In this document: piece after piece, positions 1-64,000 of the stretch
Numbering within the stretch: position 1 is the first letter of the stretch
How the letters are laid out: each line of letters opens with the position of its first letter
Virus record (IMG/VR): IMGVR_UViG_3300035670_000062
Span: 49,099 to 113,098 of that record
Source: a virus
DNA length: 64,000 nucleotides
Direction: 5' to 3' (one strand)
Program-made: the position numbers and the translations under genes
The notes under the pieces: generated by a model
The model's input: the letters and a program-made list of their open reading frames with translations, nothing else
Told to the model about the DNA's origin: nothing
Database searches by the model: none

Positions 1-1
1 T

Positions 2-634
2 GATAGAAAAACAAGTCTTAATAAAAGATTTAATAAAATAATTACAAAGGAGTTTAATGAAATATATAATGGTGATTTTGAAGCTTATATAGGTGATCAT
101 GATGATGTAACTCAAGATCAAATCAATGATTTTATATCAACATTAAATATATCTGAAAAATGTAAGGAGAAACTATTAAAGATAACTCCTCCTAAAGCAT
201 TTTCATATTTTGGTACTATTATTAAAAGATGGTTAATTAATTATAATAAAGAAAATTATAAAAAATTATTAAATAATACTCCAACAGGTGACTTAAAGGA
301 AGCAGACCAACTAATTGATGAAAATAATGAAGATCCTATTATATCTGAATTTTTAGATTTTTACATTTCATATGTAGAAAAGAATTTTGATAAATTATTC
401 ATAAAGTATGAAGATAAACAAATAGCTGATGCTGTATTGGAAGTAATAAGAAGAAGAAATTCAATTGATATAATTCATAAAAAAGCATTATATTTACAAA
501 TAAGAGAAATATTACATATAAATGGTATCACAGAAGTAAAATCACCAAGAATTACAAAAAATACCAAAAAATTATACACTATTCTTAAAGAAAAATACTA
601 TGAATTCAATGAGAATATGAATGATGGCTATTAA
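2..634 (+). CDS. Partial (5'-truncated) putative late-transcription sigma factor, gp55-like
   Basis: Frame 2 is open from base 2 to the stop at 634 and includes the listed 437..634 ORF. It contains KAFSYFGTIIKRWLINY, which resembles the sigma region-2 motif of T4 gp55-like factors (NPFAYFTQI). Confidence 0.55.
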   Translation, partial: DRKTSLNKRFNKIITKEFNEIYNGDFEAYIGDHDDVTQDQINDFISTLNISEKCKEKLLKITPPKAFSYFGTIIKRWLINYNKENYKKLLNNTPTGDLKEADQLIDENNEDPIISEFLDFYISYVEKNFDKLFIKYEDKQIADAVLEVIRRRNSIDIIHKKALYLQIREILHINGITEVKSPRITKNTKKLYTILKEKYYEFNENMNDGY

Positions 635-660
635 TAATATTTATACCAAATATAATAAAT

Positions 661-1020
661 ATGAGCTTAGATAAAAAAATATTTAAAAATAAAACATATT
701 CAGACTTACTGGGTGAGATTTATACTAATCAAAAAAAGAAAGAAACACAAATAAGTGCATTAATCAATGAATTAAAACCATTAATTAATGAGATAGGTGA
801 TGCTACATTACTAGTTCCATTAATTAAAGAATACATGGAATTAGGTATTAAAAACGATGAAGCATTAATAAAACTAGCAACAATCTTCCAAAGAATATTC
901 TCAAATACTCCATCAGAAGATGGAAATTATGGCTTATCAGAAGCAGAAAAAGAACAGATATTAAAAGAAGCTAAAAACATAGGTAAATCACTCCCTCCAG
1001 GAGAAACTAAAAATGATTAA
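661..1020 (+). CDS. Hypothetical protein
   Basis: 119-aa ORF preceded by a TATTTATA motif (638-645). Confidence 0.7.
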   Translation: MSLDKKIFKNKTYSDLLGEIYTNQKKKETQISALINELKPLINEIGDATLLVPLIKEYMELGIKNDEALIKLATIFQRIFSNTPSEDGNYGLSEAEKEQILKEAKNIGKSLPPGETKND

Positions 1021-2263
1021 TAGAAAAGGAATTAATGCTAATAATCCATCAACAGCTCCATCCTCATTAAATAAAAAAAATTCAAATAACAATAGAATAG
1101 GAAGAGTTAAGGATATAATTCTAAATGAAAATTTTCCAAATATTGAACAATATGGTGGTGTAAATGCTATTGGTAGTGTATTCTATGAAGACGCAGAAGT
1201 AATAGGTAATAGTTTAGGTCTTGCTAAACCATTAAATCCCAACATTCAATCTTACCCATTAATAAATGAATTAGTAATAATCCATAAATTACCTTCACAA
1301 AACATAGGAGAAAATAACACCGATAAAGTATCATATTATTCTCAAATAATTAATATTTGGAATCACCCCCATCATAACGCTTATCCATCTACATTAGATT
1401 TTTTAAATCAAGGTAGTGCTAATCTTAATGAATCTTATAAAGATAATGAAGCTGGAGTAATAAAAACTAGTGAAAATAATTTTGAAGATATATCATTAGA
1501 TAGTCCATCAAACCCAACCCAACCAAAATTTATAGAAAAAAGCAATATTCAACCTCTACTTCCTTTCCCTGGAGATAATATTATACAGGGGAGATTTGGA
1601 AATAGTATTAGATTTGGAAGTACTTCATTTAATGACAGAGATTTACTAAATAATTGGTCTGATGATGGAGAGAATGGAAACCCAATAACTATAATCAGAA
1701 ATGGCCAACCAGATGGAGAAAATGAAGGTTGGAAACATATTACTGAAGATATAAATAATGATAAATCATCAATATATTTAACTTCAAATCAAAAAATTAA
1801 TATTAAATTACCTAGTAATAAATTTAATTCTTTTAGACAACTCCCAACATTACCTTCACAATATAAGGATTCTCAAATATTAATATGTTCAAATCAAATA
1901 ACAATATCTTCAAAAAAAGATAATATATTTATAAATTCAAATAAATCTATAAGTTTATCTTCAAATGAAAATGTAAATATAGATTCAAAACAAACAGTAG
2001 TAAGTTCATCTGATATTAAATTAGGTGGTGAAAATGCTGAGGAAAGACTAGTTAAGGGAGATACTTTATTAAAAAATCTAAATTTTATGTTAGATTCATT
2101 ATCTTTACTTGTATCTGCTATGGAAGTACAGCAGTTATGGCCTGGTGGTCTTCCTACTCCTGATGGAGTTACAATGATGACCGCCAACACATTAAAAAAT
2201 AATATTAAATTAGTAAAAAAAGACTTAACAAACATCTTATCAAAAACCACTAAAGTAATATGA
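1013..2263 (+). CDS. Baseplate spike/hub protein (gp5/gpV-like)
   Basis: N-terminal OB-like region (GRVKDIIL..YPLINELV), GDNIIQGRFGNSIRFGS motif and a beta-helix-like C-terminus; lies upstream of the gp25/gp6-like genes. Confidence 0.55.
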   Translation: MINRKGINANNPSTAPSSLNKKNSNNNRIGRVKDIILNENFPNIEQYGGVNAIGSVFYEDAEVIGNSLGLAKPLNPNIQSYPLINELVIIHKLPSQNIGENNTDKVSYYSQIINIWNHPHHNAYPSTLDFLNQGSANLNESYKDNEAGVIKTSENNFEDISLDSPSNPTQPKFIEKSNIQPLLPFPGDNIIQGRFGNSIRFGSTSFNDRDLLNNWSDDGENGNPITIIRNGQPDGENEGWKHITEDINNDKSSIYLTSNQKINIKLPSNKFNSFRQLPTLPSQYKDSQILICSNQITISSKKDNIFINSNKSISLSSNENVNIDSKQTVVSSSDIKLGGENAEERLVKGDTLLKNLNFMLDSLSLLVSAMEVQQLWPGGLPTPDGVTMMTANTLKNNIKLVKKDLTNILSKTTKVI

Positions 2264-3363
2264 AATTTAAAACATCAGGAACTATAATCAATTCCCAAGA
2301 GGAACCAATAATAGGATGTATTATAACTTCATCTAATGGATATTCTACTGTTACTGATAAAGAAGGAAAGTTCATATTAAAAGGAGAATATGAAAAGGGA
2401 TTTCCATTCACTATTGAAATTTCTAATCCCCTTTATTCTTCAATAAGTAAAATCCCCTTTACTTTAAATGGTGATATAATAGAAAATGTAGGAATTATAA
2501 AATTGATTCAACAGGACAAAACATTAAAAGATTCTACTATTTCAAATTCATTAATATCATCTCAACATCTAGAATTATTAAAATCATCAAAATCTAATTT
2601 TGAGACTTTACAAATGAATACTTTAATTGGAGTTGGAGAAAAAATTAAATATGATATCTTACCAAGACTAATAGAAGAAATTGTAAAATTTGGTATAACT
2701 TTAACACCTAAAATAAATCCTAATAATATTTTAGATCAAAAAATATTTTGTCCATCTGATATTAATATTATTATATCAAATAAAAATAAATTAGTCAAGA
2801 GAATAAATATTATTTATCAAACATTAAATAGAGTTAAAATTGTAGTATCAACAACAGATAAAATAATAACAGCATCACAAATAGCAATTGAAATATTAAA
2901 ACTTACACCTACACCTGCCCCTCCTGGTGTGTCAAGTTCCCTGATTGAAATTGAAAATAAACTAAGAAAATATAAAATCATATCATCCGTTACTCTTATT
3001 ATCTTAACGATAATAATCGATTTACTCAGGCAGTTAATTGATATGTTAAATATGCTAGATAAATTAGTTGCTCATTGTATTCCTGATAATACAAATAATA
3101 TGGAATTATTATCACAAGAATTGCTTGCTTTAACTCAACAACAATCACAAATACAACCAGTCATAACTAATGTAAATGGTTTTGAAATGGGTGTAGAAAG
3201 TGAACCTAATACTATTAATCAAATAAAAAGAAAAAGAGCTATAGCAAAAAATAAAAAAGGAATAATAATGCTAAAAGGAGAATGGTCTTACAGTTCAATT
3301 GAACAAATTTTGATAGATGAATTAGTGTTCTATATTCAACAAAACGATTTAAAAGCAGATTAA
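2260..3363 (+). CDS. Putative virion protein with an N-terminal CarboxypepD_reg-like domain
   Basis: N-terminus SGTIINSQEEPIIGCII...TVTDKEGKFIL resembles the carboxypeptidase-regulatory-like domain; the remainder is helical. Confidence 0.5.
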   Translation: MKFKTSGTIINSQEEPIIGCIITSSNGYSTVTDKEGKFILKGEYEKGFPFTIEISNPLYSSISKIPFTLNGDIIENVGIIKLIQQDKTLKDSTISNSLISSQHLELLKSSKSNFETLQMNTLIGVGEKIKYDILPRLIEEIVKFGITLTPKINPNNILDQKIFCPSDINIIISNKNKLVKRINIIYQTLNRVKIVVSTTDKIITASQIAIEILKLTPTPAPPGVSSSLIEIENKLRKYKIISSVTLIILTIIIDLLRQLIDMLNMLDKLVAHCIPDNTNNMELLSQELLALTQQQSQIQPVITNVNGFEMGVESEPNTINQIKRKRAIAKNKKGIIMLKGEWSYSSIEQILIDELVFYIQQNDLKAD

Positions 3364-3380
3364 CTTAATATTTATAACAA

Positions 3381-3710
3381 ATGAAAACATCAGAACTAAA
3401 AAATTTAATAAAAGAGGCAGTAAGAGAGGCAATTAAAGAAGAATTAAAAGAAATATTATTAGAAGCAATAAAATCTCCTAAATCTCAAATTAATGAACAT
3501 ATGATACCTCAAGTAAATTTATCCTCATCATCACCTCAAACAATGATAGATAAAAGAAGAGCGTATCAAGATGTAATAAATCAAACATCTCTAAATTTTT
3601 CATCTAAAGATATATCACAACCATTTATCCCAACTCAAACAGATCCTATAAATGGTGCATTACCTTCTGGTGAATTAAGTATGGATCAAATAATGAATCT
3701 AATGAAATAA
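3381..3710 (+). CDS. Hypothetical protein with a MKTSEL..LIKE leader
   Basis: Starts MKTSELKNLIKEAVREAIKEELKEILLE; TATTTATA at 3369-3376. Confidence 0.7.
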   Translation: MKTSELKNLIKEAVREAIKEELKEILLEAIKSPKSQINEHMIPQVNLSSSSPQTMIDKRRAYQDVINQTSLNFSSKDISQPFIPTQTDPINGALPSGELSMDQIMNLMK

Positions 3711-4117
3711 TGGCATTTAACCAACAACAAATAAATCCCCTAGATATAGATCCTAATGTTGCTATTGGAATTAATATTCCATTTTCTGCATTAGCTGTAT
3801 TTACATCTAATTATACAACAAAAGATGCAATTAGAAATAATTTATTAAATTACTTTTTAACTAATAATGGGGAAAGATTCATGAATCCATTATTTGGAGG
3901 TGGGTTAAGAGGATTTTTATTTGAACAAATAACAAATAATAATTTAGAATTTCTTGAAGGAACTATTAGTAATGATATAGCTGATTCATTTCCTAATGTT
4001 ATAGTAGATACTTTAAATATATTAAAAAATGAAGATAAAAACACTATAATAATAGAATTTAAATACAGCATAAGAAATACTAATATTCAAGATTCAATAG
4101 AAATATCATTTCAATAA
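3710..4117 (+). CDS. Baseplate wedge subunit / sheath initiator (T4 gp25-like)
   Basis: AIRNNLLNYFLTNNGERFMNPLFGGGLRGFLFE is the GPW_gp25 signature. Confidence 0.9.
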   Translation: MAFNQQQINPLDIDPNVAIGINIPFSALAVFTSNYTTKDAIRNNLLNYFLTNNGERFMNPLFGGGLRGFLFEQITNNNLEFLEGTISNDIADSFPNVIVDTLNILKNEDKNTIIIEFKYSIRNTNIQDSIEISFQ

Positions 4118-5967
4118 TGGAAAATAAATCAATAAAATACATAAATAGAGACTTTTCAAGTTTTAAAACAAAATTAGTAGAATTTGCTAAAACATATTTT
4201 CCTAATTCATATAATGATTTCTCACCCTCTTCGCCAGGGATGATGTTTATGGAAATGTCAGCCTATGTTGGAGATGTTATGTCATTTTACTTAGATAATC
4301 AAATCCAAGAAACATTCATACAATATGCGAGACAAGATAATAATTTATATGAATTAGCATACATGTTTGGATATAAACCAAAAATTTCAACAGCAGCTCA
4401 AACAACAATAGACATATACCAACAAGTCCCAGCAATATTATCAGGTTCTAGTTATATACCTGATTATTCTTATGCTTTAACATTAAATGAAAATACTACA
4501 TTATCATCACCTATATCAGATAAAGTTAGTTTTTTAATAGAAGATAGATGTGATTTCAGTGTTTCAAGTTCATTTGATCCAACTGAAGTTTCTATATACC
4601 AAATAGCAGGTAATATACCTCAATATTTTTTATTAAAAAAATCAAGAAAAGCAGTTTCAGCAAATATAAAAACTCAATCATTTATATTCAATGATTTTAC
4701 ACCATTTCCAACAATATCAATAACTGATAATAAGATATTAGGAATACTTGATATAACTGATAGTGATGGAAATAAATGGTATGAAGTAGATCATTTAGGA
4801 CAAGAAATGGTATTTGATAATATAAAAAATACAAATCCAAATGACCCAAATACATACACAGATATTGATGTTCCATTTTTATTAAAATTAAAGAAAATCC
4901 AAAAAAGATTCTCAACAAGAATTTTAAATAAAACAACACTCCAAATCCAGTTTGGTGCTGGTAATCCTAATTCAATTGATGAAGAAATAACTCCTAACCC
5001 AAATAATGTAGGTTTAGGATTACCATTTAAAAAAACAAAACTTACAACAGCTTTCTCACCTGATAATTTCTTATTTACAAATACTTATGGAATTGCTCCA
5101 ACTAATACAACTCTAACAGTAAGGTATTTGTCTGGTGGTGGGGTTGAAGCTAATGTCCCCTCAAATTCTTTAACAAGAATAAATAAAAATACAATAAAAT
5201 TTAATTCAATAAATTTAAACTCATCAACAGCTGACTATATATTCAATTCATTATCAACAACTAATCCTCAAGCAGCAGATGGAGGAGGATCAGGAGACTC
5301 AATTGAAATTATAAGACAAAACACATTAATGAGTATTTCAGCTCAAAATAGATCAGTAACATCAAATGATTATTTAATTAGAGCTCTTAGTATGCCTAGT
5401 GATTATGGTACAATTTCAAAAGCTCATATACAACAACCTCAATTAGTAGATAATCAAGTATCAACAATTGAAACATTAAATTTATTTGTTTTATCTAAAG
5501 ATAATAATGGGTATTTATCAACATCATCAAATACTTTAAAAAATAATCTAAGAACATACTTGTCTCAATATAGAATGATTGGAGATAACATTGAAATAAG
5601 AGATGCTTTTATAATTAATATAGCAGTTGATTTTGAAATTATAGTACTTCCTAATTTTAATAATAATCAAGTAATTTTATCTTGTATAGAAGTATTAAAA
5701 TCACATTTCAATATAGATAATTGGCAAATCAATCAACCAATTTTCTTACGTGATATATATGTAAAATTAGATAGAGTAGAAGGAGTACAAACAGTAAAAA
5801 ACATAAAAATAAGTAATAAAGCTGGAGTATCCCTTGGATACTCAGAATATGGTTATGATATTGAAGGAGCAACACAAAATCAAATAATTTACCCATCATT
5901 AGATTCAAGTATATTTGAACTAAAATACCCAAACCAAGATATAAAAGGGAAAATATCACCATTATAA
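4117..5967 (+). CDS. Baseplate wedge protein (T4 gp6 / baseplate J-like)
   Basis: YINRDF..K..L...YFP..YNDF..SSPGMMF..AYVGD N-terminus and QNRSVT..DY motif; follows gp25. Confidence 0.85.
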   Translation: MENKSIKYINRDFSSFKTKLVEFAKTYFPNSYNDFSPSSPGMMFMEMSAYVGDVMSFYLDNQIQETFIQYARQDNNLYELAYMFGYKPKISTAAQTTIDIYQQVPAILSGSSYIPDYSYALTLNENTTLSSPISDKVSFLIEDRCDFSVSSSFDPTEVSIYQIAGNIPQYFLLKKSRKAVSANIKTQSFIFNDFTPFPTISITDNKILGILDITDSDGNKWYEVDHLGQEMVFDNIKNTNPNDPNTYTDIDVPFLLKLKKIQKRFSTRILNKTTLQIQFGAGNPNSIDEEITPNPNNVGLGLPFKKTKLTTAFSPDNFLFTNTYGIAPTNTTLTVRYLSGGGVEANVPSNSLTRINKNTIKFNSINLNSSTADYIFNSLSTTNPQAADGGGSGDSIEIIRQNTLMSISAQNRSVTSNDYLIRALSMPSDYGTISKAHIQQPQLVDNQVSTIETLNLFVLSKDNNGYLSTSSNTLKNNLRTYLSQYRMIGDNIEIRDAFIINIAVDFEIIVLPNFNNNQVILSCIEVLKSHFNIDNWQINQPIFLRDIYVKLDRVEGVQTVKNIKISNKAGVSLGYSEYGYDIEGATQNQIIYPSLDSSIFELKYPNQDIKGKISPL

Positions 5968-5986
5968 TATATTTATAATAAAAAAT

Positions 5987-6475
5987 ATGAAAATTTTAAA
6001 CGAAATAGGAAATTTAATACTACTTTTAATAGCTGTAGTTTTAGGTTCAATATTATTACCTATAGGTATTTTATGGAATGTGTATAAATCTATATTGAAA
6101 TCTAAAGGTTATAAATTTTTAACAACTATTAAATTAATATTATTATATTGGTTGAGATTGTTATATCAAGTGTGGGTTGTTATTAAACAAACATTTCTAT
6201 ATGTTGCTTATTTAATAGATTTATTAGGTAATGTGATATTAGGAGAATTATTAGAATCAACAATGTCTAAATCACCTCAACATCTATTTGGGAGAGGGGA
6301 AATAACAATTTCTGCAGCTTTAGGATACTTAAAAAGAAGAAATGAATTAACATTAGTTGGGAAAATTTTATGTAAAATATTAAATAAATTAGACCCACAT
6401 TATGAAGATCATTGCATATCATCTATTGAGTTATATGAATATAAAGAATCTTTAAAAACAAAATCAAAAAAATAA
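5987..6475 (+). CDS. Putative membrane protein
   Basis: N-terminal hydrophobic helices and a D..GN..ITIS..LD...HC pattern; own TATTTATA at 5970. Confidence 0.6.
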   Translation: MKILNEIGNLILLLIAVVLGSILLPIGILWNVYKSILKSKGYKFLTTIKLILLYWLRLLYQVWVVIKQTFLYVAYLIDLLGNVILGELLESTMSKSPQHLFGRGEITISAALGYLKRRNELTLVGKILCKILNKLDPHYEDHCISSIELYEYKESLKTKSKK

Positions 6476-6476
6476 A

Positions 6477-6773
6477 ATGAAAAGAAGTGAATTAAGACAA
6501 CTTATTAGAGAAACATTAAACCAAGTTAATGAAAACGAATATTATGGTGAAATCCAAGAACCATTAAACCTATATGATAAATTAGATGAAGTCCTAACAG
6601 ATTCTATGATGACATTCAGTATGGGAACCTCTGAAGAAGATTTTGACTCAGCTGATAATACTCAAAAAGATAAAATTCAAGATATAATGGATCAAGCTAT
6701 CAATTATTTACATAAATCAAAAATATCATTTGATGAGGTAATACGATTAATAGGAAAAGATTACCAAAAATAA
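6477..6773 (+). CDS. Leader-bearing hypothetical protein (MKRSELRQLIRE...VNE)
   Basis: Shared N-terminal leader followed by an acidic cargo region. Confidence 0.7.
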   Translation: MKRSELRQLIRETLNQVNENEYYGEIQEPLNLYDKLDEVLTDSMMTFSMGTSEEDFDSADNTQKDKIQDIMDQAINYLHKSKISFDEVIRLIGKDYQK

Positions 6774-6800
6774 AAAAATAACAGTTATTAAATAAAAATT

Positions 6801-7538
6801 ATGGAAGAAAAAAAGTATGATTTCCCAACGGAAACAGTAGAATTACCATCAAAAGGATTAATATATCCTAAAGACAATCCACTATCATCTGGTAAGATAG
6901 AAATGAGATACATGACAGCATATCATGAGGATATTCTTACGAATCAAAACTACATTAAACAAGGTATTGTATTAGATAAATTAATCCAAGCATTAATAGT
7001 ATCGAATGTTAACTATGATGATTTAATAGTAGGAGATAGAAACGCAATCCTAATATCAGCAAGAATATTAGCTTATGGTAAAGATTATACATTTTTATAT
7101 AAAGATGAAGAAATTACAGTCGATTTAAGTGAACTTGAATTAAAATACCTAGATGAAAAAGACATAACTCCAGGTATAAATCAATTTCATTTCCAATTAC
7201 CTCATACAAATACATCAATAACATATAAATTATTGACTAATGAAGACGAGAGAAAAATTGATAATGAAATAAAAGGTATTAAAAAAATTCATAAAACAGC
7301 CTCACCTGAATTATCAACAAGATTGAAATATTTAATTACATCTGTTAATGGAGATAGTGATACTAAAACTATTAGAGAATTTGTTGATAAACATATGTTA
7401 GCAAGAGATTCAAGAGCCTTAAGAGAACATATCAAAAACACTCAACCAGATATTTTATTAACATTTAATAATGGTACAGAGGAGGGTACAGTGCCTATTA
7501 CGGCAGGATTTTTTTGGCCTGACTCTGGAATATCGTAA
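6801..7538 (+). CDS. Baseplate hub assembly protein (T4 gp26-like)
   Basis: VELPSKG..Y, MTAYHEDIL, DLIVGDRNAILI.AR and FFWP motifs; lies upstream of the tape measure. Confidence 0.75.
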   Translation: MEEKKYDFPTETVELPSKGLIYPKDNPLSSGKIEMRYMTAYHEDILTNQNYIKQGIVLDKLIQALIVSNVNYDDLIVGDRNAILISARILAYGKDYTFLYKDEEITVDLSELELKYLDEKDITPGINQFHFQLPHTNTSITYKLLTNEDERKIDNEIKGIKKIHKTASPELSTRLKYLITSVNGDSDTKTIREFVDKHMLARDSRALREHIKNTQPDILLTFNNGTEEGTVPITAGFFWPDSGIS

Positions 7539-7797
7539 AAGTTTATTTATTATGATCCATCAAATAGTTACATTTGGTGGAGGTGGGTATGATTTTGAAA
7601 CAGTATATAGAATGCCTATTTGGTTAAGAAAATTTACATACTTACAAATAGTAGAACAAAAACAAGCTGAAAAAGAAGAAATAAACAAAGTAAAAAATAA
7701 ATCAAATTCAAATCAAACAAAATTTAATTTGGGAGATAAAGTCCCTCAACAATTAAAACAAACAAACAACACATACAACACAACAATGAAAAAATAA
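7471..7797 (+). CDS. Baseplate hub/tail assembly chaperone (T4 gp51-like); start uncertain
   Basis: Y..MPIWLRK motif; overlaps the end of the gp26-like gene and precedes the tape measure. Confidence 0.6.
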   Translation: MVQRRVQCLLRQDFFGLTLEYRKSLFIMIHQIVTFGGGGYDFETVYRMPIWLRKFTYLQIVEQKQAEKEEINKVKNKSNSNQTKFNLGDKVPQQLKQTNNTYNTTMKK

Positions 7798-7819
7798 AGC
7801 CCTAAATAGGGCTTTTTTT
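7796..7819 (+). terminator. Rho-independent terminator AAAGCCCT-AAAT-AGGGCTTT+T run
   Basis: Perfect stem plus T-tract; identical copy at 13087. Confidence 0.8.
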
Positions 7820-7843
7820 GTCTATTTATAATAAAATAAAGAT

Positions 7844-10210
7844 ATGGCTGATTCTGAAGAAATAGAAAGAAATAAAGCATTACAAGAATCATTAGATTTA
7901 ATGGATGAATTATTATTTGCAAGTAGGGATTTTACCTCAGAAGTTAGAAAAGTTGCTAAATTACATTTCCAAAATAATGAACAAGTAAATGCTACTGTAA
8001 AAGGATTTAGAGATATTTCAAAATCAGTAGCTTCATATTCTACTATTATTAAAGATGTTTATAAAGGAACAGCATCAATAAGAACTCTTGAAAAAGAACA
8101 AGAAAAATTTTTAAAAACTAGAAAAAACTTTGAAGTCGAATTCAATCAAGCTCTTGGTTCAATAAAACTCACAGAAGAACAAATTAATAAAATAAAAAAA
8201 GGACAATTAGATGTATTTGCTGCTATAGGGGATAAGGGAAGTGAATTTGGAGATCAAACTAATAAGCTTACAGAAGTACAATTTTCACTTTTAGAATTAT
8301 ACCAGGAACAATTAAGTATATTAAGGGAAGAGAATGAAGCAATGGAAGAGGCTTCTCGAAGAGCTAAAAATATTGAAGCATCTATGGGAGGGGTAGGAAC
8401 TGCATTTGAAGGAATAGAAGGAGTCATGGATAAACTTGGACTTGGAAGTTTAAGTAAAAAAATGGGATTTGCTAAAGCACAAGCAGACATGAAAGAACTA
8501 GCAGCAGAGATTACAGATGGTGGAGATAGAAGTGCTACATTAGGAGAAAAATTTAAAATAGCAGGAGCAGGTATAAAATCCATGGCTTCAAGTTTAGCAT
8601 CAGCTTTTGGACCTATGGCTATAGCATTGATTGTTATAACACAAATAGTAAAAGCATTTAAGGCATTAGATGAACAATCAGGAAAACTAGCTAAAAGTAT
8701 GGGTATATCATATAATGAAGCAGTAAATCTAAATGCAGAATTTAGAGACATGGCTTCTAATTATGGAGATTCACTAGTTACTTCTAAAGATATAGCAGAG
8801 TCCCAATCTAAATTAAACGAATTATTTGGAACAGGAGTTAAATTTTCAGGAGAAATGGCTGCTGAATTCTCATCAGTCCAAAAAAGATTAGACTTGTCAG
8901 ATGAAGCTATGAAATTATTTACTAAAAATCAATTAATTTCTGGTAAAAGTATTAAAACTCAATTAAAAGATGTCAATGCTACTACATTAAAAATGAATGA
9001 ACAATATGGTTTAGGTTTAAGTTTTAAACAAGTTCAAGAAGGTATAAGCAAAGCATCTAACGCAGTACAATTAACAAATAAAGGAAATGTAAAAGAACTT
9101 ACAAAAGCTGTTTTTGCTGCTAAAAATTTAGGAGTAGAAATGTCTAAAGTAGAAGCTATATCAAACAGTTTATTAGATTTTGAATCTTCAATAGCATCTG
9201 AACTTGAAGCTGAATTACTGTTAGGTAAAGACATAAATCTTGAAACAGCTAGACAAGCAGCATTACAAGGAGATGTAGCTAAAGTAGCTGATGAAGTTAT
9301 GAAAAATAAAGCTATAATGAATGCTTTCGACACTAAAAATGTTATAGCACAAGAAGCAGCAGCTAAAGCATTAGGTATGAATAGAGATGAATTAGCTGAC
9401 ATGATAATGCAACAAAAACAATTAGAAGGTATAAGAAAAAATGGCTTTGAAAATATGGCCGCTGCTCAGGAAGAATATAATAAATTAAGAGCACAAGGCA
9501 TGTCTGCCGAGGAAGCAGCAGCTAAAATAGGAGATAAATCATTACAAGATCAACTAGAATCAGTGTCAGTAGCACAAAACCTTGAAGCAGTAATGGCTTC
9601 TATACAAGAAATATTTGTAGGTATGGTTGAACCTATATTGATGGCAGTAAATTCAATGATAGAATTAGTTGGTGGAGCTGATAATTTGGCTGCTATATTA
9701 GTAACAATATTAGGTATTTACACAGCTATAAAATTAGCTATACTAGGAGCTAATATGGCGGCAACTATAGGATTAGCTCTTAAGAAAAAAGAAGTAAAAG
9801 AAGAAAAATCAAAAGCATTAGCATCAGCTGGCAGTATTACTTCAGCTTTTATTCTAAATCCAATAGCAGCAGGTATTGGATTAATAGCAGGATTAGCAGC
9901 AACAGCCTTGGTTATTAGTCAAATGAAAGATGGTATGATTGATCCTAAAGGAGGAATGATAGTTTCAGGAGAAAAAGGTACAATCCAATTAGATAAAGAA
10001 GATAGTATAATAGCAGGAACAAATTTATTTGGAGGAGGAAATGGAAAAAATCAAACATCAAATAACAATCAAGATAATTCTCAAATAATAGCCCTACTCC
10101 AACAACAAAACCAACTACTGAGACAAATGTTATCTAAATCTACAACATTAGAAATGAATGGAGATAAAGTAGGTCAAGGTATCCAAAAGGCAGACAGAGC
10201 AATACAATAA
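7844..10210 (+). CDS. Tail tape measure protein
   Basis: 788 aa, Ala/Gly-rich and helical, with hydrophobic segments; follows the chaperone genes. Confidence 0.85.
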   Translation: MADSEEIERNKALQESLDLMDELLFASRDFTSEVRKVAKLHFQNNEQVNATVKGFRDISKSVASYSTIIKDVYKGTASIRTLEKEQEKFLKTRKNFEVEFNQALGSIKLTEEQINKIKKGQLDVFAAIGDKGSEFGDQTNKLTEVQFSLLELYQEQLSILREENEAMEEASRRAKNIEASMGGVGTAFEGIEGVMDKLGLGSLSKKMGFAKAQADMKELAAEITDGGDRSATLGEKFKIAGAGIKSMASSLASAFGPMAIALIVITQIVKAFKALDEQSGKLAKSMGISYNEAVNLNAEFRDMASNYGDSLVTSKDIAESQSKLNELFGTGVKFSGEMAAEFSSVQKRLDLSDEAMKLFTKNQLISGKSIKTQLKDVNATTLKMNEQYGLGLSFKQVQEGISKASNAVQLTNKGNVKELTKAVFAAKNLGVEMSKVEAISNSLLDFESSIASELEAELLLGKDINLETARQAALQGDVAKVADEVMKNKAIMNAFDTKNVIAQEAAAKALGMNRDELADMIMQQKQLEGIRKNGFENMAAAQEEYNKLRAQGMSAEEAAAKIGDKSLQDQLESVSVAQNLEAVMASIQEIFVGMVEPILMAVNSMIELVGGADNLAAILVTILGIYTAIKLAILGANMAATIGLALKKKEVKEEKSKALASAGSITSAFILNPIAAGIGLIAGLAATALVISQMKDGMIDPKGGMIVSGEKGTIQLDKEDSIIAGTNLFGGGNGKNQTSNNNQDNSQIIALLQQQNQLLRQMLSKSTTLEMNGDKVGQGIQKADRAIQ

Positions 10211-10235
10211 TGTATTTATAATAAAACCAATAACT

Positions 10236-10463
10236 ATGTCATTACTAAATAAACTTCAAACACAAGGTTCTCCATTATCAAATAATGGTGTAACACCTTT
10301 AACATCAGTATTTATTACAACTGGATCACCATTACATAATCAATATTCATTAAATGGTAATCCTACATTATCAGGAAAACCATCACCATCATTATTAGAT
10401 ATGAATGGTCAAGTACCACCTTACAATTATGCAGACAATGCACCTGAAGGGGCTAGCTTTTAA
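10236..10463 (+). CDS. Small hypothetical virion-module protein
   Basis: 75-aa ORF with TATTTATA at 10213-10220. Confidence 0.6.
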   Translation: MSLLNKLQTQGSPLSNNGVTPLTSVFITTGSPLHNQYSLNGNPTLSGKPSPSLLDMNGQVPPYNYADNAPEGASF

Positions 10464-12382
10464 TGAGTCTAATAACTAAAAATACAAATTTAAAATCATT
10501 AGGGTTTGGTAAGGATAGACCTGGTGGTGGGAGTAGTAATCAACCATACATCAAGTCAAAACCTGAATCTCAAACTCCAAATGAGGATTTTATCCTTAGA
10601 GGAGGACTTAGAGCACCTGAAAGAGCAGCTGAAGATTTAGAAAGAATGACTAAAATGTTATTCGATTTAAAATCACCTAAAGGATTATTATTCACTGTAA
10701 AACAAAATTTATTATCTAGACTTTCCGTAGCCACTGAAGCCAGTATAGGACCTGCATATGGTAGTCCATCATTCATAAACACATCAACAAATGATTTACT
10801 ATGGACTAAATCAGCCGTAAATCAAGGTATTTACAACCCATTATCTTCCCTACTTCAAGTAAGTACAGGATATCTAGGCAACCACCTAAATACATTTGGT
10901 ATCAACCCATATTCGCCTTTAACTAACGTCATTGAAACTAATTTCTTACCTAATCTAGGATTAATTAGATATGAAGACGCAGTTAAACAAACTACTACTC
11001 TTACTAAAAGAATAAAAGTTCAAGAGTATAAACAAGACCCCAATGGAAGAAAAGATAGTTTTCTAGGAACAATTCCTTACACTATAGTTTCATCTAATAA
11101 AAGAGTACCTATAGGTGAAAATGGTCAGCAAAATAGATTAATTTATCTATATGAAAAACATACAGCAATTAAATCAGAAAACCCAACATTATTAATAGAA
11201 TATAATGGTGGTCCTGGTGCTGTTATGGGAGTAGGTAAAACTCAAATTAAATTTTCAAGGGAACAAAGAACGGGTATAAATAATTTTAATTTAACAACTA
11301 ATCCATTTTTCCTTAAGGGAGGAATTGAATCATCTCCAACTTCAAGAGAAGATGACCTTAAAACAATAAATCTATTAGGATTATCAAAACTATCAAAACA
11401 ATCAGAATTATCTGAACCCCTTGAAGAAAATTTAACCTTAGATAAATACACTGGATATAATGAAGATTTCCAAAAAATTACAATAGAACCAGAAATAAAA
11501 TCTGAACCAATAATTGTTGATTTTAGAGGATTATACCCATATAGTGATTCAAGTAAAGTAATTGAAGGAAATGATGGTTCAAGAATAAATCAAAGATCCC
11601 CAGGGAGAAAAGATGTTGAAGGTAAGACTTTAAATAAATATTCATTATCCAACAAACCAAAAGCAGTTGATAAAATAAATGCATATCCAATATATGAATC
11701 ACCACTAAGAACAAAAACAGAAACAGAAGATATTGGAAATGATTTAGTAAAATTCAGAATAGGAGTTATAAATGGTAATAAAAAAGAATATATCCATTTT
11801 AGAGCATTTATAGATTCATTTAGTGATTCATATTCAGGAAAATGGGACCCATTAAATTACATGGGAAGGGGAGAAAGTTTTTACAAATATGGTGGGTTTG
11901 AGAGAAATATAAGTCTTTCATTTACAGTAGCAGCCCAATCAAGAGCAGAATTAATACCACAATATCAAAAATTAAACTTTCTAGCTTCAACTTTAGCTCC
12001 TAATTATGGAGGTTCTGATTATATGGGAGGTCAATTAATTTCTTTGACTATGGGTGGATGGTTATATGAACAAATAGGATTTATTTCTCAAATAACTTTA
12101 GATGTTCCACAGGAATCCCCATGGGAAATAGGTATTGATGATGATGGGAATTATAGTAGAAATGAAAAAGACGAATATAATAAAACAGTTAAAGAATTAC
12201 CTCACATAGTAAAAGTTACTGGTCTCCAATTCACTCCAATCCACTCATTTAGACCTGAAAAACAAAAAATTGATTTTAACGAAAGTGGAGATATAGAATC
12301 ATATGGTGAACAAAGATTTATTGCTTTGGATGCAGGAAGGGAAGATACTAATGGTTGGAGTTATATCCCCCCAAAACCATAA
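10463..12382 (+). CDS. Baseplate/tail-tube initiator-like protein
   Basis: C-terminal FRAFIDSFSDSYSG.W....YMGRGE.FYKY.GF.R.ISLSF motif of tube-initiator-type proteins; located after the tape measure. Confidence 0.6.
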   Translation: MSLITKNTNLKSLGFGKDRPGGGSSNQPYIKSKPESQTPNEDFILRGGLRAPERAAEDLERMTKMLFDLKSPKGLLFTVKQNLLSRLSVATEASIGPAYGSPSFINTSTNDLLWTKSAVNQGIYNPLSSLLQVSTGYLGNHLNTFGINPYSPLTNVIETNFLPNLGLIRYEDAVKQTTTLTKRIKVQEYKQDPNGRKDSFLGTIPYTIVSSNKRVPIGENGQQNRLIYLYEKHTAIKSENPTLLIEYNGGPGAVMGVGKTQIKFSREQRTGINNFNLTTNPFFLKGGIESSPTSREDDLKTINLLGLSKLSKQSELSEPLEENLTLDKYTGYNEDFQKITIEPEIKSEPIIVDFRGLYPYSDSSKVIEGNDGSRINQRSPGRKDVEGKTLNKYSLSNKPKAVDKINAYPIYESPLRTKTETEDIGNDLVKFRIGVINGNKKEYIHFRAFIDSFSDSYSGKWDPLNYMGRGESFYKYGGFERNISLSFTVAAQSRAELIPQYQKLNFLASTLAPNYGGSDYMGGQLISLTMGGWLYEQIGFISQITLDVPQESPWEIGIDDDGNYSRNEKDEYNKTVKELPHIVKVTGLQFTPIHSFRPEKQKIDFNESGDIESYGEQRFIALDAGREDTNGWSYIPPKP

Positions 12383-12387
12383 AGACA

Positions 12388-12421
12388 TTTGGCTACCTCC
12401 TAATTTCTTCTTATATTTATA
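12388..12421 (+). promoter_or_regulatory. Bacteroidota-type promoter TTTG-N20-TATATTTA overlapping TATTTATA
   Basis: TTTG at 12388, TATATTTA at 12412. Confidence 0.55.
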
Positions 12422-12437
12422 ACAAATAACAAACTAA

Positions 12438-12737
12438 TTGTCTAGATACTCTCAAATACCTCAAATTAAATCCCCTAATAGGAAATTAATGTATAAAAAC
12501 ATTAAATATCCTCAAATACCAAGAAATATTAATGATATTTATGTTTACACTACTATAGGAGACAGATTTGATACTTTAGCATTACAATATTATAATGATT
12601 CTTCATTATGGTGGATTATATCAATTGCAAATGAATCATTACTTCAAGATTCTTTAATTCCCCCAATTGGGTCTCAAATTAGAATACCTACAAATTATTT
12701 AAATATTTTAGATGAATTTAATAGAATAAACATATAA
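12438..12737 (+). CDS. Baseplate wedge protein with LysM-like domain (T4 gp53-like)
   Basis: GDRFDTLALQYYNDSSLWWIISIAN...G.QIRIP; TTG start. Confidence 0.85.
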   Translation: MSRYSQIPQIKSPNRKLMYKNIKYPQIPRNINDIYVYTTIGDRFDTLALQYYNDSSLWWIISIANESLLQDSLIPPIGSQIRIPTNYLNILDEFNRINI

Positions 12738-13089
12738 AAATAAACAAATAAACATGAAAAAATCAGAACTAAGACAAATCATTAAAGAAGAAATTTCTAA
12801 AGTATTAAAAGAAGATACAAATACTGAAGTCCAAATAACTCCATATTATGATTTTTATAAAATAATTTTTCCATCAGGATTCGAAGATGAATTTTTCGAA
12901 TCTAAAGATGAAACTAAATTATTTACAGATACAATAATGGGAAACAACCATTATAATAAATTAATTGATAATTTAAAGAAGAACAATATTCCATATAAAG
13001 AAAGAAAAGCAAGATTAGATAATTCTGTTAGAATAGAAATACCTAGAACTTTATGAAATTAGATGAATTTAACAGAATAAACATATAAA
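12708..13089 (+). repeat. 31-bp direct repeat (12708-12738 / 13059-13089) flanking a leader-gene cassette
   Basis: TTAGATGAATTTAA(T/C)AGAATAAACATATAAA, one mismatch; duplicates the 3' end of the gp53-like gene. Confidence 0.9.
12754..13056 (+). CDS. Leader-bearing hypothetical protein (MKKSELRQIIKEEISKVLKE)
   Basis: Shared leader; flanked by direct repeats. Confidence 0.8.
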   Translation: MKKSELRQIIKEEISKVLKEDTNTEVQITPYYDFYKIIFPSGFEDEFFESKDETKLFTDTIMGNNHYNKLIDNLKKNNIPYKERKARLDNSVRIEIPRTL

Positions 13090-13110
13090 GCCCTAAATAG
13101 GGCTTTTTTT
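13087..13110 (+). terminator. Rho-independent terminator identical to 7796-7819
   Basis: AAAGCCCTAAATAGGGCTTTTTTT followed by TATTTATA at 13114. Confidence 0.8.
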
Positions 13111-13133
13111 ATCTATTTATAATAAAATCAGGT

Positions 13134-14252
13134 ATGGCTAATATAATAGGAGAACCTTTTAAAGATTATGTAAATAGTCAAATTGAAGCTAGACAAGAAG
13201 TTCATGGTAAAATTTCTGATAGGACTATAGATGAAATTCAATATCTTAATTCAAGAAATGCTTGGATTAAAATGGCATCTGGTATAACTATAGATAAAGA
13301 AAGATTAGGCTATTTAAAAAAATCTAACCCACTAATCACAGATTCTATGTTAGGTAAAGAGTTAGCAATGAAATACATTTTATTTAATGGAATATCGACA
13401 GTAAGTCAAACATTAATAAATGATCCTAATGATTCAACCAAACAAATCCAGCAAGGAACATTATCTCAAAAGTCTGGTTTAAGTGATAAAAACTCTTCAT
13501 ACGATTATACCTCTCAATTTAAATATTCTCCAATGCCTGGTATATTGAATGCTGATATAAGATGTATAAATAGAGGTTCAATCAAAAAAGCAACAATTAA
13601 TATTAAAGTTCATAATAAATATCAGTTAGATATAATTGATACTTTATATATGAGATTAGGATATACTGTAATGTTAGAATGGGGTTATGATAAATATTGG
13701 GATGATAAAACTAAATCATTAGAAAAAATGGGTCCATCTTTAATAGACAATGAATATTGGCAAGATATATACAACAATACTGATTATTCAAAATGGTTAC
13801 CTAAAATAGAAGAGAGAAGAAAGATATGTAGAGGAAATTATGATGGAATGATGGGTATGGTTACTAACTTTTCTTGGAATTTTAATAGTGATGGTAGTTA
13901 TGATGTTAAAATAGAAGTAATAAGTTTAGGAGATATCATAGAATCACTTAAAGTAAATTTACCTCCACTATCAACAGAAACAGACAAAAGTTTATACGCA
14001 CAATTTGCAACAAATAGTTTTGGAATATCTGCCGAAGTTCTAGAAGCATACAGAAATAGCCAAGATGAAAATTTCTTCTCTTTACTAGAAAAAAATAAGA
14101 GTAAAAACAGAATATATAATTATTTTTATAATATAAGAAAATACTACAATACTCTCCCACAATCAGATATAGAATATTATACAAATACAGGTGAAGAACG
14201 TTTCGATTATACAACCACCAAACCAATTCCTGGATTAAGTGGAGCAGGCTAA
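13134..14252 (+). CDS. Baseplate hub-like protein (N-terminal part)
   Basis: PMPGI..., LYMRLGYTVMLEWG and GNYDGM.G.V.NFSW...DGSYD motifs; position in the baseplate module. Confidence 0.55.
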   Translation: MANIIGEPFKDYVNSQIEARQEVHGKISDRTIDEIQYLNSRNAWIKMASGITIDKERLGYLKKSNPLITDSMLGKELAMKYILFNGISTVSQTLINDPNDSTKQIQQGTLSQKSGLSDKNSSYDYTSQFKYSPMPGILNADIRCINRGSIKKATINIKVHNKYQLDIIDTLYMRLGYTVMLEWGYDKYWDDKTKSLEKMGPSLIDNEYWQDIYNNTDYSKWLPKIEERRKICRGNYDGMMGMVTNFSWNFNSDGSYDVKIEVISLGDIIESLKVNLPPLSTETDKSLYAQFATNSFGISAEVLEAYRNSQDENFFSLLEKNKSKNRIYNYFYNIRKYYNTLPQSDIEYYTNTGEERFDYTTTKPIPGLSGAG

Positions 14253-14265
14253 ATAAAAAAATATA

Positions 14266-16356
14266 ATGAGTAAGAAAATAGAATTTAATATAAATAATAT
14301 AGGACTTAATGAAATAGGTAAAACATTAAATCCAACTATAGAAGATACTTCCGAGAATGTGAGGAATAATTATATGAATGAATGGAATACTAATGTTACA
14401 TACCCCATATACACTCCCGAAATTGACTCATCAGATATAATAAAACTATTTATTAAAAATGAAGAAGAAAGTTTTTTTATTAGATTAGGTACTTTATTAG
14501 GATTCATTAATGATAAAATAATTCCTAAGATAGAATCAACCTCCCAACCATTAATTACTATAGATACTGATGAAAAAACTAACATATGTTATGTTATAGA
14601 TAATATTATATCTAACGATATAAGAAAAGTAATAATAAAAAATGATAGATTTTATAATGGAACTGAAACTGAAGATTTTTTATTTACTGGGTTAAATGAT
14701 TTTATAGTAGAAGAGTATGATAGTAGTACATTATATGGTCAAATAATGAACATTTATATAAATTTTAATGAAGTGTTAACGTTATTTGATAATGTAGATG
14801 AAAAAAATGAAATTAATTTATTTGAAATTTTATCCTCTATATGTAAAATGATAAATCAATGTTTAGGAAATGTAAATAATTTAGAACCTATAATTGATGA
14901 AGAAAATATTACTGTAAAAATTATTGATCAAACACCTATTCCAAATATAGATCTAATAGTTAAAAAACTAAACCCTCAATACCTACAACCAGAAGATAAT
15001 AAAGAAGTAATATTACAATTATATGGATATAATAATAATAAATCTAACTTTATAAGAAATATAAATCTTGTTACTGAAATCTCAAAAAACTACTCAACGA
15101 TGATATCCATTGGTGCTACATCTAATGGAGCTATTCCAGGAGCTGAATCAACAGCATTTTCAAAATGGAATGTAGGACTAACAGACCGATTTAAAACTCA
15201 AATAATAGATGCCAATGCGAATACGGGCTCATTAGAAGACCAGAACTCAGTAGTAATAAATAATTATATAGATTTTATTGCTCAAACATTCCTCAAAATA
15301 GGATTAAATCAATCCCCACCATTTGAAGTAAACACAGAAGTAGTAGATACTAACACTACAGTAATAGAAAACTTTTACAAATACGCTCAAGCTCAATCTT
15401 CAAAAAATGAAGAAAATTCAATTGAAAGTTCAGTAGGATTCTTACCATTTAATTTAAAAATAGAAATGGATGGAATAGGAGGTATCAAAATATATAATAG
15501 AGTAAAAACAGACACTAGATTTCTCCCATCCAACTACCCAGATACTTTACAATTTATAATAACTGGAGTGAACCATAAGATATCAGATAATGATTGGGTA
15601 ACATCATTAGAAACAATAGCAACTATAGATAATAATCAAGGTAAAAAAAATATATCTGTAAAAGAAATATTAAAAAATTATTCTACTCAAATAGCAATTA
15701 TACAACAACGACAAGCATTAGAAGCTAGAAACCAAAGTACTCGAAGACAAGACTCTTACAACAATTCAGATTGTTCAGAAGATTCTAAAATACCACTATC
15801 AGATAATTATAATTTAGCACAACTTTCATGTAATACCGATTATGCTAAATATTCATTACCTAAAATAAAAAAAACAGGAAATTCCTATTATGATCCTTCA
15901 AGAGAAGAAATAATTCAAAATCTTACACAATTAGCAAAAAATATTTTAGAACCATTAAGAAAAAATTACCTTATAAATAATGAAAATGATATCTCAATAA
16001 CAGCAGGATATAGGAATCAAGGTAAAATAAGCCAACATGAAATAGGTCAAGCGGTAGATATCCAATTTTATTCCATAAGAAAACAATCTATATCTGACCA
16101 AAACAGATTAATGTTAGAAAGAGCTAAAGAAATTGAAAAATTATTATTTCCAAATTACGATGATTTTATATTAGAATATAAAATAATAGGTACACAACAA
16201 CCATGGATTCATATATCTTACAGAACAAACCCATCACCACGTAAGCAAAAACGGACAGCTATTACGTATGGAGACCCCCAAAAGCCTACAGTAGAATATT
16301 TTGCTGGATTTCTTAGTTTTGAGGATGCTAAAAAAAAGATGTCAAAAAATAAATAA
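14266..16356 (+). CDS. Baseplate hub protein with a C-terminal peptidase M15-type cell-wall hydrolase
   Basis: The hub-like segment ends FIITGVNHKI...W.T.LE. The C-terminus has TAGYR..SQHEIGQAVDI..WIHISY, the Zn-binding H-x6-D..H of M15. Confidence 0.75.
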   Translation: MSKKIEFNINNIGLNEIGKTLNPTIEDTSENVRNNYMNEWNTNVTYPIYTPEIDSSDIIKLFIKNEEESFFIRLGTLLGFINDKIIPKIESTSQPLITIDTDEKTNICYVIDNIISNDIRKVIIKNDRFYNGTETEDFLFTGLNDFIVEEYDSSTLYGQIMNIYINFNEVLTLFDNVDEKNEINLFEILSSICKMINQCLGNVNNLEPIIDEENITVKIIDQTPIPNIDLIVKKLNPQYLQPEDNKEVILQLYGYNNNKSNFIRNINLVTEISKNYSTMISIGATSNGAIPGAESTAFSKWNVGLTDRFKTQIIDANANTGSLEDQNSVVINNYIDFIAQTFLKIGLNQSPPFEVNTEVVDTNTTVIENFYKYAQAQSSKNEENSIESSVGFLPFNLKIEMDGIGGIKIYNRVKTDTRFLPSNYPDTLQFIITGVNHKISDNDWVTSLETIATIDNNQGKKNISVKEILKNYSTQIAIIQQRQALEARNQSTRRQDSYNNSDCSEDSKIPLSDNYNLAQLSCNTDYAKYSLPKIKKTGNSYYDPSREEIIQNLTQLAKNILEPLRKNYLINNENDISITAGYRNQGKISQHEIGQAVDIQFYSIRKQSISDQNRLMLERAKEIEKLLFPNYDDFILEYKIIGTQQPWIHISYRTNPSPRKQKRTAITYGDPQKPTVEYFAGFLSFEDAKKKMSKNK

Positions 16357-16970
16357 TGTATTATCCTAAATCCCAAATAAAAACCAGTTTATATACTAAT
16401 GGTGGAGAGTATTTTGTTAAAAGTACTAATGATGATTATGTAGGTTATTATTGGATGAATTCTAAGAATGAAACTTACGCTGGGAAAACTCCCCCACCCC
16501 CTCCAAGAAAAGGAATAAAAATAGTAAAATATACTACACCTAGAACTGTTGATTATGATGACCCTGAACCAAATATAGATCCTCAATATCAAATAATACC
16601 TCAAACTGAATTTGTTTTAGTATCAACTCCTAACTTACAAAATAATTTTAATTATCCTGTTCAAACTCAATCTAGATTTATTCCTAAACCTTATCAATCA
16701 AATCCAACAAGTGAAGATATAAATAAAGGAGAATATTTTAGATATTTTTGTAAAAAAAATAATGAGAATATTTACTTTGAAATAGATAAATCTACCCATT
16801 TTAGTTTAAATTCAAAATCTAAAACTATTGCTTTTGATTTATATTCATCAATAGAAGTAAAATGGTATATAGGTGTTAATTCCGAATCAAAAAATAAAAC
16901 AAACATTCAACTTGCTTCTACTAAATATAATTGGGCTGGTTTTATATTTTATTTTAAAGATAAATTCTAA
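16356..16970 (+). CDS. Hypothetical virion-module protein
   Basis: 204-aa ORF coupled to the upstream gene. Confidence 0.7.
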   Translation: MYYPKSQIKTSLYTNGGEYFVKSTNDDYVGYYWMNSKNETYAGKTPPPPPRKGIKIVKYTTPRTVDYDDPEPNIDPQYQIIPQTEFVLVSTPNLQNNFNYPVQTQSRFIPKPYQSNPTSEDINKGEYFRYFCKKNNENIYFEIDKSTHFSLNSKSKTIAFDLYSSIEVKWYIGVNSESKNKTNIQLASTKYNWAGFIFYFKDKF

Positions 16971-16999
16971 AAATATACGACTCGTATATTTATAATAAA

Positions 17000-18145
17000 A
17001 TGGCTGTTTATAAATTATTCCCAAGTAAGGATACAACTCTATACTCAAAATACCCTGACATGAATTCAGGTATAGACCCTATTATAGAAACTTCCAACAT
17101 TAACATAGCATTAGATGCAGAGCCTCAAATATCAAGATTCTTAATCCAATTTGACCAAGATGAAATTATAAATACTATAAATACATATGCTAATAATAGT
17201 ATTTGGAATACTACTTTGAAAGTATTTATAGCAGAAGCAGAAGGATTAGTAAGTGAATCTAATTTAGAAATTTATCCTATAGCTCAAGAATGGAAAATGG
17301 GGACAGGAACTTATTTAGATGTTCCAATCACAACAAATGGAGCATGTTGGGTATCTCCTACATTTAATGGTAGTGTAGCTTGGTCATCTAGTGGAACTGA
17401 TTCAAATGGTAATCTAATAACTAGTTCATATAATTCAAGTTATACCTCACAAGGAGGGGGAAGTTGGTTTTATGAAGATAATTCAAGTAATAGTTATAAA
17501 CTTACTCAATCTTTTGACATCAAAACATATAAAGACATTAAAATAGATGTTAAAAATATTGTAGAAAATTGGTATAGTGGTTCTCTTGAAAATAATGGAT
17601 TTATAGTAAAATGGGAAGATACAATAGAATTTAACTCATCTTCCGCTATTCAACCCATCCTTCAATTCTTCAGTTCAGATACAAATACTATATATCCCCC
17701 TCAATTAGAAATAAAGTGGGATGATTATTCAAGTGTATTAAACTTAATCCCAACATCTTCTATCCTAACAGATCCCACAAACATATTAATATCAGTAACA
17801 AATAATATAGGTACATTTAAATTAGATAGTGTTAATAAATTTAGATTAAATATAGCTCCTAAATATCCAATTAAGACTTGGAGTACTGAATCTATTTTTG
17901 TATCTACTAATTATCTACCATCATCATCATTTTATGCTGTTAAAGATTTAGATACTAATGAAATGATTATTGATTTTGATGATATTTATACTAAAATAAG
18001 TTCTGATTCAAATGGTAATTTCTTTACATTATATATGAATGGCCTCCAACCAGAAAGATATTACAAAATATTAATTAAAACTATAATGGATGGTACTACA
18101 TTAATAATAGATGACAATTATTACTTTAAAATAATAAATGGATAA
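17000..18145 (+). CDS. Putative virion structural protein (DNRLRE-like beta-sandwich)
   Basis: KDTTLYS..P..N.G, SRFLIQFD, NNGFIVK and FFSSDT..YPPQLEIKWDD pattern. Confidence 0.55.
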   Translation: MAVYKLFPSKDTTLYSKYPDMNSGIDPIIETSNINIALDAEPQISRFLIQFDQDEIINTINTYANNSIWNTTLKVFIAEAEGLVSESNLEIYPIAQEWKMGTGTYLDVPITTNGACWVSPTFNGSVAWSSSGTDSNGNLITSSYNSSYTSQGGGSWFYEDNSSNSYKLTQSFDIKTYKDIKIDVKNIVENWYSGSLENNGFIVKWEDTIEFNSSSAIQPILQFFSSDTNTIYPPQLEIKWDDYSSVLNLIPTSSILTDPTNILISVTNNIGTFKLDSVNKFRLNIAPKYPIKTWSTESIFVSTNYLPSSSFYAVKDLDTNEMIIDFDDIYTKISSDSNGNFFTLYMNGLQPERYYKILIKTIMDGTTLIIDDNYYFKIING

Positions 18146-18488
18146 TATGGATGAAAGTATTAAAATGAATAAAACAGTTTTTAATAAAGTAAATTATTTA
18201 AAAACAATTGATACTTCTATAAGACAATTAGGTGTTAAAACTATTCAAGAACAAATAGAAGAACAACCAACAACAGAGGATTTTTTTAATTTATATCAAA
18301 AATTATTTTATGACATACCAGAAAGAGGAGAATTTAATTCTCATGAATTTTTAATAAAATCTAGTAGTGAATATATTAATTTTGATGAAATAGATCAACA
18401 AATATTATTATTACAAGATGAAATTTCTCAATTAAGATTAGAATTATTACAAACACAAAAAGACTTAGCAGAAGCTAAAACTCAATAA
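18138..18488 (+). CDS. Hypothetical protein with a C-terminal coiled coil
   Basis: 116-aa ORF overlapping both neighbours. Confidence 0.7.
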   Translation: MDNMDESIKMNKTVFNKVNYLKTIDTSIRQLGVKTIQEQIEEQPTTEDFFNLYQKLFYDIPERGEFNSHEFLIKSSSEYINFDEIDQQILLLQDEISQLRLELLQTQKDLAEAKTQ

Positions 18489-21400
18489 TGACTACAATAA
18501 CAAAACTTGATCCTTCTAATTTACTAATTCAAGAATATAGTTCTAATGATACTAATTTAATCAATAATTTTGATTTAGATTTTTCATTATCTCCTTCAAG
18601 TTACATTGAATTATCAATATTCAATTCAAACAATGAAATATTATTAACTAATTATAATTATAATTTATATAAAGTAATAAATGATGGTCAATCATCCCTT
18701 ACTAACAATATATCACAAATCCAAATAAACCCAGAAAATGACTTAGCTTTATATTCATATGAACAGGGTGAATTTATTACATTTTATAATTTCCTAGAAA
18801 AAAAAATAGGAGCTCCATTTGAAACATTATATATAGAAGAGATTTCATCTGACAGAACAGAAGTAAGAATAAATACTACTTCATTAGAATTAGAAACATT
18901 TCTTTCTCAATCTCAAAAATTTATAGATGAAAGAGAAAATAGTACATATTTTACTGATTTTTATTTAAATTTAGGTTCAAATATCTTATTAATATGTAAT
19001 AATATTATAATAGATAACGATTCAATCATAGTTAAACTATACGAACCTCTACCTATATCAGTTAATATAAAACGAGAATTATGGATAGTCACATCAATCA
19101 ATGAACCAGAAGTTTACTTAGTTAATTTTCCTTTTACTCCCATTGAAATACAAGATTTTACTTTTTTAAATGGTCCTAACTTTAATATTCCTATAAAAGA
19201 CCAAATAAATAATTCATCTCCTTTACAATCATATACTGATATTACATTATCTTCAATATCTTCTTCTACTAATCAATTAAATTCATTATTAACATCTCAA
19301 TCAATTGAAATAAACGTTGATTATTCTGATTTTAATGATTTTATTCATTTTAGTTCAATTGAAACTAGATTAAGAAATTTTAAAAGTAAAGTAGAATTAA
19401 TAGAAAATTATTCTTCTTCAATAAATTTAGTTCAATCTACTACTAGTTCTTTAAGTACTATAAATATACTTCAAAATAATATATCTGAAATAATTAATAC
19501 TTTTGATAATTATGAGTATTTTTTATATTATGATAGTGGTTCTACTTCTTCTTGGCCTAAGACTACAACAACTCTCCCATACGAATTAGCAAAATCAAAT
19601 TCTGTTCAATTACAAACTTGGTTTGGTAATATTGATGAGAATTCACCATACTATGGAGGAATTATATTATCAGCTTCATTTTACGATAATGAAAATAAAG
19701 ACCAATTATTAAAATCTATACCTGAATATTTAAGAGAAGATCCAAATAATAAACCATATGAACTATTCATAGATATGATAGCTCAACATTATGATAATAT
19801 ATGGTTATACACTAAAGATATTACTCAAAAATACAATAATGATAATAGATTAGATTTTGGTATATCTAAAGATGTAGTAGCAGAAGCAATTAAAGATTTT
19901 GGTATAAAAATATATCAAAATAATTTTTCAACTAATGATTTATATACTGCATTTTTGGGAATTACTCCTAGTGGTTCATTATTTCCCTTCCCAAACATAA
20001 CTCCAACTCTTCCAGCACTTACAGGAGAAGAATATATAGATTCATTTATATCTGCATCTAATGACATAATCCCTTTAGATGATGTTAATAAATCATTATA
20101 TAAAAGAATATATCATAACATCCCATACCTATTAAATTCAAAAGGAACAATAGCAGGATTACGAGCATTAATAACTACGTATGGCATCCCAGATACAATA
20201 CTTAAAATCAATGAATTTGGTGGGAAAGATAAAGTAAATGAAAACGATTGGGATTTATATTTTAATAAATTTAATTATTCATATTATACTCAAGGTAATA
20301 ATAACATTATAACGAATTGGGGAATAAATCCCCAAGCTACAATATCTTACCCTTACCCTGGCACTGTGGCTTTCAGATTTAAAGCTGGAGACATACCAAC
20401 AACTTCTTCCCAACAAGTATTATGGATGACTTCAGATTCATCTGGAACTACAATATCTAAAACTTTAATATTAGAATATACAGGTTCTGGTATGACAAGT
20501 GGATCCTATTCAGGTTCAATAGTAGATCCATACAATGAATATGGAACATTAAAATACATCATAGATCCAGATACAGTAAATGAAACTTCATGTAGTATAT
20601 ATTTACCATTTTTTAATGATGGTTGGTGGAGTGTTATGGTTAGACAAGATGGATTTGATACTGATATTGAATATCTAATCACTGAAGATGGAGATTTTAT
20701 ATTAACTGAAAATGGAGATTATGTTATAAATAATAATCACATAACTCCCCCAACATTAGGAACAGCAAGTTTATATGTAGGAAATAATATTTACAATGGT
20801 TTAGATGGAACTGGAATAGGATTTATTGCTTCATCATCATTAAATGACCCAACAATATCAGGAAGTTGGTTTACAGGTGATGTTTCATATTTTACTAATG
20901 GGTTTATATATAATTCAAATCTTATTCCTTCATTTGTAGGTGAATTACAAGAAATAAGATATTACAATATTCCCTTAGGTAATTCGAGGTTTTATGATTT
21001 CGTAATGAATCCATTGTCTATAGAAGGAAATTCTATAAACAGCTCTCCCGAACATTTAGTATTTAGAGCATCATTAGGGAGTGAATTAGATTTAATTACT
21101 ACTCAAACAGGTTCATCAATTCATCCTAAAATATCTTACACTACACCAGTAAACTCATTTACAAATAATAGCGAATATTACTTTGGTAAAGTTCCTACAT
21201 TTAATAAAAATTATGAAACATATTTCCTAGACCAATTCCCAACTGGATTAAAAAATAGAATATCAGACAAAATAAGAATAGTAAACAATAATATTCCATC
21301 AGGTAGTACTTTATCATCTATAACTAATATAAATCAAACAAAAAACCAACCATATACAAAAAATAGTAACCATTTAGAAGTAACATTTTCTCCTCAAAAT

Positions 21401-24400
21401 GAAATAAATGATGACATTACTTCACAATTAGGTTATTTTAATATTGGTGATTATATTGGTGATCCATTAAATAGATTTGATAAATTAAATTCATATACAT
21501 CATTTGATAAATTAAGAGATGGATATTTCTTAAAATATACTCAACCATATAACGTAAATGATTTTATAAGATTAATAAAATATTTTGACAATTCATTATT
21601 TAAATTAATTAAAGATTTTGTTCCTGCTAGAACTAGTTTAGCAAGTGGAGTAACTATTAAACAACATTTACTAGAAAGAAATAAATATCCTCAACCTTCA
21701 TTTACTCCTATATCTCAACTACAAGTATCTTCTTCAGTAGAAGATATAGTAATACCTAATGGAGGAACTGGAGGTGTTTTAGAAGATTTTAATTCATTAA
21801 ATACATCTCCATATGGTTTATCTTCTATGGGATTATCAAATAAATATAAATTGACTCAAAGTTGGGAAGAAACTTTACCTACTCTTTATGGAGATACAGT
21901 TAAAGTTTATACTAATCAAGATGAATTTTACGATGGAGTATTTAAAGGTTCTAATATAACAGTTACTACTCAAAGTCTTGCTCAACCATTCCCACAAAAT
22001 ATAACAGCATATGAATATAAAAGAGTTCATTATTTTGGTATAACTAAAAATGATGAAATCGAATTTGAAAATGTTTTTCTTAAAAAACAAACAACACCAA
22101 AACCAGGTGAAATTCTTTTATACCATAAATCAAGAATAGCATTAGGTAGTGACCCTACAACTTGGGGTTCTTTAGTAAGTGTAATTTATGATACTAAATA
22201 TTTAAAAATTTCTAAAACAGATTGTGATTTAAATAATATATCTGTACAATTGGGGCAAGTAAATAAATTAAAAGTCCAACAACAAAATGATAGTTATTTA
22301 GAATATGAGTTAAATCCATTAAGTGAAGAATTAACATACTATTTATTTGAAATAACCTCACCCACACAATTTACATACCTAGCCCCTGGTCAAATATTTG
22401 ATTATTATGTTTCTGCATCTTTTACTACTCCCCAAACAGGCCCAATATTTGGATTTTCATGGGATACAGTAACAGGAAATGATGCTCATTATGGTACTCC
22501 ATATTTCGATACTTCAAGTGGTTTATATACATTGGAAAATACTCCTAATACATTATTACAAGTAACAGCATCAATAGAATCAAGTGGTTCAAATGGTGCA
22601 CTTGTTTACATTGCTAAATATGTATTTGATTTAAACCAAAACCAATTCATAGGATCTCCAATATCAAATACAGTAAATATACCTGCAGGCCCTTCGGGAA
22701 TTGCAAATATGTCTGGGTCTTTAGAATATATTTTAGAAAACGAATATGTAGGTTTAGTTTACTTAAGTGCAGATACAGTTTTAAATGGTAATCTAGAAAT
22801 AAACCAATCAAGAAATAATCCAATTTTAGATGCAGCTACGTTTCCTATAACTTCAAGTTGTAAAAATGTAATATTATCACCTAACATTACATTATATAAT
22901 TATTTTAATAGTAATTTTTATCCATTACAAAATAATGTATCATTAAATTCATTAAATTCTTTTATTAATAAAGTAGATTACTCTTCAGATAGTATAACTC
23001 CAGTTAATTTAACAACTTTACAAGATAATACAGCTACCAAAGCACAAATCCCAGATTCTAATTACACTCAACTTCAAAGTATAAATCCTAGATATATAGG
23101 TACTAAAAATCAAAGTGAAAAAATTAATGAGTGGACAGATAATGAGGGTATTAATATTGGTAATTATGGAAAAACCCCATCAATTGAATCTAAATATAAT
23201 TCTTTAACTTATTGTATAAATGGAGGTGGATTACCACCTGAATATATGGATGCAATTCAACCTAAAATTCAATATTTAATTAAAGATAACGATGAAGTAA
23301 TAACTGCTAATACTAATGAAATATCAATAAGAGATGTTCAAAATATTTTTAGAACAGGTGAATACGTTAAATTAAATTATACATCAAATACAGCTCAAAA
23401 TACAGAAAACTTATATAGAATAATAAGGGGAGGATATAGAGTAGTTCCTATTATGTATAACCAAATAGGCCACTCTCCATCAGCATTTACACAATCTATA
23501 GAATTTAAAAACATTTTAGGAGGAACAGAAATAGTAAATGATTATATGGTAAAGAAAAAACCAATTGTAAACATAACTTATCCATTAGATCAATCGATAA
23601 CAGGTAATGATACTTTTTCTGATTTAAACTTTTTTGAAGTATTATCTAGTGGAAGTGATGTAACTTCTGCTATTACTACAAATTCTTTAAATTATTACGA
23701 AATATCCTCAGATATCATAAATGACCTTAATATAGAAAGTCTAACATTTTCTACATCAGTACAACTATCATATAACACAGGTCCTCAAGCAAATTGGCAA
23801 GTAGCTATAGCTAGAATAAGAGGAGGAGTAATTACAATTCAAGCATTTAGTACTACTCAATCTGTGGGATCTGGAGTAAAAACATTCACAACAACAATAA
23901 CAATACCTAAATCAGATCTTCAATTAAATGACCGTTTTCAAGTGGGTAGATATAGAGCTAATGGAAGTAATTCAAGTTCAGTAAAATTACTTACTAATAC
24001 ATCAACCTTTACTATTTCTCAAACACCACTACCTACACCACCAATATCAACAAATCCTCTTTTCTTTACACAACTATCAACACCAAACACTTTAATTATA
24101 TTAAATCAAGATTTTATATCAATATATGGAAATTCTAATATTAAACAAAGAGACATACCAAATTCTGGCTTTTTTCCAATACAAGATAATTTAGAATTTA
24201 AAGCTGGAGATGAAATTAGATTTGAAGGAGACGAAACTAAAACATACATGATACAATCTGTTATATCTTCAACTTTCACATTAATAACAACATTCCCAGC
24301 TTTATATATCACATTAAACAAACCAATTCATAATGTGGGGATAGATGTAAATGAATTTTTAATTAGAAGATTTGTTGAAGATGGAAGTTCTGTTATATTA

Positions 24401-24523
24401 GCATTAGATGGTAAATCTACACAAGGTGGTCCTTTCTATATGATACCTCAATTCATAACAGATGAATTGGATAATAAATTAGATAAACTTACTATTAATT
24501 TAGTAAGTAAAGGTTTGATATAA
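18488..24523 (+). CDS. Large virion structural protein (baseplate wedge/fibre-associated)
   Basis: 2011 aa; KGT..GLRALI..YG wedge-like motif; Ser/Thr-rich beta regions. Confidence 0.65.
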   Translation: MTTITKLDPSNLLIQEYSSNDTNLINNFDLDFSLSPSSYIELSIFNSNNEILLTNYNYNLYKVINDGQSSLTNNISQIQINPENDLALYSYEQGEFITFYNFLEKKIGAPFETLYIEEISSDRTEVRINTTSLELETFLSQSQKFIDERENSTYFTDFYLNLGSNILLICNNIIIDNDSIIVKLYEPLPISVNIKRELWIVTSINEPEVYLVNFPFTPIEIQDFTFLNGPNFNIPIKDQINNSSPLQSYTDITLSSISSSTNQLNSLLTSQSIEINVDYSDFNDFIHFSSIETRLRNFKSKVELIENYSSSINLVQSTTSSLSTINILQNNISEIINTFDNYEYFLYYDSGSTSSWPKTTTTLPYELAKSNSVQLQTWFGNIDENSPYYGGIILSASFYDNENKDQLLKSIPEYLREDPNNKPYELFIDMIAQHYDNIWLYTKDITQKYNNDNRLDFGISKDVVAEAIKDFGIKIYQNNFSTNDLYTAFLGITPSGSLFPFPNITPTLPALTGEEYIDSFISASNDIIPLDDVNKSLYKRIYHNIPYLLNSKGTIAGLRALITTYGIPDTILKINEFGGKDKVNENDWDLYFNKFNYSYYTQGNNNIITNWGINPQATISYPYPGTVAFRFKAGDIPTTSSQQVLWMTSDSSGTTISKTLILEYTGSGMTSGSYSGSIVDPYNEYGTLKYIIDPDTVNETSCSIYLPFFNDGWWSVMVRQDGFDTDIEYLITEDGDFILTENGDYVINNNHITPPTLGTASLYVGNNIYNGLDGTGIGFIASSSLNDPTISGSWFTGDVSYFTNGFIYNSNLIPSFVGELQEIRYYNIPLGNSRFYDFVMNPLSIEGNSINSSPEHLVFRASLGSELDLITTQTGSSIHPKISYTTPVNSFTNNSEYYFGKVPTFNKNYETYFLDQFPTGLKNRISDKIRIVNNNIPSGSTLSSITNINQTKNQPYTKNSNHLEVTFSPQNEINDDITSQLGYFNIGDYIGDPLNRFDKLNSYTSFDKLRDGYFLKYTQPYNVNDFIRLIKYFDNSLFKLIKDFVPARTSLASGVTIKQHLLERNKYPQPSFTPISQLQVSSSVEDIVIPNGGTGGVLEDFNSLNTSPYGLSSMGLSNKYKLTQSWEETLPTLYGDTVKVYTNQDEFYDGVFKGSNITVTTQSLAQPFPQNITAYEYKRVHYFGITKNDEIEFENVFLKKQTTPKPGEILLYHKSRIALGSDPTTWGSLVSVIYDTKYLKISKTDCDLNNISVQLGQVNKLKVQQQNDSYLEYELNPLSEELTYYLFEITSPTQFTYLAPGQIFDYYVSASFTTPQTGPIFGFSWDTVTGNDAHYGTPYFDTSSGLYTLENTPNTLLQVTASIESSGSNGALVYIAKYVFDLNQNQFIGSPISNTVNIPAGPSGIANMSGSLEYILENEYVGLVYLSADTVLNGNLEINQSRNNPILDAATFPITSSCKNVILSPNITLYNYFNSNFYPLQNNVSLNSLNSFINKVDYSSDSITPVNLTTLQDNTATKAQIPDSNYTQLQSINPRYIGTKNQSEKINEWTDNEGINIGNYGKTPSIESKYNSLTYCINGGGLPPEYMDAIQPKIQYLIKDNDEVITANTNEISIRDVQNIFRTGEYVKLNYTSNTAQNTENLYRIIRGGYRVVPIMYNQIGHSPSAFTQSIEFKNILGGTEIVNDYMVKKKPIVNITYPLDQSITGNDTFSDLNFFEVLSSGSDVTSAITTNSLNYYEISSDIINDLNIESLTFSTSVQLSYNTGPQANWQVAIARIRGGVITIQAFSTTQSVGSGVKTFTTTITIPKSDLQLNDRFQVGRYRANGSNSSSVKLLTNTSTFTISQTPLPTPPISTNPLFFTQLSTPNTLIILNQDFISIYGNSNIKQRDIPNSGFFPIQDNLEFKAGDEIRFEGDETKTYMIQSVISSTFTLITTFPALYITLNKPIHNVGIDVNEFLIRRFVEDGSSVILALDGKSTQGGPFYMIPQFITDELDNKLDKLTINLVSKGLI

Positions 24524-24569
24524 TGAAAAGCTTTCATATATTATATATTTATAATAAAATTACATAAAA

Positions 24570-25235
24570 ATGGGATACTTAAACAATACAGTCCTTAGTA
24601 TAGATGCAATTCTTACTAAAAAAGGAAGAGAATTATTGGCAAAAAATGATGGTTCATTTAGAATCACTCAATTTTCATTAGCAGATGATGAAATTGATTA
24701 TACACTTTATAATCCTACACACCCATCAGGGTCTTCATTTTATGGAGAAGCATTAGAGAACATGCCTCTATTAGAAGCATTTCCTGATGAATCTCAAATA
24801 ATGAAATACAAATTAGCAACTCTACCTAGAGGAACAGCAAAACTTCCTGTTTTAGACTTAGGCTACTCAGCTATATCATTAAAACAAGGAGCTTCATTAG
24901 CTATTACACCACAAACATTAAATTATTTAGGTAATAACAACATATTTGAAACATCAGGTTATTCAGCTACTATAGCAGATGTAAGATTATTAAATACATT
25001 TAATGGGATAGGTATTAATACAACAACAGCAACAACTCAAAATACTACATCTACAACTACATTAGGAACTAACGTATCATCAACGGTTATAGGTTCTCAA
25101 ATAAATTTAAGAGCAACTACTGTAAATACATTATTTGGTTCAAATACACAATTAAATACAACTATAACATTCATTGGATTAGATAGTGGAGCAAGAATTA
25201 CTATTCCTTTAACAATAATAAAAACAACTAATTAA
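24570..25235 (+). CDS. Virion structural protein
   Basis: DAILTKKGRELLA...FRITQFSLADDEIDY motif typical of baseplate/fibre-attachment proteins; TATTTATA at 24546. Confidence 0.6.
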   Translation: MGYLNNTVLSIDAILTKKGRELLAKNDGSFRITQFSLADDEIDYTLYNPTHPSGSSFYGEALENMPLLEAFPDESQIMKYKLATLPRGTAKLPVLDLGYSAISLKQGASLAITPQTLNYLGNNNIFETSGYSATIADVRLLNTFNGIGINTTTATTQNTTSTTTLGTNVSSTVIGSQINLRATTVNTLFGSNTQLNTTITFIGLDSGARITIPLTIIKTTN

Positions 25236-25244
25236 AAATAAACA

Positions 25245-26255
25245 ATGGGATTCAAAAGATTAGAACCAGAAGACATAGTAGTAAGTGCTGACGCAGTACA
25301 ATCAACATTGTGGTCAACAGGACAACCTACATTAACATCATTCTTCACTTCATCAATACAAGCCTTAAGCCCATCAGGTGAATATTATTTAAGCGTATAT
25401 CAAACAGCATCAACTGAAGATAATGCAGCAGTACAATTTCAATTATTGTATGCTGATGTTTTAGGGAGTGGAAGTGAATACTATAACTCATCAATCCCAG
25501 CTAATACTCCTTCAAGTACTATATATGGTCAATATAGATCTTTAATATTAGAAGACGAAAATGCTGAATTTTATTTTGGTGATTCTAATAATATAGTAAC
25601 AGGAAGTCATTTTTGGGTAATATCAGTAGATAGAGCAAGATACAAAGAAAAATTATTTCCCTTTACTTTTAATATGACTTTATCTGGGTCTGGAGGTGAA
25701 TTACATTTAACCAATAACTCAGCTGAAACAACAACTCAGACATTTATTGGTTCAAATAGAGTGTACCAAATAGTTTCAGGTTCAAATGGTATATCTAATT
25801 CAGGAAGTGGATACTCAGTTTCAAATGGTTCTTATGGTTTATTTTTCCCAGATATTGCTACATTATTATTAAATCCTCAAGCTGTATCTGAATCAATAGG
25901 AGTAGTAGCAAACAGAACAGCTAATTTAACAAATGGTACTAATCAAGCTACAATATTCGATAGTATAAAATTAGGAGCATCATTCCAATTAAATTCAGAA
26001 GAAACTATTACAGCAGATTATATATTTGTGAGAGCAAGAAATTCAGAATTTAATTATTCAATGAATCCTTCGTATATAGCTGGTTCAACTGGAGAATTGA
26101 TTTATTCTAATTTTATTAATAATCCTCAAACATATATTACTACAGTTGGGTTATATAATGATGCTAATGAATTATTGGCAGTTGCTAAATTATCTAGACC
26201 TATAATAAAAGACTTCACAAAAGAAATTCTTTTAACTACAAAACTTAGTTTCTAA
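25245..26255 (+). CDS. Virion structural protein (tail-collar/fibre-attachment-like C-terminus)
   Basis: C-terminal YITTVGLYN...ELLAVAKLS.P. Confidence 0.6.
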   Translation: MGFKRLEPEDIVVSADAVQSTLWSTGQPTLTSFFTSSIQALSPSGEYYLSVYQTASTEDNAAVQFQLLYADVLGSGSEYYNSSIPANTPSSTIYGQYRSLILEDENAEFYFGDSNNIVTGSHFWVISVDRARYKEKLFPFTFNMTLSGSGGELHLTNNSAETTTQTFIGSNRVYQIVSGSNGISNSGSGYSVSNGSYGLFFPDIATLLLNPQAVSESIGVVANRTANLTNGTNQATIFDSIKLGASFQLNSEETITADYIFVRARNSEFNYSMNPSYIAGSTGELIYSNFINNPQTYITTVGLYNDANELLAVAKLSRPIIKDFTKEILLTTKLSF

Positions 26256-26273
26256 CTCAATAATTAAACAAAA

Positions 26274-27170
26274 ATGAGTGTATTTAAACCTTTTCTATCA
26301 TCTGATATAATTCTAGTCCCCTTTGAAGTAAATAAAGAACATACTTATAGTGGATCTTCAGAATTAATCCAAGATGAAATAGAAAGATATTTAGGTGTAA
26401 ATATAAACTCAACCATTTATATATCAGGTTCAAACCAAACAGGAGTAAATACTCCATTTAGTCAAGAATTAATATATAATTCCATAAAACAATTATATTA
26501 TACTAATTTCATTAATTCTCCATCATCATCAGAAGCTTTTACTTCATCTATCCAATTAGATGGAACTATAACAGGTTCAGGTGGTACTCAACAACCAATG
26601 TATGATAATTATTTATCAAGTACTTTACTCCCATACAGAAATTTTCCTAAATCAGTAAATGATAATATTTCTATTATTTCAATTCCATCTAATATATTTG
26701 GAGAAAAAATAGAACCTAGTACAGTTACAATTAATTTTACTTCTTCTTCAATAGAATATAATATAACTGATGATGGAGAAGGAAATATGATTTATAGTGG
26801 AAGTAATGTAGGTAATATAATATATGAACATGGTTTAATAATTTTAAATATAGATAATCAAACCAATCAAGAAATAATATCATCAAATAATTTATATTTG
26901 AACTTTAAAGGTGCTATTACTATATATGAAAACCAATTTAAATGCACTATAAGAGAAAATGAATTTAATTTCTCAAATAACCCAACCTTATTATCTGGGT
27001 CTGGAGGTGATATGTATGAATTTGCTACTAAAGAATATTTCTCACCTTATATTACTACAGTTGGATTATATAATAATAACAAAGAATTAATAGCAGTAGC
27101 TAAATTGGCTCAACCTTTACCATCCCCAAACTCAACAGATATTAATATATTAATTAATTTAGATATGTAA
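26274..27170 (+). CDS. Virion structural protein, paralogue of 25245..26255
   Basis: Shares EFN.S.NP and YITTVGLYN..EL.AVAKL..P. Confidence 0.6.
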   Translation: MSVFKPFLSSDIILVPFEVNKEHTYSGSSELIQDEIERYLGVNINSTIYISGSNQTGVNTPFSQELIYNSIKQLYYTNFINSPSSSEAFTSSIQLDGTITGSGGTQQPMYDNYLSSTLLPYRNFPKSVNDNISIISIPSNIFGEKIEPSTVTINFTSSSIEYNITDDGEGNMIYSGSNVGNIIYEHGLIILNIDNQTNQEIISSNNLYLNFKGAITIYENQFKCTIRENEFNFSNNPTLLSGSGGDMYEFATKEYFSPYITTVGLYNNNKELIAVAKLAQPLPSPNSTDINILINLDM

Positions 27171-27230
27171 TATGGTTGAAATAATAGGTAATAATGAATA
27201 TAATTTCCATTTGCAATAAATCTAAATTTA

Positions 27231-27392
27231 ATGTTTTTTGCTACTAAGGATTCTAATAGATTATTGTCAGCAACTGACATTGACTCAACCGATGGTCAAA
27301 TAATCTGGTCATTTAACGGAACAGACGCACCAGAAAGAGGCTGGAGAGTACATAATACTCAAATAAAGGGGGGAATGGGATTTATTGGTTAA
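27231..27392 (+). CDS. Small ORF (53 aa), possibly a frameshifted remnant with 27172..27219
   Basis: MFFATKDSNRLL...GGMGFIG fills an otherwise empty gap; below the ORF-track cutoff. Confidence 0.35.
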   Translation: MFFATKDSNRLLSATDIDSTDGQIIWSFNGTDAPERGWRVHNTQIKGGMGFIG

Positions 27393-27420
27393 GTAAATAA
27401 CTCAACATATTTATAATAAA

Positions 27421-27879
27421 ATGATAGATCAAAATAAATGGATATATAGAAAAAGTAATATAATTAGTTTAGATGATTTTGGTAATAATACTCCATTTGG
27501 TTTTATATATATTACAACACATAACCCAACAGGTAAAAAATATTTAGGTAAAAAGTCATTATTTCATACTTTAAATAAAAAATTAGGTAAAAAAGAATTA
27601 GCTGAACAACCTATTACTAGAGGTAGAAATAAATTAACTAAAAAAATAATTAAAGAATCTGATTGGTTAAATTATTATGGTTCTGAAGAATTCATTAAAC
27701 AAAAAATTAAAGAAAAATGTCAACATGAATTCCATAGAGAAATTGTAGATATAGCGTTAAATAAAAAACATTTGACTTATCTTGAAACTAAACATTTATT
27801 TATAAATAATGTATTAGAAAGCGATAAATGGTTAAATTCAAATATTCTTGGAAAATTTTATAAAAATGATTTTAATTAA
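27421..27879 (+). CDS. GIY-YIG family endonuclease
   Basis: GFIYITT...KKYLGKK, ESDW..YYGS, E and N catalytic motifs. Confidence 0.8.
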   Translation: MIDQNKWIYRKSNIISLDDFGNNTPFGFIYITTHNPTGKKYLGKKSLFHTLNKKLGKKELAEQPITRGRNKLTKKIIKESDWLNYYGSEEFIKQKIKEKCQHEFHREIVDIALNKKHLTYLETKHLFINNVLESDKWLNSNILGKFYKNDFN

Positions 27880-27912
27880 GCTTGGTTATTCAAGCTTTTT
27901 TTATTACATTTA
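27878..27912 (+). promoter_or_regulatory. Terminator hairpin AAGCTTG-N6-CAAGCTT+T run overlapping a CTTG-N20-TACATTTA promoter
   Basis: Seen directly upstream of the primase gene. Confidence 0.55.
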
Positions 27913-27916
27913 AGTT

Positions 27917-28861
27917 ATGGTTATAAATGAAATGCTAGTTAATTTAGTTAATTCTATTTTAGGTGATGGAAAGAGAACATCTAAAGGTAACATTGCCTAT
28001 AAATGTCCTAAATGTCATCATCATAATAATAAATTAGAAATTAATTTTGATGAATCTTCAAAAAATTATCAATCCTACCAATGTTGGGTTTGTGGTTTTA
28101 AAGGTAAAAAAATATCTCCATTATTTAGATTAATTAATCCCCCAAAAGATAAATTTGATGAACTATATAGATTAACAAAAACAAAACCATCATCATTATA
28201 CTTAAATACTACAGAACCAGAAAAAAAACCTATATCTTTACCTAAAGAATTTATTACATTATCAAAACCTTCATCAAGTATAGAATATAAAAAAGCTTAC
28301 AAATATATTAAATCAAGAAATATAACAGATGAAGATATCATAAAATATAATTTAGGATATTGTGAGTCTGGTATATATAAAAATATGATTATAATTCCTT
28401 CATATAATGAAGATGGAAATCTTAATTTTTTCACATCAAGATCATATGAAAAAGAGGCATTTAGAAAATATATCAACCCTGATTATTCAAGAAATATAGT
28501 CCCATTTGATAATCTAATCAATTGGAATTCACCTGTAATATTATGTGAAGGTGTGTTTGATGCTATTGCTATAAAAAGAAATGCTATACCACTTTTAGGT
28601 AAAAATATACAAAATGAATTATTAAAAAAAATAATTTCATCAAATATAAAACATATTTACATTGCATTAGATGATGATGCGAAAGAAAAATCAATAAAAT
28701 ATTGTGAATATTTTTTAAATCAAGGAATAAAACCATATTTAATAGAATTAGATGGGAAAGACCCAAGTGAAATAGGATTCAAAAATTTCACCAATTTAAT
28801 ACAAACATCAAAACCTCTTAATACATATAGTATAATAGAGAAAAAAATCTCACTTTTATGA
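27917..28861 (+). CDS. DNA primase (Zn finger + TOPRIM)
   Basis: CPKC..H, CWVC, EGVFDA and LDDD motifs. Confidence 0.9.
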   Translation: MVINEMLVNLVNSILGDGKRTSKGNIAYKCPKCHHHNNKLEINFDESSKNYQSYQCWVCGFKGKKISPLFRLINPPKDKFDELYRLTKTKPSSLYLNTTEPEKKPISLPKEFITLSKPSSSIEYKKAYKYIKSRNITDEDIIKYNLGYCESGIYKNMIIIPSYNEDGNLNFFTSRSYEKEAFRKYINPDYSRNIVPFDNLINWNSPVILCEGVFDAIAIKRNAIPLLGKNIQNELLKKIISSNIKHIYIALDDDAKEKSIKYCEYFLNQGIKPYLIELDGKDPSEIGFKNFTNLIQTSKPLNTYSIIEKKISLL

Positions 28862-29628
28862 GTAAATTTAAAAACAAAAAATACAAAAGAATCTTAGAAA
28901 TATCCGAGGATGCTAAAAGGATAACACTCCCAGATTCTAGGTATTACCGAAGAAATGGAGAATATTATCCATCTATAACTTATGTTTTATCATCATATCC
29001 AAAGGGTACACATTTTGAAGATTGGTTAAAGAAAGTAGGATATGCTTCTGAACATATAATGAGAAAATCTGGTGATGAAGGTACTCAAGTTCATAATATG
29101 ATTGAAGAATATTTAGAAGGTAAAGAATTAAATTTTTTAACTGCATTTGGTGACCCTCAATACTCACCAGATGTATGGCAAATGTTCTTAAAATTCACAG
29201 AATGGTGGGAACAATATAAACCTACATTAATCGAAACAGAAGTACATTTATTTTCAGATGAACTAAAGGTAGCTGGAACTTGTGATATTATATGTGAAGT
29301 AGATGGTGAACTTTGGGTTGTAGATTTTAAAACATCAAATAACTTACATACCTCATATGAATTACAAGCAGCATTTTATGGTAAATGTTATGAAGAATGT
29401 TTTGGTAAAAAAATAGATAGATTTGGTTTATTATGGTTAAAATCTAATAAACGAAAACCATCTAAAGGAAAAATACAAGGAAGAGGATGGGAAATGTATG
29501 AATCAGAAAGAACATTTGAGGAAAATATAGATATATTGAAAACTGTAAAAAAATTATTCGACTTAGAAAATCCCTCACATAACCCTATATTTACTGAATT
29601 CAAAACATCAGTTAAAAGAACTCACTAA
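28858..29628 (+). CDS. PD-(D/E)XK (Cas4/RecB-like) exonuclease
   Basis: YPSIT.VL, GT.VH, AGTCD, DFKTS and ELQAAFY motifs. Confidence 0.85.
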   Translation: MSKFKNKKYKRILEISEDAKRITLPDSRYYRRNGEYYPSITYVLSSYPKGTHFEDWLKKVGYASEHIMRKSGDEGTQVHNMIEEYLEGKELNFLTAFGDPQYSPDVWQMFLKFTEWWEQYKPTLIETEVHLFSDELKVAGTCDIICEVDGELWVVDFKTSNNLHTSYELQAAFYGKCYEECFGKKIDRFGLLWLKSNKRKPSKGKIQGRGWEMYESERTFEENIDILKTVKKLFDLENPSHNPIFTEFKTSVKRTH

Positions 29629-29643
29629 TAAGTATTTATTATC

Positions 29644-30396
29644 ATGATATCATTAATAAAACCATATAAAGAATTAAATAAAAAACCTAAAGCCATATTC
29701 ATGGCAGGACCTCCTGGTTCAGGTAAATCATTTATATTAAATAAATTTTCAATACCATCTAAATTCCAAGTAATTAATGTAGATGATATTTATGAAGAAT
29801 TACTTAAAACTCAAATAGGTAAAATGGATTTGAAAAAAATGAATCTTGATGAATTATCTAAAACAGGGGAATTAATGAATCAAGCTAGAAAACAGACAAA
29901 AGAAAAAGAAGAAGATTTATTAATACAAAAACAAAATGTTGTAATTGATGGAGTTGGTGCATCATCAAAAAACTTATTAGAAAAGAAAAAATATATTGAA
30001 TCATTAGGTTATGAAACTTTTATGATTTTAGTTTATGTATCTCCTATAGTATCCTTAGAAAGAAACCTAAAAAGAGATAGACAACTACCAACCAGAGCAG
30101 TATTGGATAGTTGGGTTAAAGTAATAAATAATATTGATACATATAAAAACGAATTTAAGAATAATATAATAATAATTAACAACAACCCTTCAGAAATAAC
30201 TCCATTAGATATTGATACTATATTTAACCAATACCCAGACCCAGAAGGTAAAGAGAAAACACCTGAAGAAATAGAAAAAAGAAATAAACTAAAACAATCT
30301 ATAATAGATAATATAAAAGTTTTAATAAAAAAAGAACAATCTTTTACACCTGATTCTCAAATCCAACCTAAAATCAATGAGTTCATTAGTCAATAA
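29644..30396 (+). CDS. P-loop kinase (zeta-toxin/AAA_33-like)
   Basis: MAGPPGSGKS, INVDD, VIDG and SLERN..R.R motifs. Confidence 0.75.
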   Translation: MISLIKPYKELNKKPKAIFMAGPPGSGKSFILNKFSIPSKFQVINVDDIYEELLKTQIGKMDLKKMNLDELSKTGELMNQARKQTKEKEEDLLIQKQNVVIDGVGASSKNLLEKKKYIESLGYETFMILVYVSPIVSLERNLKRDRQLPTRAVLDSWVKVINNIDTYKNEFKNNIIIINNNPSEITPLDIDTIFNQYPDPEGKEKTPEEIEKRNKLKQSIIDNIKVLIKKEQSFTPDSQIQPKINEFISQ

Positions 30397-32347
30397 TTTA
30401 ATTAATCCTATATTAGAATCTAATCAAGAATATACTGTATATTTTGATGTAGACGATACTCTAACTAATTACACTGAAAACTTACTAACAACTAATATTA
30501 AAGATAAAAAAATATTAGAAATAAGACAAATAAAACCATCAGACACAGCATCCAATAAAGAATTTTGGGTAAATGCAAAATGGTATCCTGGTTCAAAAGA
30601 AATGTTTAATTACATAAAATCAAAATTCCCAAACGTAAAAATATTATCTGCAGTACCTGAATTATCAAAACTTAAACAACAAGAAACTGGTAATAAATTC
30701 TATAATGAACCTATAGAAGGTAAATCTGAATGGTTAAATAAAAATGTAGGTAATATTGAAAAGATATGGGTCAAAAATGGAAAAGAAAAAGCAGAATATG
30801 CTTCACCTACATCTATATTAATTGATGATAAATTAGAGAATATAAAACATTTTGAAGATGCTGGTGGAATAGGTATATTGATGGATAATCCTAAAAATGT
30901 AATCAATAAAATAAATACATTATCCAACACATTAAACGAATTAACAAATCGATCTTTACCATATCAGCAAATTATACGAGATAAGTATAGTAGCGTTTTA
31001 GATAAACTGTTTTTAATTCCATATAATGATAATTATGTTGAACTAAATATTATAAAAATAAAACCTGAATTTAGAGATAAAGGATATGCTACTAAAATAT
31101 TAAATGATATTACTAAATGGGCTGATGAAAATAATAAAATATTAACATTAGACCCAAATGAAACTTTTGGATCAAATAAAGATAGGTTAATTGATTTTTA
31201 TAAAAGATTTGGATTTAAATTAAATAATGGTAATGATAAAAAAGCAGATAATGAAATGGTAAGAACACCTCAATTATCATTAAATGAAAATGCTACTTAT
31301 TCTAATAATATAAATTATAAAAATGAAATTAAAGAAATTACTAAATTTTTATTAGATAAAGGAGAAAACATTCAACCATTACCTAAAGTTACATTTAAAA
31401 ACGGAGATAAAACGAATGCTAAGGATTTTATGGGAAAAACAGCATATTATGACCCTAATTCCTCTGAAATTGTGTTATACACCGAGGGTCGCCATCCTAG
31501 AGACATAATAGCTTCATATTTACATGAATTAATCCACCATATACAAAACATAGAAGGTAGATTACATAATATACAAACACAAAATGTCCATGAAGATGAA
31601 TCATTAGAATTACTTGAAAGAGAAGCATATGAAAAAGGAGGTATGTTTTTGAGATCTTATAAAGATAATAAAAGGATAATAGATATACCTAAATTTAATT
31701 ATGAAAAAACAATATATCATGAGTTATATGATACTTTAAATGAAATAACTTTATCTAAAGAAAATGCTGTTGGTATAAATGGAGATTTAGAAGGAGGAGA
31801 TTTTAAAGTAGGAGATATAACTTATGTATATTCTATAAATAACATAATAAATCCTTATAAAGATGAAGGTAAATTTTATAATATTTCTTTTTATCCTGAT
31901 GGAAATATAAATGCTGAACCACTAGAAGGAAAGGAAAATTATATTAAAATTTTATCTACAATATATAAAATTGTAGTTGATTTTGCTGAAAAAGTAAAAC
32001 CTGAATATATAGGAATTGCATCTATGGATAATAACGAAAATAAAAACTACCACAGAATATATGCAAATTTAACAGATAATAAATACAATAGGATACCTGG
32101 GTATTTTAGAAAAGATGTTAGTAAAGAATTTATAACTCCTCAAGGTAAAGGTAGATTTGTAGTATTAAAAAGAAACAAAAATATTGAAGAGGATCTTAAA
32201 AAAAATGAAATTAAATATTGGGCTATTTATTATTCAATATATGAAAAATTAAAAGAAAATATTAATTATTATTCATTTTTAAAAGACAGATTAAAGGGAG
32301 AACAATTAAGCGCATTAGATTATTTTTACAATATTTTAACTAAATAG
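30377..32347 (+). CDS. Multidomain protein: HAD 5'-nucleotidase + GNAT + HExxH metallopeptidase-like + unknown domain
   Basis: FDVDDTL..LIDD (HAD); IKPEFRDKGYAT..LIDFYKRFGF (GNAT); YLHELIHHIQ..EREA (zincin-like). Domains are separated by LNE. Confidence 0.75.
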   Translation: MSSLVNNLINPILESNQEYTVYFDVDDTLTNYTENLLTTNIKDKKILEIRQIKPSDTASNKEFWVNAKWYPGSKEMFNYIKSKFPNVKILSAVPELSKLKQQETGNKFYNEPIEGKSEWLNKNVGNIEKIWVKNGKEKAEYASPTSILIDDKLENIKHFEDAGGIGILMDNPKNVINKINTLSNTLNELTNRSLPYQQIIRDKYSSVLDKLFLIPYNDNYVELNIIKIKPEFRDKGYATKILNDITKWADENNKILTLDPNETFGSNKDRLIDFYKRFGFKLNNGNDKKADNEMVRTPQLSLNENATYSNNINYKNEIKEITKFLLDKGENIQPLPKVTFKNGDKTNAKDFMGKTAYYDPNSSEIVLYTEGRHPRDIIASYLHELIHHIQNIEGRLHNIQTQNVHEDESLELLEREAYEKGGMFLRSYKDNKRIIDIPKFNYEKTIYHELYDTLNEITLSKENAVGINGDLEGGDFKVGDITYVYSINNIINPYKDEGKFYNISFYPDGNINAEPLEGKENYIKILSTIYKIVVDFAEKVKPEYIGIASMDNNENKNYHRIYANLTDNKYNRIPGYFRKDVSKEFITPQGKGRFVVLKRNKNIEEDLKKNEIKYWAIYYSIYEKLKENINYYSFLKDRLKGEQLSALDYFYNILTK

Positions 32348-32349
32348 TT

Positions 32350-32838
32350 ATGTTTAAGAAAAAAAACTTATATAAAATATTCTGTGATTTAGATGGGACT
32401 TTATCTAATTTTGATAAAAGATATAAAGAATTAACGGGCTATTCCCCTACTACATATAGACAAAAATTTGGTAAAACTTCATTTTGGGATGTTATAGACA
32501 AAAAACATAAAGAGCAATTTTGGTCTGAGATGGAATGGCTGGAAGATGGACCTATATTATGGGATTATATTAAAAAATATAACCCAACAATAATAACAGC
32601 TCCATCCCCAGACATATCATCAAAATTTGGTAAAAGAAAATGGTTAGAAAATCATCTACCTAACTCTCCATTTATAATTTGTCCTAGACAAGAAAAACAA
32701 TTATATTCAAAACATAATCACATCCTAATAGACGACCACTCAGAAAATATAAAAGAATGGTCTGCTCAAGGAGGTATAGGTATTTTACATTCTGATGCTA
32801 AATCTACAATAGAACATCTTAAAAAATTAGGTATATGA
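32350..32838 (+). CDS. HAD-family 5'(3')-deoxyribonucleotidase-like protein
   Basis: FCDLDGTL..., K..W, LIDD..N..W...GG.GILH. Confidence 0.85.
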   Translation: MFKKKNLYKIFCDLDGTLSNFDKRYKELTGYSPTTYRQKFGKTSFWDVIDKKHKEQFWSEMEWLEDGPILWDYIKKYNPTIITAPSPDISSKFGKRKWLENHLPNSPFIICPRQEKQLYSKHNHILIDDHSENIKEWSAQGGIGILHSDAKSTIEHLKKLGI

Positions 32839-32867
32839 AATTGTTAAAAATATTATTAGAATTATGA
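32835..32867 (+). CDS. Possible 10-aa minigene MKLLKILLEL
   Basis: ATGA overlaps with both neighbours; spans the intergenic gap exactly. Confidence 0.4.
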   Translation: MKLLKILLEL

Positions 32868-33436
32868 GTAAAGAAAACGTATTAAAAAAAGAATTTCAAC
32901 CTAAAGATGTAGAACGTTTAAGGAATATATTAAAGGGAAAAGCAGGTGAAAAAACAACACAAAGTATAGGATATGAAATATCAAAAGAAGAACATAAAGA
33001 TGGAGATATATGGATTGAAAATGGGAAGAAATGGACAATAAAAGATGGTATTAAACAAAATATAACTAAATTAGATTTAGCTAAAAAATATGGAGTTCCA
33101 TTATTTTGCCCAAGTTGTAATAATATAATGAATAAACAATTAGATTCTCATTATTTTAGTTCATTTGGATGTTGTATGGAATGTAATATGAAAAAAGAAA
33201 CTGAATTAAAATTGAATGGAGATTGGGAATCTCATAATAAAGAAATCCATAATAAAGAGATTGACATAATGATAGAAAATTATAAAGCATATATGGAGGA
33301 TGCTTTAAATGAATCTAATAATAGTTTTATAGCTGAAAATGGAGATGTTGAAAGATGGGTGGGAGGTATTAATAAAGAAAGAGCACTAAATTCCTTAGAA
33401 GAAGGTATTTTATATCTTAAATCATTAAAAAGATAA
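32864..33436 (+). CDS. Hypothetical protein with a CxxC...CxxC zinc finger
   Basis: CPSC and CMEC. Confidence 0.7.
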   Translation: MSKENVLKKEFQPKDVERLRNILKGKAGEKTTQSIGYEISKEEHKDGDIWIENGKKWTIKDGIKQNITKLDLAKKYGVPLFCPSCNNIMNKQLDSHYFSSFGCCMECNMKKETELKLNGDWESHNKEIHNKEIDIMIENYKAYMEDALNESNNSFIAENGDVERWVGGINKERALNSLEEGILYLKSLKR

Positions 33437-33468
33437 TTTGATGTATTTATAATAAAAATCAATATATC

Positions 33469-33768
33469 ATGGGTGACCCTACAATAATAATTACCGCAAT
33501 TACTGCTATTCTTACTTCTTTAGGTATAAAAGAAATTTGGAATATAATCAAAACAAGAAATGATTATAAAAATCAAAAAGAAAAACATGATGAATATACT
33601 AAAGACTCTCTCACAGCTAAAATAATAACAGAACTAAGAGATAAAATAATAGAACTTGAAGAAAAAATTGATTCATTAATTCAAGAAAATATTTCATTAA
33701 AAGAAAAATTAGCTAGAATGGAAGAACGATTCTTATTTTCACCTAAAAAGAAATCCAATAAACCATAA
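33469..33768 (+). CDS. Membrane-anchored coiled-coil protein (possible lysis accessory)
   Basis: N-terminal hydrophobic helix plus coiled coil; TATTTATA at 33444. Confidence 0.55.
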   Translation: MGDPTIIITAITAILTSLGIKEIWNIIKTRNDYKNQKEKHDEYTKDSLTAKIITELRDKIIELEEKIDSLIQENISLKEKLARMEERFLFSPKKKSNKP

Positions 33769-33800
33769 ATACAATATATTTATACTAAAATTAAAATAAA

Positions 33801-34190
33801 ATGAGTGATAACTTTAACCTACAGAAATTCTTAAAAAAGAATACTCTACTAACAGAAAATAAAAACATCCCTTCATCATCTCAATTGAAAGAAGATATAC
33901 TAAGAAAACATCTTAGAGAAGAAATTCAATCTATTATGAGAGAAGAAAGTGATTTATATGAAGCTGAAGAAGATACAGAAGAATTAGATAATGAATTAGA
34001 TAATATACTTGATGATGAAGAATCAATAGATGGTGAAGTAAACCCAGATGTATCTGAATTACAAGATTTATTAACACAAGCTCAAGCAAAAGCTGAAGCT
34101 ATTGGAGATAAAAAATTAATAGACCAAATAGGAAATACAATTACTTTCTTTACTAGAGCTCATGTAGTAAAATCTGATGGAACAAGATAA
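33801..34190 (+). CDS. Acidic hypothetical protein with a MSDNFNLQKFL..N.LLTE leader
   Basis: Leader is shared with the next ORF. Confidence 0.7.
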   Translation: MSDNFNLQKFLKKNTLLTENKNIPSSSQLKEDILRKHLREEIQSIMREESDLYEAEEDTEELDNELDNILDDEESIDGEVNPDVSELQDLLTQAQAKAEAIGDKKLIDQIGNTITFFTRAHVVKSDGTR

Positions 34191-34798
34191 TGGAAAATTT
34201 TGATTTAATTAAATACTTAAATAATAACTTATTATTAGAGTCTGAAGATTCAATAGTAGATAAAGTTGTTGATGAAATAGATGATGAAATGGATTTAATT
34301 TTAAAATCTATTGAATCTGAATTAAAAAAGAAATCAACAGAAGATAACTTGAATGAAGGTTTTATGACTATTGTTGGTGTAGGTTTAGCTTTACCTGCTA
34401 TATTAGGTATAGTAGCTAAAATAGGTAAAAAAGCAGGGCAAGTTATTAGTAAGATGGTAGGTAAAAAACCAACAGATAAAGATGAAGTTGATAAATGGTT
34501 TAATAGATTATCAAAAATAGCAGATGAATTACATCATTTATATATGGTTCCTTTAGAATCATTAATGAGTAAATTCATTAAAGATAAGAAAAAAGCAAAA
34601 AAAGCAGCTCATCTATTGTTTCATGTAATAATAGCAATATTCCTTATATCAGCAGGTACTACTGCAGTAAAAGCATTTCAAGCAAAAAACATAAGTTTAA
34701 CAACATTAGAAGGAGTATTAACTGCTATTAAAAGTGGTGAATTAACTACATTTATAGGAAATGCATTAGAAATAGCATCTGAATCTCCTATAGATTAA
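34190..34798 (+). CDS. Hypothetical protein with a MENFDLIKYL..N.LLLE leader and hydrophobic helices
   Basis: Leader, then an internal LNE followed by a Gly/Ala-rich hydrophobic helix. Confidence 0.7.
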   Translation: MENFDLIKYLNNNLLLESEDSIVDKVVDEIDDEMDLILKSIESELKKKSTEDNLNEGFMTIVGVGLALPAILGIVAKIGKKAGQVISKMVGKKPTDKDEVDKWFNRLSKIADELHHLYMVPLESLMSKFIKDKKKAKKAAHLLFHVIIAIFLISAGTTAVKAFQAKNISLTTLEGVLTAIKSGELTTFIGNALEIASESPID

Positions 34799-34828
34799 AT
34801 AAACAAATAAATAAAAATAAATATAAAC

Positions 34829-34996
34829 ATGAACACAACAGAAGTTTTAGAAAAAATCAAATCATTAGTTGCTGAAATTGAAGTAGAACATTCAAAAACA
34901 ACTAAAAAATCAAAAGCAGTAACAAGAAAATTAATGCAAGAATTAAAACAAACTGCCTCTGAATTTAGAAAATTATCAATCGCTGAATCTAAATAG
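34829..34996 (+). CDS. Histone H1-like (Hc1-type) small basic protein, 55 aa
   Basis: Translated by hand as MNTTEVLEKIKSLVAEIEVEHSKTTKKSKAVTRKLMQELKQTASEFRKLSIAESK; resembles the Bacteroidota 'histone H1' pattern ..RK...EL.....EFRK.S. Confidence 0.65.
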   Translation: MNTTEVLEKIKSLVAEIEVEHSKTTKKSKAVTRKLMQELKQTASEFRKLSIAESK

Positions 34997-35535
34997 TGAA
35001 AAAACAAATTGAAGAAATATTATCCCCAAAAGTAGTAAAGAAAGCCGAGGAATTCAAAGCTCAAATTATTAACAATAATGGGGATAAAATTTTTCAAAAA
35101 TATGGAAATGAAGCTGAAAACATAATTCAAGGTAGAGCCATAAATTTAGCAAAAAAACATTTTGAAGAAATGAAAAACACAAAATTAACAGAGTTAATAA
35201 AACAATCCTTATTAAAGTCATCTATAACTGAACAAGATGTAGAAGTTGGAGCTGATAGATATGAAGAAGAAAATGAATTGAAAGAAGTTTCTAATTTATT
35301 GGACCAATTAGAAGAATTATTGAAAGTTCATGATTGGAATTATGAATATTATGATGATTATAAAAAATGGAAAGTTGGTGCTAATAGTTGGGCCCAAATA
35401 ACAAGAATAGCAAATAGAATTGAATCTAAAGGAGACAAATATAAAAAAGATGTAAATGATTTGATTAAACAATATGAACCTAAGTTAAATGAAAATTTAA
35501 CAGAAAATATATTTAAAATATTAAGAAAAAAATGA
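34996..35535 (+). CDS. Hypothetical protein
   Basis: GTG start; internal leader-like MKNTKLTELIKQSLL..ITE. Confidence 0.65.
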   Translation: MKKQIEEILSPKVVKKAEEFKAQIINNNGDKIFQKYGNEAENIIQGRAINLAKKHFEEMKNTKLTELIKQSLLKSSITEQDVEVGADRYEEENELKEVSNLLDQLEELLKVHDWNYEYYDDYKKWKVGANSWAQITRIANRIESKGDKYKKDVNDLIKQYEPKLNENLTENIFKILRKK

Positions 35536-35987
35536 ACAAAGAACAACTAAGAGATAAAATTAGAAAATTAGCCCTTAGTCTAAATTCAAAACCATCTCCA
35601 TCACTCCCATCAGTTCAAGAATATGATGAATTAACTAAATTTGATGAACTTAAACAAGTAATCATTAATTTACTTTCAACTGAATATAAACCTTTCGTAG
35701 CATCTATAGACTGGGTCTCTCCCAAACCATCAACATTCAGAATAAACTTAAAAAACGACCAAAATTTCTACTTAACTTACACTGAAAGAAGTTGGATAGC
35801 TCAAATAGAAGGAAAAAAATACTATTTATTAAATTTAACTGAAGAACAAAATGCTTCAAATGCCTTAGCAAGAATACTAAGATACAATGCAGATATTTCT
35901 AAAGAAAATGATACAATAGAAAATGAAGAAACAGATATAATAGATAATATTACATCTTCAGAACCAGAACCAGAAGAAACAGAATAA
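35532..35987 (+). CDS. Hypothetical protein
   Basis: 151-aa coupled ORF. Confidence 0.7.
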   Translation: MNKEQLRDKIRKLALSLNSKPSPSLPSVQEYDELTKFDELKQVIINLLSTEYKPFVASIDWVSPKPSTFRINLKNDQNFYLTYTERSWIAQIEGKKYYLLNLTEEQNASNALARILRYNADISKENDTIENEETDIIDNITSSEPEPEETE

Positions 35988-37123
35988 TGGATATAATAGA
36001 ACAATTTTTAAATAAAATTTCATATAAATTTGAAAAAGGATATCCTGACATGAATAATGAACAGGATATTTTACTTTTAGAAAATGAATTAATGAAAGTG
36101 GGAATCAATATAAAAGAATCAAAAAAACCCTTTGAATCTTTATCTCCTAAAGCACAAGAGATAGGTAAAGAAATAATGGATTTACTGTCTATACCTATTG
36201 AGCAAATCAAAAGCCAAACATCTAATCGAATTATAGTTTTAACCGATGAAAATCGCCTTAAAATAATGACTAAATTGGTAGATAATGGATTTACTAGAAA
36301 TGTTAATATACCAGGTTCGTCCCAAGGTGGAGTTGAAAAAAACGGAGTAGAAGTTATAATTAAACCTTTATCTAAACAAGGATCTCAATCAGCGGGTAAA
36401 CAAAATGAAACAGATTTTAATAATATAATTAACTCTCATATAAATGAATATGGAAGTCCTATAAATGTATTATTAAAAAGTGATAAAAAAACATTATTAT
36501 ATAAAAATGTAGCTAAAGCAGTAGATGCTTCTACAAAAGGAGCTACGGATTTTGATAAATCTGATACTGATTTGATTGATGAAAATGGAAAAATAATTGT
36601 TGGTATTTCATTAAAAAAAAGAAATGCCATAAGATGGGAAAGTTCAAAAACTAGACCTTTAGATGGTGTAAATGTATTTAAATCTTTTATAGAAAAAGCA
36701 TTACAAGGTAAGTTTGAAAATATATCTTTACTTCCTCTAGAACAAAAGAATAAATATAAATTATATAATCCCATTAAAAATAAAATTTTATCTAAAGTTA
36801 TAATCAAGAATACCCCATCAGACATTCTTGATAAAATAGTATTTGGTAATACTAGTACTGAAACTATAGTAGTGAAGGAGACATTTGAAGGAGGATTTAA
36901 CGATTATAATTTCAATAATGGAGTTTTAACAATAAATTGCTATTTAATTTACACTGAAATAGAAGATATAATAGGAACAGATGATGAACCTGTATTTGCT
37001 TTTTCAAACCACATAGGACAAGCATATGGTATTGAATTTAGAAGTTTCAGTAAAGGATTATTATATAGTGGAGATGAAACAAAGGGTTCAAGTGAAGAAA
37101 TAGATTTTAATGATTTAAAATAA
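35987..37123 (+). CDS. Putative PD-(D/E)XK restriction-like endonuclease with a distinct N-terminal segment
   Basis: AGKQNE...KSDTDL...GISLKK catalytic-like pattern; the first ~44 aa end in IKE. Confidence 0.5.
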   Translation: MDIIEQFLNKISYKFEKGYPDMNNEQDILLLENELMKVGINIKESKKPFESLSPKAQEIGKEIMDLLSIPIEQIKSQTSNRIIVLTDENRLKIMTKLVDNGFTRNVNIPGSSQGGVEKNGVEVIIKPLSKQGSQSAGKQNETDFNNIINSHINEYGSPINVLLKSDKKTLLYKNVAKAVDASTKGATDFDKSDTDLIDENGKIIVGISLKKRNAIRWESSKTRPLDGVNVFKSFIEKALQGKFENISLLPLEQKNKYKLYNPIKNKILSKVIIKNTPSDILDKIVFGNTSTETIVVKETFEGGFNDYNFNNGVLTINCYLIYTEIEDIIGTDDEPVFAFSNHIGQAYGIEFRSFSKGLLYSGDETKGSSEEIDFNDLK

Positions 37124-37133
37124 TATATTAATT

Positions 37134-37976
37134 ATGAATCTTAAAAATTTACAACAACTCATAAAAGAAGTTCTTTTTGAAGAAAAAACAAAACGGGATA
37201 GATGTCTTCGTATAGCAGACAAAAAATTTGATAAACCATCAGCTTATAAATCAGGAGCAGTAGTTAGATGTAGAAAAGGTGATATTTGGAAAGGATTAAA
37301 AGAAGCCAAAGAATTAAACGTCCAAGATATAGCATACCAACAAACACCAGGCTTATTAGAAAAAGGGATTAAATATGAATTAGCTCATTTTAGGGGATTT
37401 ATGAAATCCTTTTATAAATGGAGTGGTCCAAAAGATAGAAATGATTTTTTTGATTTTATAGAAAATGTAAAAGGAGAAATAAAACGAGTTCCTTTATCAT
37501 CTATAAAACCTTCCCAACTTGATAAAGACTACAAAAACCCATCTTCAGAATACGAAGCAGAAGAATTTCAAAAAATATTATCAGATGAAAAGGATGCTAA
37601 AGACCATAGAATGGCAGATTTTTATCCTATATTAGTTAATAAAAGAGATAATAAAATAATAGATGGTAATCATAGACATTATGCATTATCTGCTATAAAT
37701 TCACCATATGCTGTAGTATTGCATGTAGATGTACCTAAACAATATTTAAATGAAGATGAATCACTTCATAAATGGTTTAAACGCTCAGGCACACCAGGTA
37801 AAGAGGGTGGTTGGGTTGATTGTAATGCTCCAATTCGTAAAGATGGTGAAATAACAGGATATAAATCATGTGGTAGAAAAGAAGACGAGAAACGTGCAAA
37901 ATATCCTTCATGTCGTCCTACACCATCTCAATGTAAAACACCTGGTAAAGGTACTAAATGGGGTAAAACAAAATAA
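37134..37976 (+). CDS. Multidomain protein with a central ParB/Srx-like domain
   Basis: PILV..KIIDGNHR..AL. Flanking small Cys/basic modules are delimited by LFE, LKE and LNE. Confidence 0.65.
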   Translation: MNLKNLQQLIKEVLFEEKTKRDRCLRIADKKFDKPSAYKSGAVVRCRKGDIWKGLKEAKELNVQDIAYQQTPGLLEKGIKYELAHFRGFMKSFYKWSGPKDRNDFFDFIENVKGEIKRVPLSSIKPSQLDKDYKNPSSEYEAEEFQKILSDEKDAKDHRMADFYPILVNKRDNKIIDGNHRHYALSAINSPYAVVLHVDVPKQYLNEDESLHKWFKRSGTPGKEGGWVDCNAPIRKDGEITGYKSCGRKEDEKRAKYPSCRPTPSQCKTPGKGTKWGKTK

Positions 37977-38597
37977 TATATTTACAATAAAAATATGAAA
38001 AAATCTGAATTAAGACAAATTATTAAGGAGGAAATTATAAGAGAGTTATTTGATACAAAAGAAAAAATCAGATGGCGTGAGGGTGAAGATTCAGATTTCA
38101 CTGCTACCTTTACTGGTCCTAACGATCAGAAATACGTAATAGACATTACTTCCTTAGAATGGTTAACATTACCTAATAGTGCTACTATTACTGCAAGTAA
38201 ACTTTTACCTGACGCAGCTATTGAAATGTGGGAAGACGGTCAAGGATATCATGTTGAATTTAGAGATGTTAAGAAAGGTAAAGGTATTACTGGGTTAGGT
38301 GGTACTGATACAGCAAAAATCTTCGGTATTGTTATTAATGCGTTAGTTGATAAAATGAAACGTGAAAAGGCTGAGCTTGTATTCTTTTCAGCCAAAGAGC
38401 CTTCTAGAAAAGAGTTGTATAAAAAAATAGCACCACTTATAGCAACTAAGTTAGGAATGAAGCAAGTTAATAATGGTACCTATTATTTTTTATATCTTTA
38501 AATTATGAGAAAATACATAAAAATAAGAGTGGATGTAGAGGACCTCTATGTAAAACACCTGGTAAAGGTAAAAAAATGAGGTAAAATAAAATAATAT
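37931..38597 (+). repeat. ~50-bp imperfect direct repeat (37931-37979 / 38548-38597) flanking a leader-gene cassette
   Basis: ATGTAAAACACCTGGTAAAGGTA is identical for 23 bp, then ..AAATG.GGTAAAA.AAAATAATAT. Confidence 0.9.
37995..38501 (+). CDS. Leader-bearing hypothetical protein (MKKSELRQIIKEEIIRE)
   Basis: Shared leader; flanked by direct repeats. Confidence 0.8.
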   Translation: MKKSELRQIIKEEIIRELFDTKEKIRWREGEDSDFTATFTGPNDQKYVIDITSLEWLTLPNSATITASKLLPDAAIEMWEDGQGYHVEFRDVKKGKGITGLGGTDTAKIFGIVINALVDKMKREKAELVFFSAKEPSRKELYKKIAPLIATKLGMKQVNNGTYYFLYL

Positions 38598-39216
38598 GTT
38601 AAACGAAAATATTCCAAGTTTCAAAGCCTTAGTTCGTAAATCATACTTTACCAAAAACCACAAAGATTCAGATGAGTTCTATAATGTATATGTTTTTGGC
38701 ATTCAATCATATACTGGAACTATATTAACATTTCATGTTATGACAGATCATGGAATGGTCCGTTCTAGAGTACCCATTTCAGAAATTTACACAAAAATTC
38801 CTACAAACAATATACCATTTAATTTTAAACAATTGTGGGATTGTTTTAGTGAAAATGTAGCTATTATAAAATATGATTTTTTAGTATATCATAGAGCACA
38901 AATTGTGTTAAGAGACGGAAGTAAAGTTTGGGGGACATATATGTTTACTGTAGATTGGTATAATAACCCATACAGTGACGAACCTACTGATTATAAATGT
39001 GGTCATATATTTGAATCAGATGAAGGTTACTTATTATGTATGCCTAACAATAGAATATTTTGGAAAGACAGCAATTGGGTTACTAAAAAATTACCAATAG
39101 ATTTAAAACAATTTAAAGTAGACACTGAATTATCTTCTGTAGAAAATCAATCTGACAAATGGATAACTGAAGATGGAAATTCATTTTATTATGACATGAA
39201 TGAAACCATACATTAA
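38596..39216 (+). CDS. Conserved phage hypothetical protein
   Basis: 206 aa with QLWDCFS, YMFTVDW and PNNRI motifs. Confidence 0.7.
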   Translation: MLNENIPSFKALVRKSYFTKNHKDSDEFYNVYVFGIQSYTGTILTFHVMTDHGMVRSRVPISEIYTKIPTNNIPFNFKQLWDCFSENVAIIKYDFLVYHRAQIVLRDGSKVWGTYMFTVDWYNNPYSDEPTDYKCGHIFESDEGYLLCMPNNRIFWKDSNWVTKKLPIDLKQFKVDTELSSVENQSDKWITEDGNSFYYDMNETIH

Positions 39217-39463
39217 TATTTCAACCACCTCAACTCATACAATACGTGAGTTTAATGAAAATATAGACTCTACCGAACTTCTTTGGCATCGGGATTTAAA
39301 AGACCGTAAAGTAACAATATTAGAGGGTAATGGTTGGTATTTTCAAAGAGACAATGAACTTCCTTTGGAATTAAAAGAAGGAGTTAGTATATTTATACCA
39401 AAATTAGAATGGCATAGAGTGATTAAAGGAAACACTACATTAAAAATAAAAATAGAAGAATGA
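39200..39463 (+). CDS. Cupin-fold small protein
   Basis: WHRD...V.ILEG.GW...IFIPK.EWHRVIKG. Confidence 0.65.
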   Translation: MKPYINISTTSTHTIREFNENIDSTELLWHRDLKDRKVTILEGNGWYFQRDNELPLELKEGVSIFIPKLEWHRVIKGNTTLKIKIEE

Positions 39464-39993
39464 AAAAATCAGAACTTAGACAACTTATTAGAGAAGAAAT
39501 CTTAGCAGAAGCTAAGAAAAAAGACAAATCAGGTTTACCATTTGCGTTAGCAGCTAACCTTGAAAAATATGGAAAACCACAAACTCCAAAAGATGCTAAA
39601 CTTGTTGATTTCACTCAAAAACAAGAAAAAAATGTAAAGAAAACAGCAGAAAAACTAAAAAAATCAATTAAAGAAGATTTAGGTAACTACATGTTTTTCC
39701 AAAACCTTAAAACCATTAAACAAATGGTTGATGATTTGCTTAAATTAGATGAAAAAATGGTTGATGATATTTTAGCAAATGAACATGATTGGGCAAATGA
39801 CCATATTACAACATCAAAAGATGATGTTGAAGAAGTACATAATTTTTTAATGAATAAAAAAGTTGCTATGTCTGTTGAAATGAATGAAAAGAAACAATTG
39901 TCTCCTAAACAAAAGAAAATAGCCTCAGCAGCATCACCAGAAGATGAAATAACTAGTGATGATTTTAAAGTATTAAGAAAAAATAAAAAATGA
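39460..39993 (+). CDS. Leader-bearing modular hypothetical protein
   Basis: MKKSELRQLIREEILAE; internal IKE and MNE junctions. Confidence 0.75.
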   Translation: MKKSELRQLIREEILAEAKKKDKSGLPFALAANLEKYGKPQTPKDAKLVDFTQKQEKNVKKTAEKLKKSIKEDLGNYMFFQNLKTIKQMVDDLLKLDEKMVDDILANEHDWANDHITTSKDDVEEVHNFLMNKKVAMSVEMNEKKQLSPKQKKIASAASPEDEITSDDFKVLRKNKK

Positions 39994-40829
39994 AAAAAAG
40001 CGAATTAAGACAACTTATTAAAGAGTCACTTAATAATAAATATAAATTAGATTCATGTAATTGTGGTTGTAATGTATGTGAGAATACTGGGAATAAAGGC
40101 GTTATTCTAAATGAAAACATAGCTCCCATACAAATATCTGAAAACATAAAATACCACATTAATAATCGCTTACCCTTAACAGAAAATACATTTAGATATG
40201 GCTCAGATGCATTTTTAGATTTATGGAAAGAAGCACGTCATTTATATTCAAGAAATGCTATTCATGTTAATGAATCTGACAAGGAAATTTTAATGGAAAC
40301 TAATTTAGGTGAATACGGAATATATGAAGGACAAAAAGTACCTTTAGACATGCCTATGGTTGACGAAAATACAGATGAAGACAAAGAAGATAACAAAACT
40401 TGGAGTTCATATGAACAAAAAATGGTAAATCAAATATTGCGTGCTAAAAAAGATGGCACTCCCATATTCGAATTACCTATGAAAACACAAGATTTTTATC
40501 GTAAAAATAAAGATAAATTTACTAAGTCATTAAACGAAGCAGAATTCAAAGGTAAAGATGTAGAGTTAAACAAACCAAAACGTGGTGGTTCTAAAAAGTT
40601 TTATGTATATGTTAGAGACCCTAAAACCAAAAAAGTTAAAAAAGTATCATTTGGGGATTCTGGAGGATTATCAACTAAAGTAAATGACCCAAAAGCAAGA
40701 AAAGCTTTTGCAGCAAGACATGATTGCAAAAATAAAAAGGATCGTACTTCTGCTGGGTGGTGGAGTTGTAATCTTCCTAAATATGCTAAATTATTAGGTA
40801 TAAAAAGTACTTTTACTGGATATTGGTAA
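39990..40829 (+). CDS. Leader-bearing modular hypothetical protein
   Basis: MKKSELRQLIKE; LNE and VDE junctions; basic C-terminal module (KKVSFG..ARKAFAARH.C..AGWWSC). Confidence 0.75.
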   Translation: MKKSELRQLIKESLNNKYKLDSCNCGCNVCENTGNKGVILNENIAPIQISENIKYHINNRLPLTENTFRYGSDAFLDLWKEARHLYSRNAIHVNESDKEILMETNLGEYGIYEGQKVPLDMPMVDENTDEDKEDNKTWSSYEQKMVNQILRAKKDGTPIFELPMKTQDFYRKNKDKFTKSLNEAEFKGKDVELNKPKRGGSKKFYVYVRDPKTKKVKKVSFGDSGGLSTKVNDPKARKAFAARHDCKNKKDRTSAGWWSCNLPKYAKLLGIKSTFTGYW

Positions 40830-40886
40830 GTTTTTTAATTACCCGTAATAAGATGTAGTTATGTCATATTTATTATAAATATTAAC

Positions 40887-41717
40887 ATGACAAAGATATA
40901 TCTTGTAACAAACTGTTATGGAGATCCTAATAAAGTTTATATAGGAAAAACTAAAGTTTGTAGAAAACAACCCCATAAAAAAACATATGGTAAACAGATT
41001 GAATATACTTACATAGATGAAGTGGATAGTCTAGATAGACAACATTGGAAGCCCTTGGAAAGTTATTGGATAGAACAATTTAGACAATGGGGATTTGATA
41101 TACAAAATAAAAATAAAGGAGGTGGTGGATTAGAATTCCACACAGAAGAAACCAAACAATACTTTTCCTCAACCAGAAAAGGTAAACCTAAACCATCAAC
41201 CTCAAAAGCTCACAAAGGAAGAACAAGCCCAAATAAAGGTAAGGGTAAAAAAATTCTTCAATACGATCTAACAGGAAAATTCATATCTGAATGGAATAAC
41301 ATAAATGAGGCTATTATTACTCTAGGTCTTACAGTAAATAATGAAAGTATCCGCCAATGCTTAAAAGGAAAAGCAAAAAAATCATCTGATTATATATGGA
41401 GATATTATATTAATGATTATCCTATACAATTAGATTATGATGAAGTAGAATATATTTTAAAAAATACTCAAGGCCCCAAAGGTCAAAAACTCAATACTGG
41501 GAGTAAAATTAGTAAAGCACTAACAGGAAGACATTTATCATCACAACATATAAAAAAGATAAGTAAACCTGTAGCTCAATATGATAAACAAGGTAACTAT
41601 ATTACTCAATATAATAGTATAACAGAAGCATCATCATCCACAAATGCATGGAATATAACTTCATGCTGTAAAGGATATAAAAAAACATCAGGAGGGTACA
41701 TTTGGAGATATATATAA
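40887..41717 (+). mobile_element. Free-standing homing endonuclease (GIY-YIG-like + NUMOD DNA-binding repeats)
   Basis: KIYLVT..KVYIGKT N-terminus; HTEETK (NUMOD3-like); two QYD..G..I....SI.EA....I..C.KG..K....YIWRY NUMOD1-like domains. Confidence 0.85.
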
Positions 41718-41736
41718 TAAACCATTTACTGGTAAT

Positions 41737-42282
41737 ATGAAAAAATCAGAACTTAGACAACTTATTAAGGAGGAGATTAAACAAATTATTTCCGAAAAAT
41801 TTATTAATCTCATAGGAGAAGATAATATTAAACCATACATTCAAGATATATGGAATATAATGCAAAGAACATATAAATCTATAGGTGGTTTTAAGACAGC
41901 TAATTCTCCTGAAGAATTATTAAATAAAGTATCATTTGCTAAACTTGTTAAGAAAGATAATAAAATAATAGCAGCAATTTTATATAAAGATAAATTAGGA
42001 AGAAAAACCATAGCAGGGGGAAGTGATGGGAGTACAGAAGGAGTTAAATGGATTAAAAAAGTATTCCAAGAAGAAATACAACAACAACGTTCATGGGGAG
42101 AATTTAGTGGTAAAATGGAATCATTGATGTTAAAATATGGAGGTATTCCTATCCCCAACTCAGAAGCAGAAAGTATATTAGGTAAAGATATAATTGAAAA
42201 AAATAAAGATGGTTACCATTATACAAGACTAATTAATGGAGAACCTCATGAGAAAATAATAATAGGACATTTAGGAACTTAA
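41737..42282 (+). CDS. Leader-bearing hypothetical protein (MKKSELRQLIKEEIKQIISE)
   Basis: Shared leader followed by a globular cargo domain. Confidence 0.8.
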   Translation: MKKSELRQLIKEEIKQIISEKFINLIGEDNIKPYIQDIWNIMQRTYKSIGGFKTANSPEELLNKVSFAKLVKKDNKIIAAILYKDKLGRKTIAGGSDGSTEGVKWIKKVFQEEIQQQRSWGEFSGKMESLMLKYGGIPIPNSEAESILGKDIIEKNKDGYHYTRLINGEPHEKIIIGHLGT

Positions 42283-42293
42283 TTGTAGTTTTG

Positions 42294-42325
42294 TTTGGCT
42301 ATTTGAATAATAGTTTGTATCTTTA
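42294..42325 (+). promoter_or_regulatory. Bacteroidota-type (early) promoter TTTG-N20-TATCTTTA
   Basis: Matches the -33 TTTG / -7 TAnnTTTG consensus except for the last base. Confidence 0.6.
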
Positions 42326-42350
42326 CATATAAGAAATTAAAATAAAAGTT

Positions 42351-42932
42351 ATGAACATACTAATAATACATGGTTTTAATAGTGGTCCTGGTGATAAGTT
42401 AATTACATTAGAGAAAGAATTCCCCAATGATACAGTTTATTGCCCTCAACTAAACAATGATCCAATAAATGATTATACTTTATTACAAGAATTTATAAAT
42501 AACAATACTAATATTCATATTATAGGAACATCATTGGGTGGGTTTTATACTATGTTATTAGCTATGAATAATAATGAAAGAGATGATTTATCTTTTTATA
42601 TGGTAAACCCATTATTAAAAGCATATGAATTTTTTACATCTAATTTAAATAAATCATTTAAAAATCATAAAAATAATTTCTCATTTACTATATCTGAAGA
42701 ATTTATACTTTCATTGAAAAATATTCAAGATAATCTTTTAAATAATTTTTACCCACATCCTAATATGTATTTTTATTTTGGTTCATTAGATACATCAATT
42801 GAACATCATCATTTAATAGATAAATTGTATTCATTTAATAAACCCATAAATATAAAAATAGATAAACAAGATCATAGATTCAACGATTTATCATTGATAA
42901 TAAAACAAATTAAAGAAAATGAAACAATTTAA
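42351..42932 (+). CDS. YqiA/YcfP-like alpha/beta hydrolase (esterase)
   Basis: IHGFNS, GTSLGG nucleophile elbow, NP, D and DHRF. Confidence 0.85.
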   Translation: MNILIIHGFNSGPGDKLITLEKEFPNDTVYCPQLNNDPINDYTLLQEFINNNTNIHIIGTSLGGFYTMLLAMNNNERDDLSFYMVNPLLKAYEFFTSNLNKSFKNHKNNFSFTISEEFILSLKNIQDNLLNNFYPHPNMYFYFGSLDTSIEHHHLIDKLYSFNKPINIKIDKQDHRFNDLSLIIKQIKENETI

Positions 42933-42956
42933 ATTATAACAAAAAAATTTACTAAA

Positions 42957-43002
42957 GAAGTATAATTCAATTTGGATTATACTTTTTTTATTCTTATATT
43001 AT
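42957..43002 (+). promoter_or_regulatory. Hairpin terminator overlapping a TTTG-N20-TATATTAT promoter
   Basis: AAGTATAAT-N9-ATTATACTT plus T-tract; TTTG at 42971. Confidence 0.5.
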
Positions 43003-43020
43003 TTTAAAATATTTAAAATT

Positions 43021-43563
43021 ATGTATAAAACATGCCGTATTGGATTCACAGGCACAGTCTCAGTTGGTAAAACTACTTTAGTAAATGCTTTAAAAGAATT
43101 ACCTCAATTTAAAGATTATAATTTTGCAACTGAACGTAGTAAATATTTAAGAGATTTAGGTATTCCTTTAAATACTGACTCTACATTAAAAGGTCAAGCA
43201 ATATTTTTAGCAGAAAGATGCTCTGAATTACTGCAGGATTCATTAATAACAGACAGAACTCTTATTGATGTGATATCCTTTACAAACTTAGCTAAATCAA
43301 TAACAGTAAAAGAAGCAGATGATTTTGAAAGACTAGCATCAAACCTCCTTAAAGAATATGACTATATATTCTATATATCCCCAGAAGGAATCCCTGTAGA
43401 GGACAATGGAATTAGAACAACAGACTTAGAATATAGAAATAAAATAGATAAAAATATTAAAAAAATAATTAGAAAATATAAATCTTCAATCAAAAATTAC
43501 CATGAAATAAGTGGTACAACCGAAGAAAGAATTAAACAAATATTGGACGTTATATATTTATAA
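43021..43563 (+). CDS. NadR/AAA_28-type P-loop nucleotide kinase
   Basis: GTVSVGKTT, ITDRT.ID, YDYIFY, EDNGIR and GTTEER motifs. Confidence 0.8.
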   Translation: MYKTCRIGFTGTVSVGKTTLVNALKELPQFKDYNFATERSKYLRDLGIPLNTDSTLKGQAIFLAERCSELLQDSLITDRTLIDVISFTNLAKSITVKEADDFERLASNLLKEYDYIFYISPEGIPVEDNGIRTTDLEYRNKIDKNIKKIIRKYKSSIKNYHEISGTTEERIKQILDVIYL

Positions 43564-43578
43564 TAAAAATTACATATA

Positions 43579-43785
43579 ATGAAAAAATCAGAACTTAGAC
43601 AACTTATTAAAGAAGAATTAACTTCACTAAAACCTCAATATAATTTCGCAGCTAAAGCATTAAATACAGATATTAAAATTAATAATTCAACAGATGAAAC
43701 ATTTAATACAGATGTTTATTATAAACTAATTGAATTTATTAAAACTAATAACCTCAATCCAAAAACAATAGTATTAACATTCTAA
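43579..43785 (+). CDS. Short leader-bearing protein (MKKSELRQLIKEEL)
   Basis: Shared leader; TATTTATA at 43555. Confidence 0.7.
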   Translation: MKKSELRQLIKEELTSLKPQYNFAAKALNTDIKINNSTDETFNTDVYYKLIEFIKTNNLNPKTIVLTF

Positions 43786-43800
43786 CATATATAACATATA

Positions 43801-44487
43801 ATGAAAAAATCAGAATTCAAAAAACAAATAAAAGAGGAAATAATTTCCATATTAAAAGAACAAACAGTGGTCGATAAAACTACAAAACCAGAATCTCTAA
43901 AAGGTAAAGATCCTCAAACAGTAAAAACTGCAATTGAAACTGCTAAAAAAACAAATAAACCTGTTACTATAGCTGAAGAAGATGGTAATGAATTAGAAGT
44001 GGGAGATATAGTAACAATTCCTATGAGTTTAACTATTGATCCATACAATAAAAGAGGTGAAGAAGGTAAAATACTTATAAGGAGTTCAGATGGAATGGTA
44101 GTTGTAATTGAATTTAATGATGGTTCTTTAGGATTATATGATCCCGATATATTTATGGATTCTTTAGATGAAGGTAGAGGAAGACCTAAAAAATCTGAAT
44201 CTAAAAAAGAAGATGATGAAGATGAAGAAGATGTAAAGGATGATTGGGAAAAACCTGAAGCTGATGAAGATGGTGATAAAGATAAAGAACCATCAAAAGC
44301 TGAATTAGCTAAAATGAAAAAAGATTCTGTAGCTACTATATCAAATAAATTACAAAAAATTGTAAAACAAATGAAAGATAAAGTAGAAGAATATAAAACA
44401 GCAGAAGGAGATAAAAAAGAAGCTATTAAAGATGAATTAAAAGAGTTAACTAAAGAAAAGAAAAAACTTGAAAATCAATTATCATAG
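43801..44487 (+). CDS. Leader-bearing modular protein with an SH3/KOW-like insert and an AT-hook-like motif
   Basis: MKKSEFKKQIKEEIISILKE; LEVGDIV..G.I; LDE-GRGRPKK; coiled-coil end. Confidence 0.7.
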   Translation: MKKSEFKKQIKEEIISILKEQTVVDKTTKPESLKGKDPQTVKTAIETAKKTNKPVTIAEEDGNELEVGDIVTIPMSLTIDPYNKRGEEGKILIRSSDGMVVVIEFNDGSLGLYDPDIFMDSLDEGRGRPKKSESKKEDDEDEEDVKDDWEKPEADEDGDKDKEPSKAELAKMKKDSVATISNKLQKIVKQMKDKVEEYKTAEGDKKEAIKDELKELTKEKKKLENQLS

Positions 44488-45049
44488 TATCTATATAATA
44501 ATAATATTAATTTTAATTATCGTAATAATGTTAATGAGGGGATGTAATTCAAATACATCCCCAACTTACATTGAGGGTAAATCAACAACAGTAACTACTT
44601 ACGATACAATTCATGATAGTATACCTGTATATACTCCTAAATATTATTCTAAAACAGAATATATTTATGATACCATCTTAAAGACAAAATTAGACACAAT
44701 ATATATAATTCATGACTATTTTACTAAATATTACTACTCAGATACAATAAATAGAGATTCAATTACTGTAATAATCAATGATACTATTTTTAGAAATAAA
44801 ATTTCATCAAGAAATATAAATTATAAATTTATAATTCCTACACATACAATAACTAAAGAAATAATAGTTACTAAAACTGAATTATATATAGGTGGAGGTT
44901 TATATCTTGAAAAAGATAATTTACGTTCAATAGGCCCTGAATTTTTATTAAAAACTAAAAATAATACTATTTATGGAGTAGGAGCAGGAGTAAATCAAAC
45001 ATTAAATCCTATAATAGGAATAAAGTTATATAAAAAAATAGGTAAATAA
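44468..45049 (+). CDS. Exported/membrane protein (possible lipoprotein or spanin-like)
   Basis: Hydrophobic N-terminus ending MRGC; repeated DT(I) motifs; amphipathic beta-strands at the C-terminus. Confidence 0.55.
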   Translation: MKINYHSIYIIIILILIIVIMLMRGCNSNTSPTYIEGKSTTVTTYDTIHDSIPVYTPKYYSKTEYIYDTILKTKLDTIYIIHDYFTKYYYSDTINRDSITVIINDTIFRNKISSRNINYKFIIPTHTITKEIIVTKTELYIGGGLYLEKDNLRSIGPEFLLKTKNNTIYGVGAGVNQTLNPIIGIKLYKKIGK

Positions 45050-45064
45050 TTACCAAAATAAATT

Positions 45065-46660
45065 ATGGGTAATAGTAGTGAAATCCAAGACATAATAAGA
45101 CAAGAATATATTCTCTGTGTTAAAGATCCAGGTCATTTTATGAAGAAATACTGTAATATTCAACACCCACAAAGAGGAAGAATACCTTTTCATTTATATC
45201 CATTTCAAGATAAAGTATTACAATTATGGAAAGATAATCCATATTCAGTTATTTTAAAATCAAGACAATTAGGTATATCAACCTTAGCAGCGGGTTATGC
45301 CTTATGGTTAATGTTATTTCATAAAGATAAAAACATACTATGTCTCGCTACGACTCAAGAGACTGCCAAAAACATGGTAACTAAAGTAATGTTTATGTAT
45401 GATAACTTACCTTCATGGTTAAGAGAAAAAGATAAACCACTTGAACAAAATAAATTAACCTTAAAACTTAATAATGGTTCTCAAATAAAAGCTAAATCAT
45501 CAAACGCTGATGCTGCTCGTTCAGAAGCCGTATCTTTACTAATAATAGATGAAGCTGCGTTTATTGAAAATATTGCAGAAACTTGGGCTTCTGCACAACA
45601 AACCTTAGCAACAGGAGGTGGAGCTATTGTTTTATCAACTCCATATGGTACTGGAAATTGGTTTCATCAAACATGGGTTAGAGCTGAAGAAAAATTAAAT
45701 GATTTTCTTCCAATTAAACTTCCATGGTTTGTCCATCCTGAAAGAGATGAAACTTGGAGAAAAAAACAAGATGAATTATTAGGTGATCCTAGGTTAGCGG
45801 CACAAGAATGTGATGCAGTTTTCTCTACATCAGGTGATACAGTATTTTACAATGAATTTATTGAATTTTTTGAAAATAATCATATATTGGAACCAATGGA
45901 AAAAAGGGGAATTGACCATAACTTATGGATATGGGAACCATGTGATTATTCAAAAAGTTATATGGTTGTAGCGGATGTAGCTAGGGGAGATTCAAAAGAT
46001 TATTCTGCATTTCATATAATAGATATTGAAAATAACTCACAAGTGGGTGAGTATAAAGGACAAATAAGTACTAGAGATTTTGGTTATTTATTAGTAGGAA
46101 TAGCAACAGAATATAATAATGCTTTATTAGTTGTTGAAAATGCAAATATAGGATGGGCCACAATTCAAACTATACAAGAAAGAGCATATTCTAACTTATA
46201 TTATTCACCTAAAAGTGGAGACAACACTTATGATTCGTATTTTGACCAATATTCAGATACATCAAGAATGACACCTGGTTTTACTATGAATTCAAGAAAT
46301 AGACCTATGGTGATAGGTAAATTTTTAGAAGCAGTAGGAGATCGAAGTGTAATAATAAGATCAAAAAGACTTATTGAAGAAATGAAAGTATTTGTTTGGA
46401 AAAATGGTAGAGCTGAAGCTCAACCTGGATATAATGATGACTTAGTAATAAGTTTTGGTATTGGATTATTTGTAAGAGACTCAGCACTTCGATTTGGGCA
46501 ACAAAACGTTGATATATCAAGAAACTTACTAAATAGTATAACAGTAACAAAAACACCATATAATGGAGCTTATAACCACAATCAAAACAATGACCCATGG
46601 AAAATAAAAAACCCATACTCAAATGATGATAGTGATAATAATTTAAGATGGCTTCTATAA
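45065..46660 (+). CDS. terL: Terminase large subunit (T4 gp17-like)
   Basis: LYPFQ, KSRQLGIST (Walker A), LIIDEAAF (Walker B), STPYG, DVARG..DYSA and NDDLV motifs. Confidence 0.95.
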   Translation: MGNSSEIQDIIRQEYILCVKDPGHFMKKYCNIQHPQRGRIPFHLYPFQDKVLQLWKDNPYSVILKSRQLGISTLAAGYALWLMLFHKDKNILCLATTQETAKNMVTKVMFMYDNLPSWLREKDKPLEQNKLTLKLNNGSQIKAKSSNADAARSEAVSLLIIDEAAFIENIAETWASAQQTLATGGGAIVLSTPYGTGNWFHQTWVRAEEKLNDFLPIKLPWFVHPERDETWRKKQDELLGDPRLAAQECDAVFSTSGDTVFYNEFIEFFENNHILEPMEKRGIDHNLWIWEPCDYSKSYMVVADVARGDSKDYSAFHIIDIENNSQVGEYKGQISTRDFGYLLVGIATEYNNALLVVENANIGWATIQTIQERAYSNLYYSPKSGDNTYDSYFDQYSDTSRMTPGFTMNSRNRPMVIGKFLEAVGDRSVIIRSKRLIEEMKVFVWKNGRAEAQPGYNDDLVISFGIGLFVRDSALRFGQQNVDISRNLLNSITVTKTPYNGAYNHNQNNDPWKIKNPYSNDDSDNNLRWLL

Positions 46661-46681
46661 AATAATAAAAAAATACATAAA

Positions 46682-48553
46682 ATGGCAGACACACAATTAT
46701 TCCCAAGATTGAAAAGATTATTTTCAACAGATGTAATAATAAGAAACATAGGAGGAAACCAACTCCAAATAATGGATATAAATCAGATACAACAAGCTGG
46801 TAATTTACAAACAAATTCCTTAGTAGATAGGTTTAGTAGAATTTATACTACATCACCTACATCACCTAACTCATATTCTTCAAGATTAAATTATTCAACA
46901 TTGAGACCTAGTCTTTATAATGAGTATGATAATATGGATACTGATGCTATTGTATCTTCGGTATTAGATATAATAGCAGATGAATGTACTCTAAAGAATG
47001 ATATGAATGAAGTTATTCAAATTAAAAGTAGTGATGAAAATATTCAACAAATATTATATAATTTATTTTATGATGTTATGAATATTGAATTTTCATTAGG
47101 GTTATGGATAAGAAATATGTGTAAATATGGTGATTTTTTCTTAAAATTAGAAATTGCCGAAAAATTTGGAGTATATAATGTAATACCATATAGCGCATAT
47201 CAAATAGAAAGATTAGAAGGTCAAGATAAACAAAATCCCCATGCTATTAGTTTTAAAGTAATTGAAGAATATTCAACTTATGGAACTCATGGAATATTTA
47301 ATAATTCAAAAGAAACTATCACATTCGATAATTATGAAATGGCTCATTTTAGATTATTGACAGATACTAATTTTTTACCATATGGAAGAAGTTATATTGA
47401 AAACGCTAGAAAATTATATAAACAATATACTCTAATGGAAGATGCAGCTCTTATACATAGAATAGTAAGAGCACCAGAAAAAAGAATATTTTACATAAAT
47501 GTAGGTAACATCCCACCAGCTGAAGTAGAAAATTTCATGCAGAAAACAATTTCTAAAATGAAAAGAACACCTCACGTTGACCCACAAACAGGTGATTATA
47601 ATTTAAAATATAACATGCAAAATATGTTAGAAGATTTTTATGTTCCTGTTAGAGGTAATGATTCATCTACAAAAATTGAAGCATCACCTGCTCTTAATTA
47701 TGATGGGATGGCTGATATTGAATATTTAAGAAATAAATTATTTGCTGCTTTAAAAGTCCCCAAAGCTTTTATGGGATATGGAGAAGACACAAGTGGAAAG
47801 GCAACTTTGGCTGCCCAAGATATTAGATTTGCACGTACTATAGAAAGAATACAAAGAATAGTATTATCTGAATTAAATAAAATAGCATTAATACATTTAT
47901 ATACTCAAGGATATAGAGATGGAAATTTAACAAACTTTGAATTATCATTAACAACTCCATCTATTATTTATGACCAAGAAAGAGTAGCTTTGTTAAAAGA
48001 AAAAGTAGATTTAGCTGGACAAATGATGGAATTAAATTTGTTCCCATCTGATTTCATATATGATAATTTATTTAAACTTAGTGAAGATAAATACGATGAA
48101 TATAGAGACTTAATTAGAGAAGATGCAAAACGTAAATTTAGACTGACCCAAATAGAACAGGAAGGAAATGACCCATTAGAATCAGGTCAATCATATGGTA
48201 CCCCTCATGACTTAGCTTCATTATATGGGACTGGAAGAATAACTAAACCAGGAGAAATTCCAAATGGATATGATGAAAATAAAGAATTAGGAAGACCTAA
48301 AACTAATATGACTGATAGAAATACTCAAAAAGATAATTTTGGTAAAGATAGATTAGGAGCTAAAGCACAAAAAGAAAAAGAACCTCAATCCCAAAAACAA
48401 AAATTCAAAGGTAATTCCCCCCTAGCATTAGAAATGAAAAACATAATTAAAAAATTACCTCAAGCACCAAAATCAGAAAAAAACATTATATTAGAATCAC
48501 TTTCTAATAAAATCAATTTCCTAGATGAATCAAATTTAGAACTAGAAGACTAA
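46682..48553 (+). CDS. Portal protein (T4 gp20-like)
   Basis: MEDAALIHRIVRAPEKRIFYINVGN, EDFYVPVRG, DIEY...KLF.ALKVP and DIRFAR.I.R.Q motifs. Confidence 0.95.
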   Translation: MADTQLFPRLKRLFSTDVIIRNIGGNQLQIMDINQIQQAGNLQTNSLVDRFSRIYTTSPTSPNSYSSRLNYSTLRPSLYNEYDNMDTDAIVSSVLDIIADECTLKNDMNEVIQIKSSDENIQQILYNLFYDVMNIEFSLGLWIRNMCKYGDFFLKLEIAEKFGVYNVIPYSAYQIERLEGQDKQNPHAISFKVIEEYSTYGTHGIFNNSKETITFDNYEMAHFRLLTDTNFLPYGRSYIENARKLYKQYTLMEDAALIHRIVRAPEKRIFYINVGNIPPAEVENFMQKTISKMKRTPHVDPQTGDYNLKYNMQNMLEDFYVPVRGNDSSTKIEASPALNYDGMADIEYLRNKLFAALKVPKAFMGYGEDTSGKATLAAQDIRFARTIERIQRIVLSELNKIALIHLYTQGYRDGNLTNFELSLTTPSIIYDQERVALLKEKVDLAGQMMELNLFPSDFIYDNLFKLSEDKYDEYRDLIREDAKRKFRLTQIEQEGNDPLESGQSYGTPHDLASLYGTGRITKPGEIPNGYDENKELGRPKTNMTDRNTQKDNFGKDRLGAKAQKEKEPQSQKQKFKGNSPLALEMKNIIKKLPQAPKSEKNIILESLSNKINFLDESNLELED

Positions 48554-48585
48554 TCCACATATTTATAACAAAACAATTCCCTTAA

Positions 48586-49440
48586 ATGAATAAAATTAAA
48601 CATTCCAAGCTCAAAAACTCAGGAATTCTGTTTGAATTATTAGTTAGGACTATTACATCTGATACCTTAAATGGTAAAGAATCACCAGCTAAAGATATAC
48701 TTAAAGAATATTTTGTAAAAACAGAATTAGGTAAGGAATATAAATTATATGATTATTTAATTAAAAAAAATAACCTAACAGAATCTAAAGCTAATATGGT
48801 TATCAATACTGTATTAGAAAGTTATAATAAATTAAATAAAAAATCGATAAGTAGACAAAAATATAATTTAATAAAAGAAATTAAAAAACATTATGATTTA
48901 GATGAATTTTTTAAACATAAATTAAATGATTATAAAGTTCAAGCAGCCATATATACATTACTGGAATTAAAATCAAACTCAGTAGATAATATTGAACAAG
49001 AAATTACAAATAAATACACAATATTAGAACATTTATCATCAAGTAAATTAACTGATAAAAAAAATAATATTTTAATTAATGAATTTTCTCAATATGATAA
49101 AGATTTAAGAATATTGACATATAAAATATTACTTGAAAAATTCAATGAGAAATATGATGGTTTATCTTCACCACAGAAAAATATACTTAAAGAATTGATT
49201 ATGTCATTAGATAATACACCTAAATTAAAGGAGTTTTATAATAATGAAATAAAATCAATCAAAACTACACTCTTATCATTAAATGAAAATATGAAAGATA
49301 AAGTAGTCAAAATAAAAATTGATGAAATATTAAATATATTACAACCAAAAGATAAATTATGTAAGGTAAAAGATGATGACCTTATAAATTTATTACAATA
49401 TCATGATTTAATTAATGAATTATCTCAAGTAAATGTATAA
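48586..49440 (+). CDS. Hypothetical head-module protein
   Basis: KHSK.KN.GILFELL N-terminus; lies between portal and protease. Confidence 0.7.
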   Translation: MNKIKHSKLKNSGILFELLVRTITSDTLNGKESPAKDILKEYFVKTELGKEYKLYDYLIKKNNLTESKANMVINTVLESYNKLNKKSISRQKYNLIKEIKKHYDLDEFFKHKLNDYKVQAAIYTLLELKSNSVDNIEQEITNKYTILEHLSSSKLTDKKNNILINEFSQYDKDLRILTYKILLEKFNEKYDGLSSPQKNILKELIMSLDNTPKLKEFYNNEIKSIKTTLLSLNENMKDKVVKIKIDEILNILQPKDKLCKVKDDDLINLLQYHDLINELSQVNV

Positions 49441-50032
49441 ATATAAATTAAAAGAAGTTGAATTAGGTGATACAAAAATCATCAAAGGTAAAAAACATAC
49501 TGTGTCTGACATAGACCCAGAAACTAATTCTATATCGTGGGATATTTCAACCACTCCAAATTTCGAAAGTTCTTTTAAAATGTTTTCTCAATTAAAAAAA
49601 GCACTAAAAACCTTAAGTTCAAAGAAAGATTCAAAACTTGATCTAATTTCAACTGAAGTAGATTCATTATTTAATGAATTTAGAACTCATCTAAGAAAGA
49701 AATACCCAGATGAATATAAATTATTCAAATCAATAAATGAAGATTCTATTGCTTACAGTTCCCCCAAAGTATTCAAACCTAACCCTAACTTCAAATATAA
49801 ACTAAAAGAAGGAACAGACGCATATACAGACTTCCAGAAAAAACAAATTAATATATTTGATGAATTAGAAGAAAAATTAAATTCATTATATCCCCTAATA
49901 TCAAACGCTCAAAATTTTACAACAAAATATTATAATGAAAATCCAGGATCATTTAAAATATTATATAGTACAGAAATAATAAATAAATTTTTAGATGATA
50001 TTAAAAAAATACTAGAATCAACACCCAACTAA
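49433..50032 (+). CDS. Hypothetical protein with repeated KYKLKE
   Basis: KYKLKE occurs at the N-terminus and again internally. Confidence 0.7.
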   Translation: MYKYKLKEVELGDTKIIKGKKHTVSDIDPETNSISWDISTTPNFESSFKMFSQLKKALKTLSSKKDSKLDLISTEVDSLFNEFRTHLRKKYPDEYKLFKSINEDSIAYSSPKVFKPNPNFKYKLKEGTDAYTDFQKKQINIFDELEEKLNSLYPLISNAQNFTTKYYNENPGSFKILYSTEIINKFLDDIKKILESTPN

Positions 50033-50059
50033 ATTAAAAAACAATCTCATAAAACATAT

Positions 50060-52558
50060 ATGAAAAATACACTTACAGAACAATACAGACTTATTAAAAT
50101 AGGTAAAGGAAATAAAGAAACTTTTTTAAAGGAAGCTAAATCATTATTCCCTAACTTACTTACAAATAGTTCAACATATAATGAAACTGAAAAGATTTTA
50201 AAACAAAAGGGAGTAATATCTGAAAATATTCATAGTTTGAATCCTATTGCATTTCCTACTACTAAAAAAGAATCATATGAAATAGCATTTAGTAAATTCT
50301 TAAAAGAAGCTAAAAAGGAAGAACCTAAAACTGAAACTTACGACAATAAGAATACTAAAAATTCTAATAACTTAATATTCGACCAAATAATGAGAGGATG
50401 TTATGTTGAAGCTAAAGTTGAGAAAAATAAAGACAAGACAATAGATGAAATTAAAGACATTGTTGTTAAAAATTTACAAAAAGATCCTATTTATTATACT
50501 AAAAATGGTGCTTTTGGTGAAGAAGGATTAGGATATGAAACTGAAGTTCCTGGTTTAGGTACTCCAAAAGAGGCTAAAGGTAAGTATAAATCAAGTGGAT
50601 ATGGTGATTTAAAAGAAAATACTACAAGATTATTTTATAGGATTCCTAATGAAATAAAAAATTTAGAAAAATATGGAGTAAAAATTACTATAGACCCTAA
50701 AAATACAGTTTCACCAATTCAAAGAATAGGAGTACCTGTAAATTTAGATGATGAAATATATGATAAAATAGAAGATATTCTATATAGATATAATTTAAAA
50801 CCCAAAAAATATTTTATCACACAAAAAGGCGTAAACGAAAACAAAGACACTGAAATTAAAATAGGAGACATTCTTATTAAAAATGGAAAAAAAGGAAAAG
50901 TTATAAAAGTGATGGATGATATGGTTAATGTTGATTTTGGTAACGGGGATGTTTACGGTATTACTTTAAGTAGAATTAAAGGAAATGAAATAGTAAACGA
51001 AAACAAAGATGCTGAAGTTTATGCTAAGAAAAAAGGTTTTACCACAAAAAAAGGATTAAATGAAAATAATAATTTAAAAGAAGGTAATGATTTTGGTGGA
51101 GCTGGTTTAATAGTTGTGGGTCGTACTCCAATAGATAATGATTTAATAGACCAAGCTGTAGAAGAAAGTGGTTTTTACGGAATATTTAATGCTAGAGAAA
51201 ATTATTGGTTTTTTCCTGAAGGTGAAGAAACAATAGATAGGCTAGAAAATGAATTAGAAACTATTTTTATTAAAAAAGGAATTAATGCTAGATTTGAAGG
51301 TCAATTTAATGAAAATAAAACAAACAATCAACCTAAATTCAAAAAAGGTGACAAAGTAACTTACCTAGGCCATCCAGGTGAAATTACTGCTGTTAATAAA
51401 GAAATGACTGGTGCTATTACATATAATGTTGCTTATAATAAAGGAACAGGTAGAACTAAAGCAACAAACATCTATAACAAAGATGGTGAAATTAAACCTT
51501 TAAATGAATCAAATTCAGAATATTTAGATAAATTATATGATATAATTTTAAAATATGTTAAAGATCCTGACGAAGCAGAACAAGAATTAGATGGATATAT
51601 AAGTCAAGGATGGAGTGGATTTTCAAATATGTTAATGTCTAATCTAAATAAAGATATGGATTTTATATCATTAACCCAACAAGGACATGATAAAGACATT
51701 CAAAGAAGAGAATCTGGATTAAATGAATCATATGGTTCAAATGGTGACTTTGATGGTACTGGTTTAATAGTAGTAGGTCGCACCCAAATAGATAATAATG
51801 AAATTGGAGATGTAATTGAAGATTTAGGTTATTATGGAGTATGGAATTCAAGAGAAGGATATTGGTTTATACAAGAAGATAAACCAACTCTTAGTTATTT
51901 AGAAGCTGATTTAGATGAAGAATTTGCTAAACGAGATATTAATGCTAGATTTGAAGCTCAATTTGGAGAGGATGAAATAGATTACGATGATGAAAATTTC
52001 TCAGACCCCCTAATAGATGGTGAAGAAGATTTATTTGAAAGTAAATGGAGAAAAACACAAAAAGAAAAAATAGTTAAAGAAAATATAAATAAAGAAATTA
52101 CCCAAATTAACAAAGATGCGGAATCAGAAGTTTTAGAAAGTAAATTATCTAAAATAAATGATGCTATTGAAAAAAGGGAATCTAAATTATCTAAAATAAA
52201 TGAAGATGAAGATTTAAAAGGATTAACTGACAATAAAAAAATTAAATCTCTACAAAAGGAAATAAAAACTTTAGAAAAACATAAATCTAAAATCGAGAAA
52301 CAATTAAATAAAGGCTCAAAACAAAACAAACCTAAGGAAATCAATGATGAAATCATAGATGAAACTGAGGGATTGAATTTCGAATATAAAGATTATTTTA
52401 ATTTAAACGAATCGATAGAGGAACAATTATCTTCAACACAAGAATCATTATTTACTTTAATCGAGGATTTATATGATGAATTAGGTAGCATGGATGAAGT
52501 AAAAAAATTAGTTAATTCTGCTTTAAACAACGTCGCTTTAAAATTTGGTGATTATTAA
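50060..52558 (+). CDS. Modular polyprotein-like head-associated protein
   Basis: Many short modules joined at (L/V/F)NE or LKE; duplicated GLIVVGRT..INARFE domain; immediately upstream of the prohead protease. Confidence 0.7.
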   Translation: MKNTLTEQYRLIKIGKGNKETFLKEAKSLFPNLLTNSSTYNETEKILKQKGVISENIHSLNPIAFPTTKKESYEIAFSKFLKEAKKEEPKTETYDNKNTKNSNNLIFDQIMRGCYVEAKVEKNKDKTIDEIKDIVVKNLQKDPIYYTKNGAFGEEGLGYETEVPGLGTPKEAKGKYKSSGYGDLKENTTRLFYRIPNEIKNLEKYGVKITIDPKNTVSPIQRIGVPVNLDDEIYDKIEDILYRYNLKPKKYFITQKGVNENKDTEIKIGDILIKNGKKGKVIKVMDDMVNVDFGNGDVYGITLSRIKGNEIVNENKDAEVYAKKKGFTTKKGLNENNNLKEGNDFGGAGLIVVGRTPIDNDLIDQAVEESGFYGIFNARENYWFFPEGEETIDRLENELETIFIKKGINARFEGQFNENKTNNQPKFKKGDKVTYLGHPGEITAVNKEMTGAITYNVAYNKGTGRTKATNIYNKDGEIKPLNESNSEYLDKLYDIILKYVKDPDEAEQELDGYISQGWSGFSNMLMSNLNKDMDFISLTQQGHDKDIQRRESGLNESYGSNGDFDGTGLIVVGRTQIDNNEIGDVIEDLGYYGVWNSREGYWFIQEDKPTLSYLEADLDEEFAKRDINARFEAQFGEDEIDYDDENFSDPLIDGEEDLFESKWRKTQKEKIVKENINKEITQINKDAESEVLESKLSKINDAIEKRESKLSKINEDEDLKGLTDNKKIKSLQKEIKTLEKHKSKIEKQLNKGSKQNKPKEINDEIIDETEGLNFEYKDYFNLNESIEEQLSSTQESLFTLIEDLYDELGSMDEVKKLVNSALNNVALKFGDY

Positions 52559-52578
52559 ATTAAAATAAATAAAATAAA

Positions 52579-53211
52579 ATGAATAGAACATTATTAATAG
52601 AAACTAATATATTAGTACCTTCATTATTAAAAGAAGAAAATTCTAATAATAATGGAAATATATTCATTGAAGGTATATTAGCTACCTGTGAAGTTGAAAA
52701 TGGAAATGGTAGATATTACCCTAGAGAATTATGGGAGAGAGAAATTAAAATCTTCGAAAATAAAATAAAAGCAGGTTCAACTGAATGCGCAGGGGAATTA
52801 GATCACCCTCAATCAGAAATAATCAATCTAAATAATGTATCTCATGCTATTAGAAAAGTATGGTGGAATGGAGATAAAATTATGGGATTAATAGAAATAT
52901 TCTCAGATCAGGGTCCTAAAGGAACTACAGCAGGAAGAATAGCAGGAGCATTAATTAGAAATAATCTATCAGTAGGTGTAAGTAGTAGAGGGATGGGTTC
53001 ATTAACTGAAGTAAATGGAGTAATGGAAGTTCAAGATGATTTTTCATTATTATGTTGGGATTTAGTATCAAACCCATCAAACCCAAACTCATGGATGAAG
53101 GAATCAAAAGGTTCATTAAATGAATCTAGATTATCTTCAATAGATAAGTATTCTAAAGTAAATTCTATTATAACAGAAATATTATGTTCTAATGGAATGT
53201 GTAAAATTTAA
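52579..53211 (+). CDS. Prohead core protease (T4 gp21-like)
   Basis: NGNGRYYP, GELDHP, VSH, GVSSRGMGS and WDLVSNPS motifs. Confidence 0.95.
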   Translation: MNRTLLIETNILVPSLLKEENSNNNGNIFIEGILATCEVENGNGRYYPRELWEREIKIFENKIKAGSTECAGELDHPQSEIINLNNVSHAIRKVWWNGDKIMGLIEIFSDQGPKGTTAGRIAGALIRNNLSVGVSSRGMGSLTEVNGVMEVQDDFSLLCWDLVSNPSNPNSWMKESKGSLNESRLSSIDKYSKVNSIITEILCSNGMCKI

Positions 53212-53370
53212 AAATATTTTTTTATAAAAAATCGACTTTGATTTTTTTATATATATTTATACTCGTAAAATATACCATCACCCTCATTTATATGGTATTA
53301 TAGACAAAAATCAATAATTACGTTTTTCAAAATAAACGTACTTTCCCAACAATTAATTTAGGAATAAAAA

Positions 53371-54336
53371 ATGGCAAAAAGAGATCTATTCAAAGAAGCT
53401 ATTGCAGAAGCTAAAGCAGTAAAAGAAGTCGCGATTGCAAATGCAAAAATAGCATTAGAAGAAGCTTTCACTCCACATTTAAAATCAATTTTATCACAAC
53501 GTATCCAAGAAATGGAATATGAAGAAGATGAAGAAGAAACAATGAATATGGAAGAAAGTGAAGAAACATTAGACTTATCAGAAATTTTAAAAGAAATTGA
53601 GGATGATGAAGATATTATTGAATCTGAAGAAGAGGAAGATAAAGACATCGCTGAAATTTTAAAAGAAATTGAGGATGAAGTTGATAATGAAATGGAAGAA
53701 GAAGATGAAGAAGATGAAGAAGAAGAAGAATCATTAAATATCGAAGACATGACAGATGAAGATTTAAAAGACTTTATCGAATCAGTAATTAAAGACATGG
53801 TAGCAGCTGGTGAATTAGAACCAAATACTGAAATGGAAGATGATGAAATGGAAGATATGGATGATGAAATTGACTTAGAAATTGAAGATGATGAAACTGA
53901 AGATGAAGAAATTGAAGAAAACAACATCGATTCAGGAGCAGCTCCAAAATCATTTATTAAACAAAACCCTGACTATGTTATGGAGTTAAGAAATGAATTA
54001 AGAGAAGCAAACAAATCATTAATAATATTACGTAGTAAGTTAAATGAAGTTAATTTATTAAATTCAAAATTACTTTATACTAATAAAATTTTCCAATCTA
54101 ATACATTATCAACAAAAGAAAAAACAAGTATATTAGAATCATTTGATAAAGCAACAACAGTAAAAGAAGCAAAATTGGTATTTGAAACTTTGAACGAGGG
54201 TTTAAAAAGTAAAAAACAACCAATTAAAGAATCTTTAAGTATGGCTTCAAAATCAATGGGTTCACAACAAAAACCAAACCAAATAATTAACATAGATCCT
54301 CAAGTCCAAAGATGGAAAAAACTTGCGGGACTATAA
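53371..54336 (+). CDS. Prohead core scaffolding protein
   Basis: Extremely acidic centre with a coiled-coil C-terminus; between protease and major capsid. Confidence 0.8.
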   Translation: MAKRDLFKEAIAEAKAVKEVAIANAKIALEEAFTPHLKSILSQRIQEMEYEEDEEETMNMEESEETLDLSEILKEIEDDEDIIESEEEEDKDIAEILKEIEDEVDNEMEEEDEEDEEEEESLNIEDMTDEDLKDFIESVIKDMVAAGELEPNTEMEDDEMEDMDDEIDLEIEDDETEDEEIEENNIDSGAAPKSFIKQNPDYVMELRNELREANKSLIILRSKLNEVNLLNSKLLYTNKIFQSNTLSTKEKTSILESFDKATTVKEAKLVFETLNEGLKSKKQPIKESLSMASKSMGSQQKPNQIINIDPQVQRWKKLAGL

Positions 54337-54363
54337 ATTAAAAACAAAAACTAAAAACAAACA

Positions 54364-56016
54364 ATGTCACAATTAAATTCATTATTAGAAAGTGCATCTC
54401 AAAGTTTCAAAAATTTGAACAACGATGCAGCTAGACTAGCTAAAAAATGGTCAGCAACAGGTCTATTAGAAGGCCTAAGTAACGAGAACGAAAGAAACAG
54501 TATGTCTATGTTACTTGAAAACCAAGCTAAACAATTAGTATTGGAATCAAACAGTACAAACCAAGGTGGAGCTACCTTTTCAGGAGGTGGTCAAGGTGAA
54601 CAATGGAATGGAATTGCATTACCATTAGTGAGAAAAGTATTTGGACAAATATCTTCCAAAGAATTTGTTTCATTACAAACAATGAACATGCCTTCAGGTC
54701 TTGTATTTTACTTGGATTTCCAGTATGGACAATCAAAAAGACCAAATTTTGGACCTTCAGGAGACGTATTTGCTGAAACTTCATCATTATATGGTAACAC
54801 AAACCCAGGTGCTGCTGCAAACCCAGCAGGAGGTATGTATGGTGCTGGAAGATTTGGTTATTCAATTAATCAATTTAAAGCTACTGTAACTTCAAGTAAC
54901 GTAACTACAAGTTCTGCAGATTGGGTAGATGTTGATTATGATGCTGCTTTATCAGCTTCAATTGCTGCTGGTGATTTGACAAAAATTACTATCCCAATTT
55001 CTGGTTCATTAACTAGACCTGATTTGAAAGGTGTAAGAGCATTTAGTGTGTCTGCTTCTACTGCAAATCCTGCATTCTTATTACCTGCTTACACTTCAAC
55101 TGATGGAACTAACATTACGTTTGTATTTGCTTCAGGTTCAGGTGTAGCTCAAGGTGGTGTAGACGTATACTACAACCAACAACCAGTTGATAACAACAGA
55201 GGTGATTTTGAAGATGTAACAAACGGTGGTTTCCCTAATGCTCAATCTCAAACAGAACTTTCAATCCCATCAATTGATGTGAAAATGAAATCTGAAGCTA
55301 TTGTTGCTAAAACAAGAAAATTAAAAGCACAATGGACACCTGAGTTTGCTCAAGATTTGAATGCATACCAAGCATTAGACGCAGAAGCAGAATTAACTTC
55401 AATCATGAGTGAGTATATTTCAATGGAAATTGACTTAGAAATCTTAGACATGTTGATTCAAGATGCTTCAGGTTTCGATGAATATTGGAATGCTTCAAAC
55501 AACCAACAATTGAATGCTGCTAAAACAGGATACGATAACTTAGGTTTCTATAACACTCAAGGTCAATGGTTCCAAACATTAGGTACTAAATTACAAAAAG
55601 TAAGCAACAAAATCCATACTAAGACTATGAGAGGAGGAGCTAATTTCATGGTAATTAGCCCAACTGTAGCTACAATCATTGAATCAATTCCTGGATTTGC
55701 TTCAAACGCTGATGGTGATGCTGCTAAAAACAAATTTGCATTCGGTATCCAGAAAATGGGTCAAATGAATAGCAGATATGATGTATACAAAAACCCTTAC
55801 ATGTCTGAAAACGTGATTTTAATGGGTTATAGAGGTAGCCAATTCTTGGAAGCTGGTGCGGTATTTGCTCCATATGTTCCATTAATCCAAACACCTTTAG
55901 TATACGATCCAGATACCTTCACTCCAAGAAAAGGTATGTTAACAAGATATGCTAAGAAAATGATAAGACCAGAATATTATGGACGTGTATTCGTTTCTAA
56001 TACTGAGTTAGTTTAA
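54364..56016 (+). CDS. Major capsid protein (T4 gp23-like)
   Basis: KW...LLEG, LLENQ, LPLVRKVF, Q.M..PSGLVF, AKTRKLKAQWT.E.AQDL and APYVPL..F.P.KG..TRY motifs. Confidence 0.97.
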   Translation: MSQLNSLLESASQSFKNLNNDAARLAKKWSATGLLEGLSNENERNSMSMLLENQAKQLVLESNSTNQGGATFSGGGQGEQWNGIALPLVRKVFGQISSKEFVSLQTMNMPSGLVFYLDFQYGQSKRPNFGPSGDVFAETSSLYGNTNPGAAANPAGGMYGAGRFGYSINQFKATVTSSNVTTSSADWVDVDYDAALSASIAAGDLTKITIPISGSLTRPDLKGVRAFSVSASTANPAFLLPAYTSTDGTNITFVFASGSGVAQGGVDVYYNQQPVDNNRGDFEDVTNGGFPNAQSQTELSIPSIDVKMKSEAIVAKTRKLKAQWTPEFAQDLNAYQALDAEAELTSIMSEYISMEIDLEILDMLIQDASGFDEYWNASNNQQLNAAKTGYDNLGFYNTQGQWFQTLGTKLQKVSNKIHTKTMRGGANFMVISPTVATIIESIPGFASNADGDAAKNKFAFGIQKMGQMNSRYDVYKNPYMSENVILMGYRGSQFLEAGAVFAPYVPLIQTPLVYDPDTFTPRKGMLTRYAKKMIRPEYYGRVFVSNTELV

Positions 56017-56042
56017 TCATTTAAAACATAACTGAAAAGAAG

Positions 56043-56071
56043 GAGCCAAGTAAATACTTGGCTCTTTTTTT
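56043..56071 (+). terminator. Rho-independent terminator after the major capsid gene
   Basis: GAGCCAAGT-AAAT-ACTTGGCTC plus T-tract. Confidence 0.85.
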
Positions 56072-56131
56072 ATATGTAAACATTTGGTTACTTTAAAGAA
56101 AATTCATATATTTATAATAAAAAATAACAAA

Positions 56132-56764
56132 ATGAAAAAAAGCGAATTAAGACAACTAATCAAAGAAGAAATCTCTAAAATAAAAGAAATTGATAGCTAT
56201 GGTAAAATAGGAAAACAATACCCAGCCCCAGAGTATGAAGATGAACTTAAAGGGAAACTAACTAATCAAAAAAGATTGTTAAGAAAAAAGATGAGCCAAG
56301 ATAAATTTGCTAAAATAACAAAAGATTTATTTGATGATGCTTCTAAAGGATTAATTTTCATCTCAGACTACCCTAAGGATAATAAATATTCTGCACTTTT
56401 TGTAGATGAAAATAGTAAATATAAAAATCTTTTAACAGGAAAAGAAAATTATGGTTTAAATGATATACCCTATACATATAATAAAGCTTTACCAAAATCC
56501 GAAGCTATTACTCCTCCACATAAATTAGATATAAGGACTTTCCGCAAAATAATTTATGGTGTGCTTACATCTGGCCCTGGCGAGACATTTTACATTACTA
56601 ATTTCCTCCCAGACTCAGTTACTGGTATTGGAGATATGATTCAAGTGGGAAGAGGTGGATATGTAGTAGAAAAATCAAAATTTAAGAGAGAAAGTAGTGA
56701 TTATGGTTTTCCACAAGAATTAGGTAATGGTTTAGCATATGTCCCATTTTTCTTTAGAAATTAA
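56132..56764 (+). CDS. Leader-bearing hypothetical protein (start corrected from 56084)
   Basis: ATG of MKKSELRQLIKEEISKIKE lies downstream of the TATTTATA at 56109. Confidence 0.8.
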   Translation: MKKSELRQLIKEEISKIKEIDSYGKIGKQYPAPEYEDELKGKLTNQKRLLRKKMSQDKFAKITKDLFDDASKGLIFISDYPKDNKYSALFVDENSKYKNLLTGKENYGLNDIPYTYNKALPKSEAITPPHKLDIRTFRKIIYGVLTSGPGETFYITNFLPDSVTGIGDMIQVGRGGYVVEKSKFKRESSDYGFPQELGNGLAYVPFFFRN

Positions 56765-56794
56765 ATAATCATTTAAAACATAACTGAAAAGAAG

Positions 56795-56821
56795 GAGCCA
56801 AGTAAATACTTGGCTCTTTTT
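56795..56821 (+). terminator. Rho-independent terminator (repeat copy 2)
   Basis: Same hairpin as at 56043. Confidence 0.85.
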
Positions 56822-56887
56822 GTCTGTAAATATTTGGTTACTTTAAAGAAAATTCATATATTTATAATAAATAAACAAATAAATACA

Positions 56888-57436
56888 ATGAAAAAAAGCG
56901 AATTAAGACAAATCATCAAAGAAGAGATTTCTAAAGTATTAAATGAGGAAATTGACATATCTACTGAGTTAGTTAAATTTTTCCAAACTAATCCCTTCAC
57001 AAAAGAAAACCAGTGGTCACATGACTATGAAGCTAAAGATTACATTCAAAATGTAATGAATAGACCTTTAACTCCAAAAGAAAAAAGCCAAATTACTAGA
57101 ATGATAAATAAATATCGCGATGATTTTTGGGGAAAAAGTTACAGAGAAGAAAGAGATAAAGAAGATAAAACATCAAAGGAACGTTATTTAAATAATCTTC
57201 TTCCTTTAACTGTAGACAATGGAAGAGGAAGACCAGACAGTACATACTATACTGTAGCTAACACATACTATTATACAGACAACGATGGAAATACATCAAC
57301 TTCCCACATTGACTCTAAAAGTGGATACACTGATTATAAATTAAGAGATAAATGGATAAACACTCCAGTAGACAAAGCAACATTAGACAAATATTGGCAT
57401 CCAGGAACATTAAGAATGATAGGAATAAAAAATTAA
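56888..57436 (+). CDS. Leader-bearing hypothetical protein (start corrected from 56810)
   Basis: ATG of MKKSELRQIIKEEISKVLNE lies downstream of the TATTTATA at 56859. Confidence 0.8.
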   Translation: MKKSELRQIIKEEISKVLNEEIDISTELVKFFQTNPFTKENQWSHDYEAKDYIQNVMNRPLTPKEKSQITRMINKYRDDFWGKSYREERDKEDKTSKERYLNNLLPLTVDNGRGRPDSTYYTVANTYYYTDNDGNTSTSHIDSKSGYTDYKLRDKWINTPVDKATLDKYWHPGTLRMIGIKN

Positions 57437-57466
57437 AATTAAAAATCCTAAGTATAAAATTAAATC

Positions 57467-57494
57467 GAGCCAAGTAAATACTTGGCTTTTTTTT
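57467..57494 (+). terminator. Rho-independent terminator (repeat copy 3)
   Basis: GAGCCAAGTAAATACTTGGCTTTTTTTT. Confidence 0.85.
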
Positions 57495-57553
57495 GTCTGT
57501 AAACATTTAGTTACCCCAAACATTATTCATATATTTATAATAAATAAACATTT

Positions 57554-58249
57554 ATGAGTGATTTCAACAGAACAGAAGAAGCCCAAGAGATTTTCAAAAA
57601 TAAAAGAAAACCAAAGGGACCAATTAAATTCAAGTTAAATTTAAATGAAGAACAAAAACTAGCGAAAGAAGCTATTCTTAACTGTCCTGTAACTTTACTT
57701 AGAGGGATGGCCGGGTCAGGGAAAACTTTAGTCGCATGTCAAATAGCCTTAGATATGCTTTTCAATAAAGAAATCGAAAAAATCATCATCACAAGACCAA
57801 CCGTAGCTAAGGAAGACATTGGTTTTTTACCTGGGGATTTGAAGGATAAGATGGATCCCTGGTTAGCGCCTATATATGCTAATTTAAACATATTATATGA
57901 CAAGGATAAAATCGAAAAATTAGTATCTGAAGAAATGATTGAAATAGTACCATTCGCATTTATGAGGGGTCGTACCTTTTTAAATTCATTTGTTATAGTA
58001 GATGAATGTCAAAATATAACTCATTCTCAAACAGAAATGGTAATTGGAAGATTAGGAAAAGGAGGTAAAATGGTGTTTTGTGGAGATTTATCTCAAGTAG
58101 ATTTAAAAAGCAAGAAAGACTCAGGGATTAGTTTTTTCAATAGATTAGAAGAAAAAAGTAAATATGTAAAAGTAATTACTTTAAAGAAAAACCACAGACA
58201 TGAATGTGTAGAAGATATATTGAAAATATATGAGGAATTTAGAGACTAA
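57554..58249 (+). CDS. phoH: PhoH family ATPase
   Basis: GMAGSGKT, ITRP, IGFLPGDL..K, FMRGRTF, DECQN, RLG and GD..QVDL motifs. Confidence 0.95.
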   Translation: MSDFNRTEEAQEIFKNKRKPKGPIKFKLNLNEEQKLAKEAILNCPVTLLRGMAGSGKTLVACQIALDMLFNKEIEKIIITRPTVAKEDIGFLPGDLKDKMDPWLAPIYANLNILYDKDKIEKLVSEEMIEIVPFAFMRGRTFLNSFVIVDECQNITHSQTEMVIGRLGKGGKMVFCGDLSQVDLKSKKDSGISFFNRLEEKSKYVKVITLKKNHRHECVEDILKIYEEFRD

Positions 58250-58263
58250 ATATTTATAATAAA

Positions 58264-58644
58264 ATGGCTGCAGGAAGATATAGTTTCATAATAGAACAAG
58301 GCTCAACATTAAATCTTGAATTACAATATAAAGACGAAAACGGCGTAGCTATAAATTTGTCAGATTATGGTGGTAAAATGCAATTACGTTCATCAGTTGA
58401 CAGTAATGATATAATATTAGAACTTAGTAGTTCCTTGCAACTTGATGGAACAGGTTTGAATTTTAGTGGCTCTAATGGTCAAACCTCTCCCTCGTCAGGT
58501 TCAATAGGTATTTACATATCTGCTGCTTCATCTTCATTATTAAATTTTGATTCAGCATTGTATGATCTTGAAATTTTTTCAGGTAGTTTTGTAAGTAGAA
58601 TACTAGAAGGTCAAATTAAATTATCTAAAGAAATAACAAGATAA
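58264..58644 (+). CDS. Virion structural/adaptor protein (tail-fibre associated)
   Basis: IEQGST..., NLSDY..KMQLR and YDLEI..RILEG...LSKEITR pattern. Confidence 0.65.
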   Translation: MAAGRYSFIIEQGSTLNLELQYKDENGVAINLSDYGGKMQLRSSVDSNDIILELSSSLQLDGTGLNFSGSNGQTSPSSGSIGIYISAASSSLLNFDSALYDLEIFSGSFVSRILEGQIKLSKEITR

Positions 58645-61600
58645 TGTCTAAATGCATTACTCCCATTCATATAATTCCAAATAATAATCAAGTAGTATTA
58701 CTTGATAATAATAAAAGTATAACAATAATAGACAATAATTGTTGTACTGAAGTAATAGTCACTCAACCTGTAACTGAAGTAATTCAAGTCCTGACTGGAC
58801 CCATGGGTAAATTCCCAACTGAAGGTCCTTATGGATTTACAGGTTCATTTGACATATCTGGTTCATTTACGACAACAGGAAGTATATATGGAGATATAAT
58901 ATATTCTCCGTATTTTACAGGTTCATTTTTTGGTAATGGAGTAGGATTATTTTCTGGTTCATTTAGTGGTTCTGTGTCTTCAAATTTACAAGAAATAACA
59001 GACAATGGATCAACTACTACTAACGCTATAACGTCGTCAGGTTTATTAACTAATGACATTAATGTAAATGGAAATGTAGTAGTATCAGGTTCACTTTTAG
59101 TTAGTGGTTCGAATACTTTTAAAAATATAGGTCCTGCTCAATTTACAGGTTCTACAGACATAACAGGAAGTTTAAGTGTAAATGGAGTAGACTATGAGTT
59201 TACTTCTGCTTCATTAGATCAAAGAATTATAAATAATTCGTCTTCAATTACTTTTTTAAGTAGCAGTTACTTAAATTCAAGTGCTTCATTTAATACTCGT
59301 ATATTAAACAACAGTTCTAGTATAAGTTTACTGTCAGGAAGCTTTTTAAATTTTAGTGGTAGTTACGTTACACATAGCTCGAGTTTTAACACAAGAATAT
59401 TAAACAATAGCTCAAGTATTTCATTATTATCTGGTAGTTATTTAACAGACTCTGCATCATTTAATACTAGAATATTAAACAACAGTTCTAGTATATCTAC
59501 TTTATCTAGTAGTTTTTTGTCATTTTCTTCAAGTTATCTTGTAGACAGTTCTAGTTTTAACATTCGTATAGTAAACAACAGTTCTAGTATTAATATATTG
59601 TCAGGTAGTTATCTTACTGATTCTGCATCATTTAATACACGTATATTAAATAATAGTTCTAGCATTTCTTCCTTGTCAGGAAGTTTTGTAGGATTTAGTG
59701 GTAGTTATGTAGCTGACTCAGCTTCATTTAATACACGCATATTAAATAACAGTTCAAGTATCAATATACTGTCGGGAAGTTATTTAACTGATTCTGCATC
59801 ATTTAATACACGCACATTAAATAATAGTTCTAGTATTTCTACTTTATCTAGTAGTTTTATTGGATTTAGTGGTAGTTATGTAAATGACAGTAGTTCTTTT
59901 AATGTTCGAATAATAAACTTAGAAAATTTTAGTTCTTCATTAGATGCTACTTTTGCAACTGACACTGAATTAAATGCTGCAACTGCCTCATTAAGTAGTT
60001 CTATTTCATATTTAAGTAGTAGTTATTTAAATTCAAGTGCTTCATTTGACATAAGAATATTAAACAACAGTTCAAGCATAAACTTACTGTCAGGTAGTTT
60101 TATTGGATTTAGTGGTAGTTATGTGAATGACAGTTCAAGCTTCAACACAAGAATATTAAACAATAGCTCAAGTATAACAGCGGTTTCCTCAAGCCTATCT
60201 ATATTCAGTGGAAGTTATGTTTTAGACTCGGCTTCGTTTGATACACGTATATTAAACAACAGTTCAAGTATTGACATATTGTCAAGTAGTTTTGAAACAT
60301 TTACTCAAATATACAATACAGGTTCATTTACAGGTTCATTTACAGGTTCATTGTTAGGTACTGCTTCATGGGCTATAAATGCTCAAACAGCATCTTACGT
60401 TTTACCTCTAAATCAAGACGTAATAATAAATGGTTCTCTTAATGTAACAGCATCTTTTACAGCAAGTGGATTAATATATCCCTCAGCAGATAATGGTGAA
60501 GAATCATTTATACAAACTGATGGAAATGGCAACTTATCTCTACAGTATGTAAAAACAATTTACGAAGAGATTATAAATGGTGAATCAACTCAACTCGTAA
60601 AAGGAACACCAGTATACGTTTCAGGTTCACAAGGGGCAGCTTCTATTGTGTTTCGTGCAGATCCAACTAATCCATCTAAAATACCTGCTGTTTATATATC
60701 TGCAGACACATTAGCTGCAGGTGAATCTGGTCGTGGAATTGCTTTAGGACTGATTAAAGGAGTTGACACAACAGGCTTCCCAGCAGGTACTGAAATATAC
60801 CTAGCATCTGGAGGTGGATGGACATCTACTCGCCCAACAGGTTCAACAGCTGTTCAAGTATTAGGATACGTAACAAAAGAAGGAAATGGAGGTCAAGGTG
60901 TTGTATTTAATAGGGGCTTAGCTAATTTACCAAATCTAAACTCAGGATCAGTTTGGGTAGGAAATCAAGACAGTACACCAGTTGCTGTTCCTACATCAAG
61001 TTTAAGTGTTGCTAGTTCGTCGTTTTCTGTAAACGCTCAAACAGCATCATTTGCACCAAATTACACTTTAACATCATCATTTAATGTTTTTACTAGTTCA
61101 TATAATACTGGATCATTTACAGGTAGCTTCATTGGAACGGCTGATTTACCAGATTTAACACAAGGTGTAGGTATTGATGTATTTACTTACGACGGTAGTA
61201 CAACTGCCACAGTAGCCGTATCTGGAGCAAATGCTTTAAATGCCGATACCATAACTAAATGGACTGGTGATGCATTTGCAAATACCAACATTAAAGACAA
61301 TGGTAGTCAAGTTGAAATTAGTTCTTCATTCTATGTGACTGGATCTAATATAGCAATTGAAACAGATCTTTTTACTGTAGGAGGTATTCCTGGAATTACT
61401 GCATTAAATATTGATTTAGGCGAGCTTTCTATATATGATTCATCAGGAAATCTTTCAATTCAAGCTCCAAATAGAATTTTATACGACGCAACAGAAGTAG
61501 ATTCTTTAGACTGGAACAACCGTCAATTACTTAAATCAGACGGAACAACAGTATCGTTTGATTGGGAAAATGGTCAATTTGTTAGTGATTTAAGTGTAAC

Positions 61601-62714
61601 TGGATCAGTATTTGTGACGGGCTCACAAATTTCAATTAATGCAGACACACTTGACTTCACTCTTATTGGTTATGCAACTCCTTTAATAACGCTTGATGAG
61701 TCTAACGGAGCACAGCTATATAATACTAGCGGTCAATATAAAATAAGCGCAGATGCTTCACACTTAGTAGATGATAGTGGATTGCTATCAGTAGAGTGGA
61801 CTAATCGTCAACTGTATGATTCTTCTGGAGCAACAGTTGTGGTAGATTGGAATCAGAATCTTTTATCTGACAATTCTACTGGCGCAGCTTCAGTAGATTG
61901 GGAACAACGTCAACTACTCAAATCAGACGGTTCAACAGTATCAGTAGATTGGGAAAATGGGATATTCTCAGGATCATTCTCTGGTTCATTCCAAGGAGAT
62001 GGCTCTCAACTAACTGGAATAGTATCTTCGAAATGGTCAGGTTCTAACCCTATAACTAGAGAAAGTGACGTTGAAATTACTGGATCATTAACAGTAACAC
62101 AAGGTATAACAGGCAGTTTACAAGGAACTGCATCATTTGCTATATCATCCTCAACTACTGTTTCTGCATCTTTTACACAAACTGCATCATATGCATTCAC
62201 AGCAGTTACTGCTTCATATGCATTGAATGGAGGTATAGATACAGGATCATTACTAGTAACAGCGTCCGTTGCCTTAAACACAATAACATTTACTAAAGGA
62301 GATGGCTCAACTTTCCCAATCACAGTAGATACGGGAAGTGGTGGTGGAGGTGGGAGTGGATTAACAGCTCCTATTACAATTGCATGGGATGGACAGGGTG
62401 GTTTTTTATCAACAGGATTCACAAGATATTTTGTTTCTCCATATAATTGTACAATTACGGGTTGGTCAATTATATCAGAAGGAACTAACCCTACGTGTAC
62501 GATTGATATTTGGAAAACTTCATATGGGACATCCTTACCTACATCTGCAAATTCAATTACTGGATCTTCTTCACCATCATTAAGTACTGGAAATGTCATA
62601 CGATCTTCAACATTAACTGGATGGACAACATCAATATCAGCAGGAGATATTCTTGGATTCAATATTAATGCTGTATCGAATGCTTTGACAATCAAAATAA
62701 ATTTAGAACTTTAA
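58644..62714 (+). CDS. Tail fibre-like protein with Ser-rich repeats
   Basis: 1356 aa; TGSF motifs, 25/32-aa tandem repeats and DW..RQL repeats. Confidence 0.75.
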   Translation: MSKCITPIHIIPNNNQVVLLDNNKSITIIDNNCCTEVIVTQPVTEVIQVLTGPMGKFPTEGPYGFTGSFDISGSFTTTGSIYGDIIYSPYFTGSFFGNGVGLFSGSFSGSVSSNLQEITDNGSTTTNAITSSGLLTNDINVNGNVVVSGSLLVSGSNTFKNIGPAQFTGSTDITGSLSVNGVDYEFTSASLDQRIINNSSSITFLSSSYLNSSASFNTRILNNSSSISLLSGSFLNFSGSYVTHSSSFNTRILNNSSSISLLSGSYLTDSASFNTRILNNSSSISTLSSSFLSFSSSYLVDSSSFNIRIVNNSSSINILSGSYLTDSASFNTRILNNSSSISSLSGSFVGFSGSYVADSASFNTRILNNSSSINILSGSYLTDSASFNTRTLNNSSSISTLSSSFIGFSGSYVNDSSSFNVRIINLENFSSSLDATFATDTELNAATASLSSSISYLSSSYLNSSASFDIRILNNSSSINLLSGSFIGFSGSYVNDSSSFNTRILNNSSSITAVSSSLSIFSGSYVLDSASFDTRILNNSSSIDILSSSFETFTQIYNTGSFTGSFTGSLLGTASWAINAQTASYVLPLNQDVIINGSLNVTASFTASGLIYPSADNGEESFIQTDGNGNLSLQYVKTIYEEIINGESTQLVKGTPVYVSGSQGAASIVFRADPTNPSKIPAVYISADTLAAGESGRGIALGLIKGVDTTGFPAGTEIYLASGGGWTSTRPTGSTAVQVLGYVTKEGNGGQGVVFNRGLANLPNLNSGSVWVGNQDSTPVAVPTSSLSVASSSFSVNAQTASFAPNYTLTSSFNVFTSSYNTGSFTGSFIGTADLPDLTQGVGIDVFTYDGSTTATVAVSGANALNADTITKWTGDAFANTNIKDNGSQVEISSSFYVTGSNIAIETDLFTVGGIPGITALNIDLGELSIYDSSGNLSIQAPNRILYDATEVDSLDWNNRQLLKSDGTTVSFDWENGQFVSDLSVTGSVFVTGSQISINADTLDFTLIGYATPLITLDESNGAQLYNTSGQYKISADASHLVDDSGLLSVEWTNRQLYDSSGATVVVDWNQNLLSDNSTGAASVDWEQRQLLKSDGSTVSVDWENGIFSGSFSGSFQGDGSQLTGIVSSKWSGSNPITRESDVEITGSLTVTQGITGSLQGTASFAISSSTTVSASFTQTASYAFTAVTASYALNGGIDTGSLLVTASVALNTITFTKGDGSTFPITVDTGSGGGGGSGLTAPITIAWDGQGGFLSTGFTRYFVSPYNCTITGWSIISEGTNPTCTIDIWKTSYGTSLPTSANSITGSSSPSLSTGNVIRSSTLTGWTTSISAGDILGFNINAVSNALTIKINLEL
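59205..60290 (+). repeat. Intragenic tandem repeats (75/96-bp units; SASFNTRILNNSSSI...)
   Basis: About 12 R(I/T)xN cores counted in the translation. Confidence 0.9.
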
Positions 62715-62726
62715 TAAAATAAAATT

Positions 62727-62969
62727 ATGTTTACATATCAAATATTAAACAAAGAAACAATAATAACTCACGTAGATGAGGTTATTGAGGATGGCGTTGA
62801 AGTATCACCTGCTGTAGACTATGTTACATTAAAAATCTTAACAGAGTATACTTTTAATAATAATGTAGTAAAGACAATTGAAGTTTCAATATTTAATCCT
62901 AAGAATCAAGAGTATATTGATAAGTCTTTATATAATAGAGGAGTAACAGAAGAAAGTAAACTTGATTAA
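62727..62969 (+). CDS. Small hypothetical protein (fibre-associated)
   Basis: 80-aa ORF between fibre genes. Confidence 0.65.
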   Translation: MFTYQILNKETIITHVDEVIEDGVEVSPAVDYVTLKILTEYTFNNNVVKTIEVSIFNPKNQEYIDKSLYNRGVTEESKLD

Positions 62970-62971
62970 AT

Positions 62972-64000
62972 ATGGCATTAAGATATTGGGTAACTGGAGG
63001 AACTGGAAATTATAACTCAACCACAAACTGGTCAACATCTTCAGGTGGTGCTTCAGGAGCATCTGTACCTACTACCGCAGATGATGCAGTATGGGATGCT
63101 AATAGTGGTGCAGGTACCGTTATTATAAATGTTGCATCTGTTGCAAAAACTATAAATTTTACAAATTTTACAGGTACTGTAGACTTTCGAAATACTTTAG
63201 CTGTAGCAGGAAACATGACGTTAGGAGCAAGTATGTCTTTTGCTAACACAACGGGTACTGCTATTTTAAGAGTTACAGCTGCGGCCACTCTCACAAGTAA
63301 TGGAGTTGCATTCCCTTATGATTTTTCAGTCTTAACAGCTACAGTCACAATTACATTAGCTGATAATTGGGAATGTAACAATTTTACATATAATGTAAGC
63401 ACAGGTAATGCTACATTCAACGGAAATACTTTTTTTATTAATGGTGATTTAACTAATTTAAACACAAATAGAAGCATATTAGGTACTACTGTTTTCGAAA
63501 TGAAAGGCACAGGAACGCTGTCTTCAAATTTTACTTCAACTGGAAATATTGTACCAAATCTTGTATTTAATACTACTGGAACAATTACAATTACAGGAAC
63601 GGTTGGACATACATCAGTTATAACTTGGACGTATACATCAGGAACTATAATAACAACTGGATCAACATTTAGTTTAAATGCTGGTACTCTTAATTTAGAT
63701 GGTATGGTTTGGGATAATGTTTATTATAGTGGTATTAATGCTATTACACATCTAAGTGATTTTATATATAGTGGTACTATTACTACTTTATCATCTAATT
63801 CTTCAAAAACTTTAAATGGATTTTCAATTAGACATACTGGTGTAACAGGTGGGATTATTAATTTAATTGGTGCCGCGGGTGGCTCCACTAAATTACAAGG
63901 AACCACTATTTTAAGTTTTGAAGGATCGGGGACTATTGACACTGGTGGATCTCAAGGAGTTATTGGTGCTCCTATAACAATAAATACAGCAGGAACATAT
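62972..64000 (+). CDS. Partial (3'-truncated) Gly/Thr/Ser-rich beta-helical fibre/adhesin-like protein
   Basis: Starts MALRYWVTGGTGNYNSTTNWSTSSGGASGASVPTTADD and runs off the window, so it is absent from the ORF track. Confidence 0.7.
   Translation, partial: MALRYWVTGGTGNYNSTTNWSTSSGGASGASVPTTADDAVWDANSGAGTVIINVASVAKTINFTNFTGTVDFRNTLAVAGNMTLGASMSFANTTGTAILRVTAAATLTSNGVAFPYDFSVLTATVTITLADNWECNNFTYNVSTGNATFNGNTFFINGDLTNLNTNRSILGTTVFEMKGTGTLSSNFTSTGNIVPNLVFNTTGTITITGTVGHTSVITWTYTSGTIITTGSTFSLNAGTLNLDGMVWDNVYYSGINAITHLSDFIYSGTITTLSSNSSKTLNGFSIRHTGVTGGIINLIGAAGGSTKLQGTTILSFEGSGTIDTGGSQGVIGAPITINTAGTY

Follow-up and report, generated by a model that had tools for sequence, protein, structure and literature searches.

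Repeated hairpin, promoter-like and leader sequences accompany unrelated cargo genes behind the capsid gene of an uncultured T4-like phage

T4-type phages carry composite terminator-promoter cassettes known as PeSLs and PmSLs (Arbiol et al. 2010, PMC2839356; Comeau et al. 2014, PMC4122927). In the model put forward for PeSLs, one phage has an ORF flanked by two modules where a close relative has a single module (PMC2839356); its authors propose homologous exchange, possibly via mini-circles, and compare the arrangement with integrons (PMC2839356, PMC4122927). PeSLs proper contain early or middle promoters and are stated to be rare in structural regions (PMC4122927). The polymorphic internal-protein loci with their capsid targeting sequence are summarised in PMC2839356, PMC4122927 and PMC3012670, and the T-even loci already unite a shared capsid-targeting leader and variable cargo with elements resembling PeSLs (PMC2839356, PMC3012670). 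Here we analyse a window of 64 kb (the whole stretch of viral DNA under study, 64,000 nucleotides) with an array behind the capsid gene that we read, on balance, as an array of PeSL-like recombination cassettes, akin to the T-even polymorphic internal-protein loci.

The major capsid protein gene (54364..56016) is of the T4 gp23 type (Pfam PF07068 Gp23, E 1.4e-71), and the closest isolate by its product is Flavobacterium phage immuto (56% amino-acid identity). Its stop codon TAA (56014-56016) forms the opening three bases of the first terminator-promoter module (copy 1, 56014..56124), which comprises a 29-nt flank, the hairpin GAGCCAAGTAAATACTTGGCTC (56043-56064), a T-run, TTTG (56083-56086) and the motif TATTTATAATAAA (56109-56121). 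The gene of cassette 1, ORF1 (56132..56764, 210 aa), follows with a leader and an orphan cargo. After copy 2 (56766..56874; same hairpin and T-run, 56795-56816; motif, 56859-56871), the gene of cassette 2, ORF2 (56888..57436, 182 aa), combines the shared leader with a well-conserved cargo. Copy 3 (57465..57547), with the variant hairpin G-AGCCAAGTAAATACTTGGCT-T (57467-57488) and the motif at 57532-57544, precedes a phoH-like ATPase gene (57554..58249; Pfam PF02562, E 1.3e-61), behind which a fourth copy of TATTTATAATAAA without a hairpin (58251..58263) abuts the ATG of a conserved next gene (58264-58644). All of these features are on the + strand. The repeats of hairpin, promoter-like motif and leader are real, and what the first-pass annotation had said of the sequence holds: there are two units of hairpin, promoter-like motif, MKKSEL leader and unrelated cargo (56014-56764 and 56766-57436), each self-contained in these four elements, and a third terminator-promoter copy stands before phoH.

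The three module copies are 82-100% identical within this one genome. Copies 1 and 2 share 56 nt at 100% identity (56014-56069 and 56766-56821), which include 29 nt of flank without known function; as had been noticed, copy 2 opens with the same TAATCATTTAAAAC whose TAA is the capsid gene stop. The next 61 nt are 92% identical, and the whole repeat (56014-56179 vs 56766-56935) is 90% identical over 172 columns, so that the homology of copies 1 and 2 continues into the leader codons. Copy 3 resembles the others only from hairpin to motif (82-88%; 88% over 84 nt against copy 2), and its 5' flank is unrelated to theirs. The left edge of copy 2 starts 1 nt after the ORF1 stop; for this edge to form, one or more illegitimate joints are required, which the cassette model leaves unexplained. 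An assembly artefact is ruled out by independent contigs of public runs, which span the ORF1/copy 2 and the copy 2/ORF2/copy 3/phoH junctions.

The 18-nt core of the hairpin has three occurrences on the + strand versus 0.01 expected by chance. Predicted RNA hairpin energies for copies 1, 2 and 3 are -21, -19.7 and -12.2 kcal/mol (z-scores -6.2, -5.6 and -4.2), and sequence and fold together give the same order throughout: a hairpin with T-run, TATTTATAATAAA 44 nt further on and an ATG after another 9-16 nt. The exact motif occurs 13 times in the window, always on the + strand and 0-16 nt ahead of a start codon. At up to one mismatch, the + strand holds 22 sites in the structural half of the genome versus 5 in the other half, which has a different repeated element, TTTG-hairpin-TATCTTTA. 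In its early half the genome has a module family of eight copies. TATTTATAATAAA is unlike the early-type TTTG-N19/20-TATCTTTA of this genome, yet copies 1 and 2 also hold TTTG-N20-TATATTTA. A TTTG-N20 promoter had been described for the unit. Copies 1 and 2 do contain TTTG-N20-TATATTTATAATAAA, but TTTA replaces TTTG in copy 3, and TTTG as a -35 box does not belong to the phage-wide motif in general. Judged by these features, the hairpins may serve as terminators and TATTTATAATAAA as a promoter, and the cassettes may be expressed late; because the motif lies at distance 0 from some start codons, it would there yield leaderless mRNAs or have a role other than promoter. A search for the 18-nt core in IMG/VR and JGI metagenome contigs returned 30 loci, none a relative of the module; they were unrelated sequences or generic terminators. 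An Rfam search of the repeats gave far sub-threshold matches only. Elsewhere in the genome there is an additional module pair (7785 and 13076), and a second leader gene (37995) lies between 47-nt direct repeats.

ORF1 and ORF2 both start with MKKSELRQ(L/I)IKEE. This leader is present on thirteen ORFs of the genome, all inside the 64-kb window and with cargo parts unrelated by BLASTP; elsewhere it occurs on at least 80 database proteins and on 93 ORFs in 31 IMG/VR loci, and the leader genes of relatives are often found among replication genes. Its serine codons vary (AGC, TCA, TCT, AGT), which argues that selection acts on the peptide itself. Eleven of the 13 leaders have I-K-E at residue 12, and in most of them a second (L/I/V)-x-E follows at residues 17-20, where the similarity stops. 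A leader ending in (L/I)-x-E matches the cutting rule of T4-type prohead proteases. The window encodes such a protease of the T4 gp21 type (S77; 52579..53211, + strand; Pfam PF03420, E 1.4e-24), a candidate for the enzyme that cuts the leaders at (L/I/V)-x-E, and an S77 protease is present in all three tested leader-bearing records of at least 90% completeness. By analogy with the T4 internal proteins, the leader most likely takes its cargo into the prohead before being cut off; the frequent position of leader genes among replication genes in relatives speaks against this reading.

The cargo parts themselves differ. ORF1 has the leader MKKSELRQLIKEEISKIKE and a cargo beginning at IDSYGKIGKQYPAP, while ORF2 has the leader MKKSELRQIIKEEISKVLNE and a cargo with the motifs NNLLPLTxDNGxGxPD and SGYTDY. 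BLASTP between the two bodies found no match, nor did Pfam and PHROG searches with either cargo. ORF1 has six metagenomic homologues (41-54% identity) that carry a different leader, MTQEQLRMQMLAGIITEGQYKEKMEE, and ORF2 has twenty-six other metagenomic homologues (50-81% identity) with four or more leader types. Scanning IMG/VR with the single proteins ORF1 and ORF2 gave no relative; the ORF2 homologues in IMG/VR were recovered only by an alignment-based scan, and in these relatives the gene lies mostly between GroEL-like and clamp-loader-like genes, without a module of its own. Cargo families change leaders between lineages, and ORF2 changes its genome position. For ORF2, a Foldseek search with the AlphaFold model (pLDDT 85) gave no match at E <= 0.001; the top VIA-align row, a chain of the cyanophage A4 pre-ejectosome (Z 7.3, 67 helix residues), is under the tool's noise level for helical folds. 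The ORF1 model (pLDDT 47) is too poor for a fold search, and the ESM Atlas gave no usable match.

Variation of the capsid-phoH interval had been predicted from this genome, and it is borne out among relatives: the interval ranges from 98 to 2947 nt with 0 to 4 ORFs, its gene content takes at least eight forms (the window's own included), and closer relatives lack both the cassettes and phoH. A hairpin with T-run stands behind the capsid gene in 60 of 60 distinct relatives, followed by a TATTTAT-like motif in 49. These hairpins are perfect, begin 17-33 nt after the stop codon and have 41 different stem sequences in the 60 spacers; a hairpin so universal, built from so many stems, points to an ancestral module kept as a structure. 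Compared with these 60 spacers, only the present genome repeats the same hairpin behind its capsid gene, and in relatives with inserts the second module bears a different one. Repeated hairpin modules around small ORFs occur in four relatives (G001, G002, G010 and G011), and the two of them that were tested, G001 and G002, contained no tyrosine recombinase. Capsid gene, phoH and a MAAG-like gene form the backbone order in many relatives of the wider clade, and homologues of the next gene (58264-58644) follow the capsid gene or phoH there. With capsid gene, phoH and next gene as common clade backbone, phoH is no third cassette but the ancestral gene that bounds the variable interval on the right. 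Homing-endonuclease-like genes are found in this interval in relatives, L042 among them, and beside cargo genes elsewhere, and homing endonucleases may drive part of the variability.

Strains were compared on assembled contigs of public metagenome runs. In run X4, from another study, one contig joins 56039 to 56793 and skips one unit; depth is zero over 56314-56715 and the ORF1 gene is absent, but the strain does have the capsid gene, ORF2 and phoH, with identities of about 97-99%. The X4 strain is without exactly cassette 1, and the joint lies inside the repeat. The proposal that the array changes by one unit through its repeats is thereby matched by a natural strain with one unit fewer, although the ancestral empty state, and not a deletion, may be what X4 shows. 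The capsid gene in run X2 is followed by a module with exactly the letters of copy 2. Other irregularities were seen as well. Run X1 contains a joint 56167>56888 and run X2 has loose ends at 56127 and 56853, all of which may derive from other loci that bear promoters or leaders; one X2 loose end encodes MNYQRIYNQ, resembling a NUMOD1 endonuclease gene. Cover is low or missing over ORF2 in run X5 and over 57520-57720 in run X2, and no contig joins across either gap.

In the PeSL-like reading, the spacer downstream of the capsid gene, an intrinsic terminator followed by the phage's promoter-like motif, would act as a recombination hot spot of the PeSL kind. Two foreign genes would have entered the space from the capsid gene to phoH, each fused to the N-terminal leader of the lineage, and the spacer would have been duplicated at each insertion, in copies 1 and 2 together with the ~17 first leader codons. 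The general recombination system of the phage would then delete, add or convert units by unequal exchange or through small circles; with about 170 nt at 90% identity, 56 nt of them identical, the repeats are long enough for this. Each hairpin would insulate its unit and TATTTATAATAAA would restart transcription, so that both cargo genes are probably expressed with the structural genes. We infer both this recombination route and the packaging of the cargo.

Selection could instead have kept, or reused, a terminator and a promoter for their function only, with the genes arriving by unrelated illegitimate events or homing endonucleases. Such an origin fits the universal terminator-plus-promoter spacer of the clade, the other hairpin in the second module of insert-bearing relatives, and the homing-endonuclease-like genes of L042 and beside cargo genes, together with the X2 end MNYQRIYNQ. 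Function does not, however, call for the complete identity of copies 1 and 2 in a flank of no known role, given that 41 different stems do the same job in relatives. The X4 difference amounts to exactly one repeat period with its joint inside the repeat, and the copy 2 letters behind the X2 capsid gene point to exchange between copies. We consider this explanation unlikely, if the most serious of the alternatives.

Much less probable is a site-specific system in which a phage tyrosine recombinase acts on the hairpins, which are palindromes with arms of 8-11 bp around TAAATA, as an integrase does at attC. The genome does encode a tyrosine recombinase (265 aa; PF00589, E 7.7e-35; genome positions 167-964), the only PF00589 protein in the ~69%-complete record, and in NCBIfam it best matches models of the XerA/'integron integrase' type; no tyrosine recombinase occurs in five relatives, of which three are at least 95% complete, and the central TAAATA is common to both late hairpin families of the genome. 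Yet the protein scores under every curated cut-off (187.7 vs 220), reaches 154.6 bits against the integron integrase model TIGR02249 (cut-off 265; model positions 2-181 of 315), below a Xer model, and is encoded some 105 kb away from the array. As perfect stems with T-runs, the hairpins are of the ordinary kind that stands singly behind every relative's capsid gene, and in G002 a module is duplicated around three ORFs in a genome with no recombinase. Homology also runs well past the hairpin into promoter and leader, as homologous exchange predicts. Read by eye, the cassette ends show no attC-type site (the stems are perfect 9-bp with T-runs) and the repeat edges no GTTRRRY (..GTT/TAATCA and ..TAAA/TAATCA, with slashes at the edges), a misfit to G/TTRRRY. 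Tandem duplication of one tagged ancestral gene, with ORF1 and ORF2 as old paralogues, is suggested by their adjacency, similar size and common leader and upstream region but is scarcely credible, given cargo parts without BLASTP similarity between flanks of 90-100% identity, a separate homologue family with other leaders for each cargo, and ORF2 homologues at other genome positions.

If the PeSL-like reading is correct, PeSL-type shuffling extends to an uncultured T4-like branch whose nearest isolates infect Flavobacterium and Microcystis, and it is seen among structural genes and in a repeat that takes in coding sequence, namely the leader. Two near-identical strains exactly one unit apart add evidence from natural populations, and cargo with lineage-specific leaders and shifting positions offers a testable picture of how probably virion-delivered proteins are renewed. 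It would take a bolder view, to which we give little credence, to regard the module as a portable adaptor for 'express with head genes, load into capsid' that would make any ORF placed behind it virion-delivered, with turnover perhaps aided by the Xer-like recombinase on the hairpins; were it true, this would be a phage-borne cargo-diversifying cassette system beyond PeSLs. The principle of the PeSL-like array is already published in the T-even internal-protein loci and PeSLs. The idea is less new than the first-pass annotation stated, and the gain is one of breadth and detail, not a new mechanism.

Among known systems, integrons share the tandem units of one gene that close with an imperfect or perfect palindrome, and circular single-cassette intermediates are conceivable. 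Unlike integrons, the array has no IntI beside it and no attC architecture, its cassettes carry their own promoter-like motif instead of depending on one Pc, and its repeats are long enough for homologous recombination. The label 'integron-like', a comparison already made by the PeSL authors, survives as a metaphor only: attC is missing, the cassettes are not promoterless, and the recombinase is Xer-like and distant. The array is no integron.

The T-even internal-protein loci are closer. There, as here, unrelated small proteins have only a short N-terminal leader in common, PeSL-like elements flank the genes, and gene content differs among close relatives; the phage encodes a gp21-type protease, whose cutting motif closes the leader. 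The T4 internal-protein leader is MKTYQEFIAE, a sequence other than the MKKSELRQ(L/I)IKEE found here. The T-even elements are based on early promoters, and the present window contains at least 13 tagged genes in 64 kb, with packaging and cleavage predicted from sequence.

PeSLs have an early sigma-70-like or middle Mot promoter; the motif here, which may be of another class, is phage-wide and found mainly before structural genes; the array lies in the structural block directly behind the capsid gene, and its repeat extends into the coding region. PeSLs are known from enterobacterial or Vibrio phages and the present array from an uncultured immuto relative, and mini-circles are proposed for PeSLs while the evidence here comes from assembled contigs only. 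In other respects the PeSL analogy drawn by the first-pass annotation fits the published description (PMC2839356, PMC4122927): a stem-loop lies just upstream of a promoter-like motif and the next start codon, several well-conserved copies occur per genome, an ORF stands between two copies where a close relative has a single copy, and the copies mark indel breakpoints between close phages, here at 56039-56793 in X4.

The 113-kb IMG/VR record of this phage, of which the window is the final 64 kb, is linear, has a G+C content of 27.9% and is estimated to be ~69% complete. Its genes include those for a T4 gp23-type major capsid protein (MCP), an S77 prohead protease, a portal protein and a PhoH-like ATPase; an acidic protein encoded between protease and MCP is read as the scaffold, judged by position and composition. 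The closest isolates are Flavobacterium phage immuto (MCP identity 56%) and Microcystis phage Mel-JY01, and uncultured relatives in IMG/VR have MCP identities of 56–76%.

The first-pass annotation had described a repeated unit of terminator, promoter, leader and unrelated cargo between the MCP gene and phoH, and all of these parts were found at the positions given. A perfect 22-nt hairpin with a T-run occurs at 56043, 56795 and 57467 (predicted folding energies −21, −19.7 and −12.2 kcal/mol), followed after ~44 nt by the motif TATTTATAATAAA and, 9–16 nt further on, by the ATG of ORF1 (56132–56764), ORF2 (56888–57436) and phoH (57554–58249), respectively. The 18-nt hairpin core occurs three times on the + strand, against 0.01 expected by chance. 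The first 56 nt of module copies 1 (56014–56124) and 2 (56766–56874) are 100% identical: in copy 1 this stretch opens with the stop codon of MCP, and in copy 2 it begins 1 nt past that of ORF1. The likeness runs on through the promoter-like motif into ~17 leader codons (90% over 172 columns). ORF1 and ORF2 have this leader in common, while their bodies, the cargo, have no BLASTP match to each other. Copy 3 (57465–57547) resembles the others in the hairpin-to-motif part only.

To place the module in its lineage, the spacer 3′ of the MCP gene was taken from all relatives, giving 60 distinct spacers. A perfect hairpin with a T-run, starting 17–33 nt past the stop codon, is present in 60/60, and a TATTTAT-like motif lies downstream of it in 49. 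Together these point to the module as the ancestral, predicted terminator-and-restart spacer of a highly expressed capsid gene. Since the hairpin site is occupied by 41 different stem sequences, it is the structure that is conserved, not the sequence. The hairpin is repeated at this locus in none of the relatives; this genome alone carries it three times.

The interval proved variable in related phages at three scales: across the clade, among closer relatives and among near-identical strains. Relatives with 56–62% MCP identity share the backbone MCP, phoH and a homologue of the window's 58264 gene, with an MCP–phoH gap of 98–2947 nt holding 0–4 ORFs. At least eight different contents were found, the window's own counted, one being a homing-endonuclease-like gene (locus L042). 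Relatives at 67–76% MCP identity have neither phoH nor inserts, and the next gene follows ~100 nt past the MCP stop. Strain evidence came from contigs assembled from public metagenome runs. In X4, a freshwater metagenome from another study, one contig joins 56039 to 56793 with flanks of 134 nt and 624 nt; no X4 contig covers 56314–56715, and MCP, ORF2 and phoH are present at ~97–99% identity. The single module of this strain comes without cassette 1. In run X2, MCP is followed by a module with precisely the four changes that set copy 2 apart from copy 1 (substitutions at three positions and a deletion of 2 nt); this is either the deletion form seen in X4 or copy 1 converted by copy 2. Backbone and strain comparisons indicate that phoH is the ancestral right-hand neighbour of the interval; the annotated third module copy is present, but phoH is not a third cassette. 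Homing-endonuclease-like genes (NUMOD1/I-HmuI-like domains) also occur amid leader genes in the window (40887–41717) and, in relatives, in the capsid–phoH interval (L042, 7798–9486 region) and beside ORF2-family genes (L152, 2087–2779). A loose end behind the X2 module reads MNYQRIYNQ, resembling such a gene.

The ORF2 cargo family comprises 26 other database proteins (50–81% identity) and is well conserved, with invariant blocks; ORF1 cargo has six homologues (41–54% identity). In IMG/VR relatives, the ORF2-family gene mostly lies between GroEL-like and clamp-loader-like genes, starting 1–3 nt past the upstream gene without a module of its own, and at locus L157 a gene with ORF1's first cargo motif follows directly 3′ of it. 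In both families, the same cargo bears differing N-terminal leaders by lineage: MKKSELRQ(I/L)IKEE.., MKKEQLKQxIKEEIxKILxE, MxDNFDLKKYLAENKLLKE and ..FRRMQKLAGLLKE in the ORF2 family, and MTQEQLRMQMLAGIITEGQYKEKMEE as the other leader in the ORF1 family. Each of these leaders closes with (L/I)-x-E just ahead of conserved cargo, and two ORF1 homologues contain an extra module between leader and cargo that ends in VNE right before the cargo. The cargo moves, and its leader is swappable. A second leader class opens the adjoining ORFs 33801–34190 and 34190–34798 (MSDNFNLQKFLKKNTLLTE and MENFDLIKYLNNNLLLE) and is also present on ORF2-family homologues from other phages (P0108, P0109). At loci L145–L158, the ORF2-family gene is immediately preceded by a conserved gene of ~324 aa that starts MKLTD(I/L)L(R/K)E(I/V)E(D/G)E.

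Thirteen ORFs of this genome, all inside the window, begin with the MKKSELRQ leader; its serine codons differ (AGC, TCA, TCT, AGT), which argues for selection on the peptide itself. Elsewhere, no fewer than 80 distinct database proteins carry it, as do 93 ORFs of 31 IMG/VR loci, and an S77 protease is encoded in 3/3 tested leader-bearing records ≥90% complete. Immediately upstream of the protease, an 832-aa protein (50060–52558) has internal 657-nt repeats and eight [LIVF]NE sites, where about two are expected and 500 shuffles gave no more than 7; the prohead protease may process it as a polyprotein. These features are consistent with the leader being a propeptide for capsid targeting, such as T4 internal proteins have (PMC3012670).

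Within the window, TATTTATAATAAA has 13 exact copies, all on the + strand; at ≤1 mismatch, the structural half of this genome has 22 + strand sites and the other half 5. They lie 0–16 nt ahead of start codons, among them those of genes in the portal and tail regions and of fibre-like genes. In the non-structural half, a composite element, (T)TTG-TTTGGCTCC-N4-GGAGCC-ATTCGTATCTTTA..TATAAGAAACAAATAAAA, occurs eight times ahead of genes outside the window (G000:C1 9051, 12477, 22854, 31814, 33229, 33701, 37860 and 45859). Bacteroidota sigma-A promoters consist of TTTG at −33 and TAnnTTTG at −7, and the eight-copy element resembles an early promoter of host type whose spacer carries a conserved hairpin. 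Because the other half uses this different element, TATTTATAATAAA probably forms a separate, putatively late class. Some copies of the eight-copy element bracket small ORF sets, as do the stem-loop and promoter elements (PeSLs) of T4-type phages.

The TTTG assigned to the promoter unit by the first-pass annotation precedes the motif by 20 nt in copies 1 and 2 but is not general: in a second terminator-promoter pair (AAAGCCCTAAATAGGGCTTT, T-run, TATTTATAATAAA; 7785–7837 and 13076–13128, 92% over 53 nt), only 3 nt separate T-run and motif. This pair encloses a 5.3-kb block of five genes, the last a leader gene at 12754, and shares the hairpin centre TAAATA with the capsid array. Another leader gene, 37995–38501, which carries a TATTTACAATAAA of its own, lies between direct repeats (37927–37973 and 38544–38590; 47 nt, 79%) of the upstream gene's 3′ end and is a second repeat-bounded insertion. 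In the 155-kb relative G002, two copies of a 56-nt hairpin-promoter module (91% identical) enclose three small ORFs (L177, G002:C1:123773–125029), two of which have MKK..L(K/R)..I(I)(K/R)EE-type leaders; relatives G001, G010 and G011 likewise have small ORFs bracketed by repeated hairpin modules. The 1356-aa fibre-like protein contains a long array of imperfect 171-nt (96 + 75) repeats (59214–60328), rich in S-S-S and N-x-S, with length variants in public-run contigs (96-nt joints).

Movement of the cassettes by site-specific recombination is improbable, although the genome encodes a 265-aa, Xer-like tyrosine recombinase (G000:C1:167–964, locus L144) that five relatives, three of them ≥95% complete, lack. 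This gene lies ~105 kb from the array, scores best against an Xer-type model and falls under every curated cut-off, reaching 154.6 bits against the integron integrase model (cut-off 265) over just the first 181 of 315 model positions. G002 has its duplicated module and no recombinase. The integron-like label is further contradicted by hairpins that are ordinary terminators by sequence, cassette edges that misfit attC cores and a promoter-like motif in every unit.

PeSLs combine a stem-loop with an early promoter and PmSLs with a middle promoter; both mark indel breakpoints when closely related T4-type phages are compared, and both form mini-circles (PMC2839356, PMC4122927). RB49 has an ORF between two PeSLs and phi1 a single PeSL (PMC2839356), the same topology as that of the window versus the X4 strain, which bears out the PeSL analogy drawn initially. 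The PeSL authors had themselves drawn the integron comparison and noted that groupings of this kind occur less often in structural regions (PMC4122927), and T-even polymorphic internal-protein loci bear PeSL-like elements (PMC2839356, Discussion). By comparison with these systems, the array is best described as a set of cassettes resembling PeSLs and internal-protein loci, and not as an integron; the initial observation is confirmed and its interpretation partly supported. Given these precedents in topology and in internal-protein loci, the array varies a known theme whose cassette principle is already published, differing from PeSLs in its probable promoter class, its position directly behind the capsid gene, a repeat that takes in leader codons, and its origin in another phage lineage.
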